Assembly: GCA_965368975.1 (NCBI GenBank)
Contig: CBDUPA010000015.1
Location: 32,001 to 96,000, forward strand
DNA: 64,000 nt
Reading direction: 5' to 3'
DNA from: an uncultured bacterium
GTDB taxonomy: Bacteria > Acidobacteriota > Thermoanaerobaculia > Multivoradales > JAHZIX01
Shown: positions 1 through 64,000 of the stretch, in pieces
Numbering within the stretch: position 1 is the stretch's first letter
Layout: each line of letters opens with the position of its first letter
The notes under the pieces: generated by a model
What the model saw: only the letters and a program-made list of their open reading frames with translations
Databases searched by the model: none
What the model was told of the DNA's origin: nothing
Translations under genes and position numbers: made by a program

Positions 1-235
1 GAACCTCCTTTGAGTGGCTAGGCCCGGTTCGGTGCGCTAACACCGGATCGGGCCGCCTGGTTGATCGGATGGCCGAATCTCAAGCCTCGAGGGCAGGGAC
101 TGGGCCAGTCTGGCCCACCAGTACCTCGGGCCACGGCGAAAGGTCAACCAAGACAGCTGCAAGCAGAGCAGGGCACGGCAGTCAGCTGCATGAAATTAGA
201 TGCCAGCAGGCCCCGATGGAGGCCCGCACCACGGC

Positions 236-264
236 TTGACACACAATTGATGAGTGCCTACAAT
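236..264 (+). promoter_or_regulatory. sigma70-like promoter pointing into the 3' end of tRNA-Thr (antisense to it)
   Basis: TTGACA (236-241), 17-bp spacer, TACAAT (259-264), in an AT-rich patch. Confidence 0.6.
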
Positions 265-295
265 AGTCTAAGTATTGGAAATAAAGAGGTTGGAC

Positions 296-370
296 TGGAG
301 CCGACGACCGGGTTTGAACCGGTGACCTGCTGATTACGAATCAGCTGCTCTACCACTGAGCTACGTCGGC
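296..370 (-). tRNA. tRNA-Thr (anticodon CGT)
   Basis: The reverse complement GCCGACGTAGCTCAGTGGTAGAGCAGCTGATTCGTAATCAGCAGGTCACCGGTTCAAACCCGGTCGTCGGCTCCA forms a cloverleaf with anticodon arm CTGAT-TCGTAA-TCAG, GGTTCAAA T-loop and encoded CCA. Confidence 0.97.
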
Positions 371-467
371 CCGCGGAGAGATGGAAGTCTAGGCGAAGGA
401 GGCGGCCGGTGCAAGATCTTTGGGGGGATCGATTGCGGATCGGCCGATCTCACGTGTGATGTGCTGG

Positions 468-962
468 CTATTCCGGAGCGGGACCACCGCCCATCAAGGT
501 CATCGGGTTGATGTCGGTGTTCCAGGTTTCGACGACGATCTTGAGCTTTCCGTCGGCATCGCGCTTGTAGATGGTGATGTACTTGCCGGTGTCGTCGACG
601 TTGCCCATCCCCGGGACGTCAAGGTTGATCTGGAAGGAGCCGACCTCGATCACGTTGTCGCCGGCTTGCCAGACCTCGGTGGGGGTGTTCGAGAAGGAAT
701 TGATCTTCATGCCACTGGCGGATCGAGCTTCGTTGGCCGCCTTGAAGGCTTCGATACCATCCATGCGGGGCTCGAAGTTGGGCAATGAAATGGCGTCTTC
801 GGCGTAGAAGCCGAGCATGGCGTCGAAGTCGTTGCTGATCATGGTTTCGGCGAGGGCGTCGCCGATGGCTTTGACCTCTTGCTGGAGGTCGTCGTTGACC
901 TGGGCACCGAGAGGCAGGCAGAGCAGCAGGGCGCCGACGAGAACGCTATGAAGTGCACGCAT
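468..962 (-). CDS. Secreted NTF2-like / DUF4440 (YybH-type) protein
   Basis: AAGGAG RBS before the ATG at 962; signal peptide MRALHSVLVGALLLCLPLGA; motifs FYAEDAISLP and GKYITIYKRDADGKLKIVVETWN. Confidence 0.8.
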   Translation of the reverse strand: MRALHSVLVGALLLCLPLGAQVNDDLQQEVKAIGDALAETMISNDFDAMLGFYAEDAISLPNFEPRMDGIEAFKAANEARSASGMKINSFSNTPTEVWQAGDNVIEVGSFQINLDVPGMGNVDDTGKYITIYKRDADGKLKIVVETWNTDINPMTLMGGGPAPE

Positions 963-1038
963 TTCTGATTCTCCTTTGAAGGTGAGTCTCCCGCTGGGCA
1001 AGCATAGTCGCTCTCGGGATCCTGGGCAAATAGCCTGG

Positions 1039-2847
1039 TCAGAAGCGATTCAGGGGAATCTCGTTGATCCAGTGGAAGCCGCGGTAGACCAAGAATTCGT
1101 CGAGGTCGCGACGCCGCAGGTGGACTTCGAGCTGGCGGCCGCCGCGCTCTCCTACCAGGCGTAGCTGGTCGTCGGACGGTTGATCGAGGGTGAAGGTAGC
1201 GGCGGAGGTCAGCTCGATTTGACGGATGTCTCGACCCACACCGACGGTCTCGAAGGCGAGCTGGTAGGTCTCGCGCACGCCATCAGGGTACTCGACGGTA
1301 GCATGGTCGGCCGCGAGTTCGAGCACGACCCAGCCGGAGGGGGCGGAGCGGCGTCGGGGCGTGTACGTGTCTCCGATGATGTCGAAGGCGGCAACTTGCC
1401 AGCGGCCATGGACTTCGCTGGGGAGCGGGGGCACCACATCGGTGTTCTCTGCTGTGCTCTCTTGGATTGGGCTCTCTTGGATTGGGCCTTCTTGCGACCT
1501 GCTCTCCTGTAGGCTGTCCGCGACGCGTTGGAGCCGGATCTCGACTTGTGGAGCCCGTGGGGTGGCGAGATTGTCGTCGCTGGTGGCGGCCCACGGTTGG
1601 TTCTTGTGGATACGCTGGAACTCACCGCGCAGGCGTAGCATGTCCGTGTCGATTTGTTCGAAGGTCCAGGTGGCCCTCGAACGTAGGCTGACGGTGCCGG
1701 CCTCGGCATCGTGCTCGAAGCCGAGGTTCCAGCGGATGTCGTCCATGCCACGCACGACAGCGAAGGTGCTGCGCTCGATGATCAAGTTGTGCCAGCGAAC
1801 GGGATTGCTGCGCAGCGGCGGGAGTTCCTGTCCGTCGAGGCGGAAGCTCTCGACGTCCCAGATTCCCCAGAGTTCGGGACGCTGACGCTGGCTCTCGAAG
1901 CTCCTGGCACCGCTCGAAATCATGGTGAAGAGCAGGTAGACGAGGACCAGGCCTTTGACAACGTAGATCCATTTCGGCACACGCGGGTAGCTGATGTCAC
2001 GACGCTGGGTTGGCCGGTTGAGCAGCAGGGTCCGGGTCAGCCGGCCGGCGTCCGGCAGGGTGAGGCAGACGGCGAAGAGCAGCAGGTGCGAGGAGTAGAG
2101 CTTGACCGGCACGTCATACATGAAGTTGAGCGCCACGACGTTGGTCATCACACCGATGGCCGCAAGGGCGCCGAGGGTGGCCGTGCGGCGCAGGAGCAGC
2201 AGGAGGCCCGCGAGGACTTCACCGGCACCAGCGAAGATGACGTAGGGCACGGACGCGCCCATGAAGGTCCACAGCACGTTCATGGGAGAGCTGTCGCCGA
2301 AGGGTGCGAGCAGACGCGACAGCATGGGCAGCGGGAACTGGTTGGGGAAGACTTTGGCGAAGCCGTAGCTGAGCAGGGTCATGGCCAGACAGTAACGAAC
2401 ACCGATGTGCAACCAAGCGGCTAGCTTGGCCTCGACGTGAGACTTGGTTGCGCGCCTCTTGGAAAGAAGGATCTTCTCGAGCCCCAACCAAACGAGGGCA
2501 ACAAGCAGAGCCAGGACCACGTACAGAACCAGCCGGACGTAGCTGTGCGTCGGGTCGCCACTTCCCCACGGGCGGTCTAGGGGTTCGAAGATGCTAAAGA
2601 GGTGCACGGCGAGCATGTCGACAGCCCACCATTCGAAGTCGCGAGCCCAGCCGAACCAGCCACTGACCATGGGAATGTAGTTCAGCGGAAAGGGAAAGGT
2701 GTAGAGCACAACGTAGACGGCGGCGAAGCGCAGAGCCAGGCGCTGGATCGGAGGCCAAGCGGGTGCAGCAGGGTCCGGAGTTGCTCGCTCGGGTGTCTCG
2801 AGCTCGGTCGAGCTATCGGCGGTTCGCGGCGTCGGATCATCGGACAT
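1039..2847 (-). CDS. DoxX-like integral membrane protein with extended, apparently duplicated C-terminal beta domain
   Basis: GGAGGAG RBS before the ATG at 2847; multiple TM helices; YGFAKVFPNQF, SPMNVLWTFMGAS and LNFMYDVPVKLYS motifs. Confidence 0.7.
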   Translation of the reverse strand: MSDDPTPRTADSSTELETPERATPDPAAPAWPPIQRLALRFAAVYVVLYTFPFPLNYIPMVSGWFGWARDFEWWAVDMLAVHLFSIFEPLDRPWGSGDPTHSYVRLVLYVVLALLVALVWLGLEKILLSKRRATKSHVEAKLAAWLHIGVRYCLAMTLLSYGFAKVFPNQFPLPMLSRLLAPFGDSSPMNVLWTFMGASVPYVIFAGAGEVLAGLLLLLRRTATLGALAAIGVMTNVVALNFMYDVPVKLYSSHLLLFAVCLTLPDAGRLTRTLLLNRPTQRRDISYPRVPKWIYVVKGLVLVYLLFTMISSGARSFESQRQRPELWGIWDVESFRLDGQELPPLRSNPVRWHNLIIERSTFAVVRGMDDIRWNLGFEHDAEAGTVSLRSRATWTFEQIDTDMLRLRGEFQRIHKNQPWAATSDDNLATPRAPQVEIRLQRVADSLQESRSQEGPIQESPIQESTAENTDVVPPLPSEVHGRWQVAAFDIIGDTYTPRRRSAPSGWVVLELAADHATVEYPDGVRETYQLAFETVGVGRDIRQIELTSAATFTLDQPSDDQLRLVGERGGRQLEVHLRRRDLDEFLVYRGFHWINEIPLNRF

Positions 2848-3135
2848 GTCACTCCTCCACTTCCCGCACGGGTCCATGCGGACGCCCGCGGGTGTCGTTC
2901 CTGCTGCGTGGTCGAACTCAAGGTCGTGTGCGTCGAGTCTATCGCTGGTGCTGGACCTCAGCTACGAGAACGAGGGTGAGACGTTGCAGTGGAGCGAGTG
3001 GACGACGGGGAGTAGGTCGAACTGCCAAGGGTAGGAGGCCGGCGGCACCTTGCGAGAGGCACCGCCGGCACGGGGGACTGAGGAGAGGAGGTAGGGAGGA
3101 GGAGGAAGTGAGGAGGGTACGTCTTTCGGACTCGG

Positions 3136-5124
3136 TTATTGGCGACAGTCGCGAGGGTTGCGGCTGGCGCGGGTGCTGTCACAGCCACCGTCGAGCTGAC
3201 GGTAATAGAGACTGTTGCCGACGGTGCCAGCGAACAATCGTGCTCCATCGTCGGATCGGTCGAGCATCAGGGCGACGACCGGCAAGCTCAGGGAGCGTAG
3301 GTAGTTATCGCCGAAGAACTGCCAGCTGTTACCGCCGTTGGTGCTGCGGTAGACGCCGGCGGGAGTCGCCGCATAGAGGGTGTCGGGATCTGCGGGGTCG
3401 AGCACCAGCGCGTAGAGGGTCGGGGTTGGCAAGCCGCTGTTGCTGGCCGTCAGGGTGACACCACCGTCGGTGCTCTTGAGCACGCCGAGGTCGGTGCTGG
3501 CGACATAGACCCGGTTCGTGTCGGTCGGGTGGAAGGCGATGTCGGATACGTGGGGCGTTTTCTGTTGGGAGGACCAGATGAGCACCGGGTCCCAAGTGAC
3601 GCCACCATCGGAGCTGCGCTCGAGGCCATCGCCGCCGACGAAGAGAATCGAAGAGTCGCTGGGGGCGATGCGCACCAGGTTGTTGCCGTTGCCCTGTCCG
3701 GCACCGTTCACGAGCTGCCAAGTTGCTCCACTATCGTCGCTGCGCACGGCCCAGGGCTGCAGGTTGAACTGGGCGTTGAGCACGAAACCGGCGGCATATA
3801 CCGTTTGCGGGGTCTTGGGATCGACTTCCAGGTCCCAGACCACGGCACCGCCGTTGATGCCGCTGCCGGTCGACCAGGAGGCACCGCCGTCGGTGGACCG
3901 GTGTATGCGTCCGATCGAGCCGACGTAGAGCAGGTTGGAATCCACTGGATCGAACGCCAGCGCCACGGTGTCGCCTGCCGAGGGCTCGCCGAGTTCGCTC
4001 CAGCGGACTCCGTCGTCGGCGCTGCGCCAGAGCCGGTCGGCAGCGAGGGCGAAGAGGGTGCCGTCAGGATGCTGAAAGAGGCGTGGCACGATCTGGGCGC
4101 GCAGCGCGCGGTTGGCGTCTTGCCACACGGCACCATCGGGGCTGCGCAGCACGCCCTGGGTGGTGGCGGCGAAGGCACGGTCGAGTCCGCCGGGGCCGTC
4201 CGTGAAGGTCACCGCCAAGACGTCACCGTCGGGCTCGAGCGCCTGCGTCCAGGTGGCGCCGCCGTCGAGGCTTTGGAAGATTCCGCGATTCGAGGCGCCG
4301 GCCAGGAAACGCGCTGGCTGCAGCGGGTCGATCACCAGGTTGCTGATGGGCGCTGGCACGGTGCCTACGGTTTCCCAGCTGGTGCCGCGGTTGCTGCCAC
4401 GCAGGACCATGCCACCGAAGCCGTTGGCGTAGAAGACGCTCGGATCGCTCGGATGCGGCACGACACGACCGTTGCGGATACCACTGTCGTTGGTGCGCTG
4501 CTGCCAACTGGCCCCGCCATCGACGCTGAGGTAAACGGCGCGGCGACCCTGCGGATCCGCACAGCCGACGCCGAGCAACTCGTCGCTCGCGGCGGGCGAG
4601 ACCACGATGCCGCAGATTTTTGCACCGCTGTTGTCGTAGACCTGCGTCCAGGTGTCACCCGCGTCGAAACTCGTCCAGACGCCGTTGGCCTGTGCCAGAG
4701 CGAGACGATCTCCTTGCGTCGGGTGGACGGAGAGGCGCTGCTTCTCACTGGTGCTCTGCGGCGCTCCGGGATGGATGTCGCTCCAGTGCAAGCCGCGGTC
4801 GTCGCTGCGCCAGAGCCGCCCATCAGAGGCTTCGGCATACAGGCGTTTGGCGTCGGCAGCATCGACCCACAGGGCACGTAGATGACCGTCCCGGAAGGTG
4901 CCGCTCTGGCGCCAGGTCTTGCCGCTGTTTGGGCTGATGAAGACGTAGAAGTCACCTGCCGCGTAGAGCTGGTTCCCGTCAGACGGGCTCGCGGCCAACA
5001 ACCGCAGCGCACCGCCATCGGGGCCCGCTCCTCTCCAAACGCCTGCCTCTACCACGGCGGGCAGTAACAGGAGCGTCAACCCAACCAGGGCACGTAGGAT
5101 TTCTCCGGCTTGTAGTCGTCGCAT
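3136..5124 (-). CDS. Secreted BNR/Asp-box repeat beta-propeller (VPS10/sialidase-like) protein
   Basis: Signal peptide; many SxDxGxTW Asp-box repeats (SDDRGLHW, SVDGGASW, SLDGGATW, STDGGASW, STNGGNSW). Confidence 0.85.
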   Translation of the reverse strand: MRRLQAGEILRALVGLTLLLLPAVVEAGVWRGAGPDGGALRLLAASPSDGNQLYAAGDFYVFISPNSGKTWRQSGTFRDGHLRALWVDAADAKRLYAEASDGRLWRSDDRGLHWSDIHPGAPQSTSEKQRLSVHPTQGDRLALAQANGVWTSFDAGDTWTQVYDNSGAKICGIVVSPAASDELLGVGCADPQGRRAVYLSVDGGASWQQRTNDSGIRNGRVVPHPSDPSVFYANGFGGMVLRGSNRGTSWETVGTVPAPISNLVIDPLQPARFLAGASNRGIFQSLDGGATWTQALEPDGDVLAVTFTDGPGGLDRAFAATTQGVLRSPDGAVWQDANRALRAQIVPRLFQHPDGTLFALAADRLWRSADDGVRWSELGEPSAGDTVALAFDPVDSNLLYVGSIGRIHRSTDGGASWSTGSGINGGAVVWDLEVDPKTPQTVYAAGFVLNAQFNLQPWAVRSDDSGATWQLVNGAGQGNGNNLVRIAPSDSSILFVGGDGLERSSDGGVTWDPVLIWSSQQKTPHVSDIAFHPTDTNRVYVASTDLGVLKSTDGGVTLTASNSGLPTPTLYALVLDPADPDTLYAATPAGVYRSTNGGNSWQFFGDNYLRSLSLPVVALMLDRSDDGARLFAGTVGNSLYYRQLDGGCDSTRASRNPRDCRQ

Positions 5125-5443
5125 CTCGGCTTCTCCTTCGGAGCCCTATAGGCTCACAGCATGAGCTTTCGGAAAGATCTGTCTATTTCTCAAGGGCCAC
5201 TAGCCAGCAATCGTGGACCGCTGCGTCAATGTTAATGCTGTTATAGCATACAGAATCCCCCATGGGAAGCCCCCTCCACCATGATCTTCGACAAGGGCAA
5301 GCTACGGTATTGCCGAACCACCACCTCGACTCAACTAGTAACGGGGCACGCAGCGCCGAGCGGCTGCCGCTCGCTGAACCGAACGTGAGCCGCTCCGGTG
5401 ACGGGTCAGCTGCGCCGCTCTCCCGGCTGACGGAACTCTCGGC

Positions 5444-8164
5444 CTACAGCACCCGGCACAGATGGCCACCGACGTAGGCACCCAACGCCCGGTAGGCTTC
5501 GAATTGCGCGTCGTTGAACTGCTGATCCACGGTGCCCTGGTGCGGAAAAGCTGGGAAGAGCTGACGGAAGGAGAGCACCTGCACCGGCACGCGTTCGGAG
5601 ACCTCCTGTGCGTCGTCGCAGTCTTCCTCTAGCTGCGCGGCGAGCGCTTGCGGAACAGACGCCTTGACGTACACCAAACGGCCTTCGCTCGCCTCCTGGT
5701 GCTCGGTTCTCGGATAGTAGATCCGCCCTTCGACGACGCCCCGCTCATTGAGCAGGCCGAAGCCGTCGGCCTCACAGCGGCGGCGGATCGGTGTCAGGTC
5801 GATGTCAATGCGGATGTTCTGTTCAACGAAGGCCATGCGCAGCGCGTTGTTGAAAGACTTGAAGGCGTAGTCTTCATCGGCCTCGGCGTCACACACCACC
5901 ACCAGAGAGCAGCGACGGTCGAGCAAGGGCATGAGACCCAAGTTGTCGCCGGTGTGACCGCCGTCGGACAGGTTCACGAGACGCTCGCGGGCGCTGGCCA
6001 GGCCGAACATTTCGAGCAGGAAGTACCAGGTCCACGACGTCAGGGGTTTTTCCGGCTGACCGCCATTGCGGTAGTACCACGGGTTCTCCATCCAGTACCC
6101 CAGACGGGCGTTGAACAGCGTGGTGAAGAACGCCTGCGCCAGGAAGCTGTGGCGCCCGACCGCCGAGCCGACGGCGGCGGCGGAGATGGTCATGGCGCGC
6201 GCCAGCTTGGTCTCTCCACGTCGGTAGTCGCGAGTGCGCACGTAGCCAGTGACGCGCGAGCCCACGTAGTCCCGGGTGAACAAGAAGTGCTCAGACAGGA
6301 AGGTCTTGCGGTTGAGTTCGTCGGAGCCGCGCAAGTTGAGCGCCGCAACGATCAGGTGGTAGGGGCCACGGTGACCGTCACCGAGCTGGCTCAGCTTGAG
6401 CTCGGTGTCGTCGCGCAGCACGCGCAGCGGCATGCCCTGGTGGTCCCGCTCGCGATCACGCCGAAAACGAGCGTAGGTGCGCAGGTAGGCCTCGCTCAGG
6501 CGGTCTCGGTAGAAGTAGTGCAAGGAGACGCGGTTGGGGTCGATCAGGTTGCTGAAGAAGAAGAAACTGCCGAGAGTCGCGAAGGCGATGCCGACCAGCC
6601 ACCATTCAAGTTCACTGTGCCCCAGTGTCTCGACGAGCCTCGAGGACGTAGCGGCGAAGAGCAGGGTCAGGAACAGCACCATGCCGAGGGTGGCGATCCA
6701 GTGCAACTGCTGGGTCGATAGGCGCCGCCGCACCGGCGAGTCGCTCGCCTGGCGCGAAGCACGATAGCCGACGATCAGGAAGATGACCGCCAGGAACGAG
6801 ATTGGCATCTCGCCAAGGGCCAGCAGCACGACCAGCAGTGGCGGCGTCACCAGAGCCAGGAGCACGCCCAAGGTGGCGGCACCCTGCAAGCTACCGAACA
6901 GCGAGCGCCGCAGACGTCCTTGACGGTCGGGACGCAGCTCGCGGAAAGACTCCTCGATCTGCGTCCACAGATGGGTCAACAACAAGCCCCCGAGCGCGAA
7001 GGCCGCCGGCAGCCACACGCCGGCCAGGAAATGCTCCCGGCCCACAGTGCCGACCTGAAACACACCCAGGGCCACCGCCAGCGCCACGGCCAGGGCCAGC
7101 GACCAGAAATTGAAGGCACGCACGAAGCGTGCCTCGTGTTCGTCCTCGCCGGTCCAGCCCGAACGCGTCACCTTCGGCGGACGGTAGGCGTCGAGTCCCT
7201 GCAGGCGCAGACAGCGCGGCACCGCGAAGGCAAGCCACAGGGCACACCACAGGGCCCCGACCGCCGCCGCCGCGCCCAGCCAGCGAAGGTCGACCTGCAC
7301 GCTGTCTCGAATCAGTCGCATCGGTGTACCCACGTGCTGGTCGGCCCAGGCCGAGAGCGTGGTCAGCACGTAGTCCGGCAGCTGCAACAGCTCGCCATTC
7401 CAGGCGTCGGGGTTCACCGCCGCGGCGGCACGTTCAGGCAGCAGCTGGCGCAGGCCGGGGTCGAAGACACAGAGCAAGACGAGAATGATCGCCACGACAC
7501 CAACGAAGGAGAGGACGAAGAGGCCGGTGCTGTGCAACAAGCCAGCCGCCACCGAGCCGACCGCCCGCTGGACGTCGCGCGACAACGCTCGCCGCCGCGG
7601 CACCAAGTACTCACCGTGGGTGCGTAGGTGATGCATCTGGTGGCGCACGGACAACCGCGTCTTGCCCGCCGGCTTGTAACCATCTTCCTCATGCAAGCCA
7701 ACGAAGGGCGAAGATCCGGCAGCCAAACCGACATCTCCCTTGGTCCGAGAATCCTCGCCCTCGTCTTCCTGCGTCAACAAGGACGTCAGGCAACTACCGA
7801 TGAAGCCACCACCCGAGACCGTGCTGAGATAGTCGAAGCTCTGCAACCGGCTCCTGCCCGTCTCGGGATGCTCGTGCTGGACCAGCGCCTGCAGCACGCC
7901 TAGATTGAAGGTCGCGGAGCGTACGCCACCCCCAGACAGACACAGCCCTGCAGTCGCGGGTACCTCGTCGAGTCCCGGCAATCCATTGCGCAGCCGGCGC
8001 TGCCGCAGGTACCCGCGCTCGGCTGCCACAACATCGCGGAAGCGCAGAGTGAATCGGCTGTCGCCGGCAGCTTCCTCGGCGGCCTCCATGCCCTCGCGCC
8101 GGGACTTCGCCTTGACCTCCGTCGCTTCGGCCCGGATGCCATTCTTCACGCCACCATCATCCAT
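5444..8164 (-). CDS. Patatin/cPLA2-like phospholipase with central multi-TM insertion
   Basis: GLCLSGGGVRSA, YLSTVSGGG and LSDGGH motifs; GAGGAG RBS before the ATG at 8164. Confidence 0.8.
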   Translation of the reverse strand: MDDGGVKNGIRAEATEVKAKSRREGMEAAEEAAGDSRFTLRFRDVVAAERGYLRQRRLRNGLPGLDEVPATAGLCLSGGGVRSATFNLGVLQALVQHEHPETGRSRLQSFDYLSTVSGGGFIGSCLTSLLTQEDEGEDSRTKGDVGLAAGSSPFVGLHEEDGYKPAGKTRLSVRHQMHHLRTHGEYLVPRRRALSRDVQRAVGSVAAGLLHSTGLFVLSFVGVVAIILVLLCVFDPGLRQLLPERAAAAVNPDAWNGELLQLPDYVLTTLSAWADQHVGTPMRLIRDSVQVDLRWLGAAAAVGALWCALWLAFAVPRCLRLQGLDAYRPPKVTRSGWTGEDEHEARFVRAFNFWSLALAVALAVALGVFQVGTVGREHFLAGVWLPAAFALGGLLLTHLWTQIEESFRELRPDRQGRLRRSLFGSLQGAATLGVLLALVTPPLLVVLLALGEMPISFLAVIFLIVGYRASRQASDSPVRRRLSTQQLHWIATLGMVLFLTLLFAATSSRLVETLGHSELEWWLVGIAFATLGSFFFFSNLIDPNRVSLHYFYRDRLSEAYLRTYARFRRDRERDHQGMPLRVLRDDTELKLSQLGDGHRGPYHLIVAALNLRGSDELNRKTFLSEHFLFTRDYVGSRVTGYVRTRDYRRGETKLARAMTISAAAVGSAVGRHSFLAQAFFTTLFNARLGYWMENPWYYRNGGQPEKPLTSWTWYFLLEMFGLASARERLVNLSDGGHTGDNLGLMPLLDRRCSLVVVCDAEADEDYAFKSFNNALRMAFVEQNIRIDIDLTPIRRRCEADGFGLLNERGVVEGRIYYPRTEHQEASEGRLVYVKASVPQALAAQLEEDCDDAQEVSERVPVQVLSFRQLFPAFPHQGTVDQQFNDAQFEAYRALGAYVGGHLCRVL

Positions 8165-8306
8165 GGTCGCTCCTCGCACGTGTTCGCTTGGTTTCGGACT
8201 CTGTCGGTCATTACAACGCACTGGAACAGGACCGTCAAACGAGTGCGCTAAGATCTTGCTTCGGCGGCCCGTTTCGCTCTTTCTTGCAACTTCGAGGAGA
8301 CCCACC

Positions 8307-9716
8307 ATGCGCCACTTGACCTCCTGCCTCATCTCCTGCTGCACGGCGCTCCTGCTGTGCCTGCCACTGGCCCTCGAGGCCGGCGAGCGGAGCAGCTACT
8401 GGCCGCAATGCCGCGGCCCCGACGCCGACGGCGTAGCCTCGCATGCGGACCCACCGACCACTTGGAGCGAGGGCGAGAACGTGCGCCTCAAGGTCGCGAT
8501 CCCCGGCCGTGGTCAGTCGACCCCGGTGATCTGGGGCGATTCGATCTTCCTGCTCACCGCCATCCCGGTCGACGAGGCCGCCGCGGCAGCCTCAGAGCAA
8601 GCTGCGGCTGACAAGATGGCCAACCAACAGTGGCCACCAGCCGTCACGCCGGTGGAGCAGCGCTTCGTGGTGATGGCCCTGTCACGTCAAGACGGCAGCG
8701 TCCAGTGGCAACACACCGCCGTCCAGCAGGTGCCCGAGGGTCCCTACCATCTCGACGCGTCGTGGGCTTCGGCTTCGCCGGTCACCGATGGTGAACGCCT
8801 TTTCGCCTTCTTCGGCTCGCAAGGCCTCTTCGCCTATACCCTCGACGGCAAGCTCTTGTGGAGCCAGGATCTGGGCACCATGGAGACGCGCGCCGGCTTT
8901 GGCGAGGGTGCGTCACCGGCGCTGCACGATGGCGTCCTGGTAGTCAATTGGGACCATGAGAAGGACTCCTTCATCGTCGCCTTCGACGCCGCCACCGGCG
9001 AAGAACTCTGGCGCCAGCCGCGCCCCGAGGAACCGACCTCGTGGTCGACACCCTTGATCGTCGAAACAAAGGGCGGTGAAAGGGACGGCGAAGCGCAGGT
9101 CGTCGTCGCCGCTACCGGCGCCAGTCGCGGCTACGACCTGAAGACCGGTGCAGAGATCTGGCGCGCCAGCGGCATGACCCTCAACACCATCCCGACACCC
9201 CTCCACCGCAACGGTGTCGTCTACCTGACGTCCGGCTTCCGCGGCAACATGCTGCAAGCGGTTTCGCTGGCCCAGGCCAAGGGTGATGTCAGCGGCGGCG
9301 ACGCGATCCTGTGGAGTCACGATCGCGACACGCCCTACGTGCCGTCACCGGTGCTCTACGACGGTCATATCTACTTCCTCAAGCGCTTCGGCAACATCTT
9401 GTCGGTGCTCGACGCCAACACCGGTGAGTCCCGGCACCTGGGACGCCTGGAAGGCCTCGCCAACGTCTACGCCTCCCCCGTCGCCGCTGCCGGCAACATC
9501 TACTTCCTCAGCCGTGAAGGCAAGACCGCCGTCCTGCGCGCCGGCGCACCGCCAGAGTTGTTGGCCCTCAACGAGCTGGACGACGGCTTCGAAGCCTCAC
9601 CGGCAATCGCTGGTGACGAGCTGTACCTGCGAGGTAGGAAGTATCTGTATGTGATCAGCGAGTCGGAAACGGCAAAGCCGGGCCGCGAGACACGAGACGC
9701 GGCGACGGGGCGCTGA
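8307..9716 (+). CDS. Secreted PQQ-binding-like (BamB-type) beta-propeller protein
   Basis: GAGGAG RBS; signal peptide; WPQCRGP, STPVIWGD, AFDAATGEELW and ASPAIAGDELYLRG repeats. Confidence 0.85.
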   Translation: MRHLTSCLISCCTALLLCLPLALEAGERSSYWPQCRGPDADGVASHADPPTTWSEGENVRLKVAIPGRGQSTPVIWGDSIFLLTAIPVDEAAAAASEQAAADKMANQQWPPAVTPVEQRFVVMALSRQDGSVQWQHTAVQQVPEGPYHLDASWASASPVTDGERLFAFFGSQGLFAYTLDGKLLWSQDLGTMETRAGFGEGASPALHDGVLVVNWDHEKDSFIVAFDAATGEELWRQPRPEEPTSWSTPLIVETKGGERDGEAQVVVAATGASRGYDLKTGAEIWRASGMTLNTIPTPLHRNGVVYLTSGFRGNMLQAVSLAQAKGDVSGGDAILWSHDRDTPYVPSPVLYDGHIYFLKRFGNILSVLDANTGESRHLGRLEGLANVYASPVAAAGNIYFLSREGKTAVLRAGAPPELLALNELDDGFEASPAIAGDELYLRGRKYLYVISESETAKPGRETRDAATGR

Positions 9717-9737
9717 CCGGCTCCGGGGCGGTCGGTC

Positions 9738-11078
9738 TCAAGAGTTCTCTGACGCCGCGATCCAGCGCCTCGCCTTCAGCTCGAAGCGCGGCAGCGTCCC
9801 AGGCGCGACGGCGGTGACCGGCAGGCGAACGTGGAAAGCGGTGCGCAGGTCGTGCTCCAGCTGGCGCGCCAGCGCGGCACCGTCGTCGACTTCCGGCGCC
9901 GGCTCGACGGTCACCCGCAGCTCGGCCAGTGCGCCGCGCAGGTCGTGGACGACGCGAAACTCGGCCACACCGGGGCGCTGGCGGATCACTCCCTCGACCG
10001 CGCTCGGGTACAGGTTGACCCCGCGCACCACCACCATGTCGTCGACACGCGCCAGAATGCCACCGTCGAGGGCCAGCTCGGCCGTTCCCAGCTCTTCGGG
10101 CGAACGCAGGCTCTTGCGCACCAGGTCGCCGGTGCGGTAGCGCAGCAGCGGCGAACCGGGCCGCCGCAGCGTGGTCAGCACCAACTCGCCACTGTCCCCA
10201 TCCGTCACCGGCTCGCCCGTCGCCGGATCGAGGATTTCGGCCAGGAAGGCCCCCTCGTCGACGTGCAGCAGGTCTGGGAACGCCGGGTTGGGAAAGCTCA
10301 CTGGCCCGACCTCGGTCATGCCGTGGTGGTCGAAGACCCGCGCGCCACCCCAGGCTTGCGAGAGCCGCTCCCGCACAGCCGGCACGCTACCTCCCGCCTC
10401 CCCAGCCACGATCAGCGTGCGCCGTTGTCCCGGCTCGAGCCCGGCATCCAGTCCGGATGTCAGGTCGATCCCTTCCGCCTTCGCCACCTCGGCCAAGCGC
10501 AGCGCGTAGGTCGGCGTGCAGCAGATCATCGTCGCCTGGTTGTCGAGCAGCAGTCGCAGGCGTCCGGAACTGCTCAAGCCACCGCCCGGGATCGCCAGCA
10601 TTCCAAGCTGCGCCGCCGCTTCGAAGGCGGTCCAGAAGCCGAGAAAGGGGCCAAAGGAGAACGGCACAAAGGCTCGATCCTCGGCCGTCGCCCCGGCGGC
10701 CTGGAAGACGCGCTTCCACACATCGAGCAACGCCGCCCAACCGTCGGACGTGTCGAGCCAGCGCATCGGCTGCCCTGTCGTACCGCTGGTCTGGTGGAAG
10801 CGGGTGTAGCGCTCGAGCGGATAGCTGAGATTGCTACCGTACGGCGGATACCGCTGCTGGTCCTCAACCAACTGCGCCTTGGTGGTGCACGGCATGTGAC
10901 GGCGAAAAGTCTCGAGGTCGGGAAGTTGCCCCGCATCGTCCCCCGCGTCTGGCGATAGCCCAATCGCGCGCAGACGCGGCGCGTAGAAGGCGTTCGACGC
11001 CAGCTCGCCGAGCAGGAACCTCAGTCGCTGCAGTTGTAGAGCTTCGATCTGCTGACGCGAGCGCCCGTCAACCGGCAT
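9738..11078 (-). CDS. Phenylacetate-CoA ligase family (PaaK-like) aryl-CoA ligase
   Basis: TSGTTGQP, HHGMTE, YRTGD and RVDDMVVVRGVNLYPSAVE motifs; start overlaps the upstream gene's stop. Confidence 0.85.
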   Translation of the reverse strand: MPVDGRSRQQIEALQLQRLRFLLGELASNAFYAPRLRAIGLSPDAGDDAGQLPDLETFRRHMPCTTKAQLVEDQQRYPPYGSNLSYPLERYTRFHQTSGTTGQPMRWLDTSDGWAALLDVWKRVFQAAGATAEDRAFVPFSFGPFLGFWTAFEAAAQLGMLAIPGGGLSSSGRLRLLLDNQATMICCTPTYALRLAEVAKAEGIDLTSGLDAGLEPGQRRTLIVAGEAGGSVPAVRERLSQAWGGARVFDHHGMTEVGPVSFPNPAFPDLLHVDEGAFLAEILDPATGEPVTDGDSGELVLTTLRRPGSPLLRYRTGDLVRKSLRSPEELGTAELALDGGILARVDDMVVVRGVNLYPSAVEGVIRQRPGVAEFRVVHDLRGALAELRVTVEPAPEVDDGAALARQLEHDLRTAFHVRLPVTAVAPGTLPRFELKARRWIAASENS

Positions 11079-11658
11079 CGCGACCACCACCCGGCGCTTC
11101 AACGGACATCTCGATAGGCCTCTCGGAGGGCGGCAAGATCTCCACCACTTCCGCCAGCGTCGCCCCGCTCTCCCGCGAGAGGATGTTGTGGCGCCCGTAC
11201 AGCAGCGTCCCCAAGTCGGCATCCAAAGCCTGGCAGATGCTGGACTGGCACGGCAGACGCAAGAAAGTGCTCGGCCGGCTCAGATACGGCACGCTGTACT
11301 TCGCCAGAATCGCCCCCAGCGGCCGAGTGCCGTCGAGCACTTCGCTACACGCCTGGCTATCGAGATTCTCCAAGTGAATTCGGATCGCGCCGAACTCGAC
11401 CGGCTTGTCGCTGTCGACACCGGCCAGCACGACCCGTCGGTGCAACACCGAACCCTCCAAACGCTTTTCCAGCACTCGCAGGCACATCATCTCTCCGTGG
11501 AAGCGCTCCAGCGTCGAGGTCATGTCCTGGCGGTGGACCAGAAGGCTCCGATACGGCTCGGGCAGCGAATCACCCGGGATGGTCTCGGCAATCAAGGACG
11601 GCAGGAGGAAGGTCGCGGTGAGGTCGAGGGGCGAAAGAGCAGCGTGCACGTCAAGCAT
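11068..11658 (-). CDS. Chorismate pyruvate-lyase-like (UTRA fold) protein
   Basis: LLVHRQDMTSTLE, RRVVL, EFGAIRI, PLGAIL, LYGRHN and AEVVEILP motifs. Confidence 0.65.
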   Translation of the reverse strand: MLDVHAALSPLDLTATFLLPSLIAETIPGDSLPEPYRSLLVHRQDMTSTLERFHGEMMCLRVLEKRLEGSVLHRRVVLAGVDSDKPVEFGAIRIHLENLDSQACSEVLDGTRPLGAILAKYSVPYLSRPSTFLRLPCQSSICQALDADLGTLLYGRHNILSRESGATLAEVVEILPPSERPIEMSVEAPGGGRDAG

Positions 11659-11963
11659 GCCCTGAATCTACGACAGAAGTCGGAGGAAGTTCCAGTCAAC
11701 GCCACGCTGCTCTCAGCCCATCGCCTGCTCCACGACGGCCGACGTCGAGCGACGTCGGGCCGCGTTATCGAAGTGGCAGAAGAAATCGCATCGACCCTTT
11801 AAAGCACTCATAAATAGACCCTTACGGCGACCAAGAACCTGGCACCCAGCTTGCTATCTCAGGCTCTCGCAGCGCTGCCTTGCCTGGCGCCAGAACGTCC
11901 CGGCGCGGCAGCAAGCAAGTTGCACAAACCCATTTCTCACAACCAACCCAAGGAGAACGCCCC

Positions 11964-12188
11964 ATGGCCGTCAATCCCATCATCTTCAACCGCCTCGACA
12001 ACGAGATCAACTACGAGACTCAGCCCCCCATGGGCTCGGGCACGATCACCGCCAACAATGGGGCGACGATCAATGGTCCCGCCGAGGTGTTCTTGAGTTC
12101 AGCCAAGGGCGGCTACGCCTTCACCCAGTTCGATGCTCACGAAGGCTACGAGTACACCATCGACCTGACCAGTAAGAAGATCGGCTGA
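11964..12188 (+). CDS. Small hypothetical protein (74 aa)
   Basis: AAGGAG RBS; GC-rich third codon positions; MAVNPIIFNRLDNEINYETQPPMGSGTITANNG...; 33 bp upstream of the glycosyltransferase. Confidence 0.8.
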   Translation: MAVNPIIFNRLDNEINYETQPPMGSGTITANNGATINGPAEVFLSSAKGGYAFTQFDAHEGYEYTIDLTSKKIG

Positions 12189-12221
12189 TCCTCGACCAGC
12201 GAACGAAAGGAGACCTGTACC

Positions 12222-13514
12222 ATGCTCGAAACCCGCAAGCCTCGCGTCTTGGTAGTTGGGGATGCCGTGGCACCTACCGGCTTCGCCCGCGTCGTACGGG
12301 AAATCTTTCAACCGCTGGTCGCCGCGCCCGAGGCGCAGTCGTGGGAGATCCACCAGCTCGGCACCAACTACTTCGGGGATCCCCACGACTGGCCTTGGCC
12401 TGTCTACCCCGCCGCCACCGGCGGCTACAATACCGGCGCCCACCGCCTAGCCGGCTTGGTCCAGAAACTACAGCCGGACCTGGTGTTCGCGATCAATGAC
12501 CCTTGGGTGCTCGCCGAGTACCTGGACGCGCTAGAGCCGTTCGAGGATGTCAAGAAGGTGCTCTACTGCGCCTTCAACACCGGCCCCATCGACCCGGAGG
12601 TGCTGCCGAAGTTGAGCCGGTGTGACCGCTTCGTCGTCTACACCGAGTTCATCCGCAAGGCGATGCATGAGGCGCTCGAGCAGGCCCGGGACCAGCCGAC
12701 CAGCAAAGAAGACGGCGGTCATTTCGACTTCCCCAAAAAATTCCCAGACGTCGAAGTGATGCCCCACGGCGTCGACCTCACTACCTTCCACCCCCTGGCC
12801 AGCGATCGTCGAGACGCCAAGCAGCAGGCGCGGGAAGCTCTCTTCGCCGGGCATCCCGAACTCCAGGACGGCTTCATCGTCCTCAACTCGAACCGCAACC
12901 AGCCACGCAAGCGCATCGATATCACCATGGCCGGTTTTGCGCACTTCGTCGCAGATCTGCCCGAAAGTGACGCCCGCAGGGTCTTCCTGCACCTGCACAT
13001 GGGACTCAAGGACCTGGGCTGGGACATCCGCCAGCTCGGCCGCCGTCTCGGCATCGACCGCCACCTGATCCTCACCGGCCTGCACTCCGGCCCGCCCCAC
13101 GTCGACGACGCGCAGCTCAACGCCATCTTCAACGCCGCCGACATCGGCATCAACACCGCCACCAGCGAAGGTTGGGGCCTGGTGAGCCTGGAGCAAGGTG
13201 CCGCCGGTCTGGCGCAGATGGTGCCCGATCACACTAGCGGTCGCGAGTTGTGGCACGGCGCGGCCGAGCTGCTACGACCCGCGCTCAGCTTGACTGACCC
13301 CGCCACCCTGTGCACTGAACAGCTGATCGACCCTCTCACCGTCGCCGCCAGCCTGCGCGACCTCTACGACCACCCGGAACGACTGCGCGAACTGGAAGAA
13401 GCGGCTGTTCGCGTGAGCAGCCGGTCCAAGTATCGCTGGGACCAGATCGCGGGCCAATGGCAAGACCTCTTCCTAGCGACGCTGAACGTCGAGCCCGCAC
13501 CGGCCCGGTGCTGA
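12222..13514 (+). CDS. Glycosyltransferase, GT-B fold (family 4-like)
   Basis: GDAVAPTGFARV, PHGVD, NRNQPRKRID and SEGWGLVSLE (Ex7E) motifs; AAGGAG RBS. Confidence 0.85.
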   Translation: MLETRKPRVLVVGDAVAPTGFARVVREIFQPLVAAPEAQSWEIHQLGTNYFGDPHDWPWPVYPAATGGYNTGAHRLAGLVQKLQPDLVFAINDPWVLAEYLDALEPFEDVKKVLYCAFNTGPIDPEVLPKLSRCDRFVVYTEFIRKAMHEALEQARDQPTSKEDGGHFDFPKKFPDVEVMPHGVDLTTFHPLASDRRDAKQQAREALFAGHPELQDGFIVLNSNRNQPRKRIDITMAGFAHFVADLPESDARRVFLHLHMGLKDLGWDIRQLGRRLGIDRHLILTGLHSGPPHVDDAQLNAIFNAADIGINTATSEGWGLVSLEQGAAGLAQMVPDHTSGRELWHGAAELLRPALSLTDPATLCTEQLIDPLTVAASLRDLYDHPERLRELEEAAVRVSSRSKYRWDQIAGQWQDLFLATLNVEPAPARC

Positions 13515-13757
13515 TATGGCGCCACCTGCCCCGCGTTGTCGGCCGATGTCGATCAACGTCGACTCACGTCGGTCAACCTTGCCCCAGCGCTCAAAGCCCT
13601 TCATTTAAACCGCCAATAATCAGAACAAAAACAATAAAAACAGGAACTTACAAAAAATACCCAAAGATGGCACAGCACTTGCTGTACATGACTCTCAAGC
13701 CGCCGCACAGTGCGATGCGGTTCCTGCAAGTTCAATTCTCAGAAAGGACACACAGAC

Positions 13758-14126
13758 ATGCCAACGAAGGAAGACGCCAGCGTAGCCACTTTCAAGGTCG
13801 ACATCCCGGCCGGCCCCCTCTGGAGCAACGACGAAGCGCAGAAGCTCGGCCCGTCGATCGCCGCCGCCCACCTGGGCAAGTTCACCGGCCAGTGGACCAC
13901 CGTCGTGCCGAACCAGATGAGCGTCGTGCAGGTGGAACTGCCGGCCCAGCCGACCGGCGACACCGAATACACCATGGATGTGCTCGCGGGTCCGATCTGG
14001 AGCAACGACGACGCCAAGGAGAAGTGCCCGTCGATCTGCGCCAGCTACGGCGGCACCTGGAACGGTCAGTGGAAGACGGTCGTCGAAGGCAAGATGAGCG
14101 TCGCCGGCTGCACGTTCAAGTTCTGA
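13758..14126 (+). CDS. Mannan-binding lectin, Microcystis viridis lectin (MVL) family, two tandem domains
   Basis: Two repeats: IPAGPLWSNDEAQKLGP...FTGQWTTVV...MSV and VLAGPIWSNDDAKEKCP...WNGQWKTVVEGKMSV, matching the MVL signature. Confidence 0.9.
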   Translation: MPTKEDASVATFKVDIPAGPLWSNDEAQKLGPSIAAAHLGKFTGQWTTVVPNQMSVVQVELPAQPTGDTEYTMDVLAGPIWSNDDAKEKCPSICASYGGTWNGQWKTVVEGKMSVAGCTFKF

Positions 14127-14155
14127 TTTTCTAAGCCCGATCCCCAATAACTCCG

Positions 14156-14183
14156 AAAGGCCACAGGATTCCTGTGGCCTTTT
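14156..14183. terminator. Bidirectional intrinsic terminator
   Basis: AAAGGCCACAGGA-T-TCCTGTGGCCTTTT between convergent genes. Confidence 0.75.
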
Positions 14184-14233
14184 GTGCGTCTGGGCCCGTT
14201 TCCAGGGCAGCTTCGGTGCAAGCAGAGGCAGAG

Positions 14234-14791
14234 TTAGTCGCGCCGCTGGAAACGCAGGCGGAAGCCCTCCTCGTCTCCATCGGAGACGGTGACCGTCAAC
14301 TCCTTGCCTTCCGCGAGTTGGCCCTCCCTCAGCTGGCCAGCACCGAGCCGATACTCGAGCTTCTTCGGAAAATCGTGATCCGGGTTCTCGAAGACGGCTG
14401 ACGCTTCCGAGCACTCGGTGAGATGGAAGGCGACCGGCAGCGCATTGTGCGCGACCTTCGGGATGTAGAAGACCGCATCGCCCATCTCGACCAGCCGTAG
14501 CTCTTCGCGGCTCTTCAGGTCGCCGCTGTCGGCATCGCGCGTCTCGCCAATGCCCTCGAAGGTCGAAGTGCTGACCTCTTTCCAGGACTCGGAAATCACG
14601 CTCGTCTGGCCGGCTGACGGCACCGTCTGCCAATCGCCGAGCAGCCACCGTACATCTTGCAGCGAGTTGCAGGTCGGCGCGTCGGTGTTCGGCGGATCTG
14701 CCATAGCAGAGAAAGAAGGGACGAGAGTCGAGAGCAGCACAAGAGCAGCGATCAACGCCCGAGCGTAAGCACGGAACCTGGACGCAATCAC
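14234..14791 (-). CDS. Secreted DUF6265-like beta-barrel protein
   Basis: GTG start overlapping the upstream stop; signal peptide; WLLGDW and VFENPDHDFPKKLEY motifs. Confidence 0.7.
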   Translation of the reverse strand: MIASRFRAYARALIAALVLLSTLVPSFSAMADPPNTDAPTCNSLQDVRWLLGDWQTVPSAGQTSVISESWKEVSTSTFEGIGETRDADSGDLKSREELRLVEMGDAVFYIPKVAHNALPVAFHLTECSEASAVFENPDHDFPKKLEYRLGAGQLREGQLAEGKELTVTVSDGDEEGFRLRFQRRD

Positions 14792-14928
14792 GTGCGCTTG
14801 GCCTTCTTCTTGGCCTTCTTCACCTTCTCTTGGCGCTTCGCCGGATCGAGCCGGGCCATCAAGGGACACCGCTGGCAGGCGTCGGGCTTCTTCTTGTACT
14901 TCTTGCAGCACTTGGATTTCAGCTTCAT
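14788..14928 (-). CDS. 46-aa Lys/Cys-rich mini-protein with CC-x9-C-x2-CP motif
   Basis: MKLKSKCCKKYKKKPDACQRCPLMARLDPAKRQEKVKKAKKKAKRT; AAG/TGC codon bias; GTGA stop/start overlap with the next gene. Confidence 0.7.
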   Translation of the reverse strand: MKLKSKCCKKYKKKPDACQRCPLMARLDPAKRQEKVKKAKKKAKRT

Positions 14929-14971
14929 CTGGCAGTGGTCCCTGGTGCGTGTCCGGCTGTGACTGAAGCGG

Positions 14972-15000
14972 AATGAGAAGTTATTGAGATGCACTCTCAA
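14972..15000. promoter_or_regulatory. Fur-family-like operator
   Basis: Inverted repeat TTGAGA-TGCAC-TCTCAA (14984-15000) with overlapping AATGAGAAGTTATT, about 45-70 bp upstream of the Cys mini-protein. Confidence 0.55.
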
Positions 15001-15054
15001 CAGGAGTAGAGAGATAGTGGACTATTACGGTCCGCTTTGTCAAGCAGGGGTCGG

Positions 15055-15816
15055 CTACTCCTTCTCGTCCTGCCGAGAGGGCCCCGCCACCACCATCCCC
15101 TCGACGCTCCCCTCCGCAGGCGGCCACTCGATCAGCAATCCACCACCCACGCCCTTGGCCACGTCCGGCCCGTACAGCCAGTCGAGCACATACATCCCCG
15201 CCTCGTAGCTCTTGACGCCTCCCTGCGACGTCACCGCCTTGCCGTGGTGCACGAAGCTCACCTGCCGCTGCACGTCGATCTTGTCGAAGGTCTGTTCGAA
15301 AAGGTCGTGGTCCGACGGAAACGTCGTCGCGGCCAAGTCATCGAGCAAGCCGGCTTCGGCGAGCACGAACGCGCCCCAGCACAGGGACATGACGACCTTC
15401 GCTTCACCACCGACCTTGCGCACCCAGTCGATCATCACCTTGTTTTCGCGGTCCGAACCGCGGCTGTTCTCGGCGCTGGCGACGACCAGGATGTCGATCG
15501 GTTGGGCGGTTTCAAAGCTGTAGTGCGCCTGCACGATCAAGCCCTCCGCGGTGGTCACGGGCATGCCGTCCGCCGAGACGGTGAAGGTCTCCATGCCGGG
15601 TTGAACCTGGTAGACGGCGTGATTGAACAGATCGTAGGGGGCGACGAGCTCGGTGTTGTAGATGCCGTCGACAAGCAGGAAGCCAACGCGCAGGGGGCGG
15701 TCTTCGGGGATCTCGGGAGCAGGGGGGCGGGTCCACGGCAGGTCGGCGGCGTGCAGGCCCGCGGTCATCGAACAGAGGGACAGTAGAACGACCGCGGTAG
15801 CAGCGAGAAAACGCAT
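15055..15816 (-). CDS. Secreted DJ-1/PfpI family protein
   Basis: Signal peptide; ELVAPYD, SLCWGAFVLAEAGLLD and TSQGG motifs. Confidence 0.85.
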   Translation of the reverse strand: MRFLAATAVVLLSLCSMTAGLHAADLPWTRPPAPEIPEDRPLRVGFLLVDGIYNTELVAPYDLFNHAVYQVQPGMETFTVSADGMPVTTAEGLIVQAHYSFETAQPIDILVVASAENSRGSDRENKVMIDWVRKVGGEAKVVMSLCWGAFVLAEAGLLDDLAATTFPSDHDLFEQTFDKIDVQRQVSFVHHGKAVTSQGGVKSYEAGMYVLDWLYGPDVAKGVGGGLLIEWPPAEGSVEGMVVAGPSRQDEKE

Positions 15817-15917
15817 GAGGATCGGGCTCCTGGAAGGTCGGAATTCGTACTTCGGGTGGTCGGCAGTGTACCATTCGGGCGCATCCAGCTCGTCTGGTTC
15901 CAGGAGGACTCCATACC

Positions 15918-17825
15918 GTGACCATGCACCGCTTCTCGCACTCCACCGCCCTCGTGGCGCTCAGCTTGACGGCCTTGTCGATGGCCGTGCTGGCAGGCCT
16001 CTTCGCAGGCCCGGCCCACGCGGCCTTCCCGACCGCCGTCAACAGCCAGATCACCGACATCGTCGAGTCGGCCCACAACGCCGGGGAGCTGTTGCCGCCC
16101 GACCATGGGTGGGACGGCGCCAGCAGACGCTTCATGCTCGACGACGATCACCCGTGGGTGACGCCGGCAGAGGTGACCAACCTGACCGACTCGCCGAGCT
16201 ACGACGAGACCGTCGCCTGGCTGCAGCGGCTGGTGGAAGCGGTACCGCAGTTGCACCTCGAATCGCTGGGCAAGAGTCCGGAAGGCCGCGACATCTGGAT
16301 GGTGATCGCGTCGACGGACGGCTCGACTCCGGAGGCACTGAAAGCGAGTGGCAAGCCGCTGCTGCTGGCGCACAGTGGCATTCACTCGGGCGAGATCGAC
16401 GGCAAGGACGCAGGGCTGATGCTGCTGCGCGACATGACCGTCGCCGGCCGGCACACGGGGCTACTGGACCACGTCAACCTCCTGTTCATCCCAATCCTGA
16501 GCGTCGACGGGCACGAGCGCAGCTCGACCTTCAGCCGCATCAACCAGCGCGGTCCGGTCACGATGGGCTGGCGTTCGAATGCGCGCAACCAGAACCTGAA
16601 CCGCGACTTCAGCAAGCTGGACACGCCCGAGGTGCGAGCACTGATCGGCGCCTTCCGGCGCTGGCAGCCGGACCTCTACATCGACCTGCACGTCACCGAT
16701 GGCGCCGACTACCAGTACGACATCACCTGGGGCTATACCGGTCAGCACGGGTACTCACCGAATATCGCGCGCTGGCTCGACGACGTGCTGTCGCCGGCCT
16801 TGCACCGTGACCTGGAAGCGCAGGGGCACATCCCAGGCCCGCTGATCTTCCTGGTCGACAAGCGCCGTCCCGAACAGGGCAACTACGGCTGGACCGCCAG
16901 CCCGCGCTTCTCCAACGGCTATGGTGACGCCGCTCAGCTCGCTTCGGTGCTGGTGGAGAATCACAGCTTGAAGCCCTACGATCAGCGCGTGCTCGGCACC
17001 TACGTGCTGCTGGTCAGCGCGCTCGAGACGTTGGGCTCGCACGGTGAAGGGCTGCGCCGAGCCACCGCCGAGGACCGCGCGCGGCGCGCCGATCCGGTGC
17101 CGCTGACCTGGACGACACCGTCCGACACGGCGCCCGAGACGTTCACCTTCAAGGGCATCGAGTTCCGCCTCGAACGTTCGGCCGTCTCCGGCGGTCTGCG
17201 CCAGGTATGGACCGGTACACCAGCGGAGTGGCAGATCCCGCTGGTCGAGTCGAGCCAGCCACTGCTGAAGGCGAGCCGCCCGGCCGCCTACTGGCTGCCG
17301 CCGGCCTGGGGTGACGTCATCGAGCGCTTGCGTCTGCACGGCCTCGCTGTCGAGACAATCGACGAGGCCACCGAGGTCGAAGTCGAGATGTACCGCCTGG
17401 TGGACCCGCTGCTCGACTCGATGCCGTTCGAAGGGCACCCTCGCGTCAGCGCGACGCCGGTCGCCGAACGACGCCGCGTCACCTTCCCTGCCGGTTCCGT
17501 GCGCGTACCGACCGACCAGCCCCTGGGCACACTCGCCGTGCTGCTGCTGGAGCCGGCGTCTCCGGACTCGTTCTTCCAGTGGGGCTTCTTTCTCGAGGTG
17601 TTGCAACGCACCGAGTACTTCGAGAACTACGTGATGGAGCCGCTGGCCGAGCTGATGCTGCGTGAGTCGCCGGAGCTGGCGGCCGAGTTCGAAGCCAAGC
17701 TACTCGACGACCCCGACTTCGCCGGTGACCCGAGCGCGCGCCTGCTCTGGTTCTATGAGCGCACGCCCTTTTCCGACGTCCGCTACCAGCTCTATCCGGT
17801 CGGCCGTGAGCTATCGACGCCGTGA
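15918..17825 (+). CDS. Secreted M14 zinc carboxypeptidase
   Basis: GKSPEGR, IHSGEIDG (HxxE), NLNRD and DLHVT motifs; signal peptide. Confidence 0.9.
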   Translation: MTMHRFSHSTALVALSLTALSMAVLAGLFAGPAHAAFPTAVNSQITDIVESAHNAGELLPPDHGWDGASRRFMLDDDHPWVTPAEVTNLTDSPSYDETVAWLQRLVEAVPQLHLESLGKSPEGRDIWMVIASTDGSTPEALKASGKPLLLAHSGIHSGEIDGKDAGLMLLRDMTVAGRHTGLLDHVNLLFIPILSVDGHERSSTFSRINQRGPVTMGWRSNARNQNLNRDFSKLDTPEVRALIGAFRRWQPDLYIDLHVTDGADYQYDITWGYTGQHGYSPNIARWLDDVLSPALHRDLEAQGHIPGPLIFLVDKRRPEQGNYGWTASPRFSNGYGDAAQLASVLVENHSLKPYDQRVLGTYVLLVSALETLGSHGEGLRRATAEDRARRADPVPLTWTTPSDTAPETFTFKGIEFRLERSAVSGGLRQVWTGTPAEWQIPLVESSQPLLKASRPAAYWLPPAWGDVIERLRLHGLAVETIDEATEVEVEMYRLVDPLLDSMPFEGHPRVSATPVAERRRVTFPAGSVRVPTDQPLGTLAVLLLEPASPDSFFQWGFFLEVLQRTEYFENYVMEPLAELMLRESPELAAEFEAKLLDDPDFAGDPSARLLWFYERTPFSDVRYQLYPVGRELSTP

Positions 17826-17842
17826 GCCAGGACGCATGCCCC

Positions 17843-17880
17843 GCCTTTGGCTGGCGACCGGCTGCCTTTGGCTGGCGACC
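17843..17880. repeat. Short tandem duplication (17-bp unit, 21-bp period)
   Basis: GCCTTTGGCTGGCGACC at 17843-17859 and 17864-17880. Confidence 0.8.
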
Positions 17881-17983
17881 CACCGCCCCCCAGCCTTGAC
17901 GCCAGGAACCCTCGAGATTTCCAGTTTCCGACATCTTCCTAGAACCCTGCCGCCATGAACCGTCCTCAGGAGACCTTCTCACG

Positions 17984-20635
17984 ATGCAAGACTTCACCTC
18001 TGTCTACCGAATCGCTCCCCCACGGCGACACGGCTGGCCTCTCTTTGGCGCCGTGCTCCTGCTACTCGCCGTGCTCCTCGTGCCGATGAAGACCGATGCC
18101 CAGGACGCGGGCAGCCACACCCCCGGCAAGGCCCACGAGACGCTCGAACTCAGCAAGTTCCTCGTCCTGACTTCTCAGAGCCTGCCCGCCTTTTCTCCGG
18201 AAGCGGCCGAGGACGCGAAGGCCGACGCCGCGGACCTGCTCGACCTGCAACTGCTCTCGATGCAACCGGACGGCAAACCGCTGTGGCCGGCCGAGGGTGA
18301 TCGCGCCAAGCTGCCGGGCAGCGGTGAGCTGAGCTGGCGCCTGGCCGACGGCCTGCCAGCGCCGGGCGACGGCACCCAGCTCGCCTACCTGGCCGCCTAT
18401 GTCGAGGCCACGCGTTTCACCAACGCCAAGCTGACGGTCACCAGCCAACACCCGCTGCGCGTCTACCTCGATGGCGAGCAGCTGGCCGAGAAGAAGAGCA
18501 GCGAGGCCGCCGACGCCGATGCTGGGAGCACCGAGGCGGAACTGCCGCTGACCACCGGTAAGCACCTGCTGCTACTGCAGGTCGCCTACAACGTCGAGGC
18601 CGGTGGCTGGAGCCTCGACGCGCGGCTCGAGAGTCCGCACCCGCTGGCGACGTCGACCGATCCGGCGCACACTCTGCGCCTGACGGATGTACTGGACCGC
18701 GACGACGTCACGGATGTCAGCGTTTCGGCCGATGGCGCCTTCCTCGCGCTGTCGCTGCGCAATCCGGCGGTACCAGCTGAGCATGGCGAGACCTGGATGG
18801 AACTGCGACGCACCACCGACGGTAGCCGTGTGCGCACGCTGCACGAGTTCGCCAGCTTCCAGTGGCTGCCCGAGGGTCACCAGTACAGTTACACCCGCAG
18901 TGCCGACGACAAGGCGACGCTGTGGCTGGCGTCGCCGGAGGGTGGCGACATCGAGCGCGTGCTGCACGGCGTAAAGAACCTGGGTTCCTACGCCTGGCTG
19001 CCGGACGCCTCGGGCGTCGTCTTCAGCGTCAGCCAGGACGAAGAGGAGAACGACCTGGGTGCCAAGCGCTACCGTCACCCCAACGACCGTTGGAGCGGCT
19101 GGCGCGGCACGTCGAGCTTGCACCACGCCGTGCGCGGCGGGGGGCAACGCCCACTGACGCAGCCGCATCGCACGCTGTACTTTGCCGACATCAGCCCCGA
19201 TGGCACGCGCCTGCTACTCAGCAACAGCCGCGTCGACCCGACGCGCCGGCCGTTCAGTGAAAGCACCCTGTACGAGCTCGACCTGGCGACGCTGGAAAGC
19301 CGCGAGTTGACCACCATCACCTGGATCGGCGGCAGCCAGTACAGCCCGGACGGCAAGAAGCTGCTGATCACCGGCGCCCCGACCGCTTTCGGAGATGTCG
19401 GCGTCAACGTGCCCGAGGGCGTGCTGCCCAACGAGTACGACACCCAGGCCTACCTTTACGATCTGGCCAGCGGTGAGGTCGACCCGATCACGCGCGACTT
19501 CGCCCCCAGCCTGATCGACACCTCCTGGTCGCACGGTGACGCCAACTCGATCTACCTGCGCGTCACTGAGGGACCGCAGAATCTGCTCTACCGCTACGAT
19601 GTCGCCGCCCGCAGCTTCGAGCGCCTCGAGGTCGGCCTGACCAAGGTCGACGGCATGGCGATCGCGCGCAAAGCGCCGGTACTGGCGGGCTATGGTTCCG
19701 GTCTCGAGCAGCCCGAGGAAGCCTTCCTGCTCGACCTGGCGTCGAACGAGCCCAAGCAGCAGCGCCTCTGGGGCCCAGCGACCGACCTCTCCAAGATTCG
19801 CCTGGGCAAGATCGAACCGCGGGACTTCGAGACCGAGGACGGCACCATCGTCGGCCGCGTGCACTACCCGCCGGACTTCGACCCGGCCAAGAAGTACCCG
19901 CTGCTGGTCTACTACTACGGCGGCACCGCACCCGTCGAGCGTGAGTTCGCGGGCCGCTACCCGAAGAGCCTGTGGGCGGCGCACGGCTACCTGGTCTACG
20001 TCCTGCAGCCGAGTGGCACGTACGGCTTCGGCCAGGAGTTCGCCGCCCGGCACGTCAACAACTGGGGCAAGACAGTGATCGGTGAGATCGTCCACGGGGT
20101 CGAGACCTTCCTGGAGCAACACCCCTACGCGGACGCCGACGCGGTCGGCTGCCTCGGCGCCTCCTACGGCGGCTTCATGACCGACCTGCTTCTTGCCAGT
20201 TCGGACGTGTGCAAGGCCGGCATCTCGCACGCCGGCATCTCGGACTTGACCAACTACTGGGGACACGGCTGGTGGGGCTGGCTCTACAACGCCGCGGCCG
20301 CCGCCGACAGCTATCCGTGGAACCGTCGTGATCTCTACGTCGACCAGAGCGCCATCTACCACGCCGACAAGATCACCGCACCGCTGCTGCTGCTGCACGG
20401 CGCGGCGGACAACAATGTGCCGCCGGCACAAAGTGAGACGCTGTACACGGCGTTGTCGGTGCTCGGCCGCGACGTCGAGTTCATCACCTTCGACGGCGAA
20501 GGTCACCAGATCTTCAACTACAAGCCGCGCGTCCTGTGGGCGCAAACCATCATCGCGTGGTTCGACCGGCACCTGAAGCAGCAGCCCGAGTACTGGCAGC
20601 ACCTGTGGGGCACACCGGAGAAGCCGAAAGGCTGA
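17984..20635 (+). CDS. Secreted S9 prolyl-oligopeptidase/acylaminoacyl-peptidase family protein
   Basis: GASYGG nucleophile motif, LLLHGAADNNVP and GEGH triad motifs; propeller repeats; extra N-terminal domain. Confidence 0.9.
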   Translation: MQDFTSVYRIAPPRRHGWPLFGAVLLLLAVLLVPMKTDAQDAGSHTPGKAHETLELSKFLVLTSQSLPAFSPEAAEDAKADAADLLDLQLLSMQPDGKPLWPAEGDRAKLPGSGELSWRLADGLPAPGDGTQLAYLAAYVEATRFTNAKLTVTSQHPLRVYLDGEQLAEKKSSEAADADAGSTEAELPLTTGKHLLLLQVAYNVEAGGWSLDARLESPHPLATSTDPAHTLRLTDVLDRDDVTDVSVSADGAFLALSLRNPAVPAEHGETWMELRRTTDGSRVRTLHEFASFQWLPEGHQYSYTRSADDKATLWLASPEGGDIERVLHGVKNLGSYAWLPDASGVVFSVSQDEEENDLGAKRYRHPNDRWSGWRGTSSLHHAVRGGGQRPLTQPHRTLYFADISPDGTRLLLSNSRVDPTRRPFSESTLYELDLATLESRELTTITWIGGSQYSPDGKKLLITGAPTAFGDVGVNVPEGVLPNEYDTQAYLYDLASGEVDPITRDFAPSLIDTSWSHGDANSIYLRVTEGPQNLLYRYDVAARSFERLEVGLTKVDGMAIARKAPVLAGYGSGLEQPEEAFLLDLASNEPKQQRLWGPATDLSKIRLGKIEPRDFETEDGTIVGRVHYPPDFDPAKKYPLLVYYYGGTAPVEREFAGRYPKSLWAAHGYLVYVLQPSGTYGFGQEFAARHVNNWGKTVIGEIVHGVETFLEQHPYADADAVGCLGASYGGFMTDLLLASSDVCKAGISHAGISDLTNYWGHGWWGWLYNAAAAADSYPWNRRDLYVDQSAIYHADKITAPLLLLHGAADNNVPPAQSETLYTALSVLGRDVEFITFDGEGHQIFNYKPRVLWAQTIIAWFDRHLKQQPEYWQHLWGTPEKPKG

Positions 20636-20693
20636 GCCCACTTCCGGTATCGCACGACACCTCGGGTACCGCGAAGGTTCTTCGAGAAGCACA

Positions 20694-20739
20694 AAACGCC
20701 GCCGGGCTGCCATTCTTTCACGGCGCCCCGGCGGCGTTT
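20694..20739. terminator. Probable bidirectional terminator hairpin
   Basis: AAACGCCGCCGGG ... CCCGGCGGCGTTT 13-bp stem between convergent genes. Confidence 0.6.
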
Positions 20740-20781
20740 CTCCTTCGGGCGAGGAGTTCGTTCGGACGAAGGTCGCGCAGC

Positions 20782-22674
20782 TTACTGCGTCAGGCCGTTG
20801 AGTGCCTCGATCAGCTCCGGATCCTTGGCTTCCAGCTTGGGCAGCATCTCCATGCCCAGGCCGTAAGAGGCGAAACCACCATCAGCCGGCCGGGCCAGGA
20901 CGACCAGGATCGGCTGCAGCACGTCGTCCTCCAGCGGCTGCGACGCGGCCAGCTTGGCCGCAATCTGTGATGCATTGACGGAACTCGGGAAGACAACCCA
21001 GCCGTCACCAGCCGCGGCAGCTCCGTCACCGTCGGACCAATCACCCTGAGTGAAGCGCAGGCGCTTTTCTTCATAGTCCACGAGACCGGTGAGCAGAGCG
21101 AGGCTGCGCTCGTCGTCGATGGTGGCGATCAGACCGTCCAGCCAAGGCCGGATCGCCTCCCAATTGCTCCACAGGTCACCTTCCGACCAATCGAGAACCT
21201 CACGCTCGATGCCACCCAGGCGCTCCAGCACGTCGTAGAAACGGGGCACCAGTTCGTTGCCCATCGATTGCCCGAGCACCACGACAGTCGCCGGCGTCAG
21301 CGCCACGATGTGGTGGAAGAACATCTCGACCTGCGCCAGCTGCGGCGAAGTGCCGGCCTGGCTCAGAGGCACAAAGTAGCCACTGAAGAACGTCTTGTCG
21401 TTCTCGATCTCTTCGATGTCCTGCGGCGGCAGCTTGGTAAAGGGGTACTCGATGCGCAGCGAGTCGAGATCGAACTCGACCTCGTGTTCTTCTTCGGTCA
21501 GCCGCGCTGGCGGCCACAGGCGCAGGCGGTGGAACTGCACGATCTCGGCACCGAGCAACTTGAGGCGGGCGCCCGAGAGGACGCTGGCCGAGATCTCTTC
21601 CGGCGTCTCCTCTTCGAAGCCGATGACGAAGGAGCAGGTGCACGACAGGCCGTTGTCGCGCAATTCGGTGATGGTGTCGAAGATCTCACCTTGATCCAGA
21701 TGCTTGTCGAACGCTTCTTGCATGCGCTCCGACGCCGACTCGACGCCGAAGAACAGCTTCCAACAGCCCGCTGCCTTCATCTTCGGCAACAGCCCCGGCA
21801 GCTTGATGTCCGTGCGCGAGTTGGCCATCCACTGCACCGGCATGTTGGCTTCGATCATCGCGTCGCAGAAGTCGGACATGAAGCGCTTGTTGACCGTCAG
21901 CAGGTCGTGCACCAGCACGAAGCTGTCGTAGCCGAGTTCTTCGTAGAGAAAGCGCAACTCGTCGATCAGCACCGGCACCGGCTTGACGCGGAACTTACGC
22001 CGCCAGAACGGCGCCGTGGCGCAGAAGGTGCACTTGAAGGGACAACCGCGCCCAGCCTCGGTGTACACCAGTCGCCGTGCCGAGTCTTTGGGGATGGTGT
22101 CGGCGTAGCGCCGCAGATCGATCGCATCCCCCAGGTCGCTCCAGGCATTGCCCAGCTGCGACATATCGATCAGTTCCCCTTGCGGGTTGGAACGGAGTTC
22201 GCCGTTGTCACGGAAGTGCAAGGACGGAATGTCCTGCCAGCTGCCACCGTTCTCCAGCGCCGCGATCAGCGAACTGATGGCCTGCTCTCCCTCACCTTCG
22301 ACAGCGAAGTCGAGGTGCGGGATGCGCTCGAGTGACTCCTTGGACAGCGCGCCGAAGTGGGGACCGCCGGCGATCGTTACCAAGGCTTCGTTGGCTTCTT
22401 TGGCAGCGGTGACCAGGCGCGCCGCCTGCAGGCTGTTGTTGTACATCGAGGTGACCGCCAACATTTCCGGTTCGAAGTCCGTCAGCTGCCGCATCATCAG
22501 GTCGACCGATCGCTCATGCTCACTGCCATCGCCTTCCTGAATATCCAGATCGAGGTCGAGGATGCGCACGTCATGCCCCTCGTGCCGCAGCCAGCCGGCG
22601 AGAGTACACAGACTGACCGGTGGATTGACCTCTGTTCCCGGCGACAGGGGCGGTTGCATCAGTAGGGTCCTCAT
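20782..22674 (-). CDS. Cobalamin (B12)-binding radical SAM enzyme (class B), candidate RiPP maturase
   Basis: N-terminal B12-binding domain (AGGPH, VEGEGE), EAGRGCPFKCTFC (CxxxCxxC) and FGVESAS; long C-terminal extension; AAGGAGG RBS. Confidence 0.9.
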   Translation of the reverse strand: MRTLLMQPPLSPGTEVNPPVSLCTLAGWLRHEGHDVRILDLDLDIQEGDGSEHERSVDLMMRQLTDFEPEMLAVTSMYNNSLQAARLVTAAKEANEALVTIAGGPHFGALSKESLERIPHLDFAVEGEGEQAISSLIAALENGGSWQDIPSLHFRDNGELRSNPQGELIDMSQLGNAWSDLGDAIDLRRYADTIPKDSARRLVYTEAGRGCPFKCTFCATAPFWRRKFRVKPVPVLIDELRFLYEELGYDSFVLVHDLLTVNKRFMSDFCDAMIEANMPVQWMANSRTDIKLPGLLPKMKAAGCWKLFFGVESASERMQEAFDKHLDQGEIFDTITELRDNGLSCTCSFVIGFEEETPEEISASVLSGARLKLLGAEIVQFHRLRLWPPARLTEEEHEVEFDLDSLRIEYPFTKLPPQDIEEIENDKTFFSGYFVPLSQAGTSPQLAQVEMFFHHIVALTPATVVVLGQSMGNELVPRFYDVLERLGGIEREVLDWSEGDLWSNWEAIRPWLDGLIATIDDERSLALLTGLVDYEEKRLRFTQGDWSDGDGAAAAGDGWVVFPSSVNASQIAAKLAASQPLEDDVLQPILVVLARPADGGFASYGLGMEMLPKLEAKDPELIEALNGLTQ

Positions 22675-22725
22675 GAGCGGTCAAGCCTCCTTCAAGATCT
22701 GTTGACAGTTGGATTCTCAATGCGA

Positions 22726-22760
22726 AGGGCCGCCCGCTGCACGCGGCAGCGGGCGGCCCT
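22726..22760 (-). promoter_or_regulatory. Perfect 15-bp GC hairpin between the small ORF and the radical SAM gene
   Basis: AGGGCCGCCCGCTGC-ACGCG-GCAGCGGGCGGCCCT. Confidence 0.8.
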
Positions 22761-22776
22761 GTACCGGTGAGTTCGC

Positions 22777-22866
22777 TCAGGCAGCGATAACCGGGCGGGT
22801 CGGGTTGACAGCCAGGCTGTTCAGAACCGGATCATCGAACTTCTGAAAAAGCTTATTAGCCTTCAT
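22777..22866 (-). CDS. 29-aa putative RiPP precursor peptide (not in the supplied ORF track)
   Basis: TAAGGAG RBS then ATG...TGA encoding MKANKLFQKFDDPVLNSLAVNPTRPVIAA; co-oriented and about 100 bp upstream of the B12-rSAM gene. Confidence 0.75.
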   Translation of the reverse strand: MKANKLFQKFDDPVLNSLAVNPTRPVIAA

Positions 22867-23113
22867 ACTGATCTCCTTACGGATAGTGGTTGACGATACC
22901 GACATTCAACATATCGGAGCATACGGACAAGAGGCTGTCAAGTTCCACGGGGGCAGCAGCAGAACTACATAAGATAAACAAAATAATGGACTTACCCTCT
23001 TTCGAAAGTTCTTGCCCGCCACTCACTCTCGACGCCTGTAGTAGAGTCTCACCGGCAAGCATCAGGGGTAGGAAGTCGCGAATCGGAGATCTTTCTGGGT
23101 GAACGGGAACGCC

Positions 23114-25567
23114 ATGAGCGAATGGGTACAGACGGTGCGCAGGCTGCGGCGGCACGCAGGGTTTTCGCTAGCCATCGTGGTGACGTTGGCGTTGGCGATC
23201 GCCGCGACCGTGACGGTCGTCAGTCTGGTGCGCGGCATCCTGCTGCACCAGCTGCCCTACCCCGAGGCCCACCGGGTACTCGAGATCGACCATGCGGCAC
23301 CGGGCTTCGATCTCGATCGGATCGGCATCTCGCCCACGCTCTACCGGCACTACGCCCAGCTGCCCGCCCTGTTCGAGCACATCGGCCTGTATGGAGAGAT
23401 GGAGCTGACGCTCACCGGCGGCGATCTACCGCTACGCATCGCTGCGGCTCGCGCGACCCCCAGCCTGTTCCGCGTGCTCGGCGTCGACCCCGTCCACGGC
23501 CGCACCTTCACGGACGTCGAGGGCACCCCTGGCGCCGCACCGGTGGTACTCCTCAGCCACGGTCTGTGGCAAAGCGACTACGGTGGCGACGAGAGCGTAG
23601 TCGGCCGGCAGATGCGCATTGACGGCGTTGCCAGGCAGGTGGTCGGCATCATGCCCGCAGATTTCGAGTTTCCGTCACCGCAAACCCGACTGTGGGTACC
23701 ACTGGTGGTCGAACCGATCCCCGGGCGACTCGGCTACTTCACCGAGCGCTGCGTCGCCAGGCTGGCGGATGGGGTGCCCCTGGAGACGGCCGACGCGCGG
23801 CTGCGGCTGGTAACTTCGGACTTGATCGGTACCTTCCCGGGCGAGAGTGCCGCCAAGACGTTCCAGGATGCCGGCACCCGTCCGAACTTGAGCACACGTC
23901 TGGAGTACATCGTCGGCAGCGTGCGTACCGTGCTCTGGATATTGGTCGCGGCGGTGAGTCTGATCCTGGTGATCGCCGCCGCCAACGTCGCCAACCTCTT
24001 CCTGGTGCGGCTCGAAACCCGTGGCCACGAACTCGCCATCCGCAGTGCTCTCGGCGGCGGCCGACGTTCCCTGCTGCGCACCATCAGCCAGGAATGCCTG
24101 CTCCTAGCCGCCGCGGCCGGTGTTGGTGCACTGGTCCTGACCAGCTGGATCCTCGGTCTCATCGCGCGCCTCGGACCGCAGACCCTGCCACGCTTGCAGG
24201 AAGTCCAACTCGACACCGGGGCCGTGCTGACGACTTTGGTTGGCGCCGCCCTCGTCACCTGGTGCGCCGGCGTACTACCAGCCCTGAACAGTACGCGCGG
24301 AGACCTGGCGCCGGCACTGCACGAAGGTGGTCGTACCTCCGCCAGCCGTGAGCGCAACCGCTTGCGGGGGTCCCTGGTCGTCGCTCAGGTCGCTCTCAGC
24401 CTCGTATTGTTGATCGCCTGCAGCCTGGTGCTGCGCAGCCTCATCGCCGTGCAGGCGGTCGATCCCGGCTTCCGTGCGGACGGAGCCGTCACGTTCCAGC
24501 TATCCCTCCCCGAGACCGACTACCCGGATGCCGAGAGTCGCACCCGCTTCGTCGAGCAAGCACGACAACGGCTCAGCACTCTGCCCGGCGTGTCCGCCGT
24601 CGGTGCGGCCGGCTACTTGCCGCTGACCAACGGCCTCGACGGCTCCGGCTATGCCTTCGAAGACGCGACGGTGACGGAAGGCGACGCGCCGCTCATCTTT
24701 CTCGACACCAAGACCAGCCCCGGCTACTTCGAGGCCATGGGCATCCCTCTCGTCGAAGGCACCTTGCCGGGCGAAGACAACTACCGCCTGCGCAAGGCTG
24801 AGATCGTCGTCAGCCAGTCGATCGCCCGGCGCTTCTGGCCCGACGGCAGCGCCCTGGGCAAGCGCACCAAGGTCGGTGACCGCACGCGCAGCAGCTGGTA
24901 CACGGTCGTCGCGGTGGTCGGCGACGTGCGCCTATCAGGTCTCGAACTGCCAGCGGACGACATGGTCTACCTGCCGCTGCTGGGCGGCGCGGAGGGCTTA
25001 CAAGACCTCGGTCCGGCGGTGTCCTTCGTCTTGCGCTCCAAGCTGCCAGCCAGTTCCCTGGCGGCGCCCATCCGCAGCGAGATCGCCACCCTCGACCCCA
25101 GCCTCCCGATCACCCTCATCCGGCCGCTGGGAGATCTATTGCGCGACGCGCGCGCCAGCAAAGCGTTCATCTTCACTGTACTGCTGCTGGCGGCGTCGAT
25201 GGCACTGATCCTCGCCGCCGTCGGTCTCTACGGCGTCCTCGCCTACCTGGTCAGTCGGCGCACGCGCGAACTCGGCCTGCGCATGGCCCTGGGCGCGGAC
25301 GGTGGTCGCATTCGCACTTTGGTGCTGCGGCAAGGACTGCGACTGGCGACGCTGGGCGCTGGCCTCGGTCTGATCCTGGCGCTGGCACTCAGCATCGTGC
25401 TCGAGTCTCAGCTCAGCGCGTCTCTGCTCTACGAAGTCGAAGCCCGCGATCCTCTGACCTTCCTCGTCGTGCCCGCCGGTCTCCTGCTGGTCGCCTTCTT
25501 GGCTACCTACGTCCCGGCCTGGCGCGCATCGAGGGTCGACCCGTTGGAGGCTTTGCGCCAGGATTGA
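23114..25567 (+). CDS. ADOP-type duplicated MacB/FtsX ABC permease
   Basis: TLALAIAA, AAANVANLFL, ELAIRSALG, ELGLRMALGA and PAWRASRVDPLEALR motifs. Confidence 0.9.
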   Translation: MSEWVQTVRRLRRHAGFSLAIVVTLALAIAATVTVVSLVRGILLHQLPYPEAHRVLEIDHAAPGFDLDRIGISPTLYRHYAQLPALFEHIGLYGEMELTLTGGDLPLRIAAARATPSLFRVLGVDPVHGRTFTDVEGTPGAAPVVLLSHGLWQSDYGGDESVVGRQMRIDGVARQVVGIMPADFEFPSPQTRLWVPLVVEPIPGRLGYFTERCVARLADGVPLETADARLRLVTSDLIGTFPGESAAKTFQDAGTRPNLSTRLEYIVGSVRTVLWILVAAVSLILVIAAANVANLFLVRLETRGHELAIRSALGGGRRSLLRTISQECLLLAAAAGVGALVLTSWILGLIARLGPQTLPRLQEVQLDTGAVLTTLVGAALVTWCAGVLPALNSTRGDLAPALHEGGRTSASRERNRLRGSLVVAQVALSLVLLIACSLVLRSLIAVQAVDPGFRADGAVTFQLSLPETDYPDAESRTRFVEQARQRLSTLPGVSAVGAAGYLPLTNGLDGSGYAFEDATVTEGDAPLIFLDTKTSPGYFEAMGIPLVEGTLPGEDNYRLRKAEIVVSQSIARRFWPDGSALGKRTKVGDRTRSSWYTVVAVVGDVRLSGLELPADDMVYLPLLGGAEGLQDLGPAVSFVLRSKLPASSLAAPIRSEIATLDPSLPITLIRPLGDLLRDARASKAFIFTVLLLAASMALILAAVGLYGVLAYLVSRRTRELGLRMALGADGGRIRTLVLRQGLRLATLGAGLGLILALALSIVLESQLSASLLYEVEARDPLTFLVVPAGLLLVAFLATYVPAWRASRVDPLEALRQD

Positions 25568-25579
25568 GCGCGACCCGCA

Positions 25580-25936
25580 TCAGTCCGAAGGCATGAGCGG
25601 CAGCAGATCACGCATCTCAGCTTCCAGGTAGCCGATCAGCTTAGGAAGCTCAAGCTGTATCGTCCTCCAGACAGCTTCTAGATCGATGTCATCGTAGTCG
25701 TGAACTAACACGTTTCGCAGTCCGATGATTGATCTCCATGGTAAGCCTGGATGCTCTTCTCGACACTCGTCACTGAGACGCCTTGAAGCCTCACCAATCA
25801 CGAGTAGGCGTCGAATCACAGCGTCCTGGCGCAATACGTCACGCAGGAATTGCTGGTTCGAAATACCGTCCAAGTACCGGACGATCTGACGTGCGGAGTC
25901 CAGGATGTCTAGCAGATAAACATCGTCACGCTGCAT
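25580..25936 (-). CDS. hepT: HepT/DUF86 HEPN ribonuclease toxin
   Basis: IGEA and GLRNVLVHDY (RNxxxHxY) motifs; overlaps the end of the MNT gene. Confidence 0.88.
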   Translation of the reverse strand: MQRDDVYLLDILDSARQIVRYLDGISNQQFLRDVLRQDAVIRRLLVIGEASRRLSDECREEHPGLPWRSIIGLRNVLVHDYDDIDLEAVWRTIQLELPKLIGYLEAEMRDLLPLMPSD

Positions 25937-26270
25937 AGAGCGTCTTGACCGAAGAAAGGATCGACTGCCGCCGTAGTGGGTTCCGGCTAGACTCGACGCC
26001 ACCCCGGGTCAGCAGGTCTACAGGACGTCCGAAGAGCGCTTCGAGCTCGTGTTGCATCTCTACAAGCTGAAACAAGGTCACGGAAGCTTCCGGAGCGAAA
26101 GTCACTAGAACATCGATATCGCTGTCCGCGGCAAAGTGCTCTTTCAAGACGGAACCAAAAAGCGAGAAGTCGGTCACCTGCCAGCGTTCGCAGAAGTCAT
26201 GAACTTCCTTCCTGCTTGCATTCAGCCGTTGCAGTACTTCGGGTTCTCGTTGAGTAAGGGCTGGCATCAT
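25926..26270 (-). CDS. mntA: MntA minimal nucleotidyltransferase antitoxin
   Basis: LFGSVL-x-SDIDVLV and LFGRPVDL motifs. Confidence 0.88.
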   Translation of the reverse strand: MMPALTQREPEVLQRLNASRKEVHDFCERWQVTDFSLFGSVLKEHFAADSDIDVLVTFAPEASVTLFQLVEMQHELEALFGRPVDLLTRGGVESSRNPLRRQSILSSVKTLYAA

Positions 26271-26280
26271 GACCTCCTGA

Positions 26281-27519
26281 TCATTCAGTATACCCCGTCA
26301 TCTCCAAGTACCCCTGCCCCGATACCGCCTCCCCTCTCCGCTCCCCCTCGACACGCACGGCTCCCTCCCAATACCGAACGCTCACCAGCAACTCCTGATC
26401 CCGCAGTCGCGGCACCACCGTCAACTCCAGCTCATCGAACGGCACGCGCACCCGCCAGCTCACCGGATAGGTCGCGGCACCGTCGTCGCTGGTCCAGGTC
26501 TCCAGCACTTCCAGCTCGAAGTCCTCCCGCGCCAGCACGCGCGACGCTCCATCCGGTTCGACGAGCAAGCCCTTGCTCAGCGGATCGGCACTGCCGTCGT
26601 CCAGGCGGATCTGGTAGACCATCAACTCGCGCGGGGCACCATCGGCGGCTTCGTACTGCAACGCGAACCAGTCCCAGCCGACCTGCCCTTCCCCGAGCGC
26701 GCTGGTGCTCCACTCGCGGTCTAGCCAGCTACTGCCTTGCACCTCGTAGGTCGCGCTCGCCATCTCGACGCGTCCCTCAGCTCTCAACCGGGTGTAGCTG
26801 TAGTAGTACGACGCATTGCCGGGCTCGGCTCCCTTGCGGCTCCAGCCGTCGACGCCCTGGAGGACGCGCGGCTTGACGGCGGTGACGTGGAGGTCCAGCT
26901 CGATGCGGCCATCCTCACCCTCCTCAGCGACGTAAAGGCGCACTGGCCAGATGTCCTCCCCCTGTCCAGCCTCGGACTCGACGGACTCCATGCGCCAGTC
27001 TTGCAACCAGACCTGGAAGGGCTCAGCCTCAGCTCCGGCGAGACCCAGAGCACCTCGGCTGAAACGCTCGAAGGCGTGGAATTGCTCCGTCTCGACATCG
27101 GCGAGGGCGAAGTGGCCCATGTAGAGCTGGCGGCTGGCGAAGGGGGATGTCCGCTCAGGAACCTGATCCATTCCAGACACAGGAGGAGCCAGGGCGGTGC
27201 GGAAGAGGGTGAAGTGGAAGCCGAAGCGCCGCTCCGGATCCGTCGTGGAAGCCAGGTTGCCGGTGAAGTACCACCACTCGCTACGGAAGTCCGGGTGCGG
27301 ACCGTGGTCGGCGGGAAACTGGAAGGGGATGGGTGCTTCGGCGCGAGCGTAGCCTTCCTCAGCCTTGCCACCGAGGGCATCCGCGACGGCCAGGCTAGCG
27401 CGCACAGGGGCGTGTGCGGGGCGACTGAGTTGCCAGGCGGCGACGGCCAGAGCGAGCAGGGCCAACGCCGTCAGCGTGAGCAGCCAGGGCCAGCACCGGG
27501 AACTGGAAGGGGGCGCCAT
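26281..27519 (-). CDS. AttH/CrtC-like lipocalin-fold secreted hydrolase
   Basis: FPADHGPHPDFRSEWWYFTGNL, SYYYSYTR, WLDREWS, GWDWF and YWEGAV motifs. Confidence 0.88.
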   Translation of the reverse strand: MAPPSSSRCWPWLLTLTALALLALAVAAWQLSRPAHAPVRASLAVADALGGKAEEGYARAEAPIPFQFPADHGPHPDFRSEWWYFTGNLASTTDPERRFGFHFTLFRTALAPPVSGMDQVPERTSPFASRQLYMGHFALADVETEQFHAFERFSRGALGLAGAEAEPFQVWLQDWRMESVESEAGQGEDIWPVRLYVAEEGEDGRIELDLHVTAVKPRVLQGVDGWSRKGAEPGNASYYYSYTRLRAEGRVEMASATYEVQGSSWLDREWSTSALGEGQVGWDWFALQYEAADGAPRELMVYQIRLDDGSADPLSKGLLVEPDGASRVLAREDFELEVLETWTSDDGAATYPVSWRVRVPFDELELTVVPRLRDQELLVSVRYWEGAVRVEGERRGEAVSGQGYLEMTGYTE

Positions 27520-27522
27520 GGG

Positions 27523-30258
27523 CTACTCCGACCTCAGAGCTTCGGCCGGGGGTGTGGCGGCCATGCGTTTGGCGGGATAGAGACCGGCGAGCAGGGCGGC
27601 GGCAAGAGCGAGGAGGAGGGCCTGGACGAGGACCCAGGGGTCGACCTGCATGTCGAGCGTCCAGCCGAAGGAGCGGCGGTTGACGATGTGGACCATGACC
27701 CAGGCGAGGCCGAGACCGATGGGCAGGGACAGCAGGCCGGCGGCCAGGCCCATGAGACCAGTCTGCCCGAGGACTAGGCGCCAGAGTTGGCGCGGGGTCA
27801 GGCCATTGGCCCGCAGCACCCCGAGTTCACGGGCGCGTTCGAGCTGCAACGCCAGCAAGGCACTGAGAACGCCGAGGAAGGCGACGGCTCCAGCAAGCAG
27901 ACGCAGGACGTTGGTGATCAGAAAGGTGCGGTCGAAGATCTCGAGCGAGGCATCGAAGAGGGCGCGATGGGAGCGCACGATGAGGTCGAGGTCGGGTGCC
28001 TGGGTGGTCGAGATCTCGCGCAGGCGTGGCACCAGGGCTTCGACGTCGGTTCCGGGTGTGGCGAAGACGGCGAGGGCCGAGTAGCCGGAGTCGTCGAAGT
28101 GCTGCTCATAAGTGGCTCGGTGCAGCATGACGGTGCCTTGCTCGGCGCCATAGTCGCGGTAGACGGCGGCGATCGTGAAGGCATGCTCGCCGCGGTCCGT
28201 GGGCAGGGTGACAGTGTCGCCAACACCCAGGTCGTGACGGTAGGCGTAGGGCTCAGAAATGAGGACCGCGCCCTCCTCACCGAAGGCCAGCCAGGCGGAG
28301 TCGGGGTCTCCCTGCAAGAGACGCAGACCGTCGCGGCCGGGGTCGCTCTCCAGTTCTCCGCCCGGACCAACGACCACGACGCGCGTCGGCACACCTTCTC
28401 GTCCAGCGGCCCCTCCGCTGGCTCCTGCCTCGGCTGGCCTCGTGGCCGAGGTCAGCTGCAGAACGCGCAACGTGTTGACCTGCGCCACGCCAGGCTCAGC
28501 AGCCAGGGCGGCGGCGAGCGCATCGTCGAGGTTGGCGTCTTGGGGACCTCGGCCGGTGGCTGCGGGTGAGATATAGACGTCGGCGACCAGGGTGGCGCGC
28601 AGCCAACGCACGACCGTGTCGCGGAAGCTGTCGATCATGATGCCAATGCCTACGGTCACCGACACGGCGATGGTCAGGGCGGCGATGGCAACGGCAGTGC
28701 GTGATAGGGACGCCACGACGCCGCGCGCCGCCATGCGGCCGAGCAAGCCGAGACTGGCGCTGGCGACGGGTTCGAGCAGGCGCATCAGAGCGACGGTGGC
28801 CAAGGGTGTCAGGACGGCACAGCCGAGAATCGCGAAGAAGATACCGAGGAAGCTGACCGTCAAGGCCGCAGGCTCGGGGACCCAGGCGAGCTGCTCGCTG
28901 GCTCCAGCCAGCAGAGCGCCGCCGAGCAGCAGCAGAGCGGTGCCCAGCAGGGCGGCACGCGGCGCGGCGCGGCGCCAAGTCGATTCCAGCGACGAGCGCG
29001 CGAGGGCCAGGCGCGGTGGTGCCGACGTCGCCTCGTAGGCGGGCCCAAGGGCAGCCACCAGCGTCGCCGCGATACCCAGGCCCAGGCCCTGTAGCAGCAC
29101 ACCGGGCGGCAAGGCCAGCGATTGCACCGAAACCGCGAAGTAGAGGTCGTTGACGGTGCGTGTCACCAGCTGCACCAGGCCACGGCCGAGCACGATGCCC
29201 AGCAGCACACCCAGCAGCGAGCCGGCCAGGCCGACCCCGGCGGCTTCCGTGAGCACCAGGCGGAAGAGTTGACGGCGGGTGACTCCGATGGCGCGCAGGC
29301 GGCCGAGCAGGGGGCGACGCTGCACGACGGAGAAGCTCATGGTGTTGTAGACCAGCAGCACGCCACAGACTAGCGCCAGCAGCCCGAGAGCTTCGAGGTT
29401 GAGACGGAAAGAACGCGTCATCCCCGCAGCAACCTGGGTACGGCCAGCCGCGGGCAGCAGGCGACAGCCGGGAGGTAGCCGTGCCTCGATGGCACGCACA
29501 GGCGCGGCGCCCAGGATCAGGTCGACGCGGCTCAGGTCGTCAGTGCGCAGCAATTCCTGTGCTACCGAGATGTCCGCGATCAGCAGATCCGCCAGCGCTT
29601 CGCGACTGCGCGTATCGGTCGGTCGTAGCACACCGGCCAGCCATACCTCGACGCGCCTGCCGTCGATCGAGAGCTGGAACGGTTCCCCGACGCGCAGCTG
29701 CAGGGCCGTCGCCAGCGACTCACTGGCCAGCACGGTCGCCGGCTGGGTCAGCAAGGCACGCAGATCGAGGCGGCCGGAGACGCTCGCGGAATCGTCGGGA
29801 CCGCGGCTGTCGCCCTCGCCCAGCAGGTTACCGAGAAACGGTCGAAACGGCGCTTCGGCGAACGGATCGATGCCGAGAAGGCGCAGCGCGCGGCCGGGCT
29901 CCCGATCGAGCAGGTCCTCCTCGCGCAGGTGATCGCTCGCGGTGCCCGCGGGCAAAGCACGCACCGGCGAGTCGAGAACCGGTGCAGCCGGCACCTCGGG
30001 AAACTCCAGGCGCAGCCGCCGGTAGACCTCGGATGGTACGCCAGAAGCACTGCCGACGACCTGGTGACTGACGCGGCCAGTGAGGGTCTCGGTCGACAGC
30101 TCGAAGGCCCGCAGCGCACTCTGGTTGGCCAGATCGACCGCCACCACTACGGCCACACCCAGCGCCACACCGAGCACCGCCAGCGCACTCTGCCAGGGAT
30201 GCTGACGCAGGTAGCGCAAGCTCGCGCGGGTCAGAATCCTGACGTGCACAGCTGCCAT
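27523..30258 (-). CDS. FtsX-like ABC permease (AttF/G-type)
   Basis: GVALGVAVVVAVD, LRAIGVTRRQ, LRANGLT and NRRSFGW motifs; in an operon with the ATPase and lipocalin genes. Confidence 0.88.
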   Translation of the reverse strand: MAAVHVRILTRASLRYLRQHPWQSALAVLGVALGVAVVVAVDLANQSALRAFELSTETLTGRVSHQVVGSASGVPSEVYRRLRLEFPEVPAAPVLDSPVRALPAGTASDHLREEDLLDREPGRALRLLGIDPFAEAPFRPFLGNLLGEGDSRGPDDSASVSGRLDLRALLTQPATVLASESLATALQLRVGEPFQLSIDGRRVEVWLAGVLRPTDTRSREALADLLIADISVAQELLRTDDLSRVDLILGAAPVRAIEARLPPGCRLLPAAGRTQVAAGMTRSFRLNLEALGLLALVCGVLLVYNTMSFSVVQRRPLLGRLRAIGVTRRQLFRLVLTEAAGVGLAGSLLGVLLGIVLGRGLVQLVTRTVNDLYFAVSVQSLALPPGVLLQGLGLGIAATLVAALGPAYEATSAPPRLALARSSLESTWRRAAPRAALLGTALLLLGGALLAGASEQLAWVPEPAALTVSFLGIFFAILGCAVLTPLATVALMRLLEPVASASLGLLGRMAARGVVASLSRTAVAIAALTIAVSVTVGIGIMIDSFRDTVVRWLRATLVADVYISPAATGRGPQDANLDDALAAALAAEPGVAQVNTLRVLQLTSATRPAEAGASGGAAGREGVPTRVVVVGPGGELESDPGRDGLRLLQGDPDSAWLAFGEEGAVLISEPYAYRHDLGVGDTVTLPTDRGEHAFTIAAVYRDYGAEQGTVMLHRATYEQHFDDSGYSALAVFATPGTDVEALVPRLREISTTQAPDLDLIVRSHRALFDASLEIFDRTFLITNVLRLLAGAVAFLGVLSALLALQLERARELGVLRANGLTPRQLWRLVLGQTGLMGLAAGLLSLPIGLGLAWVMVHIVNRRSFGWTLDMQVDPWVLVQALLLALAAALLAGLYPAKRMAATPPAEALRSE

Positions 30259-30262
30259 ACTC

Positions 30263-31045
30263 TCAAGGTCCCGTGTTCGGCAGACGGCTCTCCACAGGAC
30301 GACTCTCCCGCAGAAGACCGTGGTCGAGCGTCCAGATACGGTCCGCCAAGCCGACCATCTCGCGACTGTGAGTGACCATCAACAGCGTCTTGCCAGCGCG
30401 CCGCGTCAAGCGATCCAGCAGGTCCAGGACCTGGGCCCCCGTGTCGATATCGAGATTGCCCGTCGGCTCGTCAGCCAGCACCAAGTGCGGATCGTGCGAC
30501 AGGGCGCGAGCGATCGCCACACGTTGCTGCTCGCCGCCGGAGAGCCGGTCCGGGAAGCTCTGCGCTCGGTCGGCCAGTCCGACCTCGTCGAGCAGCGCCA
30601 GCGCCGCTTGCCGCGTCGCGTTGTCGAGTCGCCCTTGCAGTTCCAGCGGCAACAGCAAGTTCTCCTCGACGGTGAGCGTCGGGATGAGGTTGAAGAACTG
30701 GAAGACAAAGCCGATGTGGTCGCGACGCAGCAGCGTGCGCTCTTCCTCGTCGAGTTCGTGCAACTGGCGGCCGGCGATCTCGACCTGCCCCGAGGTCGGC
30801 CGATCCATGCCACCGACGAGATTCAGCAGGGTCGACTTGCCGCTACCACTCTTGCCGACCAGCACCACGAAGTCACCCCGACCGATCTCGGCGTCCACGC
30901 CGCGCAGGATCTGGCGCTCCTGCCCGCCTTCCCGATAACTCTTGGTTAGAGCCCGCAGGCGAACGACGATGTCGGACGCCCCATCGTGGGTCGCGTCCTG
31001 TACGGGAGGCTCGAGGCGTGGGGCCATGTTGGCGGGATCGGGCAT
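30263..31045 (-). CDS. ABC transporter ATP-binding protein (LolD/MacB-like, AttE-type)
   Basis: [33 protein letters not shown] and VTH motifs; GGAG RBS before the ATG at 31045. Confidence 0.92.
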
Positions 31046-31525
31046 GTCGACTTGTCTCCTCTCCCTGCAGTTCGTGCACATCGTGCCTCGGATTCACCAC
31101 GAGGTGCCATTTCCGCACACCGGTCAAACGCCCGTTTCAACCCCACGCCGACACAAGAAGCCTCGAATGCACCAAGACTCAAACGCAAGTGACGATTCAA
31201 CAAGGACTTAGGAGTCTCTCTGCCGCCACGAGGCGGGGCGAACCAAGAACTGGCACGCCAGTTGCATTAAGAATGAGCAACGACGGGCTCACAAGCCCTG
31301 AACACCTTCCGAAAAACCCTGACGGTTCTACCGTCAGCCAGTCATACTACCTACCTACCTTTCCCACCAAAATAGCCTACCAAACGGCCACCCCGGATTA
31401 TAGGGGTGGCCCCGCCGATTCCCCTCTGTTCGGCCGCTCACCCCGCTCCCTCGACGGTTCTGCACAGCGACACTTCCTGGTCGCGGCTGATTCCATCAGC
31501 TTCTGAAAAAGTACTCGCGAAAGTC

Positions 31526-31553
31526 TTGACTGGCACGGTTGCAGCGCTATAAT
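31526..31553 (+). promoter_or_regulatory. sigma70-like promoter with no downstream ORF
   Basis: TTGACT (31526-31531), 16-bp spacer, TATAAT (31548-31553). Confidence 0.65.
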
Positions 31554-31559
31554 GGTCTC

Positions 31560-31885
31560 AACCATCGAGAGGGTCTTGGACGTGCCCGCTCTTTACTCGC
31601 ACCGCTTCCCTGAACGTTAGAACGTGCAGGGCGCATCGCGGGAGAGTCGTACCAACCAAAGAGCCATGACCATCGACACTCCGCCAGTCAGAGCTCCCCA
31701 ACGGAACTCTTCCTGGTGAATCGTCTAACCGGTCGACATCTTGAGAACCTCAAGGTTCTTAGCCTGTCAGCGGAAACGTGTCGAAAGGTTATCCGGTCCT
31801 TGAACGACCTACCCAACTGATGGCTTGCAAGCCTGGGCAGAGTTCCGACGATTCAGTTCGAGCGGGACGGCACAAGCTGGCAGGC
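31560..31885 (+). ncRNA. Candidate large structured non-coding RNA of unrecognised class
   Basis: Follows the promoter; many complementary segments, including crossing pairings 31702-31710/31839-31847 and 31717-31724/31848-31855; GAAA-capped hairpin; no credible ORF. Confidence 0.55.
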
Positions 31886-32149
31886 TCCCTTCCCATGAAG
31901 TACCTACCTTGTTCGGCCGCCCTTGGAGGCTGGAAGCCCGATCGGGATTCCGGATTACAGGGGTGGCCCCGCCGATTTGTTTGTTCGCTAGAAGCGCGAA
32001 GCAGAGTATACACCGGCCCCACCGAGCTTTGACAAGGGCTGACGACAGATTTTTCCGCATTTTGTCGTCTTCATGCCACTTTGGCACGAAGAAGCGGACG
32101 AGCGTTCGTTTCACTTTCCGACGACCGATCACCTAGGGACAAGCCACGC

Positions 32150-33502
32150 TCACGACGGTAAAGGCCCGGTATAGCGGGCGCGCGGACGGATCAGCCGGTC
32201 CATCTGGTACTGCTCGATCGCCTGCCCCAACCAACCAGCCGAGCGCCCGAGCGCGAAAACGGCCATGCCGCCACCGGCAGGTAGACCGAGAACACGCCCG
32301 AGGAGCCACAGGCCAAGGTCGATCGTCGGCTCGGCGTCGAGCAGTTCACGGGCGACATCAGTGAGCGCCGCCGCGAAGCGCACGTCTTGCTGCCCCACCT
32401 GAGTAGCGGCCGGAGCCGAGGATCGCAGTAGATCGAGAAGCAAGCTCGCACGCGGATCGCCGCTCGGGTACATTGGGTGCCCGAAGCCCGGGATCTCGTC
32501 GCCCCGACGCAGCCGATCCACCACCACCCGGCGCACCGCCGCGGTCGGCGACGCACCGCCACCACTGGCGTAGGCATCTTGCGCCTCCCGCAGGAAGGCC
32601 TCGACACGACCGATCACCCCGCCATGCTTGACGCCCTTGAGCGCGGCCAGGCCGGCACTGACGACTTCGTACGGCGTAGCGCCCGCCGAGGCGACACAGC
32701 GGGCGGTGAAGGCGGACACGTTGAGTTCGTGGTCGGCACACAGGATCAGCGCGGCTTGCAGCAACTGCACCGCGTCCGGCCCGTGCTGCGGCGACCAAGC
32801 ACGGGCGAGGGTCGCCGCAGCGCCACCTTGGCGCGCCGGCAGCGGCACACTACCGGCCAGCGTCGCCGCCAGCGTCGACAGAATGCGCGCGCCAGTCGCA
32901 GCCACCGCCGACGGCCGTAGATCGAGCGCGCGCAAGTCGTTTCGTCCCGTCAAAGGCAAGACCACCTGGCAGCGTTCCACCGGTTCGAGTTCCGCCAGCA
33001 GGGGCACCCAACGCGCGGCGACAGCAGGAGCGCCGCCAGCGTCAGCAGAAACTCCGCCCGCTCCAGAAGACAGTCCCAGTTCCGCGTCTGGGTCCCCGGT
33101 CCACAGCAACGCCGCCACCCGCTCGAAGGTCTCCTCGCGTGCCAGCCGCGTCGCTTCGTGACCGCGGTAGTAGAGCTTGCCGTCGCGGATGAGCGTGATC
33201 GACGACTCCAGCACCGGCGCACCGTAGTGCAAGCTCTCCGCAACCGCCTTGTCCGGCTCGCGTCGCAACTGGCGACGACTGCGCAAGTGCTCGATATCTT
33301 CGAGGTGGTACTGGCGCTCGCGCCGTCCCGGTTGGCCCGCCTCGGAACGGATCAGGCCGCGGCTGACGTAGGCGTAGAGCGTCGCCCGGCTGATTCCCAG
33401 CTGCGCAGCGGCTTCACCGGCGCTCAGGTAGCGGGAATCTCGGCCAGACTCGGCTTCACGGGTCAGGGTGGCTTCGCGGGGCAGGAGGGCATCCTTGTCC
33501 AT
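32150..33502 (-). CDS. HTH-citrate synthase fusion (probable citrate-responsive regulator)
   Basis: N-terminal excisionase-like HTH (LSAGEAAAQLGISRATLYAYVSRGLI) plus citrate synthase fold (DHELNVSAF, KHGG, GFGHPMYPSGDPR). Confidence 0.85.
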   Translation of the reverse strand: MDKDALLPREATLTREAESGRDSRYLSAGEAAAQLGISRATLYAYVSRGLIRSEAGQPGRRERQYHLEDIEHLRSRRQLRREPDKAVAESLHYGAPVLESSITLIRDGKLYYRGHEATRLAREETFERVAALLWTGDPDAELGLSSGAGGVSADAGGAPAVAARWVPLLAELEPVERCQVVLPLTGRNDLRALDLRPSAVAATGARILSTLAATLAGSVPLPARQGGAAATLARAWSPQHGPDAVQLLQAALILCADHELNVSAFTARCVASAGATPYEVVSAGLAALKGVKHGGVIGRVEAFLREAQDAYASGGGASPTAAVRRVVVDRLRRGDEIPGFGHPMYPSGDPRASLLLDLLRSSAPAATQVGQQDVRFAAALTDVARELLDAEPTIDLGLWLLGRVLGLPAGGGMAVFALGRSAGWLGQAIEQYQMDRLIRPRARYTGPLPS

Positions 33503-33520
33503 AGCTCAAGCCTAACAGAT

Positions 33521-33548
33521 TCAACATTGATCAGAAAATCAATATTGA
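33521..33548. promoter_or_regulatory. Tandem palindromic operators between the divergent citrate synthase-family genes
   Basis: TCAACATTGA (33521-33530) and TCAATATTGA (33539-33548). Confidence 0.65.
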
Positions 33549-33631
33549 CCACATAGACTTCCCCCTCCATACTGAAAGTGCTTCGAGCGTCAGCAATTCG
33601 GCTGCACGCGGCGCCCTTGGAGGATTCCTCG

Positions 33632-34906
33632 ATGCCCGAAACCGCCACCACTTCGACTCTCCATCTCGACTCTCGTCCCAGTTCCAACGGACTCGAGGGC
33701 GTGATCGCCGCCAGCACTCGCCTCAGCCGAGTCGACGGAGCCGCTGGCCGCCTGACCCTCGCCGGCTTTGCCGTCGAGGAACTGGCCCCCAGGGCCAGCT
33801 TCGAGGAGGTCACGTACCTGCTGTGGACCGACCGCCTTCCCACCTCGACCGAGTTACAGCAACTGCGTGCCGACCTGGCGCATCGCCGCTGCTTACCGGC
33901 AGCAACACTGGCATGGCTGCGGCATGCCGCAGCAGCCAAGGTCGCACCCATGGACGCGCTACGCACCGCTGCCGCCACGGTGTGCGCCGAGACAGCGGAC
34001 ATCTCCGACCCGCGCGACCAAGCACGCACTCTGCTGGCCGTGCTGCCGGTGGCTCTGGCCACTTATGAACGCCTGCGCCGTGGCGGTCGTTCTGGCGAGG
34101 ACGCAGCGCCGTCACAAGCCGAAATTGAAGCCCTGGGCGACGCCGACCTGGCCACCGGCTTCCTGACTCTGCTCGACGGCCCTCCGTCAACCAGGAGCAT
34201 CAGGCCACCGCGCCCACAGCGCGTGCGGGCGCTGACCACCTACCTGAACACCGTCGCCGACCACGGTCTCAACGCTTCGACCTTCACCGCTCGGGTGATC
34301 GTCGCCACCGGCTCGGACATGGTGTCAGCCGTCACCGGAGCCATCGGTGCGCTCAAAGGCCCGCTGCACGGCGGCGCACCAGGTCCCGCACTCGACGATC
34401 TGCTGGCGATCTCTGCAGGCGCGAGTGCCAGTACCGGCTCCAGTACGGGCGACGGCGACACTGCCGCCTACGCCGAAACCTACCTACGCGCCAAGCTGGC
34501 ACGCGGCGAGCGCCTGATGGGCTTCGGCCATCGCGTCTACCGCGTGCGCGATCCGCGCGCCGAGGTGCTGAACGCGGCCGCCGAAGCCTGGCTGAGCAGC
34601 GCCGGTGGTGATCGCGAACTCCTGCGCCTGGCTCGCGAGGTCGAGTCGACCGCGCTGCGCCTGCTCAGCGAGCACAAGCCGGACCGCAAGCTGCACACCA
34701 ACGTCGAGTTCTACACCGCGCTGCTGCTCCACAGTCTGGGCCTACCGTCCGACCTCTTCGCCCCCGTCTTCGCCCTCGGTCGTACCGCCGGCTGGATCGC
34801 GCACGCCCTGGAACAACTCGAGTACGGCCGCCTGATCCGGCCGAGCGCCACCTATATTGGTGAGGAAGGCCGCTCGTGGCAGCCACTCGGTTCGCGGACC
34901 GCGTGA
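33632..34906 (+). CDS. Citrate/2-methylcitrate synthase family protein
   Basis: GLEGV, DHGLNASTF, GPLHGGA, GFGHRVYRVRDPR and NVEFY motifs; GGAGGA RBS. Confidence 0.9.
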   Translation: MPETATTSTLHLDSRPSSNGLEGVIAASTRLSRVDGAAGRLTLAGFAVEELAPRASFEEVTYLLWTDRLPTSTELQQLRADLAHRRCLPAATLAWLRHAAAAKVAPMDALRTAAATVCAETADISDPRDQARTLLAVLPVALATYERLRRGGRSGEDAAPSQAEIEALGDADLATGFLTLLDGPPSTRSIRPPRPQRVRALTTYLNTVADHGLNASTFTARVIVATGSDMVSAVTGAIGALKGPLHGGAPGPALDDLLAISAGASASTGSSTGDGDTAAYAETYLRAKLARGERLMGFGHRVYRVRDPRAEVLNAAAEAWLSSAGGDRELLRLAREVESTALRLLSEHKPDRKLHTNVEFYTALLLHSLGLPSDLFAPVFALGRTAGWIAHALEQLEYGRLIRPSATYIGEEGRSWQPLGSRTA

Positions 34907-35472
34907 AGTGCGGAGCCACTGTGGGCCAGGTGCGCCAACAGGTGCACGATACGGCGTGGATTGCCCTCAGCGGCGAGCGTTAGGGCCCGGGCGGTTTCTG
35001 AGAGCAGCAGTGGATCGCCGGTTGCCGTGTCCATCCCAGCCAACAGCTCCTGGCAATCCTCCACCGAGAAGGGGCGCAGACGTAAGGTGAAGAAATAATT
35101 CGGCATATAGGCATCGATGGTCTCGACGTTGGTCGCCAGAACGACCACATCTGCCGGGCCGTGCAGCTCGACCAAGCCGCGGCAATCCTCGGGCCGGTCG
35201 TATTCATCGAACAGCAGTAAGCGTTGGCCACCGCGCCGGGAAGCGTGCAACGAGCGCGCGATGAGAGACAGCCTCGACGTGCGATCGGCCGGTGGACAGC
35301 CTTCGAAGAAGTAGACCGAACAGCGGTCGGCGAAGGCATCGCGCAGCTGCCGCAAGACAGCCGTCTTGCCACTGCCCGGCGTCCCCACCAGGATCACGCC
35401 TCGGTCCAGCCGGCGGTCGAGCAGATCACGAACAGCTGCTTGCGCCAGCTTGAAGTTGGTCGTTGCGATCAT
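34852..35472 (-). CDS. Small P-loop AAA+ ATPase overlapping the end of the rSAM gene
   Basis: Walker A GTPGSGKT, Walker B LLLFDE and GNPRR lid motif; GAGGTGG RBS inside the rSAM 3' end. Confidence 0.7.
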   Translation of the reverse strand: MIATTNFKLAQAAVRDLLDRRLDRGVILVGTPGSGKTAVLRQLRDAFADRCSVYFFEGCPPADRTSRLSLIARSLHASRRGGQRLLLFDEYDRPEDCRGLVELHGPADVVVLATNVETIDAYMPNYFFTLRLRPFSVEDCQELLAGMDTATGDPLLLSETARALTLAAEGNPRRIVHLLAHLAHSGSALHAVREPSGCHERPSSPI

Positions 35473-36586
35473 GTCGCACCACCTCGTCCAGGGCGTCGAG
35501 GACAGGAAGCTCCTCGTACGCGATATGAGACATCAGCCCAGCGAGCTGGCAGCTTTCTGGAGTAACCGGCTCGCCGTGGCAAAGCTCCTCGACGTAGCGA
35601 TCGTGAGGACAACCACCGTGGCACAGGTCATACCAGCGGCAGTGCCGCCGACAGCTCTCTTGCCAAGCTCGAATCTGCCGCGCGAACGCACGCGTTCCGG
35701 GATGCTGACGCAATTGCTCCACCGTCACCTGCCGGATGTTGCCGATCCGGTAGGAACTGTCGCCAACATACTTGTCGCAGTGGCCAACGCTGCCATCCGG
35801 TTCGACGGTGAAGTATCTTCCGGCACAGTTGGCCGACAACATGCACACCGTGGGGGCTCTTCCCTGGATCGCCTGCACAATGCTGTCGATCTCGCGGATC
35901 TTGAACTCACGATCGTCGTCCTGGCGCCAGATGTCATAGAGCTGCTCCAAGAACGAGGTATAGGCGGCTTGATCGACAAAGTCGTCGACCAGCATCTTGC
36001 CTTCCCGTAGATCGCGATTGTTGGGCCGCACCGGCAGCAGGCCAAAGCTGTTCAATCCAATCGATTTGGCCCATTCGAGCAGCGCTCGCGGACCGAGACG
36101 ATAGAGATCTGTCGTCAGGACGATCAACGCTCCCGCGTGGACCCCGTGGCGATCCAGGCGCGCGAGCGCCCCCAGTACCTCGTCGTAGGAACCCGTGCCA
36201 TTGGCCTTGCGCCGGGAAATATCGTGGTTGCTGCGTGGACCATCGAGGGAGACACCGACCTGAATACCAAAGCGACGAAACAGATGACACCAAGCATCGT
36301 CGACCAAAGTACCGTTGGTTTGCAACGCATTGTTAATCCGGTGTTCGGCCGTCGCCAGGCGGGCCTGTAGCCACAGCGCCTTGCGAAAGAAGTCTCGCCC
36401 CATGAGCAAAGGCTCGCCACCATGCCACATGAACTCCACCTGCCGGTCCGCGTCCAGTGCCTTGCGGATCAAGTGGACGAGCGTCGGAAACTCCATCGAC
36501 AAGTGGCGTCCACGGGCACGCCAATCGTGACAGTACGTACAGCGCAGGTTGCAGCGGCGCGTCACTTTGACGATGTAGCCAGCCAT
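35426..36586 (-). CDS. Radical SAM/SPASM peptide cyclase, DarE/DynA-like
   Basis: KVTRRCNLRCTYCHDW, EFMWHGGEP, KALWLQ, QTNG, GALIV, RPNNR, CMLSANC, CDKYVG and CRWYDLCHGGCPHDR motifs. Confidence 0.85.
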   Translation of the reverse strand: MAGYIVKVTRRCNLRCTYCHDWRARGRHLSMEFPTLVHLIRKALDADRQVEFMWHGGEPLLMGRDFFRKALWLQARLATAEHRINNALQTNGTLVDDAWCHLFRRFGIQVGVSLDGPRSNHDISRRKANGTGSYDEVLGALARLDRHGVHAGALIVLTTDLYRLGPRALLEWAKSIGLNSFGLLPVRPNNRDLREGKMLVDDFVDQAAYTSFLEQLYDIWRQDDDREFKIREIDSIVQAIQGRAPTVCMLSANCAGRYFTVEPDGSVGHCDKYVGDSSYRIGNIRQVTVEQLRQHPGTRAFARQIRAWQESCRRHCRWYDLCHGGCPHDRYVEELCHGEPVTPESCQLAGLMSHIAYEELPVLDALDEVVRHDRNDQLQAGASSCS

Positions 36587-36633
36587 CGTATCCCCCCAGT
36601 GTCGATCACGCGAGTGGAGGTCAGGATCTGTCT

Positions 36634-36665
36634 CAGCCCCGGCCCGCGGCTGCCGGCCGGGGCTG
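36634..36665 (-). promoter_or_regulatory. GC hairpin between the precursor and rSAM genes
   Basis: CAGCCCCGGCC ... GGCCGGGGCTG, 11-bp stem. Confidence 0.65.
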
Positions 36666-36685
36666 CAGGCGTGCACCACGCCGTG

Positions 36686-37102
36686 TCAGTTCACTTCGAT
36701 CTCGAAGTCCTGCAGGGCTTGGATCTCGTCAGCATTGAATCGGACGCGTCCGAGGTTCTGGAGGAACGCCTCGCGCCGGAACACTACTGGCAAGTCGAAG
36801 ATCGACTCGTAGCGGTAGGCCCAGATGCTCAGGTTCCACCAGCTCTCGCTCCAACCACACGACGCTTTACCGCCGATCTGGCTGGCCAGAGACTCGATGC
36901 GACTGAGAAATCCCGGAACGACTTCGCCCTTGTCGAGGCGGATGTGGGCCATCGGCTCGAGCGCGGGGCGCGTTCCGGCCTTCTCGTGCGCGGCCATGCC
37001 GAGCGCTATCTTCAAGCGCTCCTGGCCGGCCTGCTCGACAAGCTCCGAGTCCTTCAAGGCTTTCGCGATCTCCACAATCGACATTTGAGGTGCGTGTGCC
37101 AT
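36686..37102 (-). CDS. 138-aa putative RiPP precursor with an internal Trp/Tyr-rich core
   Basis: AGGAAGGAG RBS; contains CGWSESWWNLSIWAYRY; lies 100 bp upstream of the rSAM gene. Confidence 0.8.
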   Translation of the reverse strand: MAHAPQMSIVEIAKALKDSELVEQAGQERLKIALGMAAHEKAGTRPALEPMAHIRLDKGEVVPGFLSRIESLASQIGGKASCGWSESWWNLSIWAYRYESIFDLPVVFRREAFLQNLGRVRFNADEIQALQDFEIEVN

Positions 37103-37212
37103 GACAGACTCCTTCCTGTTTGTCCGTCTTACATACTGAAGACCGGAGACGCGAGGCACACCACTCCATCGGATGGGTCGGTAGCCACCCACCGAGCCTG
37201 GGCGCGACGAGG

Positions 37213-39318
37213 TCAGCGCCCGAGGACTTCGTGCTGCCGGTGGAAGAAGACACTGGCGCGACGCTCGACGCCCTCTTGCATGATGCCGAGATACGGAATC
37301 AGAGAGCTGAACGTCGTGCACACCGCACGCAGCGACGCTTGCATCTCGCGGCAGGTCTTGGCCACCACCAGCTGCTGGTAGGTCTCGTGCTGCGGCAGGC
37401 CATTGCCCATCTCGCGCAGGCGGCCGATCTCCTGCACCAGGCTGTAGCCCATGTCATGCTGCGCGATGCAACGGCTACCATGACGCGCCAGGTCGGCGGC
37501 GCTGCGACTGAGCACGTCTTTGTCTTCGAAGCGCACGCCTTCCATCGAGTACAGCTTGTGCAGCCTCGGCACTAGCCGCTCGCTCAGCACCTCCAGGAAA
37601 TGCGACACCGCCTGCCAACCTTCGCCGCTGGGGATGCGCCGCACCTTGTTCTGCTCGTCGAACAGGACCTTGAGAATGCGCGCCAGGTTCTCCGGCGTCA
37701 GGGCCAGACCGGCAACCTGGCTCTGCTGCAGGCGCTCCATGAACTCCCCCAAAGCTTCCATCTCCTTGAGCAGGGTAACCGCTTGCTGGGCCTCGACGGA
37801 GAACTCGCGCAAGAAGAAGTGATAGGAAGACTCGGTACTGCGTGGGTCTTTGGCGGCGATGTGAGCGAAAGCGGTTTGCAAGAAGGTACGCAGTTCGCCG
37901 ACGCAGGCGCACAGATCCTGACGCAGGGGCTTGGCGATCTCGGAGCGCAGCTCGTGCAGCAAACGCACCGACGCGCTGCACAGATCCTGGAATTCGGCCA
38001 CCTCGTCATCCAGTTCGCGCAACTCGCCTTGCAGAGCGGCCAGCCCGGTACCGTGGCGGCTGGACGCTCCAGCGTGCTCGAGCGCCACCGCACCAGCCTG
38101 CAGGCGCCCACGTACCAGTTTCGGTACGGCTTGCTGTAGGCGCTCCGTCAGCTCAGCCGACGAACCGCCCTCGACGCTCGGCAGCTCCAGGCTGAGTTCC
38201 TCGACCGGGATCACGTAGGTATGGAGCAGTCGCTCCAACTCGCGCGCACACGTCCGCAGCGCCTTGCCGACACTTTGCATCTCGAGGCGACTGACCTCGC
38301 GGTCGTCGACCCCGGTCGGGAACTGCAACAGGAATCCCAGCTTGCCAGCGCGCAGCTCACGGTAATTCAGTGACACCTGGCGGAGGGCTTCGACCAGCTC
38401 GACCAGGGCTCCGTCGAGCCGGCGCCGGTACTCCAGCTGGCGCTCTAGGTCCGCCACCTTGTTGTCGGACAGCTCGCGGAACTGCTGAGAGGCCAGACGC
38501 AGCTCGCGCTCCAACTCCAGGTAGCTCGAGCGTTGATCGACCAGCGGCGGCAACTCGGCCCGCAGGTAACCGAATACCTGCTGGAACACTGCGGCCAGAC
38601 GCCAGAACTCTTCGAGCCCGGCATAGACGACCTCCTCATTGCCCCCCAATGCCGCCAGGCGGCGGTCGCCGCCGAGGAGCAAACGGATGCGCTTGCGCTG
38701 ACAGCGTACTTCGCTCTCGAAGGATTCCAGACGCAGCAGGTCTTCGAGAAACAGAACGGTCGCCGCCGGCGATGCGCGCAGCGCCCGCTGTAGCTCGGCT
38801 TCGATGTCTCCGGCAGCGGCACTCTCCAGCGGATTGTCGACCCTCAGGCGCTGCTTGAGCGAGCGCCGTACATGCTGGATCACCTGGTCGATGAAGTCGG
38901 TGAGCCGGTGGCGCGCGGTCTGCAGATCCTGCACCGCGATGCTGACGACCAGCAGCATGGGCAGATCCTGGTGCAGACGGTCAGCAACCCGGACCAGCTG
39001 TGCCTTCAGACTCTTGACGGCCATCACTTGCGTCTGGCCGACCAGGTCGTCGACCTCGCACGACTCGCAGAAGCGCAGCACCATGCGCGAGAAGCGCAGC
39101 CGCCACTCCTGGCGCTTCTGCACCAAGAACAGGTCGTCAGGACTGATCTCGGCAGGCGGTGCGGAGGGCGACTCCGCGTCGCCCGTTTGTCGCCGCTCTG
39201 CCGACCGCCGCTCCCCCATCCGGCGCTCACTCGTCGGGCGCTCACGGATGGGGCGCTGGACGGAAAGGCGTTCCACGTCGAGAGCTTCCGATCGGGGGAC
39301 TACGGGCGAGCTTGCCAT
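37213..39318 (-). CDS. Large alpha-helical/coiled-coil hypothetical protein with N-terminal ERRxxERRxxERR repeat
   Basis: About 700-aa ORF with Leu/Glu/Arg heptad character and no enzyme motif; start uncertain. Confidence 0.75.
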   Translation of the reverse strand: MASSPVVPRSEALDVERLSVQRPIRERPTSERRMGERRSAERRQTGDAESPSAPPAEISPDDLFLVQKRQEWRLRFSRMVLRFCESCEVDDLVGQTQVMAVKSLKAQLVRVADRLHQDLPMLLVVSIAVQDLQTARHRLTDFIDQVIQHVRRSLKQRLRVDNPLESAAAGDIEAELQRALRASPAATVLFLEDLLRLESFESEVRCQRKRIRLLLGGDRRLAALGGNEEVVYAGLEEFWRLAAVFQQVFGYLRAELPPLVDQRSSYLELERELRLASQQFRELSDNKVADLERQLEYRRRLDGALVELVEALRQVSLNYRELRAGKLGFLLQFPTGVDDREVSRLEMQSVGKALRTCARELERLLHTYVIPVEELSLELPSVEGGSSAELTERLQQAVPKLVRGRLQAGAVALEHAGASSRHGTGLAALQGELRELDDEVAEFQDLCSASVRLLHELRSEIAKPLRQDLCACVGELRTFLQTAFAHIAAKDPRSTESSYHFFLREFSVEAQQAVTLLKEMEALGEFMERLQQSQVAGLALTPENLARILKVLFDEQNKVRRIPSGEGWQAVSHFLEVLSERLVPRLHKLYSMEGVRFEDKDVLSRSAADLARHGSRCIAQHDMGYSLVQEIGRLREMGNGLPQHETYQQLVVAKTCREMQASLRAVCTTFSSLIPYLGIMQEGVERRASVFFHRQHEVLGR

Positions 39319-39453
39319 GACGCCGATACTGTCATTTCCCAATATATTTGAAAAGATCGGCACCTACCCCTCTCGACTGAGCAGTGAAACTTTCCACCCG
39401 CTGGTACGTTGTCAACGATGGATCCCCCATCGAACCGAGCCAGGAGCCCCGCC

Positions 39454-41916
39454 ATGTTGCAACTGCTACACGACTTCCGTCTCGCCCTGCGTAACCTCCG
39501 CAAGGCCCCCGGCTTCGCTGCCATCGCCATTCTGACCCTGGCACTCGGCATCGGCGCCAACAGCGCCATTTTCAGCGTGCTCTATCACGTCGTGCTGGAA
39601 CCACTGAACTACCCGCAAGCCGAGCGGCTGGTGATTGTGCGCAGCCAGTTCACCACCATGGGCTTTGACCAGTTCTGGGTGTCGGCGCCCGAGTACGAGG
39701 AATACCGTGACGGTAGCAGCAGCTACGCCGCGCTGGGGGCCTACACCACGGGTTCGGCCAACCTGAGCACGCGCGGGGAACCGGTGCGCGCGCAGGCCGG
39801 CTACTTCACACGCTCACTGCTCGACGTGCTACAGCCGCGCGCCCAGCTCGGACGCCTGGTGAGCGCCGAAGAAGACTCACCTGCCGGTGGTTGGACGGTG
39901 ATGCTCAGCCACAGCCTGTGGCAGCGAGCTTACGGCGGTGATCCCGACATCGTCGGCCAGACCTTCGACGTCGACGGCACGGCAGCGACCGTGGTCGGCA
40001 TCCTGGAACCCGGCTTCGACCTACCGGACGAGAGCATCGAACTGTGGATACCGCTACGCCTCGACCCGGCCAATCCGCGGCCACGCAGCAATCACTTCCT
40101 GGAGATTCTGGGCCGCCTGAAGCCCGCGGTCACGCTGGAGCAAGCGCGTGCCGAGCTCGACCCGCTGCTCAACGGCTTCGAAGAATTCCAGGCCGACCAG
40201 CACACGCTCAACGCCTCGACACACCGCCTGCGCATCGACCCGCTGCACGACGACGTCATCGGCGCCGTCAAGCCACAGGTCCTCCTGCTCACCGGCGCCG
40301 TCGCACTGGTGCTGCTGATCGCCTGCGCCAACGTCGGCAACCTGCTGCTGGCGCGCGCCGAGTCGCGCCAGCGCGAGATCTCGGTGCGCACCGCGCTCGG
40401 GGCTGGCCGCCGTCACTTGCTGCGTCAGTTCCTCACCGAGGGCCTGCTGCTGGCTGGCCTCGGCGCCATGCTCGGCACCGCCCTGGCCGCCTGGGGCCTG
40501 CGCCTGCTGCTGGCCGCCGACCCGGAGAGCGTACCGCGCTCGGCTGAGATCGCCCTCGACGTACGGGTACTCGCCTTCACCCTGGCTTTGACCCTGGTCA
40601 CCGGCCTCATCTTCGGCCTGGCGCCGATGCTGCACCTGCGCGGCAGTCACTCCGGCGCGCGGCTCAGCGAGGCCCTCAAGGAGGGTGGACAACGCACGAC
40701 CGCGCAGGCACATCGCTTGCGCCTGCGGCGCGGCCTGGTAGTGCTGGAAGTAGCGCTGGCGGTGATCCTGGTCGTCGGCGCCGGTCTGCTGCTGCGCAGC
40801 TTCTGGAACCTGATGAAAGTCGATCCCGGTTTCGACGCCAACGGCCTGCTGACGTTCCGCCTGGAACTCGACTTCAGCTCGTACCCCGAGATCGATCAGC
40901 AGATGGGCTTCTACGAGCGCCTGACGCAGCGCCTGGCAGCCACGCCGGGAGTTGAGGACGTCACCTTCATGAGCGGCCTGCCACCACGCCGCCGCCTCGA
41001 CGCCAACGACACCGAATTCGACGGCAAGCCGTCGAGCGAGGAAACCGGCGTGCCGTCGGTCACCGATTTCTGGCAGTTCACGCGCCCCGGTTACTTCCAG
41101 GCCATGGGTATCCCGATCGTGCAGGGCGAGGCTTTCAGCCGTCAGCACGACGCCGAGGGCACGCTGGCGGTGGTGATCAACCAGACGCTGGCCGAACGCG
41201 TCTGGCCGGGCGAGGATCCAATCGGCCAGCGCTTGCGACCTGGCTTCGGTGACCTGCCGTGGTTCACCGTCATCGGGGTGGCACGCGACGTCAAGCAGGA
41301 CGGTCTCGATCGACCGACCGGCACCGAACTCTATTTCTCCTACCCACAGGTCGCCGAGCGATTGGGTTTCGCACCGCGGGCCATGTGGCTGGCGCTGCGC
41401 TCGGACTTGCCGCTGGCAACGCTTCTACCATCGGTGCGCCGGGACGTGCGCGAGGCCGATTCCACCTTGCCCATCGCGCGCCCGCGCATGATGGAGGATG
41501 TGCTGCGCAACTCCGTGGCACAGTCGCGCTTCATCGCCCTGCTGGTGATCCTTTTCGGCGCCGCCGCCCTGCTGCTGGCGGCGGTCGGTACCTACGGCGT
41601 GCTCGCCTACATCGTCACCGAACGACGCCAGGAGATCGGCATCCGTATGGCCCTGGGCGCCAACCGCGGCAGCGTGCTGGGCATGGTGCTCGCTCAGGGT
41701 ATGCGGGTCACCGTCCTCGGTCTGCTGATCGGACTCGCTGCGTCGTGGATGCTGGTGCGCCTGGCCGAGAGCGCGCTGTTCGGCATCCAACCCCACGATC
41801 CACTGACCTTCGCCGCCGTCACACTGCTGATCGCCGCCGTCGCGGCGGCGGCCTGCTACCTGCCAGCTTGGCGCGCCACTCGTGTCCAGCCGGTCGAAGT
41901 CCTACGCGACGAATAG
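39454..41916 (+). CDS. ADOP-type duplicated MacB/FtsX ABC permease
   Basis: DFRLALRNLRKAPGF, TLALGIGANSAIFS, LIACANVGNLLLAR and EIGIRMALGA motifs. Confidence 0.92.
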   Translation: MLQLLHDFRLALRNLRKAPGFAAIAILTLALGIGANSAIFSVLYHVVLEPLNYPQAERLVIVRSQFTTMGFDQFWVSAPEYEEYRDGSSSYAALGAYTTGSANLSTRGEPVRAQAGYFTRSLLDVLQPRAQLGRLVSAEEDSPAGGWTVMLSHSLWQRAYGGDPDIVGQTFDVDGTAATVVGILEPGFDLPDESIELWIPLRLDPANPRPRSNHFLEILGRLKPAVTLEQARAELDPLLNGFEEFQADQHTLNASTHRLRIDPLHDDVIGAVKPQVLLLTGAVALVLLIACANVGNLLLARAESRQREISVRTALGAGRRHLLRQFLTEGLLLAGLGAMLGTALAAWGLRLLLAADPESVPRSAEIALDVRVLAFTLALTLVTGLIFGLAPMLHLRGSHSGARLSEALKEGGQRTTAQAHRLRLRRGLVVLEVALAVILVVGAGLLLRSFWNLMKVDPGFDANGLLTFRLELDFSSYPEIDQQMGFYERLTQRLAATPGVEDVTFMSGLPPRRRLDANDTEFDGKPSSEETGVPSVTDFWQFTRPGYFQAMGIPIVQGEAFSRQHDAEGTLAVVINQTLAERVWPGEDPIGQRLRPGFGDLPWFTVIGVARDVKQDGLDRPTGTELYFSYPQVAERLGFAPRAMWLALRSDLPLATLLPSVRRDVREADSTLPIARPRMMEDVLRNSVAQSRFIALLVILFGAAALLLAAVGTYGVLAYIVTERRQEIGIRMALGANRGSVLGMVLAQGMRVTVLGLLIGLAASWMLVRLAESALFGIQPHDPLTFAAVTLLIAAVAAAACYLPAWRATRVQPVEVLRDE

Positions 41917-41965
41917 ACTCGAGAACAGCACACACACCCACAGCCGACCGAGGAGAGCCGCCCCG

Positions 41966-44377
41966 ATGTCTACCCTGCTACACGACGTTCGCTTCGCTCT
42001 GCGCACCCTGCGCAAGCGTCCCGGCTTCGCCGCCGTCGCGGTGCTCACCCTGGCCCTCGGCGTCGGTGCCAACAGTGCCATCTTCAGCGCTGTACACGCC
42101 GTGCTGCTGGCACCGCTGCCCTACCAGGACGCCGACCGGCTGTCTCTGCTGTGGATGGACAACACGCGCCTGGGCATCGAGCAGGACATCACCTCCTGGC
42201 CCAATTTCGAGGACTGGCGTGCCGGCGGCACCCTATTCGAGGAGTTCGCCACCTACAGCCCGATGCGCATCAACCTGACCGAAGGCGATGGCGGTCCCGT
42301 GCGCATCCCGGCCGCCGAAGTGAGCGCCAACTTCCTGCCTCTGCTCGGCGTGCGGCCCGTGCTCGGCGAAGGCTTCACCGCCGAGCACGAGATCCCCGGC
42401 AACGAGAACGTCGTGCTGCTCGGTCATGACCTGTGGCAAGGGCGCTTCGGTGCTGATCCGTCGTGGATCGGCCGCACCCTGCAGCTGAACAACACCAGCT
42501 ACACCGTGCTCGGCGTGCTGCCGCCGGAGCTCGACTTCCCCAACCAACCGCAGCTGCTCGGCCCGATGGCGGTGAGCGAGGACCTTCGCGCCGAGCGCTT
42601 CGCCTTCTGGCTCTACGTGGTCGGCAAGCTGCGCCCCGGCGTCGACGGCGCCGAGGCCCAACGGCAGATGGACACTGTGGCACTGGAGATGGCAGAGGCG
42701 AATTCCGACCTCGAAGGCTACGGCATCTTCGTCCAACCGCTGCGCGAGCACCTCGTCGGCGATACACGCACGCCTCTGCTGCTCCTGCTCGGGGCCGTCG
42801 GCCTGGTGCTGCTCATCGCCTGCGCCAACGTCGCCAACCTACTCCTGGCGCGTGCCGCGGGTCGACGTCGCGAGATCGCCGTGCGCCTGTCACTCGGCGC
42901 CAGCCGACGTCGCCTGGTGCGCCAGCTGCTGACCGAGAGCGCTGTCCTGGCCCTGCTCGGTGGCGCGCTCGGCCTGCTCGTGGCCCACTGGGGACTGGCG
43001 TTCCTGAGCGCCTTCGGCCCCGACGTACTGCAGCGCCTGGGTCCCTTGAAGATCGACCCACTCGTCCTCGCCCTCGCTCTCGGCTTGAGCCTGCTGACAG
43101 GCCTCCTCGTCGGCCTGGTCCCGGCCCTGCAAGCCTCTCGCGCCGAGCTGAACGAGGCGTTGCAAGAAGGTGGTCGCGACGCCGCCGACACGACCCGCGT
43201 GGGTACTCGCCGACTGCTGATCACCGCCGAGGTCGCGCTCACCGCCCTGCTACTCATAGGTGCCGCCCTGCTGATCCAGAGCTTCGTCCACCTCCGAACG
43301 CAAGATCCTGGCTTCCGGCCCGACGGTGTCGTCGCCATGAGCCTCTCCCTACCCGCTAGCATCGAACGGGCCCAGCGGGCCCCTTTCTACACCCAGTTAC
43401 TCGAGCGTATCGACGCCGTGCCCGGCATCGAAGACAGCGCCGCCATCTCGACAATCTTGCTACCCGAGTTGGCTCGCTCCGCCAACTTCACGCTCGAAGG
43501 CCGCCCCGACCCACCGGCCGCCGAGCGCATCGAAGTCCCAGTCGACGCGGTCACCCCCGGTGTCTTTCGCACGCTCGGTATTCCACTGCTCGAAGGACGC
43601 GACTTCAACTCGGGCGATCACACGGACGCCCCCAGCGTGGTGATCGTGAACCGCGCGCTCGCAGAGCGTTTTTTCCCCGACGGCAACACGATCGGCCAGC
43701 GCCTGGCCTATGGCAGCCAGGATCAGGAAGAAATCACCTGGCGCACCATCGTCGGCGTCGTCGGTGATGCTCGACGCACCTCCGTCGCCCGTAACGCCCG
43801 CCCCGCCACCTTCCTGCCCCACGCGCAGATACCGATGAACAACATGACCCTTGTCGCCCGCGCCACTGGCTCGCTCGATACCCTGGCCGGCCCCCTGCGC
43901 GCCGCCGTCTGGGATCTCGATCCGACGCTGCCAATCTCACGCCTGGAGACGCTCGAAGCCTCCCTCGCGGAGCGCCTGAGCGAGCGTCGCTTCCACACCT
44001 TCCTCTTCGGTGCCTTCGCCGCCGTCGCGCTCTTCCTGGCCGCCGTCGGCATCTACGGCGTGCTGGCACAGCTGGTGCAGAGCCGCACGCGCGAACTCGG
44101 CATCCGCATGGCTCTCGGCGCCGAACGCGGCAGCGTCGTGCGCCACGTGCTGTCTCAGGGCTTACACCCGGTGCTGCTCGGCCTGCTGCTCGCACTGGTA
44201 GGCGCCCTGGCCACTGCGCACCTGCTCGGTAGCCTGCTCTACGGCGTCGGCGCCTACGACCCCATCACCTTTGTCGTGGTGCCACTGCTGGTGCTGGTCG
44301 TCGCGGTGGCTGCCTGCCTCGTGCCGGCGCTGCGCGCGTCGCGGGTGGATCCGATGGTGGCGCTGCGCTGGGAGTGA
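41966..44377 (+). CDS. ADOP-type duplicated MacB/FtsX ABC permease (tandem paralog)
   Basis: DVRFALRTLRKRPGF, LIACANVANLLLAR and RASRVDPMVALRWE motifs; GAGGAG RBS. Confidence 0.92.
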   Translation: MSTLLHDVRFALRTLRKRPGFAAVAVLTLALGVGANSAIFSAVHAVLLAPLPYQDADRLSLLWMDNTRLGIEQDITSWPNFEDWRAGGTLFEEFATYSPMRINLTEGDGGPVRIPAAEVSANFLPLLGVRPVLGEGFTAEHEIPGNENVVLLGHDLWQGRFGADPSWIGRTLQLNNTSYTVLGVLPPELDFPNQPQLLGPMAVSEDLRAERFAFWLYVVGKLRPGVDGAEAQRQMDTVALEMAEANSDLEGYGIFVQPLREHLVGDTRTPLLLLLGAVGLVLLIACANVANLLLARAAGRRREIAVRLSLGASRRRLVRQLLTESAVLALLGGALGLLVAHWGLAFLSAFGPDVLQRLGPLKIDPLVLALALGLSLLTGLLVGLVPALQASRAELNEALQEGGRDAADTTRVGTRRLLITAEVALTALLLIGAALLIQSFVHLRTQDPGFRPDGVVAMSLSLPASIERAQRAPFYTQLLERIDAVPGIEDSAAISTILLPELARSANFTLEGRPDPPAAERIEVPVDAVTPGVFRTLGIPLLEGRDFNSGDHTDAPSVVIVNRALAERFFPDGNTIGQRLAYGSQDQEEITWRTIVGVVGDARRTSVARNARPATFLPHAQIPMNNMTLVARATGSLDTLAGPLRAAVWDLDPTLPISRLETLEASLAERLSERRFHTFLFGAFAAVALFLAAVGIYGVLAQLVQSRTRELGIRMALGAERGSVVRHVLSQGLHPVLLGLLLALVGALATAHLLGSLLYGVGAYDPITFVVVPLLVLVVAVAACLVPALRASRVDPMVALRWE

Positions 44378-44449
44378 GGGGTCCGCCTATCCTCCAACTC
44401 GGCGCCCAGTTCAAACCGAACTTGACGGGGCAAGCTCGAACTTGCTCCA

Positions 44450-47400
44450 ATGCCCCGCATGCCCGACGCCGGTCTCATCCAAGAAATCCTCGACCGCGAC
44501 TCCGGGCACCTCCATACTCCCTTCTCGACGCTCCCGTCTTTCCGCGCCACTCCTGAAGGCGCTCTCCCCTACCTCGACCTCGGTGGCCCAGGCTTCGAGC
44601 GGCTGCTCTTCCTGCTGCTGCTCGCCGACGGCCACGCGCCGCGCTACTTCGGGCGTAGTGGCCAAGCACAGTACGGGATCGACCTGGTGGTCCCCGTCGA
44701 CGACACCCACCACGTATATCAGTGCAAGAACACTGCAACGTTCCCGCCCGCTGCGATGCGCGACGCGCTCACCAAGTTCGAAGCCGAGTGGCTGAGCCGC
44801 GACGACTTGCCGCGACCGTCGTGCTTCGTGCTCTGTTGCTCGGCGGATTTACGCGGACACGAAGAAGCGTGGAGCGTCGAGGCAGAAGCATTCCGCCAAC
44901 GCACGGGGGTCGTGGCAACGCTGTGGGAGCGCAGTGTGTTCAACGAGCGGCTGCGACGCTTGCCGGACATCGTCGCGGATGTGTTCTCAGACGCGGCGGC
45001 GGAGCGATTCTGTGAGCAGGAGGCGTGGGCTTGGGACCTCTTTCGACCACTCAGGCCAGGGACTGGTGCCGAGGCGATCGAGCACTTCCTGCGGCTACGA
45101 GGGTCCGGGGTGCTGGATCTGCCGGAAACGCTGCAGGCGCGATTCGACACCATGCTCGCGCGCGAGGATGCGGTGCTGGTGCGCGGAGCACCGGGCAGTG
45201 GTAAGACAACGACGGGCCTGGCGTTGGCGGCGAACTTCACAGACAAACGCAGCAACTCACGCACGGCGCGAGGCAGCTGGCGTGTCTTCCATCTCGATCT
45301 GGCGCACGAGTGGAGCGAAAGCGAGGTGGTGCATGCGGTCCAGCAGCGGCTGAGCCGGCCGACGATCTTTGTGTTCGATGATGGTCACCGCTGTGTCGAC
45401 CGTCTTCCATCGCTACACCGGCGACTCGACGCGTTGCTGGCAGGCCAGTCGACAGCCAGGCGCATCTACCTGCTACGACACACGGCAGCCCCGGCCGAGC
45501 TGCTGCGCGATGCGTCCGAACTGGAAGAACTCCTCGACGCCAGCGGTGCTGTGCTCGACCTGACCCCCGATCTCGCTACCGTACGCCGGATCACACATCG
45601 CCTCGCGCCAGACTGGCCGCCGCTTCGGCCAGCGCAAGTAGAGCGACTGGCCACGGTATGCGCCCACGATCTGACCCTGCTGACCCAGATCCTGGCTACC
45701 GTCGAGACCCCCGAGACGTTGGAGAATCTGGATCTCGAACAGCTCTATCCGGACCTCCTGCGCCGCTTCTGCGGCCGCTTGCCGGTTGACCTGCCGGCCC
45801 TGCGTGCCGTTGCCTGCCTCGGACAATTCGAGATCAACCCACCGCTGCCCTACAAGCGTCACGACCTGGAAGCCGAGCTGGCGAGCTTGCCGACCGAACT
45901 GCTCACTATTGCCGGCCGGCCACCACGGCGGATCTTCTTCCATGCTTCCGGTGCAGAGCTGGTCTTTCGGGCACTGTGTTGGCAGGACGGTGAGGACCAG
46001 CCGATAGTCGTGATGGGGAACGTCCTGAGCGAGTTTCTGGCATCGCAGCAAACTCCCTGGACCACTCTGTTACAGGTACTCGATGGCGAGTTACGCCTGG
46101 CCACGGCCGACGAACTGAACGCTCTACGGCAGATCGTCCTGACCTCCCCGGCCCTGGTCGGGTGCATCGCGTCGGCCGGTGACGAGCTACCGCTGCGCGT
46201 TCTCGGCCATGCCTGGCGCTTCGCCCCGGAGGTCTACAGCGACGCCTTCCTGCAACTCATCACCAGCGGTGCTCTGCTACGGCACCTGCAGCGCGCCGCG
46301 GCCTCCGAGCTTCCCTTCGTGCTGCGCTCCCTGCTCGATACCATCCCGCAGAACGCTGCTGCGGCTGCTCCCGCAGAAGATGGGAGTACAGTCCTGGCCG
46401 GAATCATGGCTGAGCATGTCCGACAAGACCTCGATCAGGTAGTCCGCCGGACTTCAGCGTCCAACCTCTGCTACCTGCTCGCCTACCTCGGCCGCGACGA
46501 GCCCGCGTGGCTGCAAGCCGTGTCCGCTCTCGACACCGAGGCTATCGAGGCCATGCTCGATGCGACGCTCGCCACCGAACGCGCCAGTTCCATGATCCTC
46601 AAGACCCTCCGAACCTTGCGCGGTAGGCGACCACACCTGGCCAAGGCGCTGCGGCAACGGCTGGGCACGGACTTCTTCCTCCGCACTTTGCGTCACGATG
46701 GTTCTATCGTCGAGCTGCTGCGTCTAGTGCAGCAAACCTCCTGGACCCTGGGTACCGGCCTGCTCGCCTCGCTGACCGCCGAAGACTTCGAAGCGCTGAC
46801 CGTCGCCACCATTTCACAGCGACGCTCGATCGGCACGCTCGACCTCACCCTGCGTGCCCTCAGTGCCAAACGTCGCCAGGCTGTCGAAACCCGGCTGCTT
46901 CCACACACATGGTGGCACCTGCTCGGCCATCTCGGCGACCTCGCCATCCTCGCCGGAATTCTGCGCCGCCTGAGCAAGGGCTACCGCTTTCGCCTCTTGA
47001 AGACCGCCAGCGATGACGGAACCCGTGCCCGCGAGCGCATGCGGATCGTCCGCACCGGTCTGCTGCAACGCAGCACCTTGCCGCAACTCGGACACTTCCT
47101 GCGCCGCCACAGCTTTGCCGTGCCATCCCTCTTCCCCAGGAACACCGACGCTCAAGTGTCCGAGCCGCTGGCCGCGATGCTCGCGCGCACCGACTGGGAA
47201 ACGCTGCGCTACGGGCACCATCTGATCCTAGGAGCGCCGAAGACGACTTTCCGGAACCTGTGCCTGCAAACAATCCGCGACCATCTGGCGAGCGTCGATG
47301 TAGGAATCGGCGACTCCTCGTTGTGCCTACCCAACCTCGCCGAAGCCACCAGCTTCCTGCGCCTGCTGCAAAGTGCTCTTCCTGATCGACTGCCCGAGAT

Positions 47401-48055
47401 TCTGCCGCTCCTCGACCGTCTGCTGCCGTCTCCGCACACCTGGCTACAAGACCTGACCGCCGACAGCGAGCCCCACACCCTGCGGCAGCTACGCGGCCTC
47501 TTTCACCTGCTGGCAGACGAGCGCGTTCCAGCAACGCTCGCCGACCAGGCCCTGGAACTGGCACTAGGTCCGCACCCCGCCTGCTTGTGCCGGGAAGTCG
47601 ACGCCCTCGAAGTGCTGCTCTATCTCTGGAATGCGCTGTCGCTGGCATGCGCCCGGCACCCCGCAGACCCCATCGAACGAACTGGGGAGCACTTCAGTAG
47701 GGAACTGCAGGAGGTCGTCATCGAGAAACTGGCGCAGCCTCCCACGACGCCGGACGAGATCGACCAAGCAGTGTCGCTGGTCGGGCTGACGTCGTTCTTG
47801 GGCTGGACGGGAACCCTGGGCTCGGTCGATAGCTTGGACTGGCCAAGCGAGACCCCGTTGCCATCACCGGAGCGCGTCGAGGCCAAGGGCCTGGTGACCG
47901 GCGGGTTCTACCTGCTAGGCCTACAGCGGCTCGGCGGCGAGGTCGAGGCAGAGCACTGGCGGTCGGTACGGCAGAAGGTCGACGACTTCGCAACCCGCAG
48001 CCGAGCCGTCGAGTTGCTGCTGCAAGCTGTGGAGCTACCCGAGAAGCGCTCTTAG
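44450..48055 (+). CDS. Restriction-endonuclease-fold + STAND-like NTPase + helical-repeat protein (Avs-like candidate defence protein)
   Basis: FERL...GRSGQAQYGID...YQCK (Mrr-like PD-(D/E/Q)xK), Walker A GAPGSGKTT, Walker B IFVFDD, and a long Leu-rich helical C-terminus. Confidence 0.75.
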   Translation: MPRMPDAGLIQEILDRDSGHLHTPFSTLPSFRATPEGALPYLDLGGPGFERLLFLLLLADGHAPRYFGRSGQAQYGIDLVVPVDDTHHVYQCKNTATFPPAAMRDALTKFEAEWLSRDDLPRPSCFVLCCSADLRGHEEAWSVEAEAFRQRTGVVATLWERSVFNERLRRLPDIVADVFSDAAAERFCEQEAWAWDLFRPLRPGTGAEAIEHFLRLRGSGVLDLPETLQARFDTMLAREDAVLVRGAPGSGKTTTGLALAANFTDKRSNSRTARGSWRVFHLDLAHEWSESEVVHAVQQRLSRPTIFVFDDGHRCVDRLPSLHRRLDALLAGQSTARRIYLLRHTAAPAELLRDASELEELLDASGAVLDLTPDLATVRRITHRLAPDWPPLRPAQVERLATVCAHDLTLLTQILATVETPETLENLDLEQLYPDLLRRFCGRLPVDLPALRAVACLGQFEINPPLPYKRHDLEAELASLPTELLTIAGRPPRRIFFHASGAELVFRALCWQDGEDQPIVVMGNVLSEFLASQQTPWTTLLQVLDGELRLATADELNALRQIVLTSPALVGCIASAGDELPLRVLGHAWRFAPEVYSDAFLQLITSGALLRHLQRAAASELPFVLRSLLDTIPQNAAAAAPAEDGSTVLAGIMAEHVRQDLDQVVRRTSASNLCYLLAYLGRDEPAWLQAVSALDTEAIEAMLDATLATERASSMILKTLRTLRGRRPHLAKALRQRLGTDFFLRTLRHDGSIVELLRLVQQTSWTLGTGLLASLTAEDFEALTVATISQRRSIGTLDLTLRALSAKRRQAVETRLLPHTWWHLLGHLGDLAILAGILRRLSKGYRFRLLKTASDDGTRARERMRIVRTGLLQRSTLPQLGHFLRRHSFAVPSLFPRNTDAQVSEPLAAMLARTDWETLRYGHHLILGAPKTTFRNLCLQTIRDHLASVDVGIGDSSLCLPNLAEATSFLRLLQSALPDRLPEILPLLDRLLPSPHTWLQDLTADSEPHTLRQLRGLFHLLADERVPATLADQALELALGPHPACLCREVDALEVLLYLWNALSLACARHPADPIERTGEHFSRELQEVVIEKLAQPPTTPDEIDQAVSLVGLTSFLGWTGTLGSVDSLDWPSETPLPSPERVEAKGLVTGGFYLLGLQRLGGEVEAEHWRSVRQKVDDFATRSRAVELLLQAVELPEKRS

Positions 48056-48251
48056 GCGCCCTCGATTGCGCGGCCTTACTGGGAGTCTAGCACTTCGACC
48101 TCCTCGAGCAGCTCGAAGAGCTGTGCATTCGAAGTCGCTGACAAGACTTCACCCGAAGCCGAGCGCGCCAAGGGTACGGCACTGCGAGGCTTCCCTGGCG
48201 TGGCGTCTCGATCCACCGCATCCTCTTGATCCTGACCAGGACAGCTCCCTA

Positions 48252-49229
48252 TCAGGTCGCCTGCTGCCGAAACCACTCGACGGTCGCGGTCAGCCCTGCG
48301 CTCAAGGACACCGGCTCCGGCACACCCAGGTCTTCCTGCAACCGGCGCGCGTCGACGCACGAGCGTTGCTGCTCGCCGGCCTTCGCGGGGCCGTGGATCG
48401 GTGGCGTGTTCCTGCCCAGGGCCGCGGTGATGCGGGCGTAGAGGTCGACAACGTTGGTCTCGACGCCGGTGCCAACGTTGTAGACGCGGTAGCCGGGCCG
48501 TGCCCCGCTGGGGGTGGCGAGGGCCGCAAGGTTGGCGCGCACTACGTCTGCGACGTCGACGTAGTCGCGCGTCTGCAGGCCGTCGCCGTTGATCGTCGGC
48601 GTAACGCCGGCCAAGAGCTTCTGCAGGAAGATGGCGATGACGCCGGCTTCGCCGTGGGGGTTCTGACGCGGACCATAGACGTTGGCGTAGCGCAGGCAGG
48701 TGACGTCGAGCCCGTAGGTCTGGTGGTAGACGGCGAGGTAGCGCTCGACCGCCAGCTTGGCGACGCCGTAGGGCGACGCGGGGCGCAGCGGGTGGTCTTC
48801 GGGAGCCGGGAAGACGTCTTGCTCACCGTAGATGGCACCGCCGGTGGAGGCGAAGAGGACGCGGCGGACGCCTCCGAGGCGGGCGGCTTCGAGCAGGTTG
48901 AGGCTACCCAGGATGTTGACCTCGGCGTCGTGGCGCACGTCGTCGAGCGAAGCCCGCACATTCATCTGCGCCGCCTGGTGCAGCAGGGCGTCGAACTTGC
49001 CGCGCTCGACGATCCGGGCAGCCTCGGCACCACGGATGTCGAGCATCTCGAAGCTGGCCGCGGACGGCACGTTGGCTTCCCGTCCCGAGGACAGGTCATC
49101 GAGGACAGTGACGTGGTGACCAGCCGCGAGCAGCGCGTCCGTGAGGTGGGAACCGATGAAACCGGCGCCGCCGGTGACACAGAGGCGAAGAGGCTTGTCG
49201 TGGGTACGCGTCGAGGTGTGATGGCTCAT
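48252..49229 (-). CDS. NAD-dependent epimerase/dehydratase (UDP-glucose 4-epimerase-like)
   Basis: TGGAGFIGSH, YGVAK (YxxxK) and RYANVYGPRQ motifs. Confidence 0.92.
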   Translation of the reverse strand: MSHHTSTRTHDKPLRLCVTGGAGFIGSHLTDALLAAGHHVTVLDDLSSGREANVPSAASFEMLDIRGAEAARIVERGKFDALLHQAAQMNVRASLDDVRHDAEVNILGSLNLLEAARLGGVRRVLFASTGGAIYGEQDVFPAPEDHPLRPASPYGVAKLAVERYLAVYHQTYGLDVTCLRYANVYGPRQNPHGEAGVIAIFLQKLLAGVTPTINGDGLQTRDYVDVADVVRANLAALATPSGARPGYRVYNVGTGVETNVVDLYARITAALGRNTPPIHGPAKAGEQQRSCVDARRLQEDLGVPEPVSLSAGLTATVEWFRQQAT

Positions 49230-49264
49230 GGCGGCGGGAGGCTACCACAGCGCTCGAGTGCCCG

Positions 49265-50074
49265 TTACTCGGGGCGCGAGGCCGCTGCCTTGGGAAACAG
49301 GCGGTAGAAGTTGTCCGTGGTGCGCGCGGCCAGTTCTTCTGGTGTCGTACCGGTCTCTGCAGCGACGCGCGCCGCGATCTCGACCACGTAGGCGGGCTCG
49401 TTGCGCTGGCCGCGGTGGGGTACGGGCGCCAGGTACGGCGTGTCGGTCTCGACCAGGCAGCGGTCAGCAGGTACTTCGGGCAGCACTTCGCGCACGTTGT
49501 CAGCACGGTTGAAGGTGACCATGCCGGTGAAGCCGAGGTAGAAGTCACGCGCGATCAGCTCACGGCCCATTTCGAGGCCGCCAGCGAAGCTGTGGAAGAC
49601 GCCCTGCAGGCCGGCGAATTCGTCGCGCCGCACTTCCTCGAGCATGGCGTCGTTGCTGTCGCGGTTGTGCACGACGACGGGAAGGTCGAGTTCCAGAGCC
49701 AGACGCCAGTGCGCACGCTGCACCTCGATCTGTACCTCGCGTGGCGCGTGGTCGTAGTAGAAATCAAGACCGCACTCCCCCACCGCCACCGCCTTGGGGT
49801 CGGCGAGCAGGGCCCGCAGGCGGTCACCATCACCATCCTGCCAGGAGGCGGCATCGTGTGGGTGGACGCCGAGCGCACACCAGACCCCTTCTTCCCGGTG
49901 GCAGATGGCGAGCAGATCCTCCGCTTCGGTCAGCTTGATGCAGGGGATCAGAAAGCCGTGCACGCCACGCTCCCGGGCACGATCGAGCGCGGCGGGCAGG
50001 TCGTCGCCCAGGCTCTGCAGGTGGCAGTGTGAATCGACCAGATAGGGTGAGTCGATCAGGTAGGCTGAACTCAT
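49265..50074 (-). CDS. tatD: TatD family DNase
   Basis: DSHCHL, GVHPH, GECGLD, VVHNR and ETDTPYL motifs. Confidence 0.93.
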   Translation of the reverse strand: MSSAYLIDSPYLVDSHCHLQSLGDDLPAALDRARERGVHGFLIPCIKLTEAEDLLAICHREEGVWCALGVHPHDAASWQDGDGDRLRALLADPKAVAVGECGLDFYYDHAPREVQIEVQRAHWRLALELDLPVVVHNRDSNDAMLEEVRRDEFAGLQGVFHSFAGGLEMGRELIARDFYLGFTGMVTFNRADNVREVLPEVPADRCLVETDTPYLAPVPHRGQRNEPAYVVEIAARVAAETGTTPEELAARTTDNFYRLFPKAAASRPE

Positions 50075-50084
50075 ACCACCCGAC

Positions 50085-52217
50085 TCAACGCACACGCACG
50101 CCGTTGGGTACCTCGACGGACGGCGACACCAGGATCGGCTTACCTCCGTCCGAAGCAGCCAGCACCATGCCCTGGCTCTCGACCCCCATCAACTTGGCCG
50201 GCTTCAGATTGGCGACCACGACGACCTGGCGACCGATCAGCTCTTCGGGCGGATAGACCTTGGCGATGCCGGCAACGATCTGGCGCTTCTCGTCGCCCAG
50301 GTCGACCTGCAGCTTGAGCAGCTTGTTCGACTTCGGCACCGGCTCGGCCTCGACGATCGTGCCGGTGCGCAGCAGGACGTCGAAGAACTGATCGATGGTG
50401 ATCGGCGCCAGCGCTTCAACGGCGTCGGGATCGGGCTTGTTGCTCTGCTTGGCGGCAGCGGGCGCGTCCGTCTTGGGAGTGTCCGTGTTGGGAGTCTGGG
50501 TGGCGGTCGGTTCTGGGGTAGGCACAGGTGTCTCCGGAGTGGGTGTGGAAGGAGTGGATGCAGGCGCGAGCTCGGCCAAGACCTCGGCGACGTCGACGCG
50601 CGGGAACAAGGGATCCCCCTTGTGCACCTCGCTGCCGGCGCTGAGGCCGCCCCAGCGAACCCAGGTGTCGAACTCGCCGCGCCCCGTCTCACTCAACCGA
50701 GCGCCGTAGGCCGCGCAGCCCAGGCGACGCCAGATCTCTTCGGCCTTGGCCGGGATGACGGGCCACAGCAGGACGGTGGCGATACGCAGCGCTTCGGCCG
50801 CGTTGTAGAGAATGGTGGCGACCTCACCGGCGCGGTCGGTGTCTTTGATGCGCTTGAACGGCTCGGTCTTGTGGATGTAGCCATCGACCGCGCGCACCAA
50901 GTCGAGCGCGGCACCTGCGGCCCCCGCGAGGTCGCAGCGCTCGTAGGCGGCGACGGCCCGCTCGGCGGCGTCTTTGGCGGTGCCATCGTACTCGCGATCC
51001 TCGGCCACGGGCGCCCCGGGCTCGGGCACCTTGCCGTCGAAGTAACGGCCGGTCATGTTGAGCACGCGATTGAGGCAGTTGCCCAGCGAGTTGGCCAGAT
51101 CGCTGTTGTAGACCTCGACGTACTTGACCTCGGCGAAGTCGCTGTCGGTGGTGCCGAGCGGCCCTTGGGTGGCCAGGAAGTAGCGCAGGGTGTCGAGGCC
51201 GAAGCGCTCGACGTGTGCGTCGATCACTTCCAGGTCGATGAAGTTGCCCAGGCTCTTGCTCATCTTCTGGCCCTCGCGGATCCAGAAGCTATGCACGTAG
51301 AGGCAGCGCGGCAGGTGCATCCAGTCGTTGCCGTCCACTTTGCGCAGCGCCAGCAGCAGCGCCGGCCAGATGACCGCATGGAACCACAGGATGTCCTTGG
51401 CGATCAGGTGCAGGTTCGCGGGCCAGTAGCGGCGCAGCTCGTCGGTGTCGACGACGGTCAGGTAGTTGAACAGCGCGTCGATCCAGACGTAGATGGTGTG
51501 GCTCGGATCGCCGGGCATGGCAACGCCCCAGCCTTCGGCGCCGGTGCGACTGATCGGCACGTCGTTGAGACCCTCGCGCACCCGCGCCAGCACCTCGTTG
51601 CGCCGCGCCGCCGGCCGGACCGAGAACTCCTCGCCGGCCTCGAGCAGGCGTTCCAGTTCCTGCTGGTAGGCGCTGAGACGGAAGAAGTAGTTCTTCTCCT
51701 TCTTGCGCACCAAGGGCTTGCCGTTGATCGGGCTCTTGAAGTCGAAGTCCTTGGCCTTGGCCTCGGGCACGTACTCTTCTTGGCCCGCGTCGTACCAACC
51801 TTCGTACTCCCCCAAGTAGACATCACCGCCGTCGAGCAACTGCTGCACGTAGCGCTCGACCCGCTGCTTGTGCCGCGGCTCGGTAGTGCGGATGAAGTCG
51901 TCGTAGCCGAGACCCAGGGAGCGGAAGGCGTCCTGAAAGGCCGCGGCGTTCTGGTCGGCCCATGCCTGCGCGCTCAAGCCGCGCTCGGCGGCAGCGTCGA
52001 CGACTTTGGCGGCATGCTCGTCGGTGCCGGTCAGGAAGAAGACGTCGCGGCCCCGCAGGCGCTGGAAGCGCGCCAGGATGTCGGCCACCGTGGAGGTGTA
52101 GACGTGCCCGATGTGCGGCCGATCGTTGACGTAGTAGATGGGCGTCGTGATGTAGAAACACTCGCCGGTACGGGCATCGTCGGTGCCAGGAGTGTCCGTG
52201 CTGCTCTTGTCGCTCAT
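50085..52217 (-). CDS. metG: Methionine--tRNA ligase with C-terminal tRNA-binding domain
   Basis: YITTPIYYVNDRPHIGH, TGTDEH, YVWIDAL, KMSKSLGN and ANLKPAKLMGVESQGMVL motifs. Confidence 0.97.
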   Translation of the reverse strand: MSDKSSTDTPGTDDARTGECFYITTPIYYVNDRPHIGHVYTSTVADILARFQRLRGRDVFFLTGTDEHAAKVVDAAAERGLSAQAWADQNAAAFQDAFRSLGLGYDDFIRTTEPRHKQRVERYVQQLLDGGDVYLGEYEGWYDAGQEEYVPEAKAKDFDFKSPINGKPLVRKKEKNYFFRLSAYQQELERLLEAGEEFSVRPAARRNEVLARVREGLNDVPISRTGAEGWGVAMPGDPSHTIYVWIDALFNYLTVVDTDELRRYWPANLHLIAKDILWFHAVIWPALLLALRKVDGNDWMHLPRCLYVHSFWIREGQKMSKSLGNFIDLEVIDAHVERFGLDTLRYFLATQGPLGTTDSDFAEVKYVEVYNSDLANSLGNCLNRVLNMTGRYFDGKVPEPGAPVAEDREYDGTAKDAAERAVAAYERCDLAGAAGAALDLVRAVDGYIHKTEPFKRIKDTDRAGEVATILYNAAEALRIATVLLWPVIPAKAEEIWRRLGCAAYGARLSETGRGEFDTWVRWGGLSAGSEVHKGDPLFPRVDVAEVLAELAPASTPSTPTPETPVPTPEPTATQTPNTDTPKTDAPAAAKQSNKPDPDAVEALAPITIDQFFDVLLRTGTIVEAEPVPKSNKLLKLQVDLGDEKRQIVAGIAKVYPPEELIGRQVVVVANLKPAKLMGVESQGMVLAASDGGKPILVSPSVEVPNGVRVR

Positions 52218-53122
52218 GAGGGCTCCGCCAGTTCTTCGGCGCGGAAGGTGTATTTGGTGCCGCAGTAGGCGCACTCGGCTTCGGTCGACGGCGTCTGGCG
52301 CAGGTAGTCGCGATCCTCGGACGGCAGGCCCTGCAGTTGGCTCAGCAGGCGGTCGCGGTCACAGCCGCAGCGATAGCCCAGAGTGCGCAGTTCCAGACGC
52401 TCGCGATCAATATCGCCGAGCACCGCGTCGAGCAGCGTCGCGACCCCCTGCTCCAGGTAGCGGCTGACGCTGTGCATGCCGGCCAGATTCTCTTCCAGCG
52501 CGCTCAGCACATCGTCGTCGGTGCCCGGCAGCGCCTCGATCACCAGGCCGCCCGCTGCGGCGACGCCGTCCGGACGGGTGAGCACGCCGAGCAAGACGGC
52601 CGAGTGAATCTGCTCGCTCTGGGCCAGGTAGTGCGCCAGGTTCTGACTCAGTCCCCCCTCGACCAACTCGACCTTGCTGGTGTAGCGCTGACCACCGGTA
52701 GGCTCCCGGATCACCTCCAGGGTGCCGGTACCGAGCAGCGGTCGCACGGCGATGTCCGTGCTCGACGAGCCAACGACGCCAGGATCACCGCCATCCTGTG
52801 AAGGGTCGGACAGGAGCGGGTCGGAGATCATGCTGCGCACGGTCCCGTCCTCGTGAGCTTCCGCCATCAAGCGCTGCAGTGGACCATCGCCGCGCGCTTC
52901 GACGATCAGACGCTGGGGTGTCTTGCTCATCAGTCGCAGCACCAGCGAGGTACCGGTCATGATCTGCCCGAGCGCCACCGCCGCGGACGGTGAAAGGTCG
53001 CGCCGCTGGCGCAGCGTCTCGACGATGTCGGTCAGATCCGCCAGCACCCAGCGCAGGCTACCGTTGGCGGCCAGACCGGAGTGCAGGGTTCCGTGTGCGA
53101 GGGTTTCAGGATACTCAGCCAT
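52214..53122 (-). CDS. hslO: Hsp33 redox-regulated chaperone
   Basis: GDGP, YLAQSEQ and AAGG motifs; C-terminal CGC...CAYC zinc site. Confidence 0.92.
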   Translation of the reverse strand: MAEYPETLAHGTLHSGLAANGSLRWVLADLTDIVETLRQRRDLSPSAAVALGQIMTGTSLVLRLMSKTPQRLIVEARGDGPLQRLMAEAHEDGTVRSMISDPLLSDPSQDGGDPGVVGSSSTDIAVRPLLGTGTLEVIREPTGGQRYTSKVELVEGGLSQNLAHYLAQSEQIHSAVLLGVLTRPDGVAAAGGLVIEALPGTDDDVLSALEENLAGMHSVSRYLEQGVATLLDAVLGDIDRERLELRTLGYRCGCDRDRLLSQLQGLPSEDRDYLRQTPSTEAECAYCGTKYTFRAEELAEPS

Positions 53123-53202
53123 GGGCCGCTGATCCTACCGCGAAGTCGTCCACCCCTGAAACTGCATCTCCACTCGAGCGGCCAACCCCCGGAGCCGGGG
53201 CG

Positions 53203-53973
53203 TCAGCCAAGGTCGAAGATCTCCTCAGGCACCGTGCACAATCCCATCTGCTGCATCGACGACCAGCGACTGGCGCCCGCCAGGATCATGTGATCGACCA
53301 GACGCACCCCGAGGGCCACGGCAGCGATCGCCAGGCGGCGCGTGAAGACCATATCTTCAAGGCTGGGCGCCGGGTTGCCGCTGGGATGGTTGTGAAATAC
53401 CAGCACCGCGGCAGCGTTACGCACCAGCGCTTCCTTGAGGATCAGCCGCGGCTCGACCGTGGCGCGTGCCAGCGTGCCACGGTACAGCTCACGCTCGGCC
53501 AGGATGCCGTTGCGAGCGTCCAGGAACAGGGCACCCATCACTTCTTGATCCGGGCAGGCGTAGCGCAGCAGCAGGTACCGCGCTACTTCCGACGGCCGGC
53601 GCATCGGGTCGCGCTCGGGGATTTCCGCCTGCGCCAGACGCCGGCCGATCTCGACCGCCGCCATCAGCGTCGCCGTCTTGGCCGGTCCAAGGCCGTGCCG
53701 GCGCAGCATCGAGGCCTCGACACCGACCAGACCGTCCAGACTCCTGCGCTCTTGCAGCAGTTCGCGCGCCAGATCGAGGGCGGAGGCTCCCGGCCGGCCG
53801 GTCCGCAGCAAGACCGCCAGGAGTTCGCTGTCGGTCAAGGCACTGCTGCCAACACGCAGCAGGCGTTCCCGCGGACGTTCCTCCAGGGGAATATCCGAAA
53901 TGGCGACGTGTCGGGTCGGACCCGGGGTGGGGGTGGTCGTGGCGGAAGATTGGCTCATCGCACTCGTCTCCAT
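53203..53973 (-). CDS. radC: RadC/JAB domain protein
   Basis: ERPRERL, LTDSELLAVLLRTG, HNHPSG and LVDHMI motifs. Confidence 0.93.
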   Translation of the reverse strand: METSAMSQSSATTTPTPGPTRHVAISDIPLEERPRERLLRVGSSALTDSELLAVLLRTGRPGASALDLARELLQERRSLDGLVGVEASMLRRHGLGPAKTATLMAAVEIGRRLAQAEIPERDPMRRPSEVARYLLLRYACPDQEVMGALFLDARNGILAERELYRGTLARATVEPRLILKEALVRNAAAVLVFHNHPSGNPAPSLEDMVFTRRLAIAAVALGVRLVDHMILAGASRWSSMQQMGLCTVPEEIFDLG

Positions 53974-54215
53974 CGGAATCGAAGGTGGTCGTCGTACAGC
54001 TGCGCGGCATCCACCCTATATAGACGACAAACGGAGGCGCGATCTGTCGCCTGGCGCGAAGATTCGATCAGACTTTTTTCGTTGACACGAGGGATTCACC
54101 ATCTGTATAAACGCTCCCGGATCGGCGTTCCTGGTGCCCAGCAGCGGGGCGACTCAGCGGTCCGTCCCCCACACACGATCAACGCTCTTGCAGCACCACC
54201 AGGAGGCTCCAGACT

Positions 54216-54761
54216 ATGTGGGTTCCTAAGCGAATGTTCATGACCAAGGGAGTCGGCGTCCACAAGGAGAAGCTGACCAGCTTCGAGATGGCTCTGCGCG
54301 ACGCAGGTATCGCCGCCATCAATATCGTGCGGGTGTCCAGCATCTTCCCGCCGCACTGCGAGATCATCGACAAGAAAGAGGGCTTGAAGGAGCTGATTCC
54401 AGGCGCGGTCGTGCACTGCGTCGTGGCCGAGTCAGCGACCAACGAGCCGCACCGCCTGATCGCGTCGTCGGTCGGCGTGGCGCAACCGTCGAACCCCGAC
54501 CAGTACGGCTACCTTTCCGAGCACCACACGTTCGGCGAAGACGCGCAGACCGCCGGCGACTATGCCGAGGACCTGGCCGCGACCATGCTGGCAACGACGC
54601 TGGGCGTCGACTTCAACCCCGACACGTCCTATGACGAGAAGCGCGAGATCTGGCGTATCTCTGGCCAGATCGTCAACACCTCGGCGATCACCCAGGTAGC
54701 AACGGGCGATCTACAAGGACGCTGGACGACGACGATCGCGGCCTCTGTGCTGCTGCCCTGA
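54216..54761 (+). CDS. pdaD: Pyruvoyl-dependent arginine decarboxylase
   Basis: LTSFEMALRDAGIA, NIVRVSSIFPP (Ser-Ser cleavage site) and YGYLSEHH motifs. Confidence 0.92.
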   Translation: MWVPKRMFMTKGVGVHKEKLTSFEMALRDAGIAAINIVRVSSIFPPHCEIIDKKEGLKELIPGAVVHCVVAESATNEPHRLIASSVGVAQPSNPDQYGYLSEHHTFGEDAQTAGDYAEDLAATMLATTLGVDFNPDTSYDEKREIWRISGQIVNTSAITQVATGDLQGRWTTTIAASVLLP

Positions 54762-55682
54762 ATGCCTGCGATTCCAGTCGAGTTCCTGGGGCTCGAGCAG
54801 GCCGGCGCGCACGGCGACAGGGCTGCCGACAAGGCAGCCCGTGTCGCCGTCCTGCCGCTGCCTTTCGAGCGCACGACGTCCTACGGCAAGGGCACCAGCG
54901 AGGGCCCTGCAGCCTTGCTGGCGGCGTCGATGCAGGTCGAGCTGTACGACGAGGAACTGCAGTGTGAACCGTTCGAGAACCTGCAGCTCGAGACGCTGGC
55001 ACCGTTCCACGCCGAGGCTTTCGACCTCGAAACGGCGCTGGCGGAGATCCAGGACGAGGCCGAACGTCACGTGCGCGCCGGCAAGCTACTGATCAGCCTC
55101 GGCGGTGAGCACAGCCTGACGCTGGCGACGGCGCGCGCGGTGGCAGCGGTCCTCGGACCTCCCGAGCAGCTCGGCGTCGTGCAATTCGACGCCCACGCCG
55201 ACCTGCGGGACAGCTACGAGGGCACCCCCTTCTCCCACGCCTGCGTGCTGCGCCGGCTGCTCGACGACGGCCACCCGACCGCCGCGGTAGGCATCCGAGC
55301 GCTGTCCGCCGCCGAGGGTGAGCTGATCCGCGAGCGCTCGTTACCGACACTCTGGGGCCACGAGCTGACGCGCCTGCCACAGGCAGAGCTGGAAGCCCGC
55401 TTCGACGCCATGCTCGATGGCCTGCCGCCACGCGTCTACCTGACATTCGACGTCGACTACTTCGACCCGCCGCTGATGGCAGCGACCGGCACGCCGGTGC
55501 CGGGCGGCGGCACCTGGTGGCCAACCCTCACTTTGCTGCGGCGCCTGTTCGAGCGCAAGCAGGTGGTCGCCTTCGACGTCGTCGAGCTGGCGCCCCGCGC
55601 CGGCCTGCACGCCTGCGACTTCCTGGCCGCGCAGTTGACCGCCAAGTGCCTGGCCTACTGGCTGCAGGCACGCCACCCTTGA
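54762..55682 (+). CDS. speB: Agmatinase
   Basis: GGEHS, DAHAD, SHA, FDVDYFDP, TGTP and DVVEL motifs; directly follows pdaD. Confidence 0.9.
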   Translation: MPAIPVEFLGLEQAGAHGDRAADKAARVAVLPLPFERTTSYGKGTSEGPAALLAASMQVELYDEELQCEPFENLQLETLAPFHAEAFDLETALAEIQDEAERHVRAGKLLISLGGEHSLTLATARAVAAVLGPPEQLGVVQFDAHADLRDSYEGTPFSHACVLRRLLDDGHPTAAVGIRALSAAEGELIRERSLPTLWGHELTRLPQAELEARFDAMLDGLPPRVYLTFDVDYFDPPLMAATGTPVPGGGTWWPTLTLLRRLFERKQVVAFDVVELAPRAGLHACDFLAAQLTAKCLAYWLQARHP

Positions 55683-55716
55683 ACGACGCGAGTCCAAGGA
55701 TCGGTATACTCGATCC

Positions 55717-58125
55717 ATGACCGAGATCGCCGAGACGGAAACGACCGGCACCGCGCCACCTGGCGCCGACCCTCGAACAGAAGAGTCCGATGCTCCGGAT
55801 GCGAGCCTTGGAGGCTCGAGCACCGGAGACAGCTCGGCAACTCACCGGCTGGTGGTCGTCGAGACGCCGGCCGCGGCGCTCCACACCGGGCACATGCTCC
55901 TGCACCCCGACGACTTGGTAGAACTGCAGAGCGCAGAAGACAGCGCGCTCGAAGTCGCCGGTCGCCACATGACCGTGTGCTGGGCACAACTCGGCACGCG
56001 ACTCCAGCCCGGCACCGTGGCACTCGCCCCGGTGACGCGCCAGAACGCTGGCGCCGGTCCGGGCGACACGGTTACCGTGCGTCCGGTTCTCCTGCGCGAC
56101 GCCACACGCGTGATCCTGGAGTCCGACGGCGAAGAGACGTGGGCCAGCGCACCATCCCCAGCACACGAACGAGCGGAGACTCTCCGGGAGGAGCGTCTGC
56201 GGCAGTTGCTCACCGGCCTGCCCGTGGTCACCGGCGACCGCGTGCACCTCCACCTGGACGACTCGTGCCTGGACGAGACCGGCGAGGACACAGACACCTC
56301 CGGCACCCTCGGTGAATCCCTCGAGCTGACCGTGGTTGCGACCTCGCCGTCGCGGCCGGTGCGCATCCATGCTGGCACCGAGGTGCTCTTCGGCAAGCAT
56401 CGGCTGGGCTCGGGAGAGTCGGGGTCGCGTGAGTTGGCGCCGCGCCGTACCCGCTACCTGGACATCGGTGGTCTGCGACCGCAACTGGCGCGCATCCGTG
56501 AACTGATCGAATTGCCGCTACGCCACCCGGAAGTCTACCGTCAGCTGGGAATCGACCCACCGAGCGGTGTCCTGCTCTACGGCCCTCCGGGTTGCGGCAA
56601 GACCCTGATCGCGCGCGCCATCGCGGAAGAGACCGAGTCGCGCTTCGTGTCGATCAGCGGCCCCGAGATCCTCCACAGCCTGTACGGCGAAAGCGAAGCC
56701 CAGCTGCGCAAGATCTTCGAGGAAGCCGCCAGCCATGCACCCGCGATCCTCTTCCTGGACGAGATCGACGCCATCGCACCCGTGCGTGAGCACGTCCACG
56801 GCGAAGTCGAGAAGCGCGTCGTGTCCCAGCTACTGACCCTGCTCGACGGCTTGTCGATGCGCCGCCAGCAGGTGGTTGTGATCGCCGCCACCAACCGCCC
56901 CAACGCCATCGACCCGGCGCTGCGCCGCCCCGGTCGCTTCGACCGCGAGATCTACATCCCGATCCCCGACGCCAGCGGCCGGCGCGAGATCCTGTCGGTG
57001 CACAGCCACAGTATGCCGCTGGGCGACGACGTCGACCTGCAGCAGCTGGCCGCGGTCACCCACGGCTTCGTCGGCGCGGACCTACTGGCCTTGTGCCGCG
57101 AGGCCGCCATGGCGCGGCTGCGACGCCTGTTCGGCGACGATCCCGCCGGCCAAACTTCCTTGCCGCCGAAGCGCCTGGCCAGCCTGCGCATCGAGATGGG
57201 CGACTTCGTCACCGCGCTGCGGGAGGTAGAGCCTTCGGCACTGCGCGAGGTGGTGGTCGAGGCGCCCAGCCTGGGCTGGGATCAGGTCGCCGGCCTGCAA
57301 GCGGTCAAGCAGCACCTGACCGAGGCCTTCCGCTGGCCGCTGCGCCACCCAGAGTTGTTTCTGGCCGCTGGCGTGCGCCCGACCAAGGGTCTCTTGCTCA
57401 GCGGCCCACCCGGCTGCGGCAAAACCCTGATCGCCAAGGCGCTGGCATCCGAGACCGAGGTCAACTTCATCGCCGCGCACAGCGCCGCCCTGCTGTCGCG
57501 CTACGTCGGTGACTCCGAGCGAGCGGTGCGCGAGATCTTCCAGAAGGCGCGGCAGGCAGCCCCCTGCGTGCTTTTCCTCGACGAACTGGATGCCCTGGTG
57601 CCCGCGCGCGGCACCGACTCCTTCACCTCCGGCGTCAGCGAGCGAGTGCTATCCCAGTTCCTGGTCGAGCTCGACGGTGTCGAGGAACTGCGCGGCGTGC
57701 TCGTCCTCGGCGCCACGAACCGTCCCGACATGCTCGACCCCGCGCTGCGTCGCCCTGGCCGCTTCGACCTGGAGATCGCGGTACCTCTGCCCAACCGCGA
57801 CGAACGACGGGAGATCTTCGCCGTCCACCTGGCCAACAAGCCGCTGGCCGAGGACGTCGAGGATCTCGACCACCTGGCCGCGGATAGTGACGGCCTGAGC
57901 GGCGCTGACATCGCCGAAGTCTGCCGCCGCGCCGGCCTGAGCGCAGTGCGCCGGGTCCTCGGTGGCGATTCCGTCGAGCACGGCAAAGCCGTCGAGCAAG
58001 GAGAGTCGGACGCGTGCAGAGTCCGCGTCACGCGCAGCGACCTGCGGCACGCCCTTGCCGATCTGCGCAAGGCCCCGGCCGTCGCCCCCCACCCCCTGTC
58101 GCCCAAAGCCAGTCCTCAATCCTGA
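55717..58125 (+). CDS. CDC48/VCP (p97)-type double AAA+ ATPase
   Basis: N-domain, DIGGL, IELPLRHPE, two GPPGCGKT motifs, DEID/DELD and two RRPGRFD motifs. Confidence 0.92.
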   Translation: MTEIAETETTGTAPPGADPRTEESDAPDASLGGSSTGDSSATHRLVVVETPAAALHTGHMLLHPDDLVELQSAEDSALEVAGRHMTVCWAQLGTRLQPGTVALAPVTRQNAGAGPGDTVTVRPVLLRDATRVILESDGEETWASAPSPAHERAETLREERLRQLLTGLPVVTGDRVHLHLDDSCLDETGEDTDTSGTLGESLELTVVATSPSRPVRIHAGTEVLFGKHRLGSGESGSRELAPRRTRYLDIGGLRPQLARIRELIELPLRHPEVYRQLGIDPPSGVLLYGPPGCGKTLIARAIAEETESRFVSISGPEILHSLYGESEAQLRKIFEEAASHAPAILFLDEIDAIAPVREHVHGEVEKRVVSQLLTLLDGLSMRRQQVVVIAATNRPNAIDPALRRPGRFDREIYIPIPDASGRREILSVHSHSMPLGDDVDLQQLAAVTHGFVGADLLALCREAAMARLRRLFGDDPAGQTSLPPKRLASLRIEMGDFVTALREVEPSALREVVVEAPSLGWDQVAGLQAVKQHLTEAFRWPLRHPELFLAAGVRPTKGLLLSGPPGCGKTLIAKALASETEVNFIAAHSAALLSRYVGDSERAVREIFQKARQAAPCVLFLDELDALVPARGTDSFTSGVSERVLSQFLVELDGVEELRGVLVLGATNRPDMLDPALRRPGRFDLEIAVPLPNRDERREIFAVHLANKPLAEDVEDLDHLAADSDGLSGADIAEVCRRAGLSAVRRVLGGDSVEHGKAVEQGESDACRVRVTRSDLRHALADLRKAPAVAPHPLSPKASPQS

Positions 58126-58221
58126 GGCCCGGCCGTGTGCGGAGGAGCCCGATACGTGCGAAGACAACCACGAGCGGGCGGACCGCACGTGAAGAAATTG
58201 ACCTTCAACACGCGTAAACCC

Positions 58222-58249
58222 TTGACACTGAGGTAGTAGACGGTAAAAT
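58222..58249 (+). promoter_or_regulatory. sigma70-like promoter for the M23 peptidase-secA region
   Basis: TTGACA, 16-bp spacer, TAAAAT. Confidence 0.55.
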
Positions 58250-58347
58250 CTGAGGCTGTCTGGACGCTGAAAATTCCTTGCGCACGCTAATTTATCGTCA
58301 GCTGTATTGATATCATGGCAAGATAGCATCGCTAAACGGGGTCATCC

Positions 58348-59271
58348 ATGGCATTGAAGCATCACACCATCATTCTGGTCCCTCACGCCCGCGCTCGTCT
58401 GCGCAAATGGCACATCACCAACCGCCAGCTTGGGATCTTCGGTGCCAGCTTCCTTGCCCTCACCCTAGCCGCTTGCTACATCGCCTGGTCGTACTTCACG
58501 ACCACGGTCGACAGACGCCAGATCACCCGCTTACAACAAGAGAACGAGAGCCTGCGCGGCGTCAACGACTCGTTCAAGAACACCGTCGAAGGGCTCGAAG
58601 CTCGCCTGAGCGAATACGAGAAGCGCACTCGGGATCTGGCGATCCTCGCCGGCCTCGACACCAGCAACACCGGTATCGGTGGCCCCACCGGCTTCGGCCT
58701 GGATGCCAGTGCCCTCGAGAGCGGCGACCATCGTGGCGCCAGTCTGAACGTTGGCAACAATCTGCCGGGTGACCTCGACTTCCTGCACTTCCGGACCGAG
58801 AATCTGGACGGCACTCTCGACACCGTCGCGCAGCGCTTGGAAGAGCGCCAACGCTGGCTCGCCTCGATGCCCACCATCGCTCCCGTCAAGGCGCTGATGA
58901 GCAGCCGCTTCGGCATGCGCACTGATCCCGTGCACGGCCGTCGCGCCATGCACTCGGGCATCGACTTCGCAGCCTCTCCGGGCGCACCGGTAGTCGCCAC
59001 CGCAGACGGCATCGTCACCCGCGCCCGCCGCCTCTCCGGCCTGGGCAACGCGGTCTACGTCTCGCACGGCTTCGGCATCGTGACCCGCTACGGCCACATG
59101 TCACGCCTTGCCGTCCAGGAAGGCCAGGAGGTCAAGCGCGGTGACGTCGTCGGCTACGTCGGCAACACCGGACGCTCCACCGGCTACCATCTGCACTACG
59201 AAGTGCGCGTCGACGGCAAGGCCGAAAACCCGATCGGCTATCTGCTCGACTACTCGCGTCGACGCCGCTAA
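58348..59271 (+). CDS. M23 family peptidoglycan endopeptidase with TM anchor and coiled coil
   Basis: HSGIDF, TRYGH and GRSTGYHLHYEV motifs. Confidence 0.93.
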   Translation: MALKHHTIILVPHARARLRKWHITNRQLGIFGASFLALTLAACYIAWSYFTTTVDRRQITRLQQENESLRGVNDSFKNTVEGLEARLSEYEKRTRDLAILAGLDTSNTGIGGPTGFGLDASALESGDHRGASLNVGNNLPGDLDFLHFRTENLDGTLDTVAQRLEERQRWLASMPTIAPVKALMSSRFGMRTDPVHGRRAMHSGIDFAASPGAPVVATADGIVTRARRLSGLGNAVYVSHGFGIVTRYGHMSRLAVQEGQEVKRGDVVGYVGNTGRSTGYHLHYEVRVDGKAENPIGYLLDYSRRRR

Positions 59272-59492
59272 CCCCCTCCTCCCCTCCCGCGTTCACCGTC
59301 CCTACTTCTGCTAGACTGCCGCTGCCAGGCTGGCAGCCAGCTGCCCCGTAGAACACCACGTCTTGGCGTTCGAAGGCACCCGCGCGCTCACCGATCGAGC
59401 CCAGCCCGCACCCAACCGAGACGGACCAGCCTCGCCCCCACCACTGCCAGAATCACCCGCGAGAGGCCCCACAGGGAACCCCAGAGGAAACG

Positions 59493-62228
<2,736 letters not shown>

Positions 62229-62235
62229 CGCCCCC

Positions 62236-62264
62236 TTGACAAAATCGAACGATCGTCCTATTTT
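62236..62264 (+). promoter_or_regulatory. Promoter with embedded TetR-type operator; probably a leaderless transcript
   Basis: TTGACA (62236-62241), 17-bp spacer, TATTTT (62259-62264), ATG at 62271; CGAACGATCGTCC lies in the spacer. Confidence 0.6.
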
Positions 62265-62270
62265 CTCTCC

Positions 62271-62870
62271 ATGACGAAGGGCGACGAAACCAAGGCCGCG
62301 ATCCTGCCGCAAGCGATGGCCCTGGCCAGCCAGAAGGGGCTGGAGGCGCTGAGCATCGGTGAGTTGGCCAAAGTCGTCGGTATGTCGAAGAGCGGTCTCT
62401 TCGCCCACTTCGACTCCAAGGAGAACCTGCAACTGCAGGTCCTGGCCACCGCCGCCGAGTATTTCGTCGAGACGGTCGTCTCGCCCGCCTTCAAGGCACC
62501 ACGTGGCATTCCGCGTCTGCGAGCCCTGTTCGACAACTGGCTACGTTGGGCGCACGACCCGAATCTGCCCGGCGGCTGCCTGTTCTTGGCCGTCGCCAAC
62601 GAACTGGACGATCGACCTGGACCCGTACGCGACCGCCTGGTCGCCTACCAGCGCGACTGGTTCGACACGCTGGCCAACGCCGCACGCATCGCCATCAAGG
62701 AAGGGCACTTCCGCGACGATCTCGACGGAGCCCAATTCGCCTACGACTTCTACTCCGTCATCCTCGCCTACCACCACTTCCATCGGCTGATTCGCGACCC
62801 CCAGGCTGAGACGCGCGCCCGCAGCGGCTTCGAGCGCTTGCTCGACGACGCCGCAACGGCACAGGCCTGA
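62271..62870 (+). CDS. TetR/AcrR family transcriptional regulator
   Basis: HTH LSIGELAKVVGMSKSGLFAHFDSKE; GGCLF motif. Confidence 0.93.
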   Translation: MTKGDETKAAILPQAMALASQKGLEALSIGELAKVVGMSKSGLFAHFDSKENLQLQVLATAAEYFVETVVSPAFKAPRGIPRLRALFDNWLRWAHDPNLPGGCLFLAVANELDDRPGPVRDRLVAYQRDWFDTLANAARIAIKEGHFRDDLDGAQFAYDFYSVILAYHHFHRLIRDPQAETRARSGFERLLDDAATAQA

Positions 62871-62913
62871 CCTCTTCACCGGCTGTTGCTCACGGCAACC
62901 CGAGGACATCCAG

Positions 62914-63837
62914 ATGAGCTCATCGGCAAATACTGCACCCGGAAAAAGCACGAACGTTCGCACTAAAGACGTACTACCCGTCCGCGTTGTGGGCGCCCTG
63001 CTGCGCGGCGTGGCAAGGCTGGCGCCGGAACTCGCCGCGGCCGGCTACGAGCGCCTCTTCCTCCACACCCGCCGGCACCGGACTCCCGAGCGAGAGAAAC
63101 CATGGATGGACGGCGCTCGAGACTTCTCGGTCGCTTGCGGCACGCATCGGCTACAGGCCTGGAGCTGGGGAGACGCCCCGCGTCCAGCGGTACTGCTGGT
63201 ACACGGCTGGGAAGGCCGCGGTTCGCAGATGGGCGCTTTCGTACGCCCACTGCTCGATGCCGGTCTGCGGGTGGTGACCTTCGACCACCCGGGCCACGGC
63301 GCCTCCACCGGCCGCAGTTCGTCGATCGTCGAGATGGCCAACGCGGTACTGCACATCGGCCGCGAGGTCGGTCCTCTGGCCGGTATCGTCGCTCATTCCG
63401 CCGGTGGTGCCGCCACCTCGGTCGCGCTGCGCCACCTGCCCAAGATCGAACGCCTGGTCTATGTCGCCGTACCGGCTGACGCCGGTCGCTTCCTGTTCGA
63501 CGTCGGCAAGATGTTGGGCCTACCGGAGGCCGTCGTCCTGCGCACGCGCAAGCGGATCGAGCGGCGCTTCAATGTCGAGTGGCCAACGCTGTCCAGCGTC
63601 GGGTTGGCGCCGCGGATGGACACTCCCCTTTTGCTGATCCACGACCGTGGCGACAAGGAAGTCCCCTGGGAAGCTGGCCGTGAACTCGCCGACGCCTGGC
63701 CAAACTCGCGCCTGGTCAGCACCGAGGACCTCGGCCACCGGCGGATCCTCTACACTCCCGACGTGGTCGACGAGGCGGTCCGCTTTCTCACTGGCGACGC
63801 CACCGTCTCCACGCCGGTGCGCGCCGAAGTGGCCTGA
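62914..63837 (+). CDS. Alpha/beta hydrolase
   Basis: LLVHGWEG, FDHPGHG, AHSAGG, HDRGDKEVP and GH motifs. Confidence 0.92.
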   Translation: MSSSANTAPGKSTNVRTKDVLPVRVVGALLRGVARLAPELAAAGYERLFLHTRRHRTPEREKPWMDGARDFSVACGTHRLQAWSWGDAPRPAVLLVHGWEGRGSQMGAFVRPLLDAGLRVVTFDHPGHGASTGRSSSIVEMANAVLHIGREVGPLAGIVAHSAGGAATSVALRHLPKIERLVYVAVPADAGRFLFDVGKMLGLPEAVVLRTRKRIERRFNVEWPTLSSVGLAPRMDTPLLLIHDRGDKEVPWEAGRELADAWPNSRLVSTEDLGHRRILYTPDVVDEAVRFLTGDATVSTPVRAEVA

Positions 63838-64000
63838 TAGACCGGACGAACTCCGCCTCGTCTGCAAGGGGCATCTGTGGCGCTCCTTGGCAGGCCGCGC
63901 TAGAGGCTCGACAGCTTCTCCAAGTACTCACCCGCGGCACGGTAGAACCCATCGTGCCAGACGTGCCCGCCATCGAAGACACAGGTCTCGACCTGGATCC

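Follow-up and report, generated by a model that had tools for sequence, protein, structure and literature searches.

An apparently undescribed sigma-54-dependent small RNA family in Acidobacteriota and an adjacent long non-coding candidate that may be its enlarged paralog

Introduction

Regulatory RNAs of Acidobacteriota are, to our knowledge, almost entirely uncharacterised. Among the described systems closest to the locus presented here, Qrr1-5 are sigma-54-dependent small RNAs (sRNAs), and RsaE/RoxS are sRNAs with C-rich motifs. The first RNA gene of our locus, sRNA1, resembles both in combining putative sigma-54 control with several C-rich single-stranded motifs between hairpins, but its motif is CCYACC, not CCCC or UCCC, and it has no match in Rfam. 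A different kind of parallel is offered by GlmY and GlmZ of Enterobacteriaceae, homologous sRNAs whose promoters are described as sigma-54-type, as overlapping sigma-54 and sigma-70 promoters with the same start, or as purely sigma-70-type, depending on the gene and the species (PMC3045617), and of which one sibling is described as a decoy for the protein partner of the other (PMC4152352). This pair is a precedent for the switch of promoter class and a model for the decoy role proposed below for X, the second candidate unit of the locus. However, there is no sequence relation between the two systems, and GlmY and GlmZ have similar lengths and are encoded at unlinked loci, while X is three times as long as its sibling and adjacent to it. 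For Acidobacteria, the table of a 2022 review contains only four annotated sRNAs (PMC9029176).

The intergenic gap and its surroundings

The window, i.e. the whole stretch of 64,000 nucleotides that was analysed, belongs to a genome of 7.13 Mb with 65.4% G+C. The locus lies in a gap between an ABC-transporter ATPase and a gene for an HTH_17/MerR-citrate-synthase-like protein (Table 1). Genes around X encode ABC transporter, citrate-synthase-like and radical SAM proteins, and no transposase, reverse transcriptase or ribozyme-associated gene was found in this neighbourhood. For the ATPase, the ATG at 31046, with GGAGAGGAG ahead of it, is a more likely start than the ORF's initial ATG at 31081 (31040-31081, minus strand). 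On the other side, a divergent pair occupies 32150-34906, comprising a fusion of HTH_17/MerR with a citrate-synthase-like part (450 aa, minus strand) and a citrate synthase (442 aa, plus strand). The closest relatives found for this pair come from Herpetosiphon, with 42-45% and 53% identity and the same arrangement, and the best matches of the 450-aa protein were Herpetosiphon at ~45% among genome contigs and 48% among metagenome contigs. The pair has the appearance of a cassette gained by horizontal transfer.

For nine ORFs in the gap, 31-162 codons long, GC3 is 0.54-0.62, versus 0.77-0.81 in the four flanking genes, and the three to four of them that were searched against Pfam (84-162 aa, the 84-aa ORF lying mostly within X) gave no match. 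Because their composition is not coding-like and Pfam matches are absent, we consider the gap non-coding, as had the sequence-only reading of this DNA, which saw no credible ORF there. Screening of public sequencing runs retrieved one DNA run with a small share of the sequence words, and no RNA run was listed; reads from one public DNA run assembled into a single contig of 151 nt, identical to 31382-31532.

Table 1. Coordinates of the features in and around the gap (positions in the window)
Feature	Position	Strand	Remarks
ABC-transporter ATPase ORF	30263-31081	-	left border of the gap
Sigma-54 promoter of sRNA1, TGGCACGCCAGTTGCA	31251-31266	+	-24 GG and -12 GC, canonical spacing
sRNA1, ~145 nt	31277-31422	+	nhmmer, model R1, covariation; start predicted from promoter spacing
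X promoter, TTGACT-16-TATAAT	31526-31553	+	sigma-70 type; 11/12 consensus positions
X, candidate non-coding unit, ~425 nt	about 31560-31985	+	putative transcript with presumed ends
5' part of X	31560-31663	+	presumed start in CAAC; z = -1.78
Central three-way-junction domain of X	31664-31796	+	MFE -51.5 kcal/mol; z = -4.44
Segments A and B	31702-31713 (A); 31717-31725 (B)	+	inverted repeats I10, I19
Segments A' and B'	31836-31847 (A'); 31847-31855 (B')	+	contiguous, one-base overlap
3' module of X, a homolog of the sRNA family's 3' end	31893-31985	+	direct repeat, local R1 match; z = -2.04
X terminator hairpin, GGCCGCCC.../...GGGGTGGCC	31915-31968	+	35-nt loop insertion; -37.3 kcal/mol
HTH_17/MerR-citrate-synthase-like gene	32150-33502	-	stop is the right border of the gap

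A conserved sigma-54-dependent small RNA family

The whole sRNA1 gene, promoter included, spans 31251-31422 (plus strand) upstream of X. The sequence-only reading had noticed X in the gap and overlooked this adjacent conserved gene, from which both ends of X appear to derive. The promoter is one of 27 TGGCA[CT]-N5-TTGC[AT] sites in the genome. The RNA opens with GCAAC and has two hairpins, after which come a single-stranded C-rich stretch carrying four CC[UCA]ACC motifs, a terminator hairpin formed by GGCCACCCC and GGGGTGGCC, and a CCCGCCG tail. The sequence folds better than its shuffles on the plus strand (z = -3.90), with z = -1.32 on the minus strand. A terminator scan of the gap called a single site (31319-31337, minus strand), which is the second sRNA1 hairpin on the wrong strand, and a Clostridiales-2 match (31281-31337, minus strand; 24.6 bits vs a threshold of 58.6) was rejected as the same hairpin read backwards.

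The gap was set against the sequence preceding the orthologous ABC operon in four other genomes of its family. Matches by nhmmer to positions 31216-31421 were found at two tandem places in genome G001 and at one in G005, and the copy in G002 was spotted by eye. The copies in relatives share the canonical sigma-54 promoter, GCAAC, two hairpins, CCUACC repeats and the same terminator arms, followed by CCCGCC. In G001, two full copies lie 422 nt apart, which shows that this sRNA gene does get duplicated in tandem.

A covariance model, R1, made from five sRNA copies scores sRNA1 at 144.5 bits and finds it as the single strong copy in its own genome. Across 150 other genomes of the order, R1 matched 5/5 genomes of the same family, f1, and all 22 of a second family, f6, as well as giving one weak match in family f10 (21.7 bits), which lacks the promoter and which we regard as false, and none in the other nine families. 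When 150 genomes of the class were searched, R1 gave two more low-scoring matches, 231-235 nt long, both in one genus of another family belonging to another order: L086 (G312:C5:133435-133669, minus strand) and L087 (G611:C17:255726-255956, minus strand). Both carry TGGCAC-N5-TTGCA and a GGCCRCC terminator, and on the basis of these elements the family may be wider than R1 detects.

The covariation alignment comprised 29 R1 matches with E below 1e-8, with member scores of 35.9-164 bits. In the second hairpin, each of the six pairs has substitutions in both strands. Pairing reaches 99% in the terminator and 94% of cells over the whole structure, vs 34-54% when the 3' partners are slid, in an alignment that was fitted to R1 and thereby favours the structure. 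Each of the 28 members for which the promoter was captured has GG-N10-GC with TGC at -12. The CC[UCA]ACC motif occurs 88 times in 4773 nt of family RNAs and never on the opposite strand, against a window background of about 1 per kb per strand, and 28 of the 29 members carry at least two such motifs. Rfam 15 gave no match in 18 loci of the family, and no description of it was found in a search of the literature on sigma-54/RpoN small RNAs in Acidobacteria. It is a genuine and, as it seems, hitherto undescribed family of sigma-54-dependent sRNAs. Such a family is a useful result and probably a better lead than X: present in every genome searched of its two families and missing from Rfam, it would provide a testable entry into sigma-54-linked post-transcriptional control in these soil bacteria.

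Extent of X and the ends shared with sRNA1

Downstream of sRNA1, a promoter, a non-coding stretch and a terminator hairpin together delimit X as a candidate stand-alone unit. The sequence-only reading had also proposed a non-coding unit with its own promoter, which the sequence analysis supports, but that reading placed the 3' limit at 31885, about 100 nt short of the end of the putative tail at ~31985. In the predicted fold, the 5' part forms a long irregular hairpin (31571-31665) with a CCCTG/CAGGG tip and holds CCAACC at 31652, with an unpaired probability of 0.73. The 3' module consists of CCTACC (31903), the terminator hairpin and then the CCCGCCGATTTGTTTGTT tail, U-rich to ~31985. The insertion in the terminator loop only lengthens the stem; the tail contains no canonical U-run and was not called as a terminator by the scan.

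X has both ends in common with sRNA1. At the 3' end, a direct repeat of 28 nt (31393-31420 and 31950-31977), identical at 27 positions, covers a terminator arm and the tail of both units, and none of 300 shuffles reached the score of the 3' alignment. Ahead of this repeat, CCTACCTTGTTCGGCCGCCC fits the family consensus CCUACC-NNNN-GGCCRCCCC, and the X terminator, GGCCRCCC/GGGGTGGCC with a CCCGCCG tail, follows the family pattern of GGCCRCCCC/GGGGYGGCC and then CCYGCC. At the 5' end, the two have ACTGGCACG in common and, after a 3-nt gap, GTTGCA, a score reached by 6 of 300 shuffles, and the presumed start of X in CAAC resembles the GCAAC with which family RNAs open. The motif is likewise present as CCTACC/CCAACC on the plus strand only: CC[TCA]ACC was counted three times in X (shuffle mean 0.51, P ~0.013) and zero times on its reverse strand. 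At four motif sites the ensemble gives unpaired probabilities of 0.73, 0.67, 0.42 and 0.70, so that three of the four are mostly unpaired.

X also departs from the family in several respects. Members measure ~145-210 nt, and the interior of X is unrelated to theirs; between the shared ends, its alignment score with sRNA1 (17) equals the shuffle mean. No full-length R1 match was found, the model aligning locally with the 3' module only (model positions 128-162, 6.3 bits, E = 0.45, with the 35-nt loop insertion). X contains no GGTAGG, and the possibility that it acts as a sponge by pairing with sRNA1 itself was rejected, as the duplex energy of -82.4 kcal/mol compares with -84.0 +/- 7.4 kcal/mol for shuffles.

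The promoter of X

The near-consensus promoter pointed out by the sequence-only reading is present, and a scan of 30900-32300 found no other promoter-like site, the expectation from shuffles being 0.2. Only 30 sites in the genome, both strands counted, reach at least 11/12, and 25 of them fall in non-coding gaps, outside coding-like ORFs; by our composition arithmetic, the chance of finding such a promoter in this gap is ~0.005. The same hexamers with the same spacing also occur at G000:C11:117442-117470 (plus strand), ~120 nt upstream of a putative rpsU (ribosomal protein S21, read by eye), which makes it plausible that promoters of this type serve strongly expressed genes in this organism.

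A decayed sigma-54 core overlaps this promoter, with TGGCACG at 31531-31537. TGGCAC and GC stand in the sigma-54 register, but the -12 element reads CAGC, without the TGC found in all captured family promoters, and TTGCA is shifted by 3 nt. With CAGC standing where the -12 element should be, the use of sigma-54 by X is doubtful. In the same 16-nt register, AGAACT...TAAGAA of sRNA1 stands opposite TTGACT...TATAAT of X. By our reading, sRNA1 matches the sigma-70 consensus there at 5/12 positions (6/12 at the best spacer) and family members reach at most 7/12, as compared with 11/12 in X.

Interior of X: homologs, synteny and known RNA classes

Within its own genome X is present in a single copy, no other being found by BLAST or nhmmer, which makes its earlier interpretation as a mobile RNA unlikely. 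A search for homologs in Acidobacteriota, suggested along with that interpretation, returned none for the ~300-nt interior. In 40 relatives, including all five other genomes of the family, the best non-self match was a 30-nt fragment with E = 0.011. In 400 genomes of the phylum, fragments of 23-45 nt at scattered query positions were found in ten genomes, with a best per-genome E of 4e-4, which we consider chance-level because it arises across 400 genomes; this set takes in the unpublished genome G173, with a chance-level match of 25 nt. No match to the interior was found in plasmids or phages, nothing resembling it occurs upstream of the orthologous ABC operon in the four family genomes, and an nhmmer search with X of every retrieved locus, the Herpetosiphon-like cassettes among them, gave the self-match only. 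A syntenic search from the right-hand side yielded no homolog of X because no close relative of the HTH-citrate-synthase protein was found. With no homolog of the interior found, there is no evidence of selection on the X RNA, and the view of X as a conserved large structured RNA is not supported.

The order of genes also breaks at X. In four of the five family relatives (G001, G003, G004 and G005) the sRNA is followed by a gene for a Zn-ribbon-like, Cys-rich protein of ~140 codons (L034 3170-3598; L033 2131-2550; also L043 and L044). In our genome, with a completeness of 99.3%, this gene was not found (tblastn at E <= 10 gave chance matches only), the gap holds no remnant of it, and the ortholog of the next neighbour in the order of the relatives lies on another contig, C3. 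Given this break, the interior of X may be rearrangement debris.

At gathering thresholds, Rfam 15 recognised in the whole window nothing but a tRNA at 299-370, and a search of 31050-32200 with 4227 families at E up to 10 produced chance-level matches only, the best inside X being dauA (17.6 bits vs a threshold of 45, E = 7.8). X has no match at the gathering threshold to RNase P, tmRNA, SRP, 6S, group I/II introns, OLE, GOLLD, HEARO or ROOL. The sequence-only reading had likewise seen no signature of RNase P, tmRNA, SRP or group I/II introns and had presumed X to be unrecognised, and the Rfam runs bear it out on both counts. Two further identities were rejected: 6S RNA, which the genome encodes at C2:19700-19888, and a MITE or IS-associated RNA, X being single-copy with no transposase or reverse transcriptase nearby.

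Overall, X folds only moderately better than shuffles, and the predictions do not tell its strands apart (31560-31990: -168.3 kcal/mol, z = -2.98 on the plus strand; -172.7 kcal/mol, z = -2.49 on the minus strand). The central domain, whose structure recurs in the fold of full-length X, is the sole part clearly beating chance, with z = -3.55 on the minus strand as well, and the following stretch (31796-31895) folds no better than shuffles (z = +0.42).

Origin and possible role of X

Our leading, though still tentative, reading is that X is a lineage-specific, enlarged and sigma-70-driven paralog of the adjacent sigma-54 sRNA gene. X would have arisen as a tandem second copy of this gene, retaining the promoter core, the 5' CAAC, the predicted single-stranded CCYACC motifs and the terminator, while its promoter would have been converted to a near-consensus sigma-70 type and ~300 nt of unrelated, partly structured sequence would have come to fill its middle. 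The sigma-70 RNA polymerase would then make X constitutively, and the C-rich CCYACC motifs displayed by X would be those of the sigma-54-controlled sRNA. Sharing these motifs, it would be expected to bind the G-rich sites in mRNAs, or the RNA-binding partner, that the sRNA binds, and might thus act as a second regulator or as a decoy, uncoupling the function of the sRNA from the sigma-54 signal. If X is expressed, the locus would represent a natural experiment in promoter-class switching and in the size expansion of an sRNA. Against this reading stand the lack of homologs found for the interior, the break in synteny, the similar folding of the two strands and the behaviour of R1, which fails on X as a whole and matches the 3' module alone. 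The 5' similarity to sRNA1 is weak, and the 3' similarity could stem from a duplicated terminator alone.

The main alternative, rather unlikely but serious, is that X is a functionless relic, either a disrupted second sRNA copy or a duplicated terminator with filler as its interior, whose promoter may fire and yield a product without a role. The disruption would be due, again with rather low probability, to the rearrangement that brought in the HTH-citrate-synthase cassette. In accordance with this, X is an orphan found in one genome only, synteny breaks at X and beside the pair with Herpetosiphon-like relatives (42-45% and 53%), the sigma-54 spacing is destroyed by the 3-nt gap, and shuffles fold as well as one half of the interior. 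On the other hand, to get from 5/12 to 11/12 takes six particular substitutions, suggesting that a sigma-70 promoter was selected for, the terminator is intact despite its 35-nt insertion, itself an extended stem, the central domain has a z of -4.44, and the CCYACC motifs have been kept. If X is not expressed, the locus would illustrate how a rearrangement scar with a promoter and dense complementarity can pass for a structured RNA.

A much bolder form of the paralog reading, and one we hold to be quite unlikely, sees in X a functional newborn large regulatory RNA, in which the sRNA scaffold received a structured insert of ~300 nt, with the three-way junction and possibly a B:B' contact, and which after the change from sigma-54 to sigma-70 would be made constitutively and sequester, as a decoy or sponge, the partner of the conserved sRNA. 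Were it true, the origin of a long structured bacterial RNA from a small one would have been caught in the act.

It is improbable that X works in cis, so that transcription convergent with the HTH-citrate-synthase gene dampens the latter and the sequence of the RNA is irrelevant; the route, equally improbable, would be transcriptional interference or antisense RNA from terminator read-through. The strong promoter does face the 3' end of the opposite-strand gene (stop at 32150), located ~165 nt past the X terminator, and the non-canonical tail, passed over by the terminator scan, would be compatible with read-through. However, the X terminator hairpin is long and stable, and of the type that ends the conserved sRNA.

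More improbable still is the proposal of the sequence-only reading that X represents a new large structured RNA class, be it a ribozyme, a switch or a mobile RNA, with a pseudoknot in the order A-B-A'-B' as its core. All the complementarities listed there exist, including the AGAACC/GGTTCT hairpin, and the crossing order is as stated, as in a classical H-type pseudoknot. A is complementary to A' over 12 nt (92%, duplex -15.8 kcal/mol) and B to B' over 9 nt (100%, -11.3 kcal/mol), and two crossed and abutting helices of this kind would be expected by chance with a probability of ~1e-4, a post-hoc estimate. Forcing A:A' or B:B' changes the energy from -166.2 kcal/mol to -160.3 or -159.7 kcal/mol, a cost of just ~6 of 166 kcal/mol, and X has no Rfam match. 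Nevertheless, both helices are absent from the nested ensemble (pairing probability 0), since homologs are missing there can be no covariation, and A is locked in a local hairpin of -17.1 kcal/mol within the central domain. The loop lengths do not fit the H-type either: A and B are separated by 3-6 nt, B and A' by 110 nt and A' and B' by 0 nt, and this 0-nt loop would have to cross a stem of 9-12 bp, by which we judge the classical stacked geometry to be impossible. The single copy argues against mobility, and neither ribozyme-associated nor mobility genes lie nearby. A side-by-side crossover arrangement of the two helices might still be feasible. B is predicted to be the unpaired junction strand of the well-folding central domain (unpaired probability 0.72), so that B:B' alone, added onto this domain as a tertiary contact, is conceivable. 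Taken together, nothing positive speaks for the pseudoknot apart from the complementarity, and A:A' and B:B' are at best alternative pairings and lie outside the explanation we prefer. Several segments of X have two possible partners: CAGAGCTCC at 31689 and CAGAGTTCC at 31838 are both complementary to A, and TCGACAC at 31672 and TCGACAT at 31733 are each complementary to GTGTCGA, which fits either a switch or the lack of a defined fold. The 9-mer of B', GACGATTCA, has a third copy at 31191-31199, upstream of the sRNA1 promoter, which we treat as chance because ~3-4 repeated 9-mers are expected in 1.4 kb.

Finally, that X is a gene for a very small protein or a dual-function RNA is scarcely credible: an SD-like GAGAGGG stands 8 nt before the GTG at 31582, which opens a candidate frame of 12 codons, and several frames of 20-34 codons exist, but no frame has coding composition, nothing is conserved, and the three gap ORFs of 84-107 aa have no Pfam match.

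Elsewhere in the window, several ADOP-type duplicated FtsX/MacB permease genes are located at 23099-25567 and 39409-44377. The ADOP permease family is linked to Acidobacteriota, and one of these permeases exceeds the ADOP cut-off of NCBIfam, in keeping with a probable origin of this DNA from Acidobacteriota.

Follow-up and report, generated by a model that had tools for sequence, protein, structure and literature searches.

To our knowledge, BamA is blocked by no natural-product scaffolds other than those made by the darobactin maturase DarE and the dynobactin maturase DynA, and relatives of both enzymes are being intensively mined. DarA precursors are short, at ~50-66 aa. According to PMC9055067, daropeptide precursors carry their cores (WNWxKxF; clusters I-IV) C-terminally; these cores are of the types W-N-W-x-K/R-x-F or W-T-F/Y-R-F and receive W-O-W and W-K/R links from DarE, for which a cluster motif of the CNLRCTYC type is also named there. 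DarE itself is able to convert Ser to formylglycine (PMC10705402). Dynobactin carries Trp-Asn and His-Tyr links as described in PMC10288494, where the maturase here called DynA is named DynB. In bioRxiv 10.1101/2024.12.16.628070 the three-residue cyclophanes WVN, FAR and WSK are described as constraining a beta-strand.

In the window (the whole stretch of 64,000 nucleotides analysed here), a first-pass annotation had described a 138-aa ORF with a strong ribosome-binding site, followed by an 11-bp GC hairpin and a radical SAM/SPASM gene, all of which were confirmed in the sequence (Table 1). Its proposal of a precursor-like gene preceding a DarE-related radical SAM/SPASM maturase was likewise supported. 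From sequence comparison we consider it rather likely that the two genes form a cassette in which P0001 is the substrate ('precursor') protein and P0002 its dedicated Trp-x-X cross-linking maturase, of a DarE/anSME-like lineage.

Table 1. Features of the locus, with positions counted from the first letter of the window.
Feature	Position	Strand	Basis or remark
P0004, helical protein, 716 aa as read (true start uncertain)	37213..39363	minus	upstream of P0001, same strand
Shine-Dalgarno-like AGGAAGGAG	37117-37109	minus	six bases 5' of the P0001 ATG; read directly
Small ORF P0001, 138 aa + stop	36686..37102	minus	putative precursor/substrate protein, unnamed Trp-core family
P0001 residues 1-76, conserved N-terminal 'leader-like' part	36875..37102	minus	family alignment
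P0001 residues 84-98, WSESWWNLSIWAYRY, Trp core	36809..36853	minus	column counts over 20 sequences
P0001 residues 118-138, conserved C-terminal tail (F..EE...L..L.I)	36689..36751	minus	family alignment
Intergenic hairpin, perfect 11-bp GC stem, 10-nt loop	36665-36655 / 36644-36634	minus	between the P0001 and P0002 genes
Radical SAM/SPASM maturase P0002, 386 aa	35426..36586	minus	Pfam, NCBIfam, trees
CNLRCTYC, CxxxCxxC motif for the SAM-binding [4Fe-4S] cluster, P0002 residues 12-19	36530..36553	minus
SPASM region, conserved C248, C254, C270, C316, C322, C326, C345, C346	35549..35845	minus
P-loop NTPase P0003, 206 aa	34852..35472	minus	AAA_16 and AAA_22 matches under cut-off

The radical SAM/SPASM enzyme

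P0002 is a member of the radical SAM/SPASM subfamily. It matched the Pfam models Radical_SAM (PF04055; 75.3 bits, cut-off 29.5) and SPASM (PF13186; residues 255-316, 34.1 bits, cut-off 21.5) as well as TIGR04085 (52.7 bits, cut-off 27). C12, C16 and C19 of the cluster motif were near-invariant in the alignment of radical SAM proteins, and the eight Cys of the SPASM region formed invariant columns. The start was placed at the ATG at 36586, which has GGGGGGA four bases 5' and agrees with the N-termini of the homologues; the longer reading from a GTG (417 aa) would run through the intergenic hairpin.

The best NCBIfam models for P0002 were DarW (NF041300; 269.4 bits, cut-off 650), DarE (NF038005; 267.0 bits, cut-off 650), anSME (TIGR03942; 247.2 bits, cut-off 349.45) and DynA (NF041298; 203.0 bits, cut-off 450), all of them under cut-off. 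Scores against the XyeB, GrrM/OscB, FxsB, YhhB and AmcB models were 95.2-161.1 bits (cut-offs 310-450), and the QhpD model gave 82.5 bits (cut-off 453). Control proteins scored 705-836 bits against the DarE model (L013, L017, L030, L031) and 426.7 and 495.4 bits against the anSME model (L053, L060). No locus in the set reached the DarW cut-off, the best being a DarE protein at 512.6 bits, and a literature search for DarW returned nothing. The closest solved structure was that of an anSME (4K37; 148 bits). Given the near-equal anSME and DarE scores, the anSME structure and the formylglycine activity of DarE, the chemistry of P0002 is not readable from homology.

The DarE motifs listed by the first-pass annotation were present, and CNLRCTYCH.W, WHGGE, CDKYVGD and C.W...CHGGCPHDR were identical in a Yersinia protein above the DarE cut-off at 836 bits, with which P0002 aligned at 35% identity over 357 residues (BLASTP). 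Identity to a Photobacterium protein passing the anSME model was 30%.

In the careful tree (45 rows, unrooted) a branch supported at 100/93 split 30 rows from 15. The larger side held P0002, all cassette radical SAM proteins and five DarE-group proteins (four scanned, all passing the DarE model), and the smaller side a six-protein clade labelled anSME (two scanned, both passing the model) together with CPR and archaeal proteins. P0002 was sister (95/88) to a 15-row clade holding DarE and stood outside the 100/100 DarE clade itself. The quick tree (79 rows) gave the same split with a support of 99; in neither tree did P0002 cluster with the sulfatase maturases. Both trees took in no protein passing the DynA model, there being none among the sampled loci. 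By sequence, P0002 is an anSME-like SPASM enzyme of the side that contains DarE, and falls outside the DarE, DarW, DynA and anSME families. With the root on the anSME side, the cassette radical SAM proteins would be paraphyletic to the DarE clade.

The small protein and its Trp core

The gene for P0001 runs from an ATG at 37102 to a TGA at 36686-36688 on the minus strand. P0001 had no match in Pfam or NCBIfam, and its family, for which neither collection holds a model, was not found described in the literature. A full HMMER search of 1.84 billion representatives returned 11 relatives of 127-160 aa (E 5e-17 to 9e-4), and a profile search of 5.8 billion sequences gave a family of 19 proteins. 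P0001 is therefore no orphan; by sequence it belongs to an unnamed family of ~140-aa proteins in which the N-terminal part and the C-terminal tail are conserved on either side of a Trp core. Conservation extended over the whole length, including the tail beyond the core, where E126 was near-invariant, and the unusual length noted for this precursor proved to be a conserved trait. The N-terminal consensus (I..L.K.L.D......IG......A...A.EEK.G.K...P.......KGE.VP..L) marks a candidate recognition element. No signal peptide was evident by eye.

Over the columns of the 20 sequences no Cys was conserved; the conserved residue was Trp. W94 was invariant (20/20), W88 was found in 17 and W84 in 16 of the 20 sequences, and position 98 was W in 18, with Y in P0001. 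Two residues on from the three Trp the family had mostly K, N/D and R, with varying residues between: position 86 was most commonly K (7/20; E in P0001), position 90 N or D (18/20) and position 96 R (14/20; Y in P0001). Position 87 was S or T in 14 of 20. This conservation appears typical of a modified segment. Members of the Larkinella type carried tandem Trp-x-Arg units; such units also occurred in an unrelated precursor family upstream of a neighbouring radical SAM clade, which gave an hhalign probability of 0.4% against the P0001 family. P0001 itself departs from the family at three of the most modification-site-like positions (E86, Y96, Y98), and may be modified differently from its relatives, or less.

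An AF2 model of P0001 built on 20 sequences had a mean pLDDT of 78.6 and a pTM of 0.65, with pLDDT of 84-93 across most of residues 11-80 (79 for block 21-30, 91-93 for 51-80). Predicted elements were helices 9-17 and 24-42 and a strand at 52-56 in the N-terminal part, a beta-hairpin in the core (strands 84-90 and 95-100) and helices 110-121 and 124-132 in the C-terminal part. Residues 104-117 had a pLDDT below 50, were predicted to be disordered and varied in length within the family. Compared with the PDB, the model gave no match at E <= 0.001 and a best TM-score of 0.22, and matched no known fold.

Conservation of the cassette and genomic context

A family member lay directly upstream of such a radical SAM gene in all 12 loci with readable context, in bacteria and archaea, so that the ORF is conserved beside the homologues of P0002, a point that the first-pass annotation had proposed to check. 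The 12 comprised the window, 9 of 80 loci seeded on the radical SAM protein and both loci seeded on the precursor. The nine came from Bacteroidota, Alphaproteobacteria, Chloroflexota, Actinomycetota, Spirochaetota and Bathyarchaeia, with both genes on the same strand. Across the 11 loci compared, the small-ORF gene and the radical SAM gene were the only genes in common, and no protease, exporter, transporter or immunity gene was conserved with them. The pair thus has the generic features of a RiPP pair: a putative substrate gene adjoining an enzyme gene in distant taxa, with conserved parts and a variable core. As judged from sequence, the two-gene unit appears rare, and related to, yet distinct from, the makers of darobactin and dynobactin. 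No copy of the cassette turned up among 400 further sampled genomes of the phylum. In this genome it is an accessory element, probably gained by horizontal transfer.

The 121-nt region of the intergenic hairpin folded at -56 kcal/mol (z = -2.13), and 9 of 200 shuffles folded as stably. The hairpin lacks a T-run (U-tract) and so is not a canonical terminator, and the terminator listing had no entry at this position. Similar hairpins stood between the two genes in L004, L005, L007 and L009, the shuffle control being limited to the hairpin of the window. The GC hairpin would probably keep the precursor message in excess over that of the enzyme.

The genes on either side are context genes outside the conserved cassette. 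The start of P0003 overlaps the 3' end of the P0002 gene by 47 nt; no relatives of P0003 were found in the 80 radical SAM loci, nor any adjoining relatives of P0004. P0004 had no match in Pfam, NCBIfam or PADLOC and was absent from the other cassette loci. Its C-terminal ~240 aa recurred in 13 of 40 cassette-less relatives, in proteins read from open frames of 365-599 aa, with one further copy in its own genome. A neighbouring gene passed the ADOP permease model (925.5 bits, cut-off 622.3). Such permeases are typical of Acidobacteriota, and the assignment to a probable acidobacterium is plausible.

Proposed modification and alternative explanations

In the cross-linking reading, P0002 would dock on the conserved N-terminal part of P0001, and perhaps on the C-terminal tail too, and would cleave SAM at the CNLRCTYC cluster, as is established for the CxxxCxxC cluster of the radical SAM superfamily. 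The 5'-deoxyadenosyl radical would take a side-chain hydrogen near the conserved Trp residues, and the indole would then be bonded to the residue two positions on, giving the triads W84-S-E86, W88-W-N90 and W94-A-Y96 in P0001. Each link would, by analogy, take the form of a C-C cyclophane, with a mass shift of -2 Da, or perhaps of an ether, with one of +14 Da. In the predicted core beta-hairpin residues i and i+2 would face the same side, and the links would rigidify the strand or hairpin. A structure prediction of the P0001-P0002 complex scored 0.56 against 0.00 for the best control, which lies in the weak band: of 80 solved complexes 58 passed the mark, as did 2 of 110 mismatched pairs, and those that passed with a score of 0.60 or less were only 7 of the 80 together with both of these mismatches. 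Contact agreement between the runs was at least 34%, and partner pLDDT at least 51. The prediction weakly backs binding of P0001 by P0002. Afterwards a peptide might be freed by housekeeping proteases, or the stapled whole protein might be used; the evidence favours neither decisively.

That P0001 stays whole, with its Trp hairpin stapled, as an intracellular stabilised mini-protein or a cofactor-bearing subunit, is possible, if the less probable outcome. This reading shares its enzyme step with the preferred explanation and differs in the fate of the product. The modified folded protein had been named as an alternative by the first-pass annotation and is still viable: the AF2 fold is moderately confident, P0001 is conserved along its full length with the tail after the core, no protease or exporter is conserved and no signal peptide was seen. 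QhpD, a SPASM enzyme with a protein substrate, reportedly acts on the small protein QhpC. Another precedent is described in PMC13692751. Set against this, residues 104-117, predicted to be disordered and of variable length, would make a fitting cleavable linker, the core shows RiPP-like hypervariability from one subtype to the next, and no gene for a partner enzyme or subunit is conserved nearby; the missing protease is itself weak evidence, since darA and darE alone suffice for darobactin according to PMC9055067. Far less probable is the earlier proposal that residues 89-98, WNLSIWAYRY (36809-36838), form a dynobactin-like core excised as a ~10-mer with two rings that binds Gram-negative BamA. 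The ungapped match to the dynobactin A core, whose letters were verified in PMC10125368, does hold 4 identities in 10, but it is at chance level, its score being equalled by 43 of 85,575 ten-mers from six-frame ORFs of at least 60 aa in the window and by 1,366 of 20,000 shuffles of the 138-aa P0001. The enzyme lies in the wider DarE/DynA neighbourhood, and the core is predicted to be beta, as would suit the bamabactins, which are described as beta-strand mimics with 3- and 4-residue cyclophanes (bioRxiv 10.1101/2024.12.16.628070). However, W89, Y96 and R97 each occur in 1 of 20 family sequences, the segment misses the conserved W84 and W88, and the residues aligned with Asn 4 and His 6 of the dynobactin core, read as its linked positions, are Ser92 and Trp94 in P0001 (Asn being taken as position 4 from the Trp-Asn link and a core starting W-N-S-N). 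The suggested W1-S4 and W6-Y8 links found no support. The DynA model gave 203 bits against a cut-off of 450, the core sits mid-protein before a conserved 40-aa tail, Actinomycetota and archaea have the cassette too, a conserved transporter is lacking, and nothing at all was found that would speak for a BamA-binding antibiotic.

It is also improbable that P0002 is a sulfatase-maturase-type oxidase that turns a Ser or Cys into formylglycine or into a beta-oxo residue, in the sulfatases of the genome or in P0001 (e.g., at Ser87). Such an activity is consistent with the anSME score near that for DarE, with an anSME as the closest solved structure, with the formylglycine that DarE makes on Ser-substituted substrates (PMC10705402), with 22 Sulfatase-domain matches in the genome and with S or T at position 87 in 14 of 20 sequences. 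Yet P0002 falls under the anSME cut-off of 349.45 bits, the 100/93 branch parts it from proteins passing that model, and all 22 sulfatase matches are on contigs other than that of the window. An oxygen-dependent route exists in the genome, given its 28 FGE-sulfatase domain matches, one of them ~1.7 kb from the best sulfatase, and an oxidase would leave the strict 12/12 pairing with a Trp-core protein unexplained. We give a similarly small chance to P0001 being an accessory factor (a chaperone, recognition element or regulator) with the true substrate encoded elsewhere. The whole length of P0001 is conserved and a fold is predicted, and since P0002 is without the N-terminal extension of DarE a separate recognition protein is conceivable; but a variable, Trp-studded middle between conserved parts characterises a modified core rather than a binding protein, no third gene is conserved in the 11 loci, and the hairpin that follows the small gene in several loci is in keeping with a product required in surplus.

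Significance

In this genome the cassette is an isolated accessory locus. It would define a sister lineage with a very different substrate, a conserved family of 140-aa proteins, and, as this lineage is found across widely differing bacteria and also in archaea, it would be a source of new cross-link patterns. The cassette bears on the evolutionary path from anSME-like ancestors to enzymes that form ethers and cyclophanes, and on whether radical SAM cyclophane chemistry serves proteins as well as peptides. A bolder combination, which we regard as rather doubtful, is that the Trp-core proteins are a new class of radical SAM substrate, small proteins whose beta-hairpin is stapled by several links from Trp to residue i+2, and that their enzymes, given a root on the anSME side, are the basal grade from which DarE arose; if so, darobactin-type antibiotics would be a shortened, exported offshoot of an older protein-stapling system spanning phyla of bacteria and archaea.

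Comparison with known systems

With DarE and DarA the cassette shares the CNLRCTYC motif, the CDKYVGD and CHGGCPHDR blocks, a position on the same side of the split from anSME, a Trp-centred putative substrate with Trp-x-(K/R)-type units and a precursor gene immediately upstream. The proposed P0001 triads would parallel the W-S-K/R ring of darobactin and the WVN, FAR and WSK rings of the xenorceptides. Unlike DarE, P0002 is without the N-terminal extension of ~75 aa, its match beginning at residue 5, which corresponds to position 77 of the 432-position model, and unlike DarA, P0001 is ~140 aa long, with the core mid-protein (84-98) and a conserved 40-aa tail. The P0001-family profile found no DarA-type ORF at the DarE loci. 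The cassette also has no darBCD-like transporter and occurs in many phyla, not only in Enterobacterales and Vibrio-type hosts.

DynA is likewise a SPASM radical SAM enzyme without a long N-terminal extension, P0002 covering positions 4-324 of its 356-position model, and has an aromatic-rich substrate; its Trp-Asn and His-Tyr links, however, are without a conserved counterpart in the P0001 family. The anSME enzymes (TIGR03942; PDB 4K37) are similar in length and SPASM layout, whereas P0002 is paired with a Trp-core protein and not a sulfatase, its neighbours being that protein and a P-loop NTPase. The triceptides and xenorceptides (XyeB, GrrM/OscB, FxsB, YhhB) resemble the proposed P0001 product in aromatic-to-i+2 links, several per core, and in beta-strand-like products; they differ in short precursors with Gly-Gly leaders and in dedicated protease-transporters, as described in bioRxiv 10.1101/2024.12.16.628070. 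In QhpD/QhpC, reportedly, and in the archaeal protein thioether system of PMC13692751, a SPASM radical SAM enzyme acts on an adjacent small protein that is kept whole, a likeness to the P0001-P0002 pair; the chemistry there is that of Cys-based thioethers, whereas in the P0001 family it is Trp that is conserved.

Organization of the Locus

The putative precursor or substrate P0001 and the radical SAM (rSAM)/SPASM maturase P0002 are separated by a 99-nt spacer that carries a GC hairpin (see table). Folding of the 121-nt hairpin region gave a z-score of -2.13, with 9 of 200 shuffles folding equally well. The start of P0002 agreed with the N-termini of 22 homologues, and the reading frame from a longer GTG start would cross the hairpin. 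The shorter call for this enzyme in the public protein collection (P0005) is without the CxxxCxxC motif, so that automated annotation may overlook a radical SAM enzyme. The overlap between the rSAM gene and the P-loop NTPase gene (P0003) suggests that the latter is translationally coupled to it. An ADOP permease gene in divergent orientation (925.5 bits, cut-off 622.3) and a citrate-synthase-like gene in convergent orientation delimit the block. Two divergent paralogues of the citrate-synthase family were observed, both below the equivalog cut-offs, and the N-terminal stretch of the reverse-strand copy resembles a helix-turn-helix by eye.

Coordinates of features in the window and in the comparison loci (L handles)
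Feature	Position	Strand	Remarks
P0001, small ORF	37102-36686	-	138 aa, read in sequence
AGGAAGGAG	six bases 5' of P0001 ATG	-	read in sequence
Intergenic GC hairpin	36665-36655 / 36644-36634	-	perfect 11-bp stem, 10-nt loop, without U-tract
P0002, rSAM	ATG 36586	-	386 aa
P0005, public call of P0002	35426-36496	-	356 aa, start = Met31
P0003, P-loop NTPase	34852-35472	-	206 aa; start overlaps rSAM 3' end by 47 nt
P0004, helical protein	37213-39363	-	716 aa, upstream of P0001
Citrate-synthase-family paralogue	32150-33502	-	
Citrate-synthase-family paralogue	33578-34906	+	
Second precursor family	L014:4248-4598, L022:337-669, L025:4519-4842, L029:2144-2458		upstream of rSAM clade neighbouring the window's
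Second precursor family	L095:2263-2712		Cupriavidus sp. KK10 plasmid p1
Short ORFs 5' of rSAM	L038:4777-4923, L039:4746-4877, L040:4800-4919	+	about 37-49 codons as read
B12-binding-domain radical SAM gene	L010:2528-4540, L032:2920-4791		620-670 aa, directly 5' of DarW-like rSAM
ORF with Cys/Trp-rich core	L033:4627-4968, L034:1694-2053		114-120 aa; Thiohalomonadaceae
DDE transposase gene	L093:360-1688	-	beside metagenome cassette
DDE transposase gene	L094:3971-4984	+	beside metagenome cassette
Cas9 gene	L028:6714-11090	+	after cassette; Bacteroidota genome

A Family of Small Proteins Paired With an rSAM Gene

A word-indexed search with P0001 alone returned only P0001 itself. This reflects a limit of sensitivity and not orphan status, since P0001 had 13 matches other than itself at E ≤ 0.001 in a full HMMER search of 1.84 billion representatives. 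Of these, eleven were 127-160 aa long and aligned end to end with E-values from 5e-17 to 9e-4, while P0132 (602 aa, 6 stretches) and P0133 (698 aa, 7 stretches) looked like repeat matches and were left out of the alignment. The family profile was run on every ORF of at least 30 aa in 83 loci, matching in the window and in L004, L005, L006, L007, L009, L012, L020, L028 and L042, with no further ORF at E ≤ 1. Nine of the 80 rSAM-seeded loci (the best 80 of at least 241 confirmed relatives) therefore carried a family ORF, and in all nine it stopped just 5' of the rSAM gene on the same strand; in a further locus (L008) the DNA 5' of the rSAM lies beyond the contig edge. The hosts by record were Bacteroidota (three genera), an alphaproteobacterium, Caldilineaceae, Thermoleophilaceae, a Spirochaetia genome and a Bathyarchaeia archaeon. 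A search of metagenome contigs with the precursor only gave two confirmed loci from 73 pattern matches, both with an rSAM directly 3'. Together with the window, a family member and an adjoining rSAM were found in 12 of 12 loci, although this count, like the others given here, was taken over related and hence non-independent sequences. When 11 loci were compared all-against-all, with antisense shadow ORFs and one gene pair common to two loci set aside, the P0001-type and rSAM genes alone were held in common. No consistent Pfam or NCBIfam match was found among 20 aligned family members, and the 19 proteins retrieved by profile from 5.8 billion bore no name beyond 'hypothetical protein'.

P0003 and the helical protein P0004 were rejected as cluster members, neither being present in the other cassette loci. 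P0004 had no family match; in the ESM Atlas a feature-only lead (0.95) pointed to dynein heavy-chain tail (DHC_N1) clusters. Its C-terminal ~240 residues recur in 13 of 40 relatives without the cassette (open frames of 365-599 aa), with one further copy in its own genome (contig C31). P0003 was absent beside these copies, and an 'empty site' could thus not be shown. PADLOC returned nothing for P0001 or P0004, a generic rSAM likeness to viperins only for P0002, and weak P-loop matches only for P0003; a reading as a defence system was dropped, although one cassette has a Cas9 gene as its neighbour and two have transposase genes.

Conservation and Predicted Structure of the Tryptophan Core

Family members are conserved over ~65 residues at the N-terminus and ~20 at the C-terminus (F..EE...L..L.I), with a Trp-studded segment followed by a variable linker between them. 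By column counts over 20 sequences, in the numbering of the window copy, W94 was invariant (20/20), W88 was present in 17 and W84 in 16, and the commonest residues were W at position 98 (18), N or D at position 90 (18), R at position 96 (14) and K at position 86 (seven); the window copy has Y at both 98 and 96, and E at 86. The resulting consensus, G-W-x-K-S-W-L-N-L-x-I-W-x-R-x-W, holds three Trp-x-(K/N/R) triads. Larkinella-type members are without the first two Trp and carry W-x-R three times over.

The first-pass annotation had instead aligned a ten-mer starting at W89 (residues 89-98) to the core of dynobactin A, the letters of which are confirmed in PMC10125368. The ten-mer shares 4 of 10 positions with that core, a score equalled by 43 of 85,575 ten-mers from ORFs of the window and in 6.8% of P0001 shuffles. 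W89, Y96 and R97 are each found in one of the 20 family members, the window copy. With a match at chance level and these residues unique, the dynobactin alignment has to be discounted, but the proposal that modification falls on the Trp segment keeps its weight.

An AF2 model of P0001, made from the 20-row alignment (mean pLDDT 78.6, pTM 0.65), predicted helices at residues 9-17 and 24-42, a strand at 52-56 and two C-terminal helices, with the core as a hairpin of strands 84-90 and 95-100 and residues 104-117 disordered. Foldseek gave no PDB match to this model at E ≤ 0.001 (TM-score ≤0.22), and the best ESM Atlas score for P0001 (0.81) was at noise level. Complex prediction gave weak support (0.56 compared to 0.00 for the best control; runs sharing at least 34% of contacts; partner pLDDT at least 51), and by calibration such a pass is more often false than true, except for pairings that are already likely a priori.

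The rSAM Enzyme and Its Relatives

P0002 matched the Pfam models Radical_SAM (75.3 bits, cut-off 29.5) and SPASM (34.1 bits, cut-off 21.5). Its scores against the curated NCBIfam models DarW (269.4, cut-off 650), DarE (267.0, cut-off 650), anSME (247.2, cut-off 349.45) and DynA (203.0, cut-off 450) were all below the cut-offs. A Yersinia protein passing the DarE model aligned to P0002 over 357 aa with 35% identity, and the DarE motifs listed in the first-pass annotation proved identical in this alignment; identity of P0002 to a Photobacterium protein passing the anSME model was 30%. The nearest relatives (40-46% identity) are unnamed or named only 'radical SAM protein', and the set of loci included no protein above the DynA or DarW cut-off. 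In a quick tree of 79 rows, labelled by the curated models and built without the truncated L076 and L082, a branch with an SH-aLRT of 99 set apart 38 rows, comprising the window, all cassette enzymes and DarE, from 41 rows that hold the anSME proteins and many from CPR and archaea. A careful tree of 45 rows (42 picked from the 80 rSAM-seeded loci, the two metagenome loci and the window) repeated this split (support 100/93) and placed the window sister (95/88) to a 15-row clade containing the DarE clade (100/100). The tree is unrooted; a root on the anSME side would make the cassette enzymes a grade below DarE.

Upstream of the rSAM clade neighbouring the window's, a second precursor family of ~105-117 aa was found, with a leader EE(L/I)DAFA.K(L/V)..W...LP and C-terminal cores with W-x-R units. 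Its homology to the window's family was rejected (hhalign probability 0.4%). Three Micrarchaeota/Micrarchaeia loci, with an rSAM of the same DarE-side group as the window's, have short ORFs ending in W-R-G-H-(N/R)-(L/V)-(H/S)-S-K-S, which were read as short precursors with a C-terminal Trp/His core in DPANN archaea. A B12-binding-domain radical SAM gene precedes a DarW-like rSAM in L010 and L032 and, by eye, in L011 and L082; the hosts are Sorangium and Solirubrobacterales, and the arrangement suggests two-rSAM clusters. The ORF 5' of the most basal DarE-side rSAM, in Thiohalomonadaceae, ends in a tail, LTPSEIKILRGLKL, that resembles the C-terminal motif of the window's family, and gave nothing at E ≤ 1 against the family profile.

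Distribution of the Cassette

Of 401 genomes sampled from the phylum of the window, only that of the window itself matched the precursor profile. A single-protein search of 40 relatives gave two weak matches only (L002 and L003, E about 0.007), neither beside an rSAM, and in none of the 40 was a close rSAM relative found (one match at 2e-39). G+C was 0.59-0.64 over 35200-37600 compared to 0.67-0.70 in most flanking bins. Each of the two metagenome cassettes has a DDE transposase gene next to it, and in a Bacteroidota genome the cassette is followed by a Cas9 gene with RuvC_III, HNH_4 and bridge-helix matches. Because of its sparse occurrence, lower G+C and transposase and Cas9 neighbours, the cassette looks like a mobile accessory unit in these samples of genomes. 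A search of plasmids with the family member P0137 gave no match; the best plasmid rSAM match was on the Cupriavidus plasmid carrying the second precursor type. Among sequencing runs, no RNA run was listed as a carrier and one DNA run shared 0.07 of the query words, a result that bears on neither expression nor habitat.

Proposed Function and Comparison With Known Systems

From the two genes, the class and placement of the enzyme, the family, its synteny and its conservation pattern, we infer a substrate-maturase pair in which the rSAM would cross-link core Trp side chains to residue i+2. The conserved ends of the small protein would bind the enzyme, the Trp triads would be the modification sites, the links would by analogy be C-C or ether, and the intergenic hairpin may have a role. 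A sulfatase-maturase role for the rSAM would fit its closest solved structure, anSME 4K37 (148 bits), the PDB copy searched holding no DarE-like chain. None of the 22 sulfatase-domain matches of the genome is, however, on the window's contig, and the genome holds 28 FGE-domain matches, making this role unlikely. For the product of a cross-linking pair, the predicted fold, conservation along the full length and the lack of a conserved protease or exporter favour a whole protein kept intact after modification, while a linker that is variable and predicted as disordered, together with a core of RiPP-like variability, favours a peptide cut out of the precursor.

Published work describes related chemistry: DarE forms W-O-W and W-K/R links, with darA and darE sufficient (PMC9055067); in xenorceptides the three-residue cyclophanes WVN, FAR and WSK constrain a beta-strand (bioRxiv 10.1101/2024.12.16.628070); and the dynobactin links are Trp-Asn and His-Tyr (PMC10288494). 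Simple transfer by analogy is weakened, as DarE converts Ser variants to formylglycine (PMC10705402) and the window copy deviates at positions 86, 96 and 98. No paper on the Trp-core family was found in open-access PMC papers and bioRxiv, and the family may be listed in large rSAM-RiPP compendia such as the PMC10288494 dataset or the Clark and Seyedsayamdost atlas. The daropeptide survey describes four clusters with cores at the C-terminal end of the precursor and names as hosts Photorhabdus, Yersinia and 'diverse genera' (PMC9055067). P0002 probably uses chemistry of the known DarE/triceptide type, and the novelty lies in the substrate family and its architecture.
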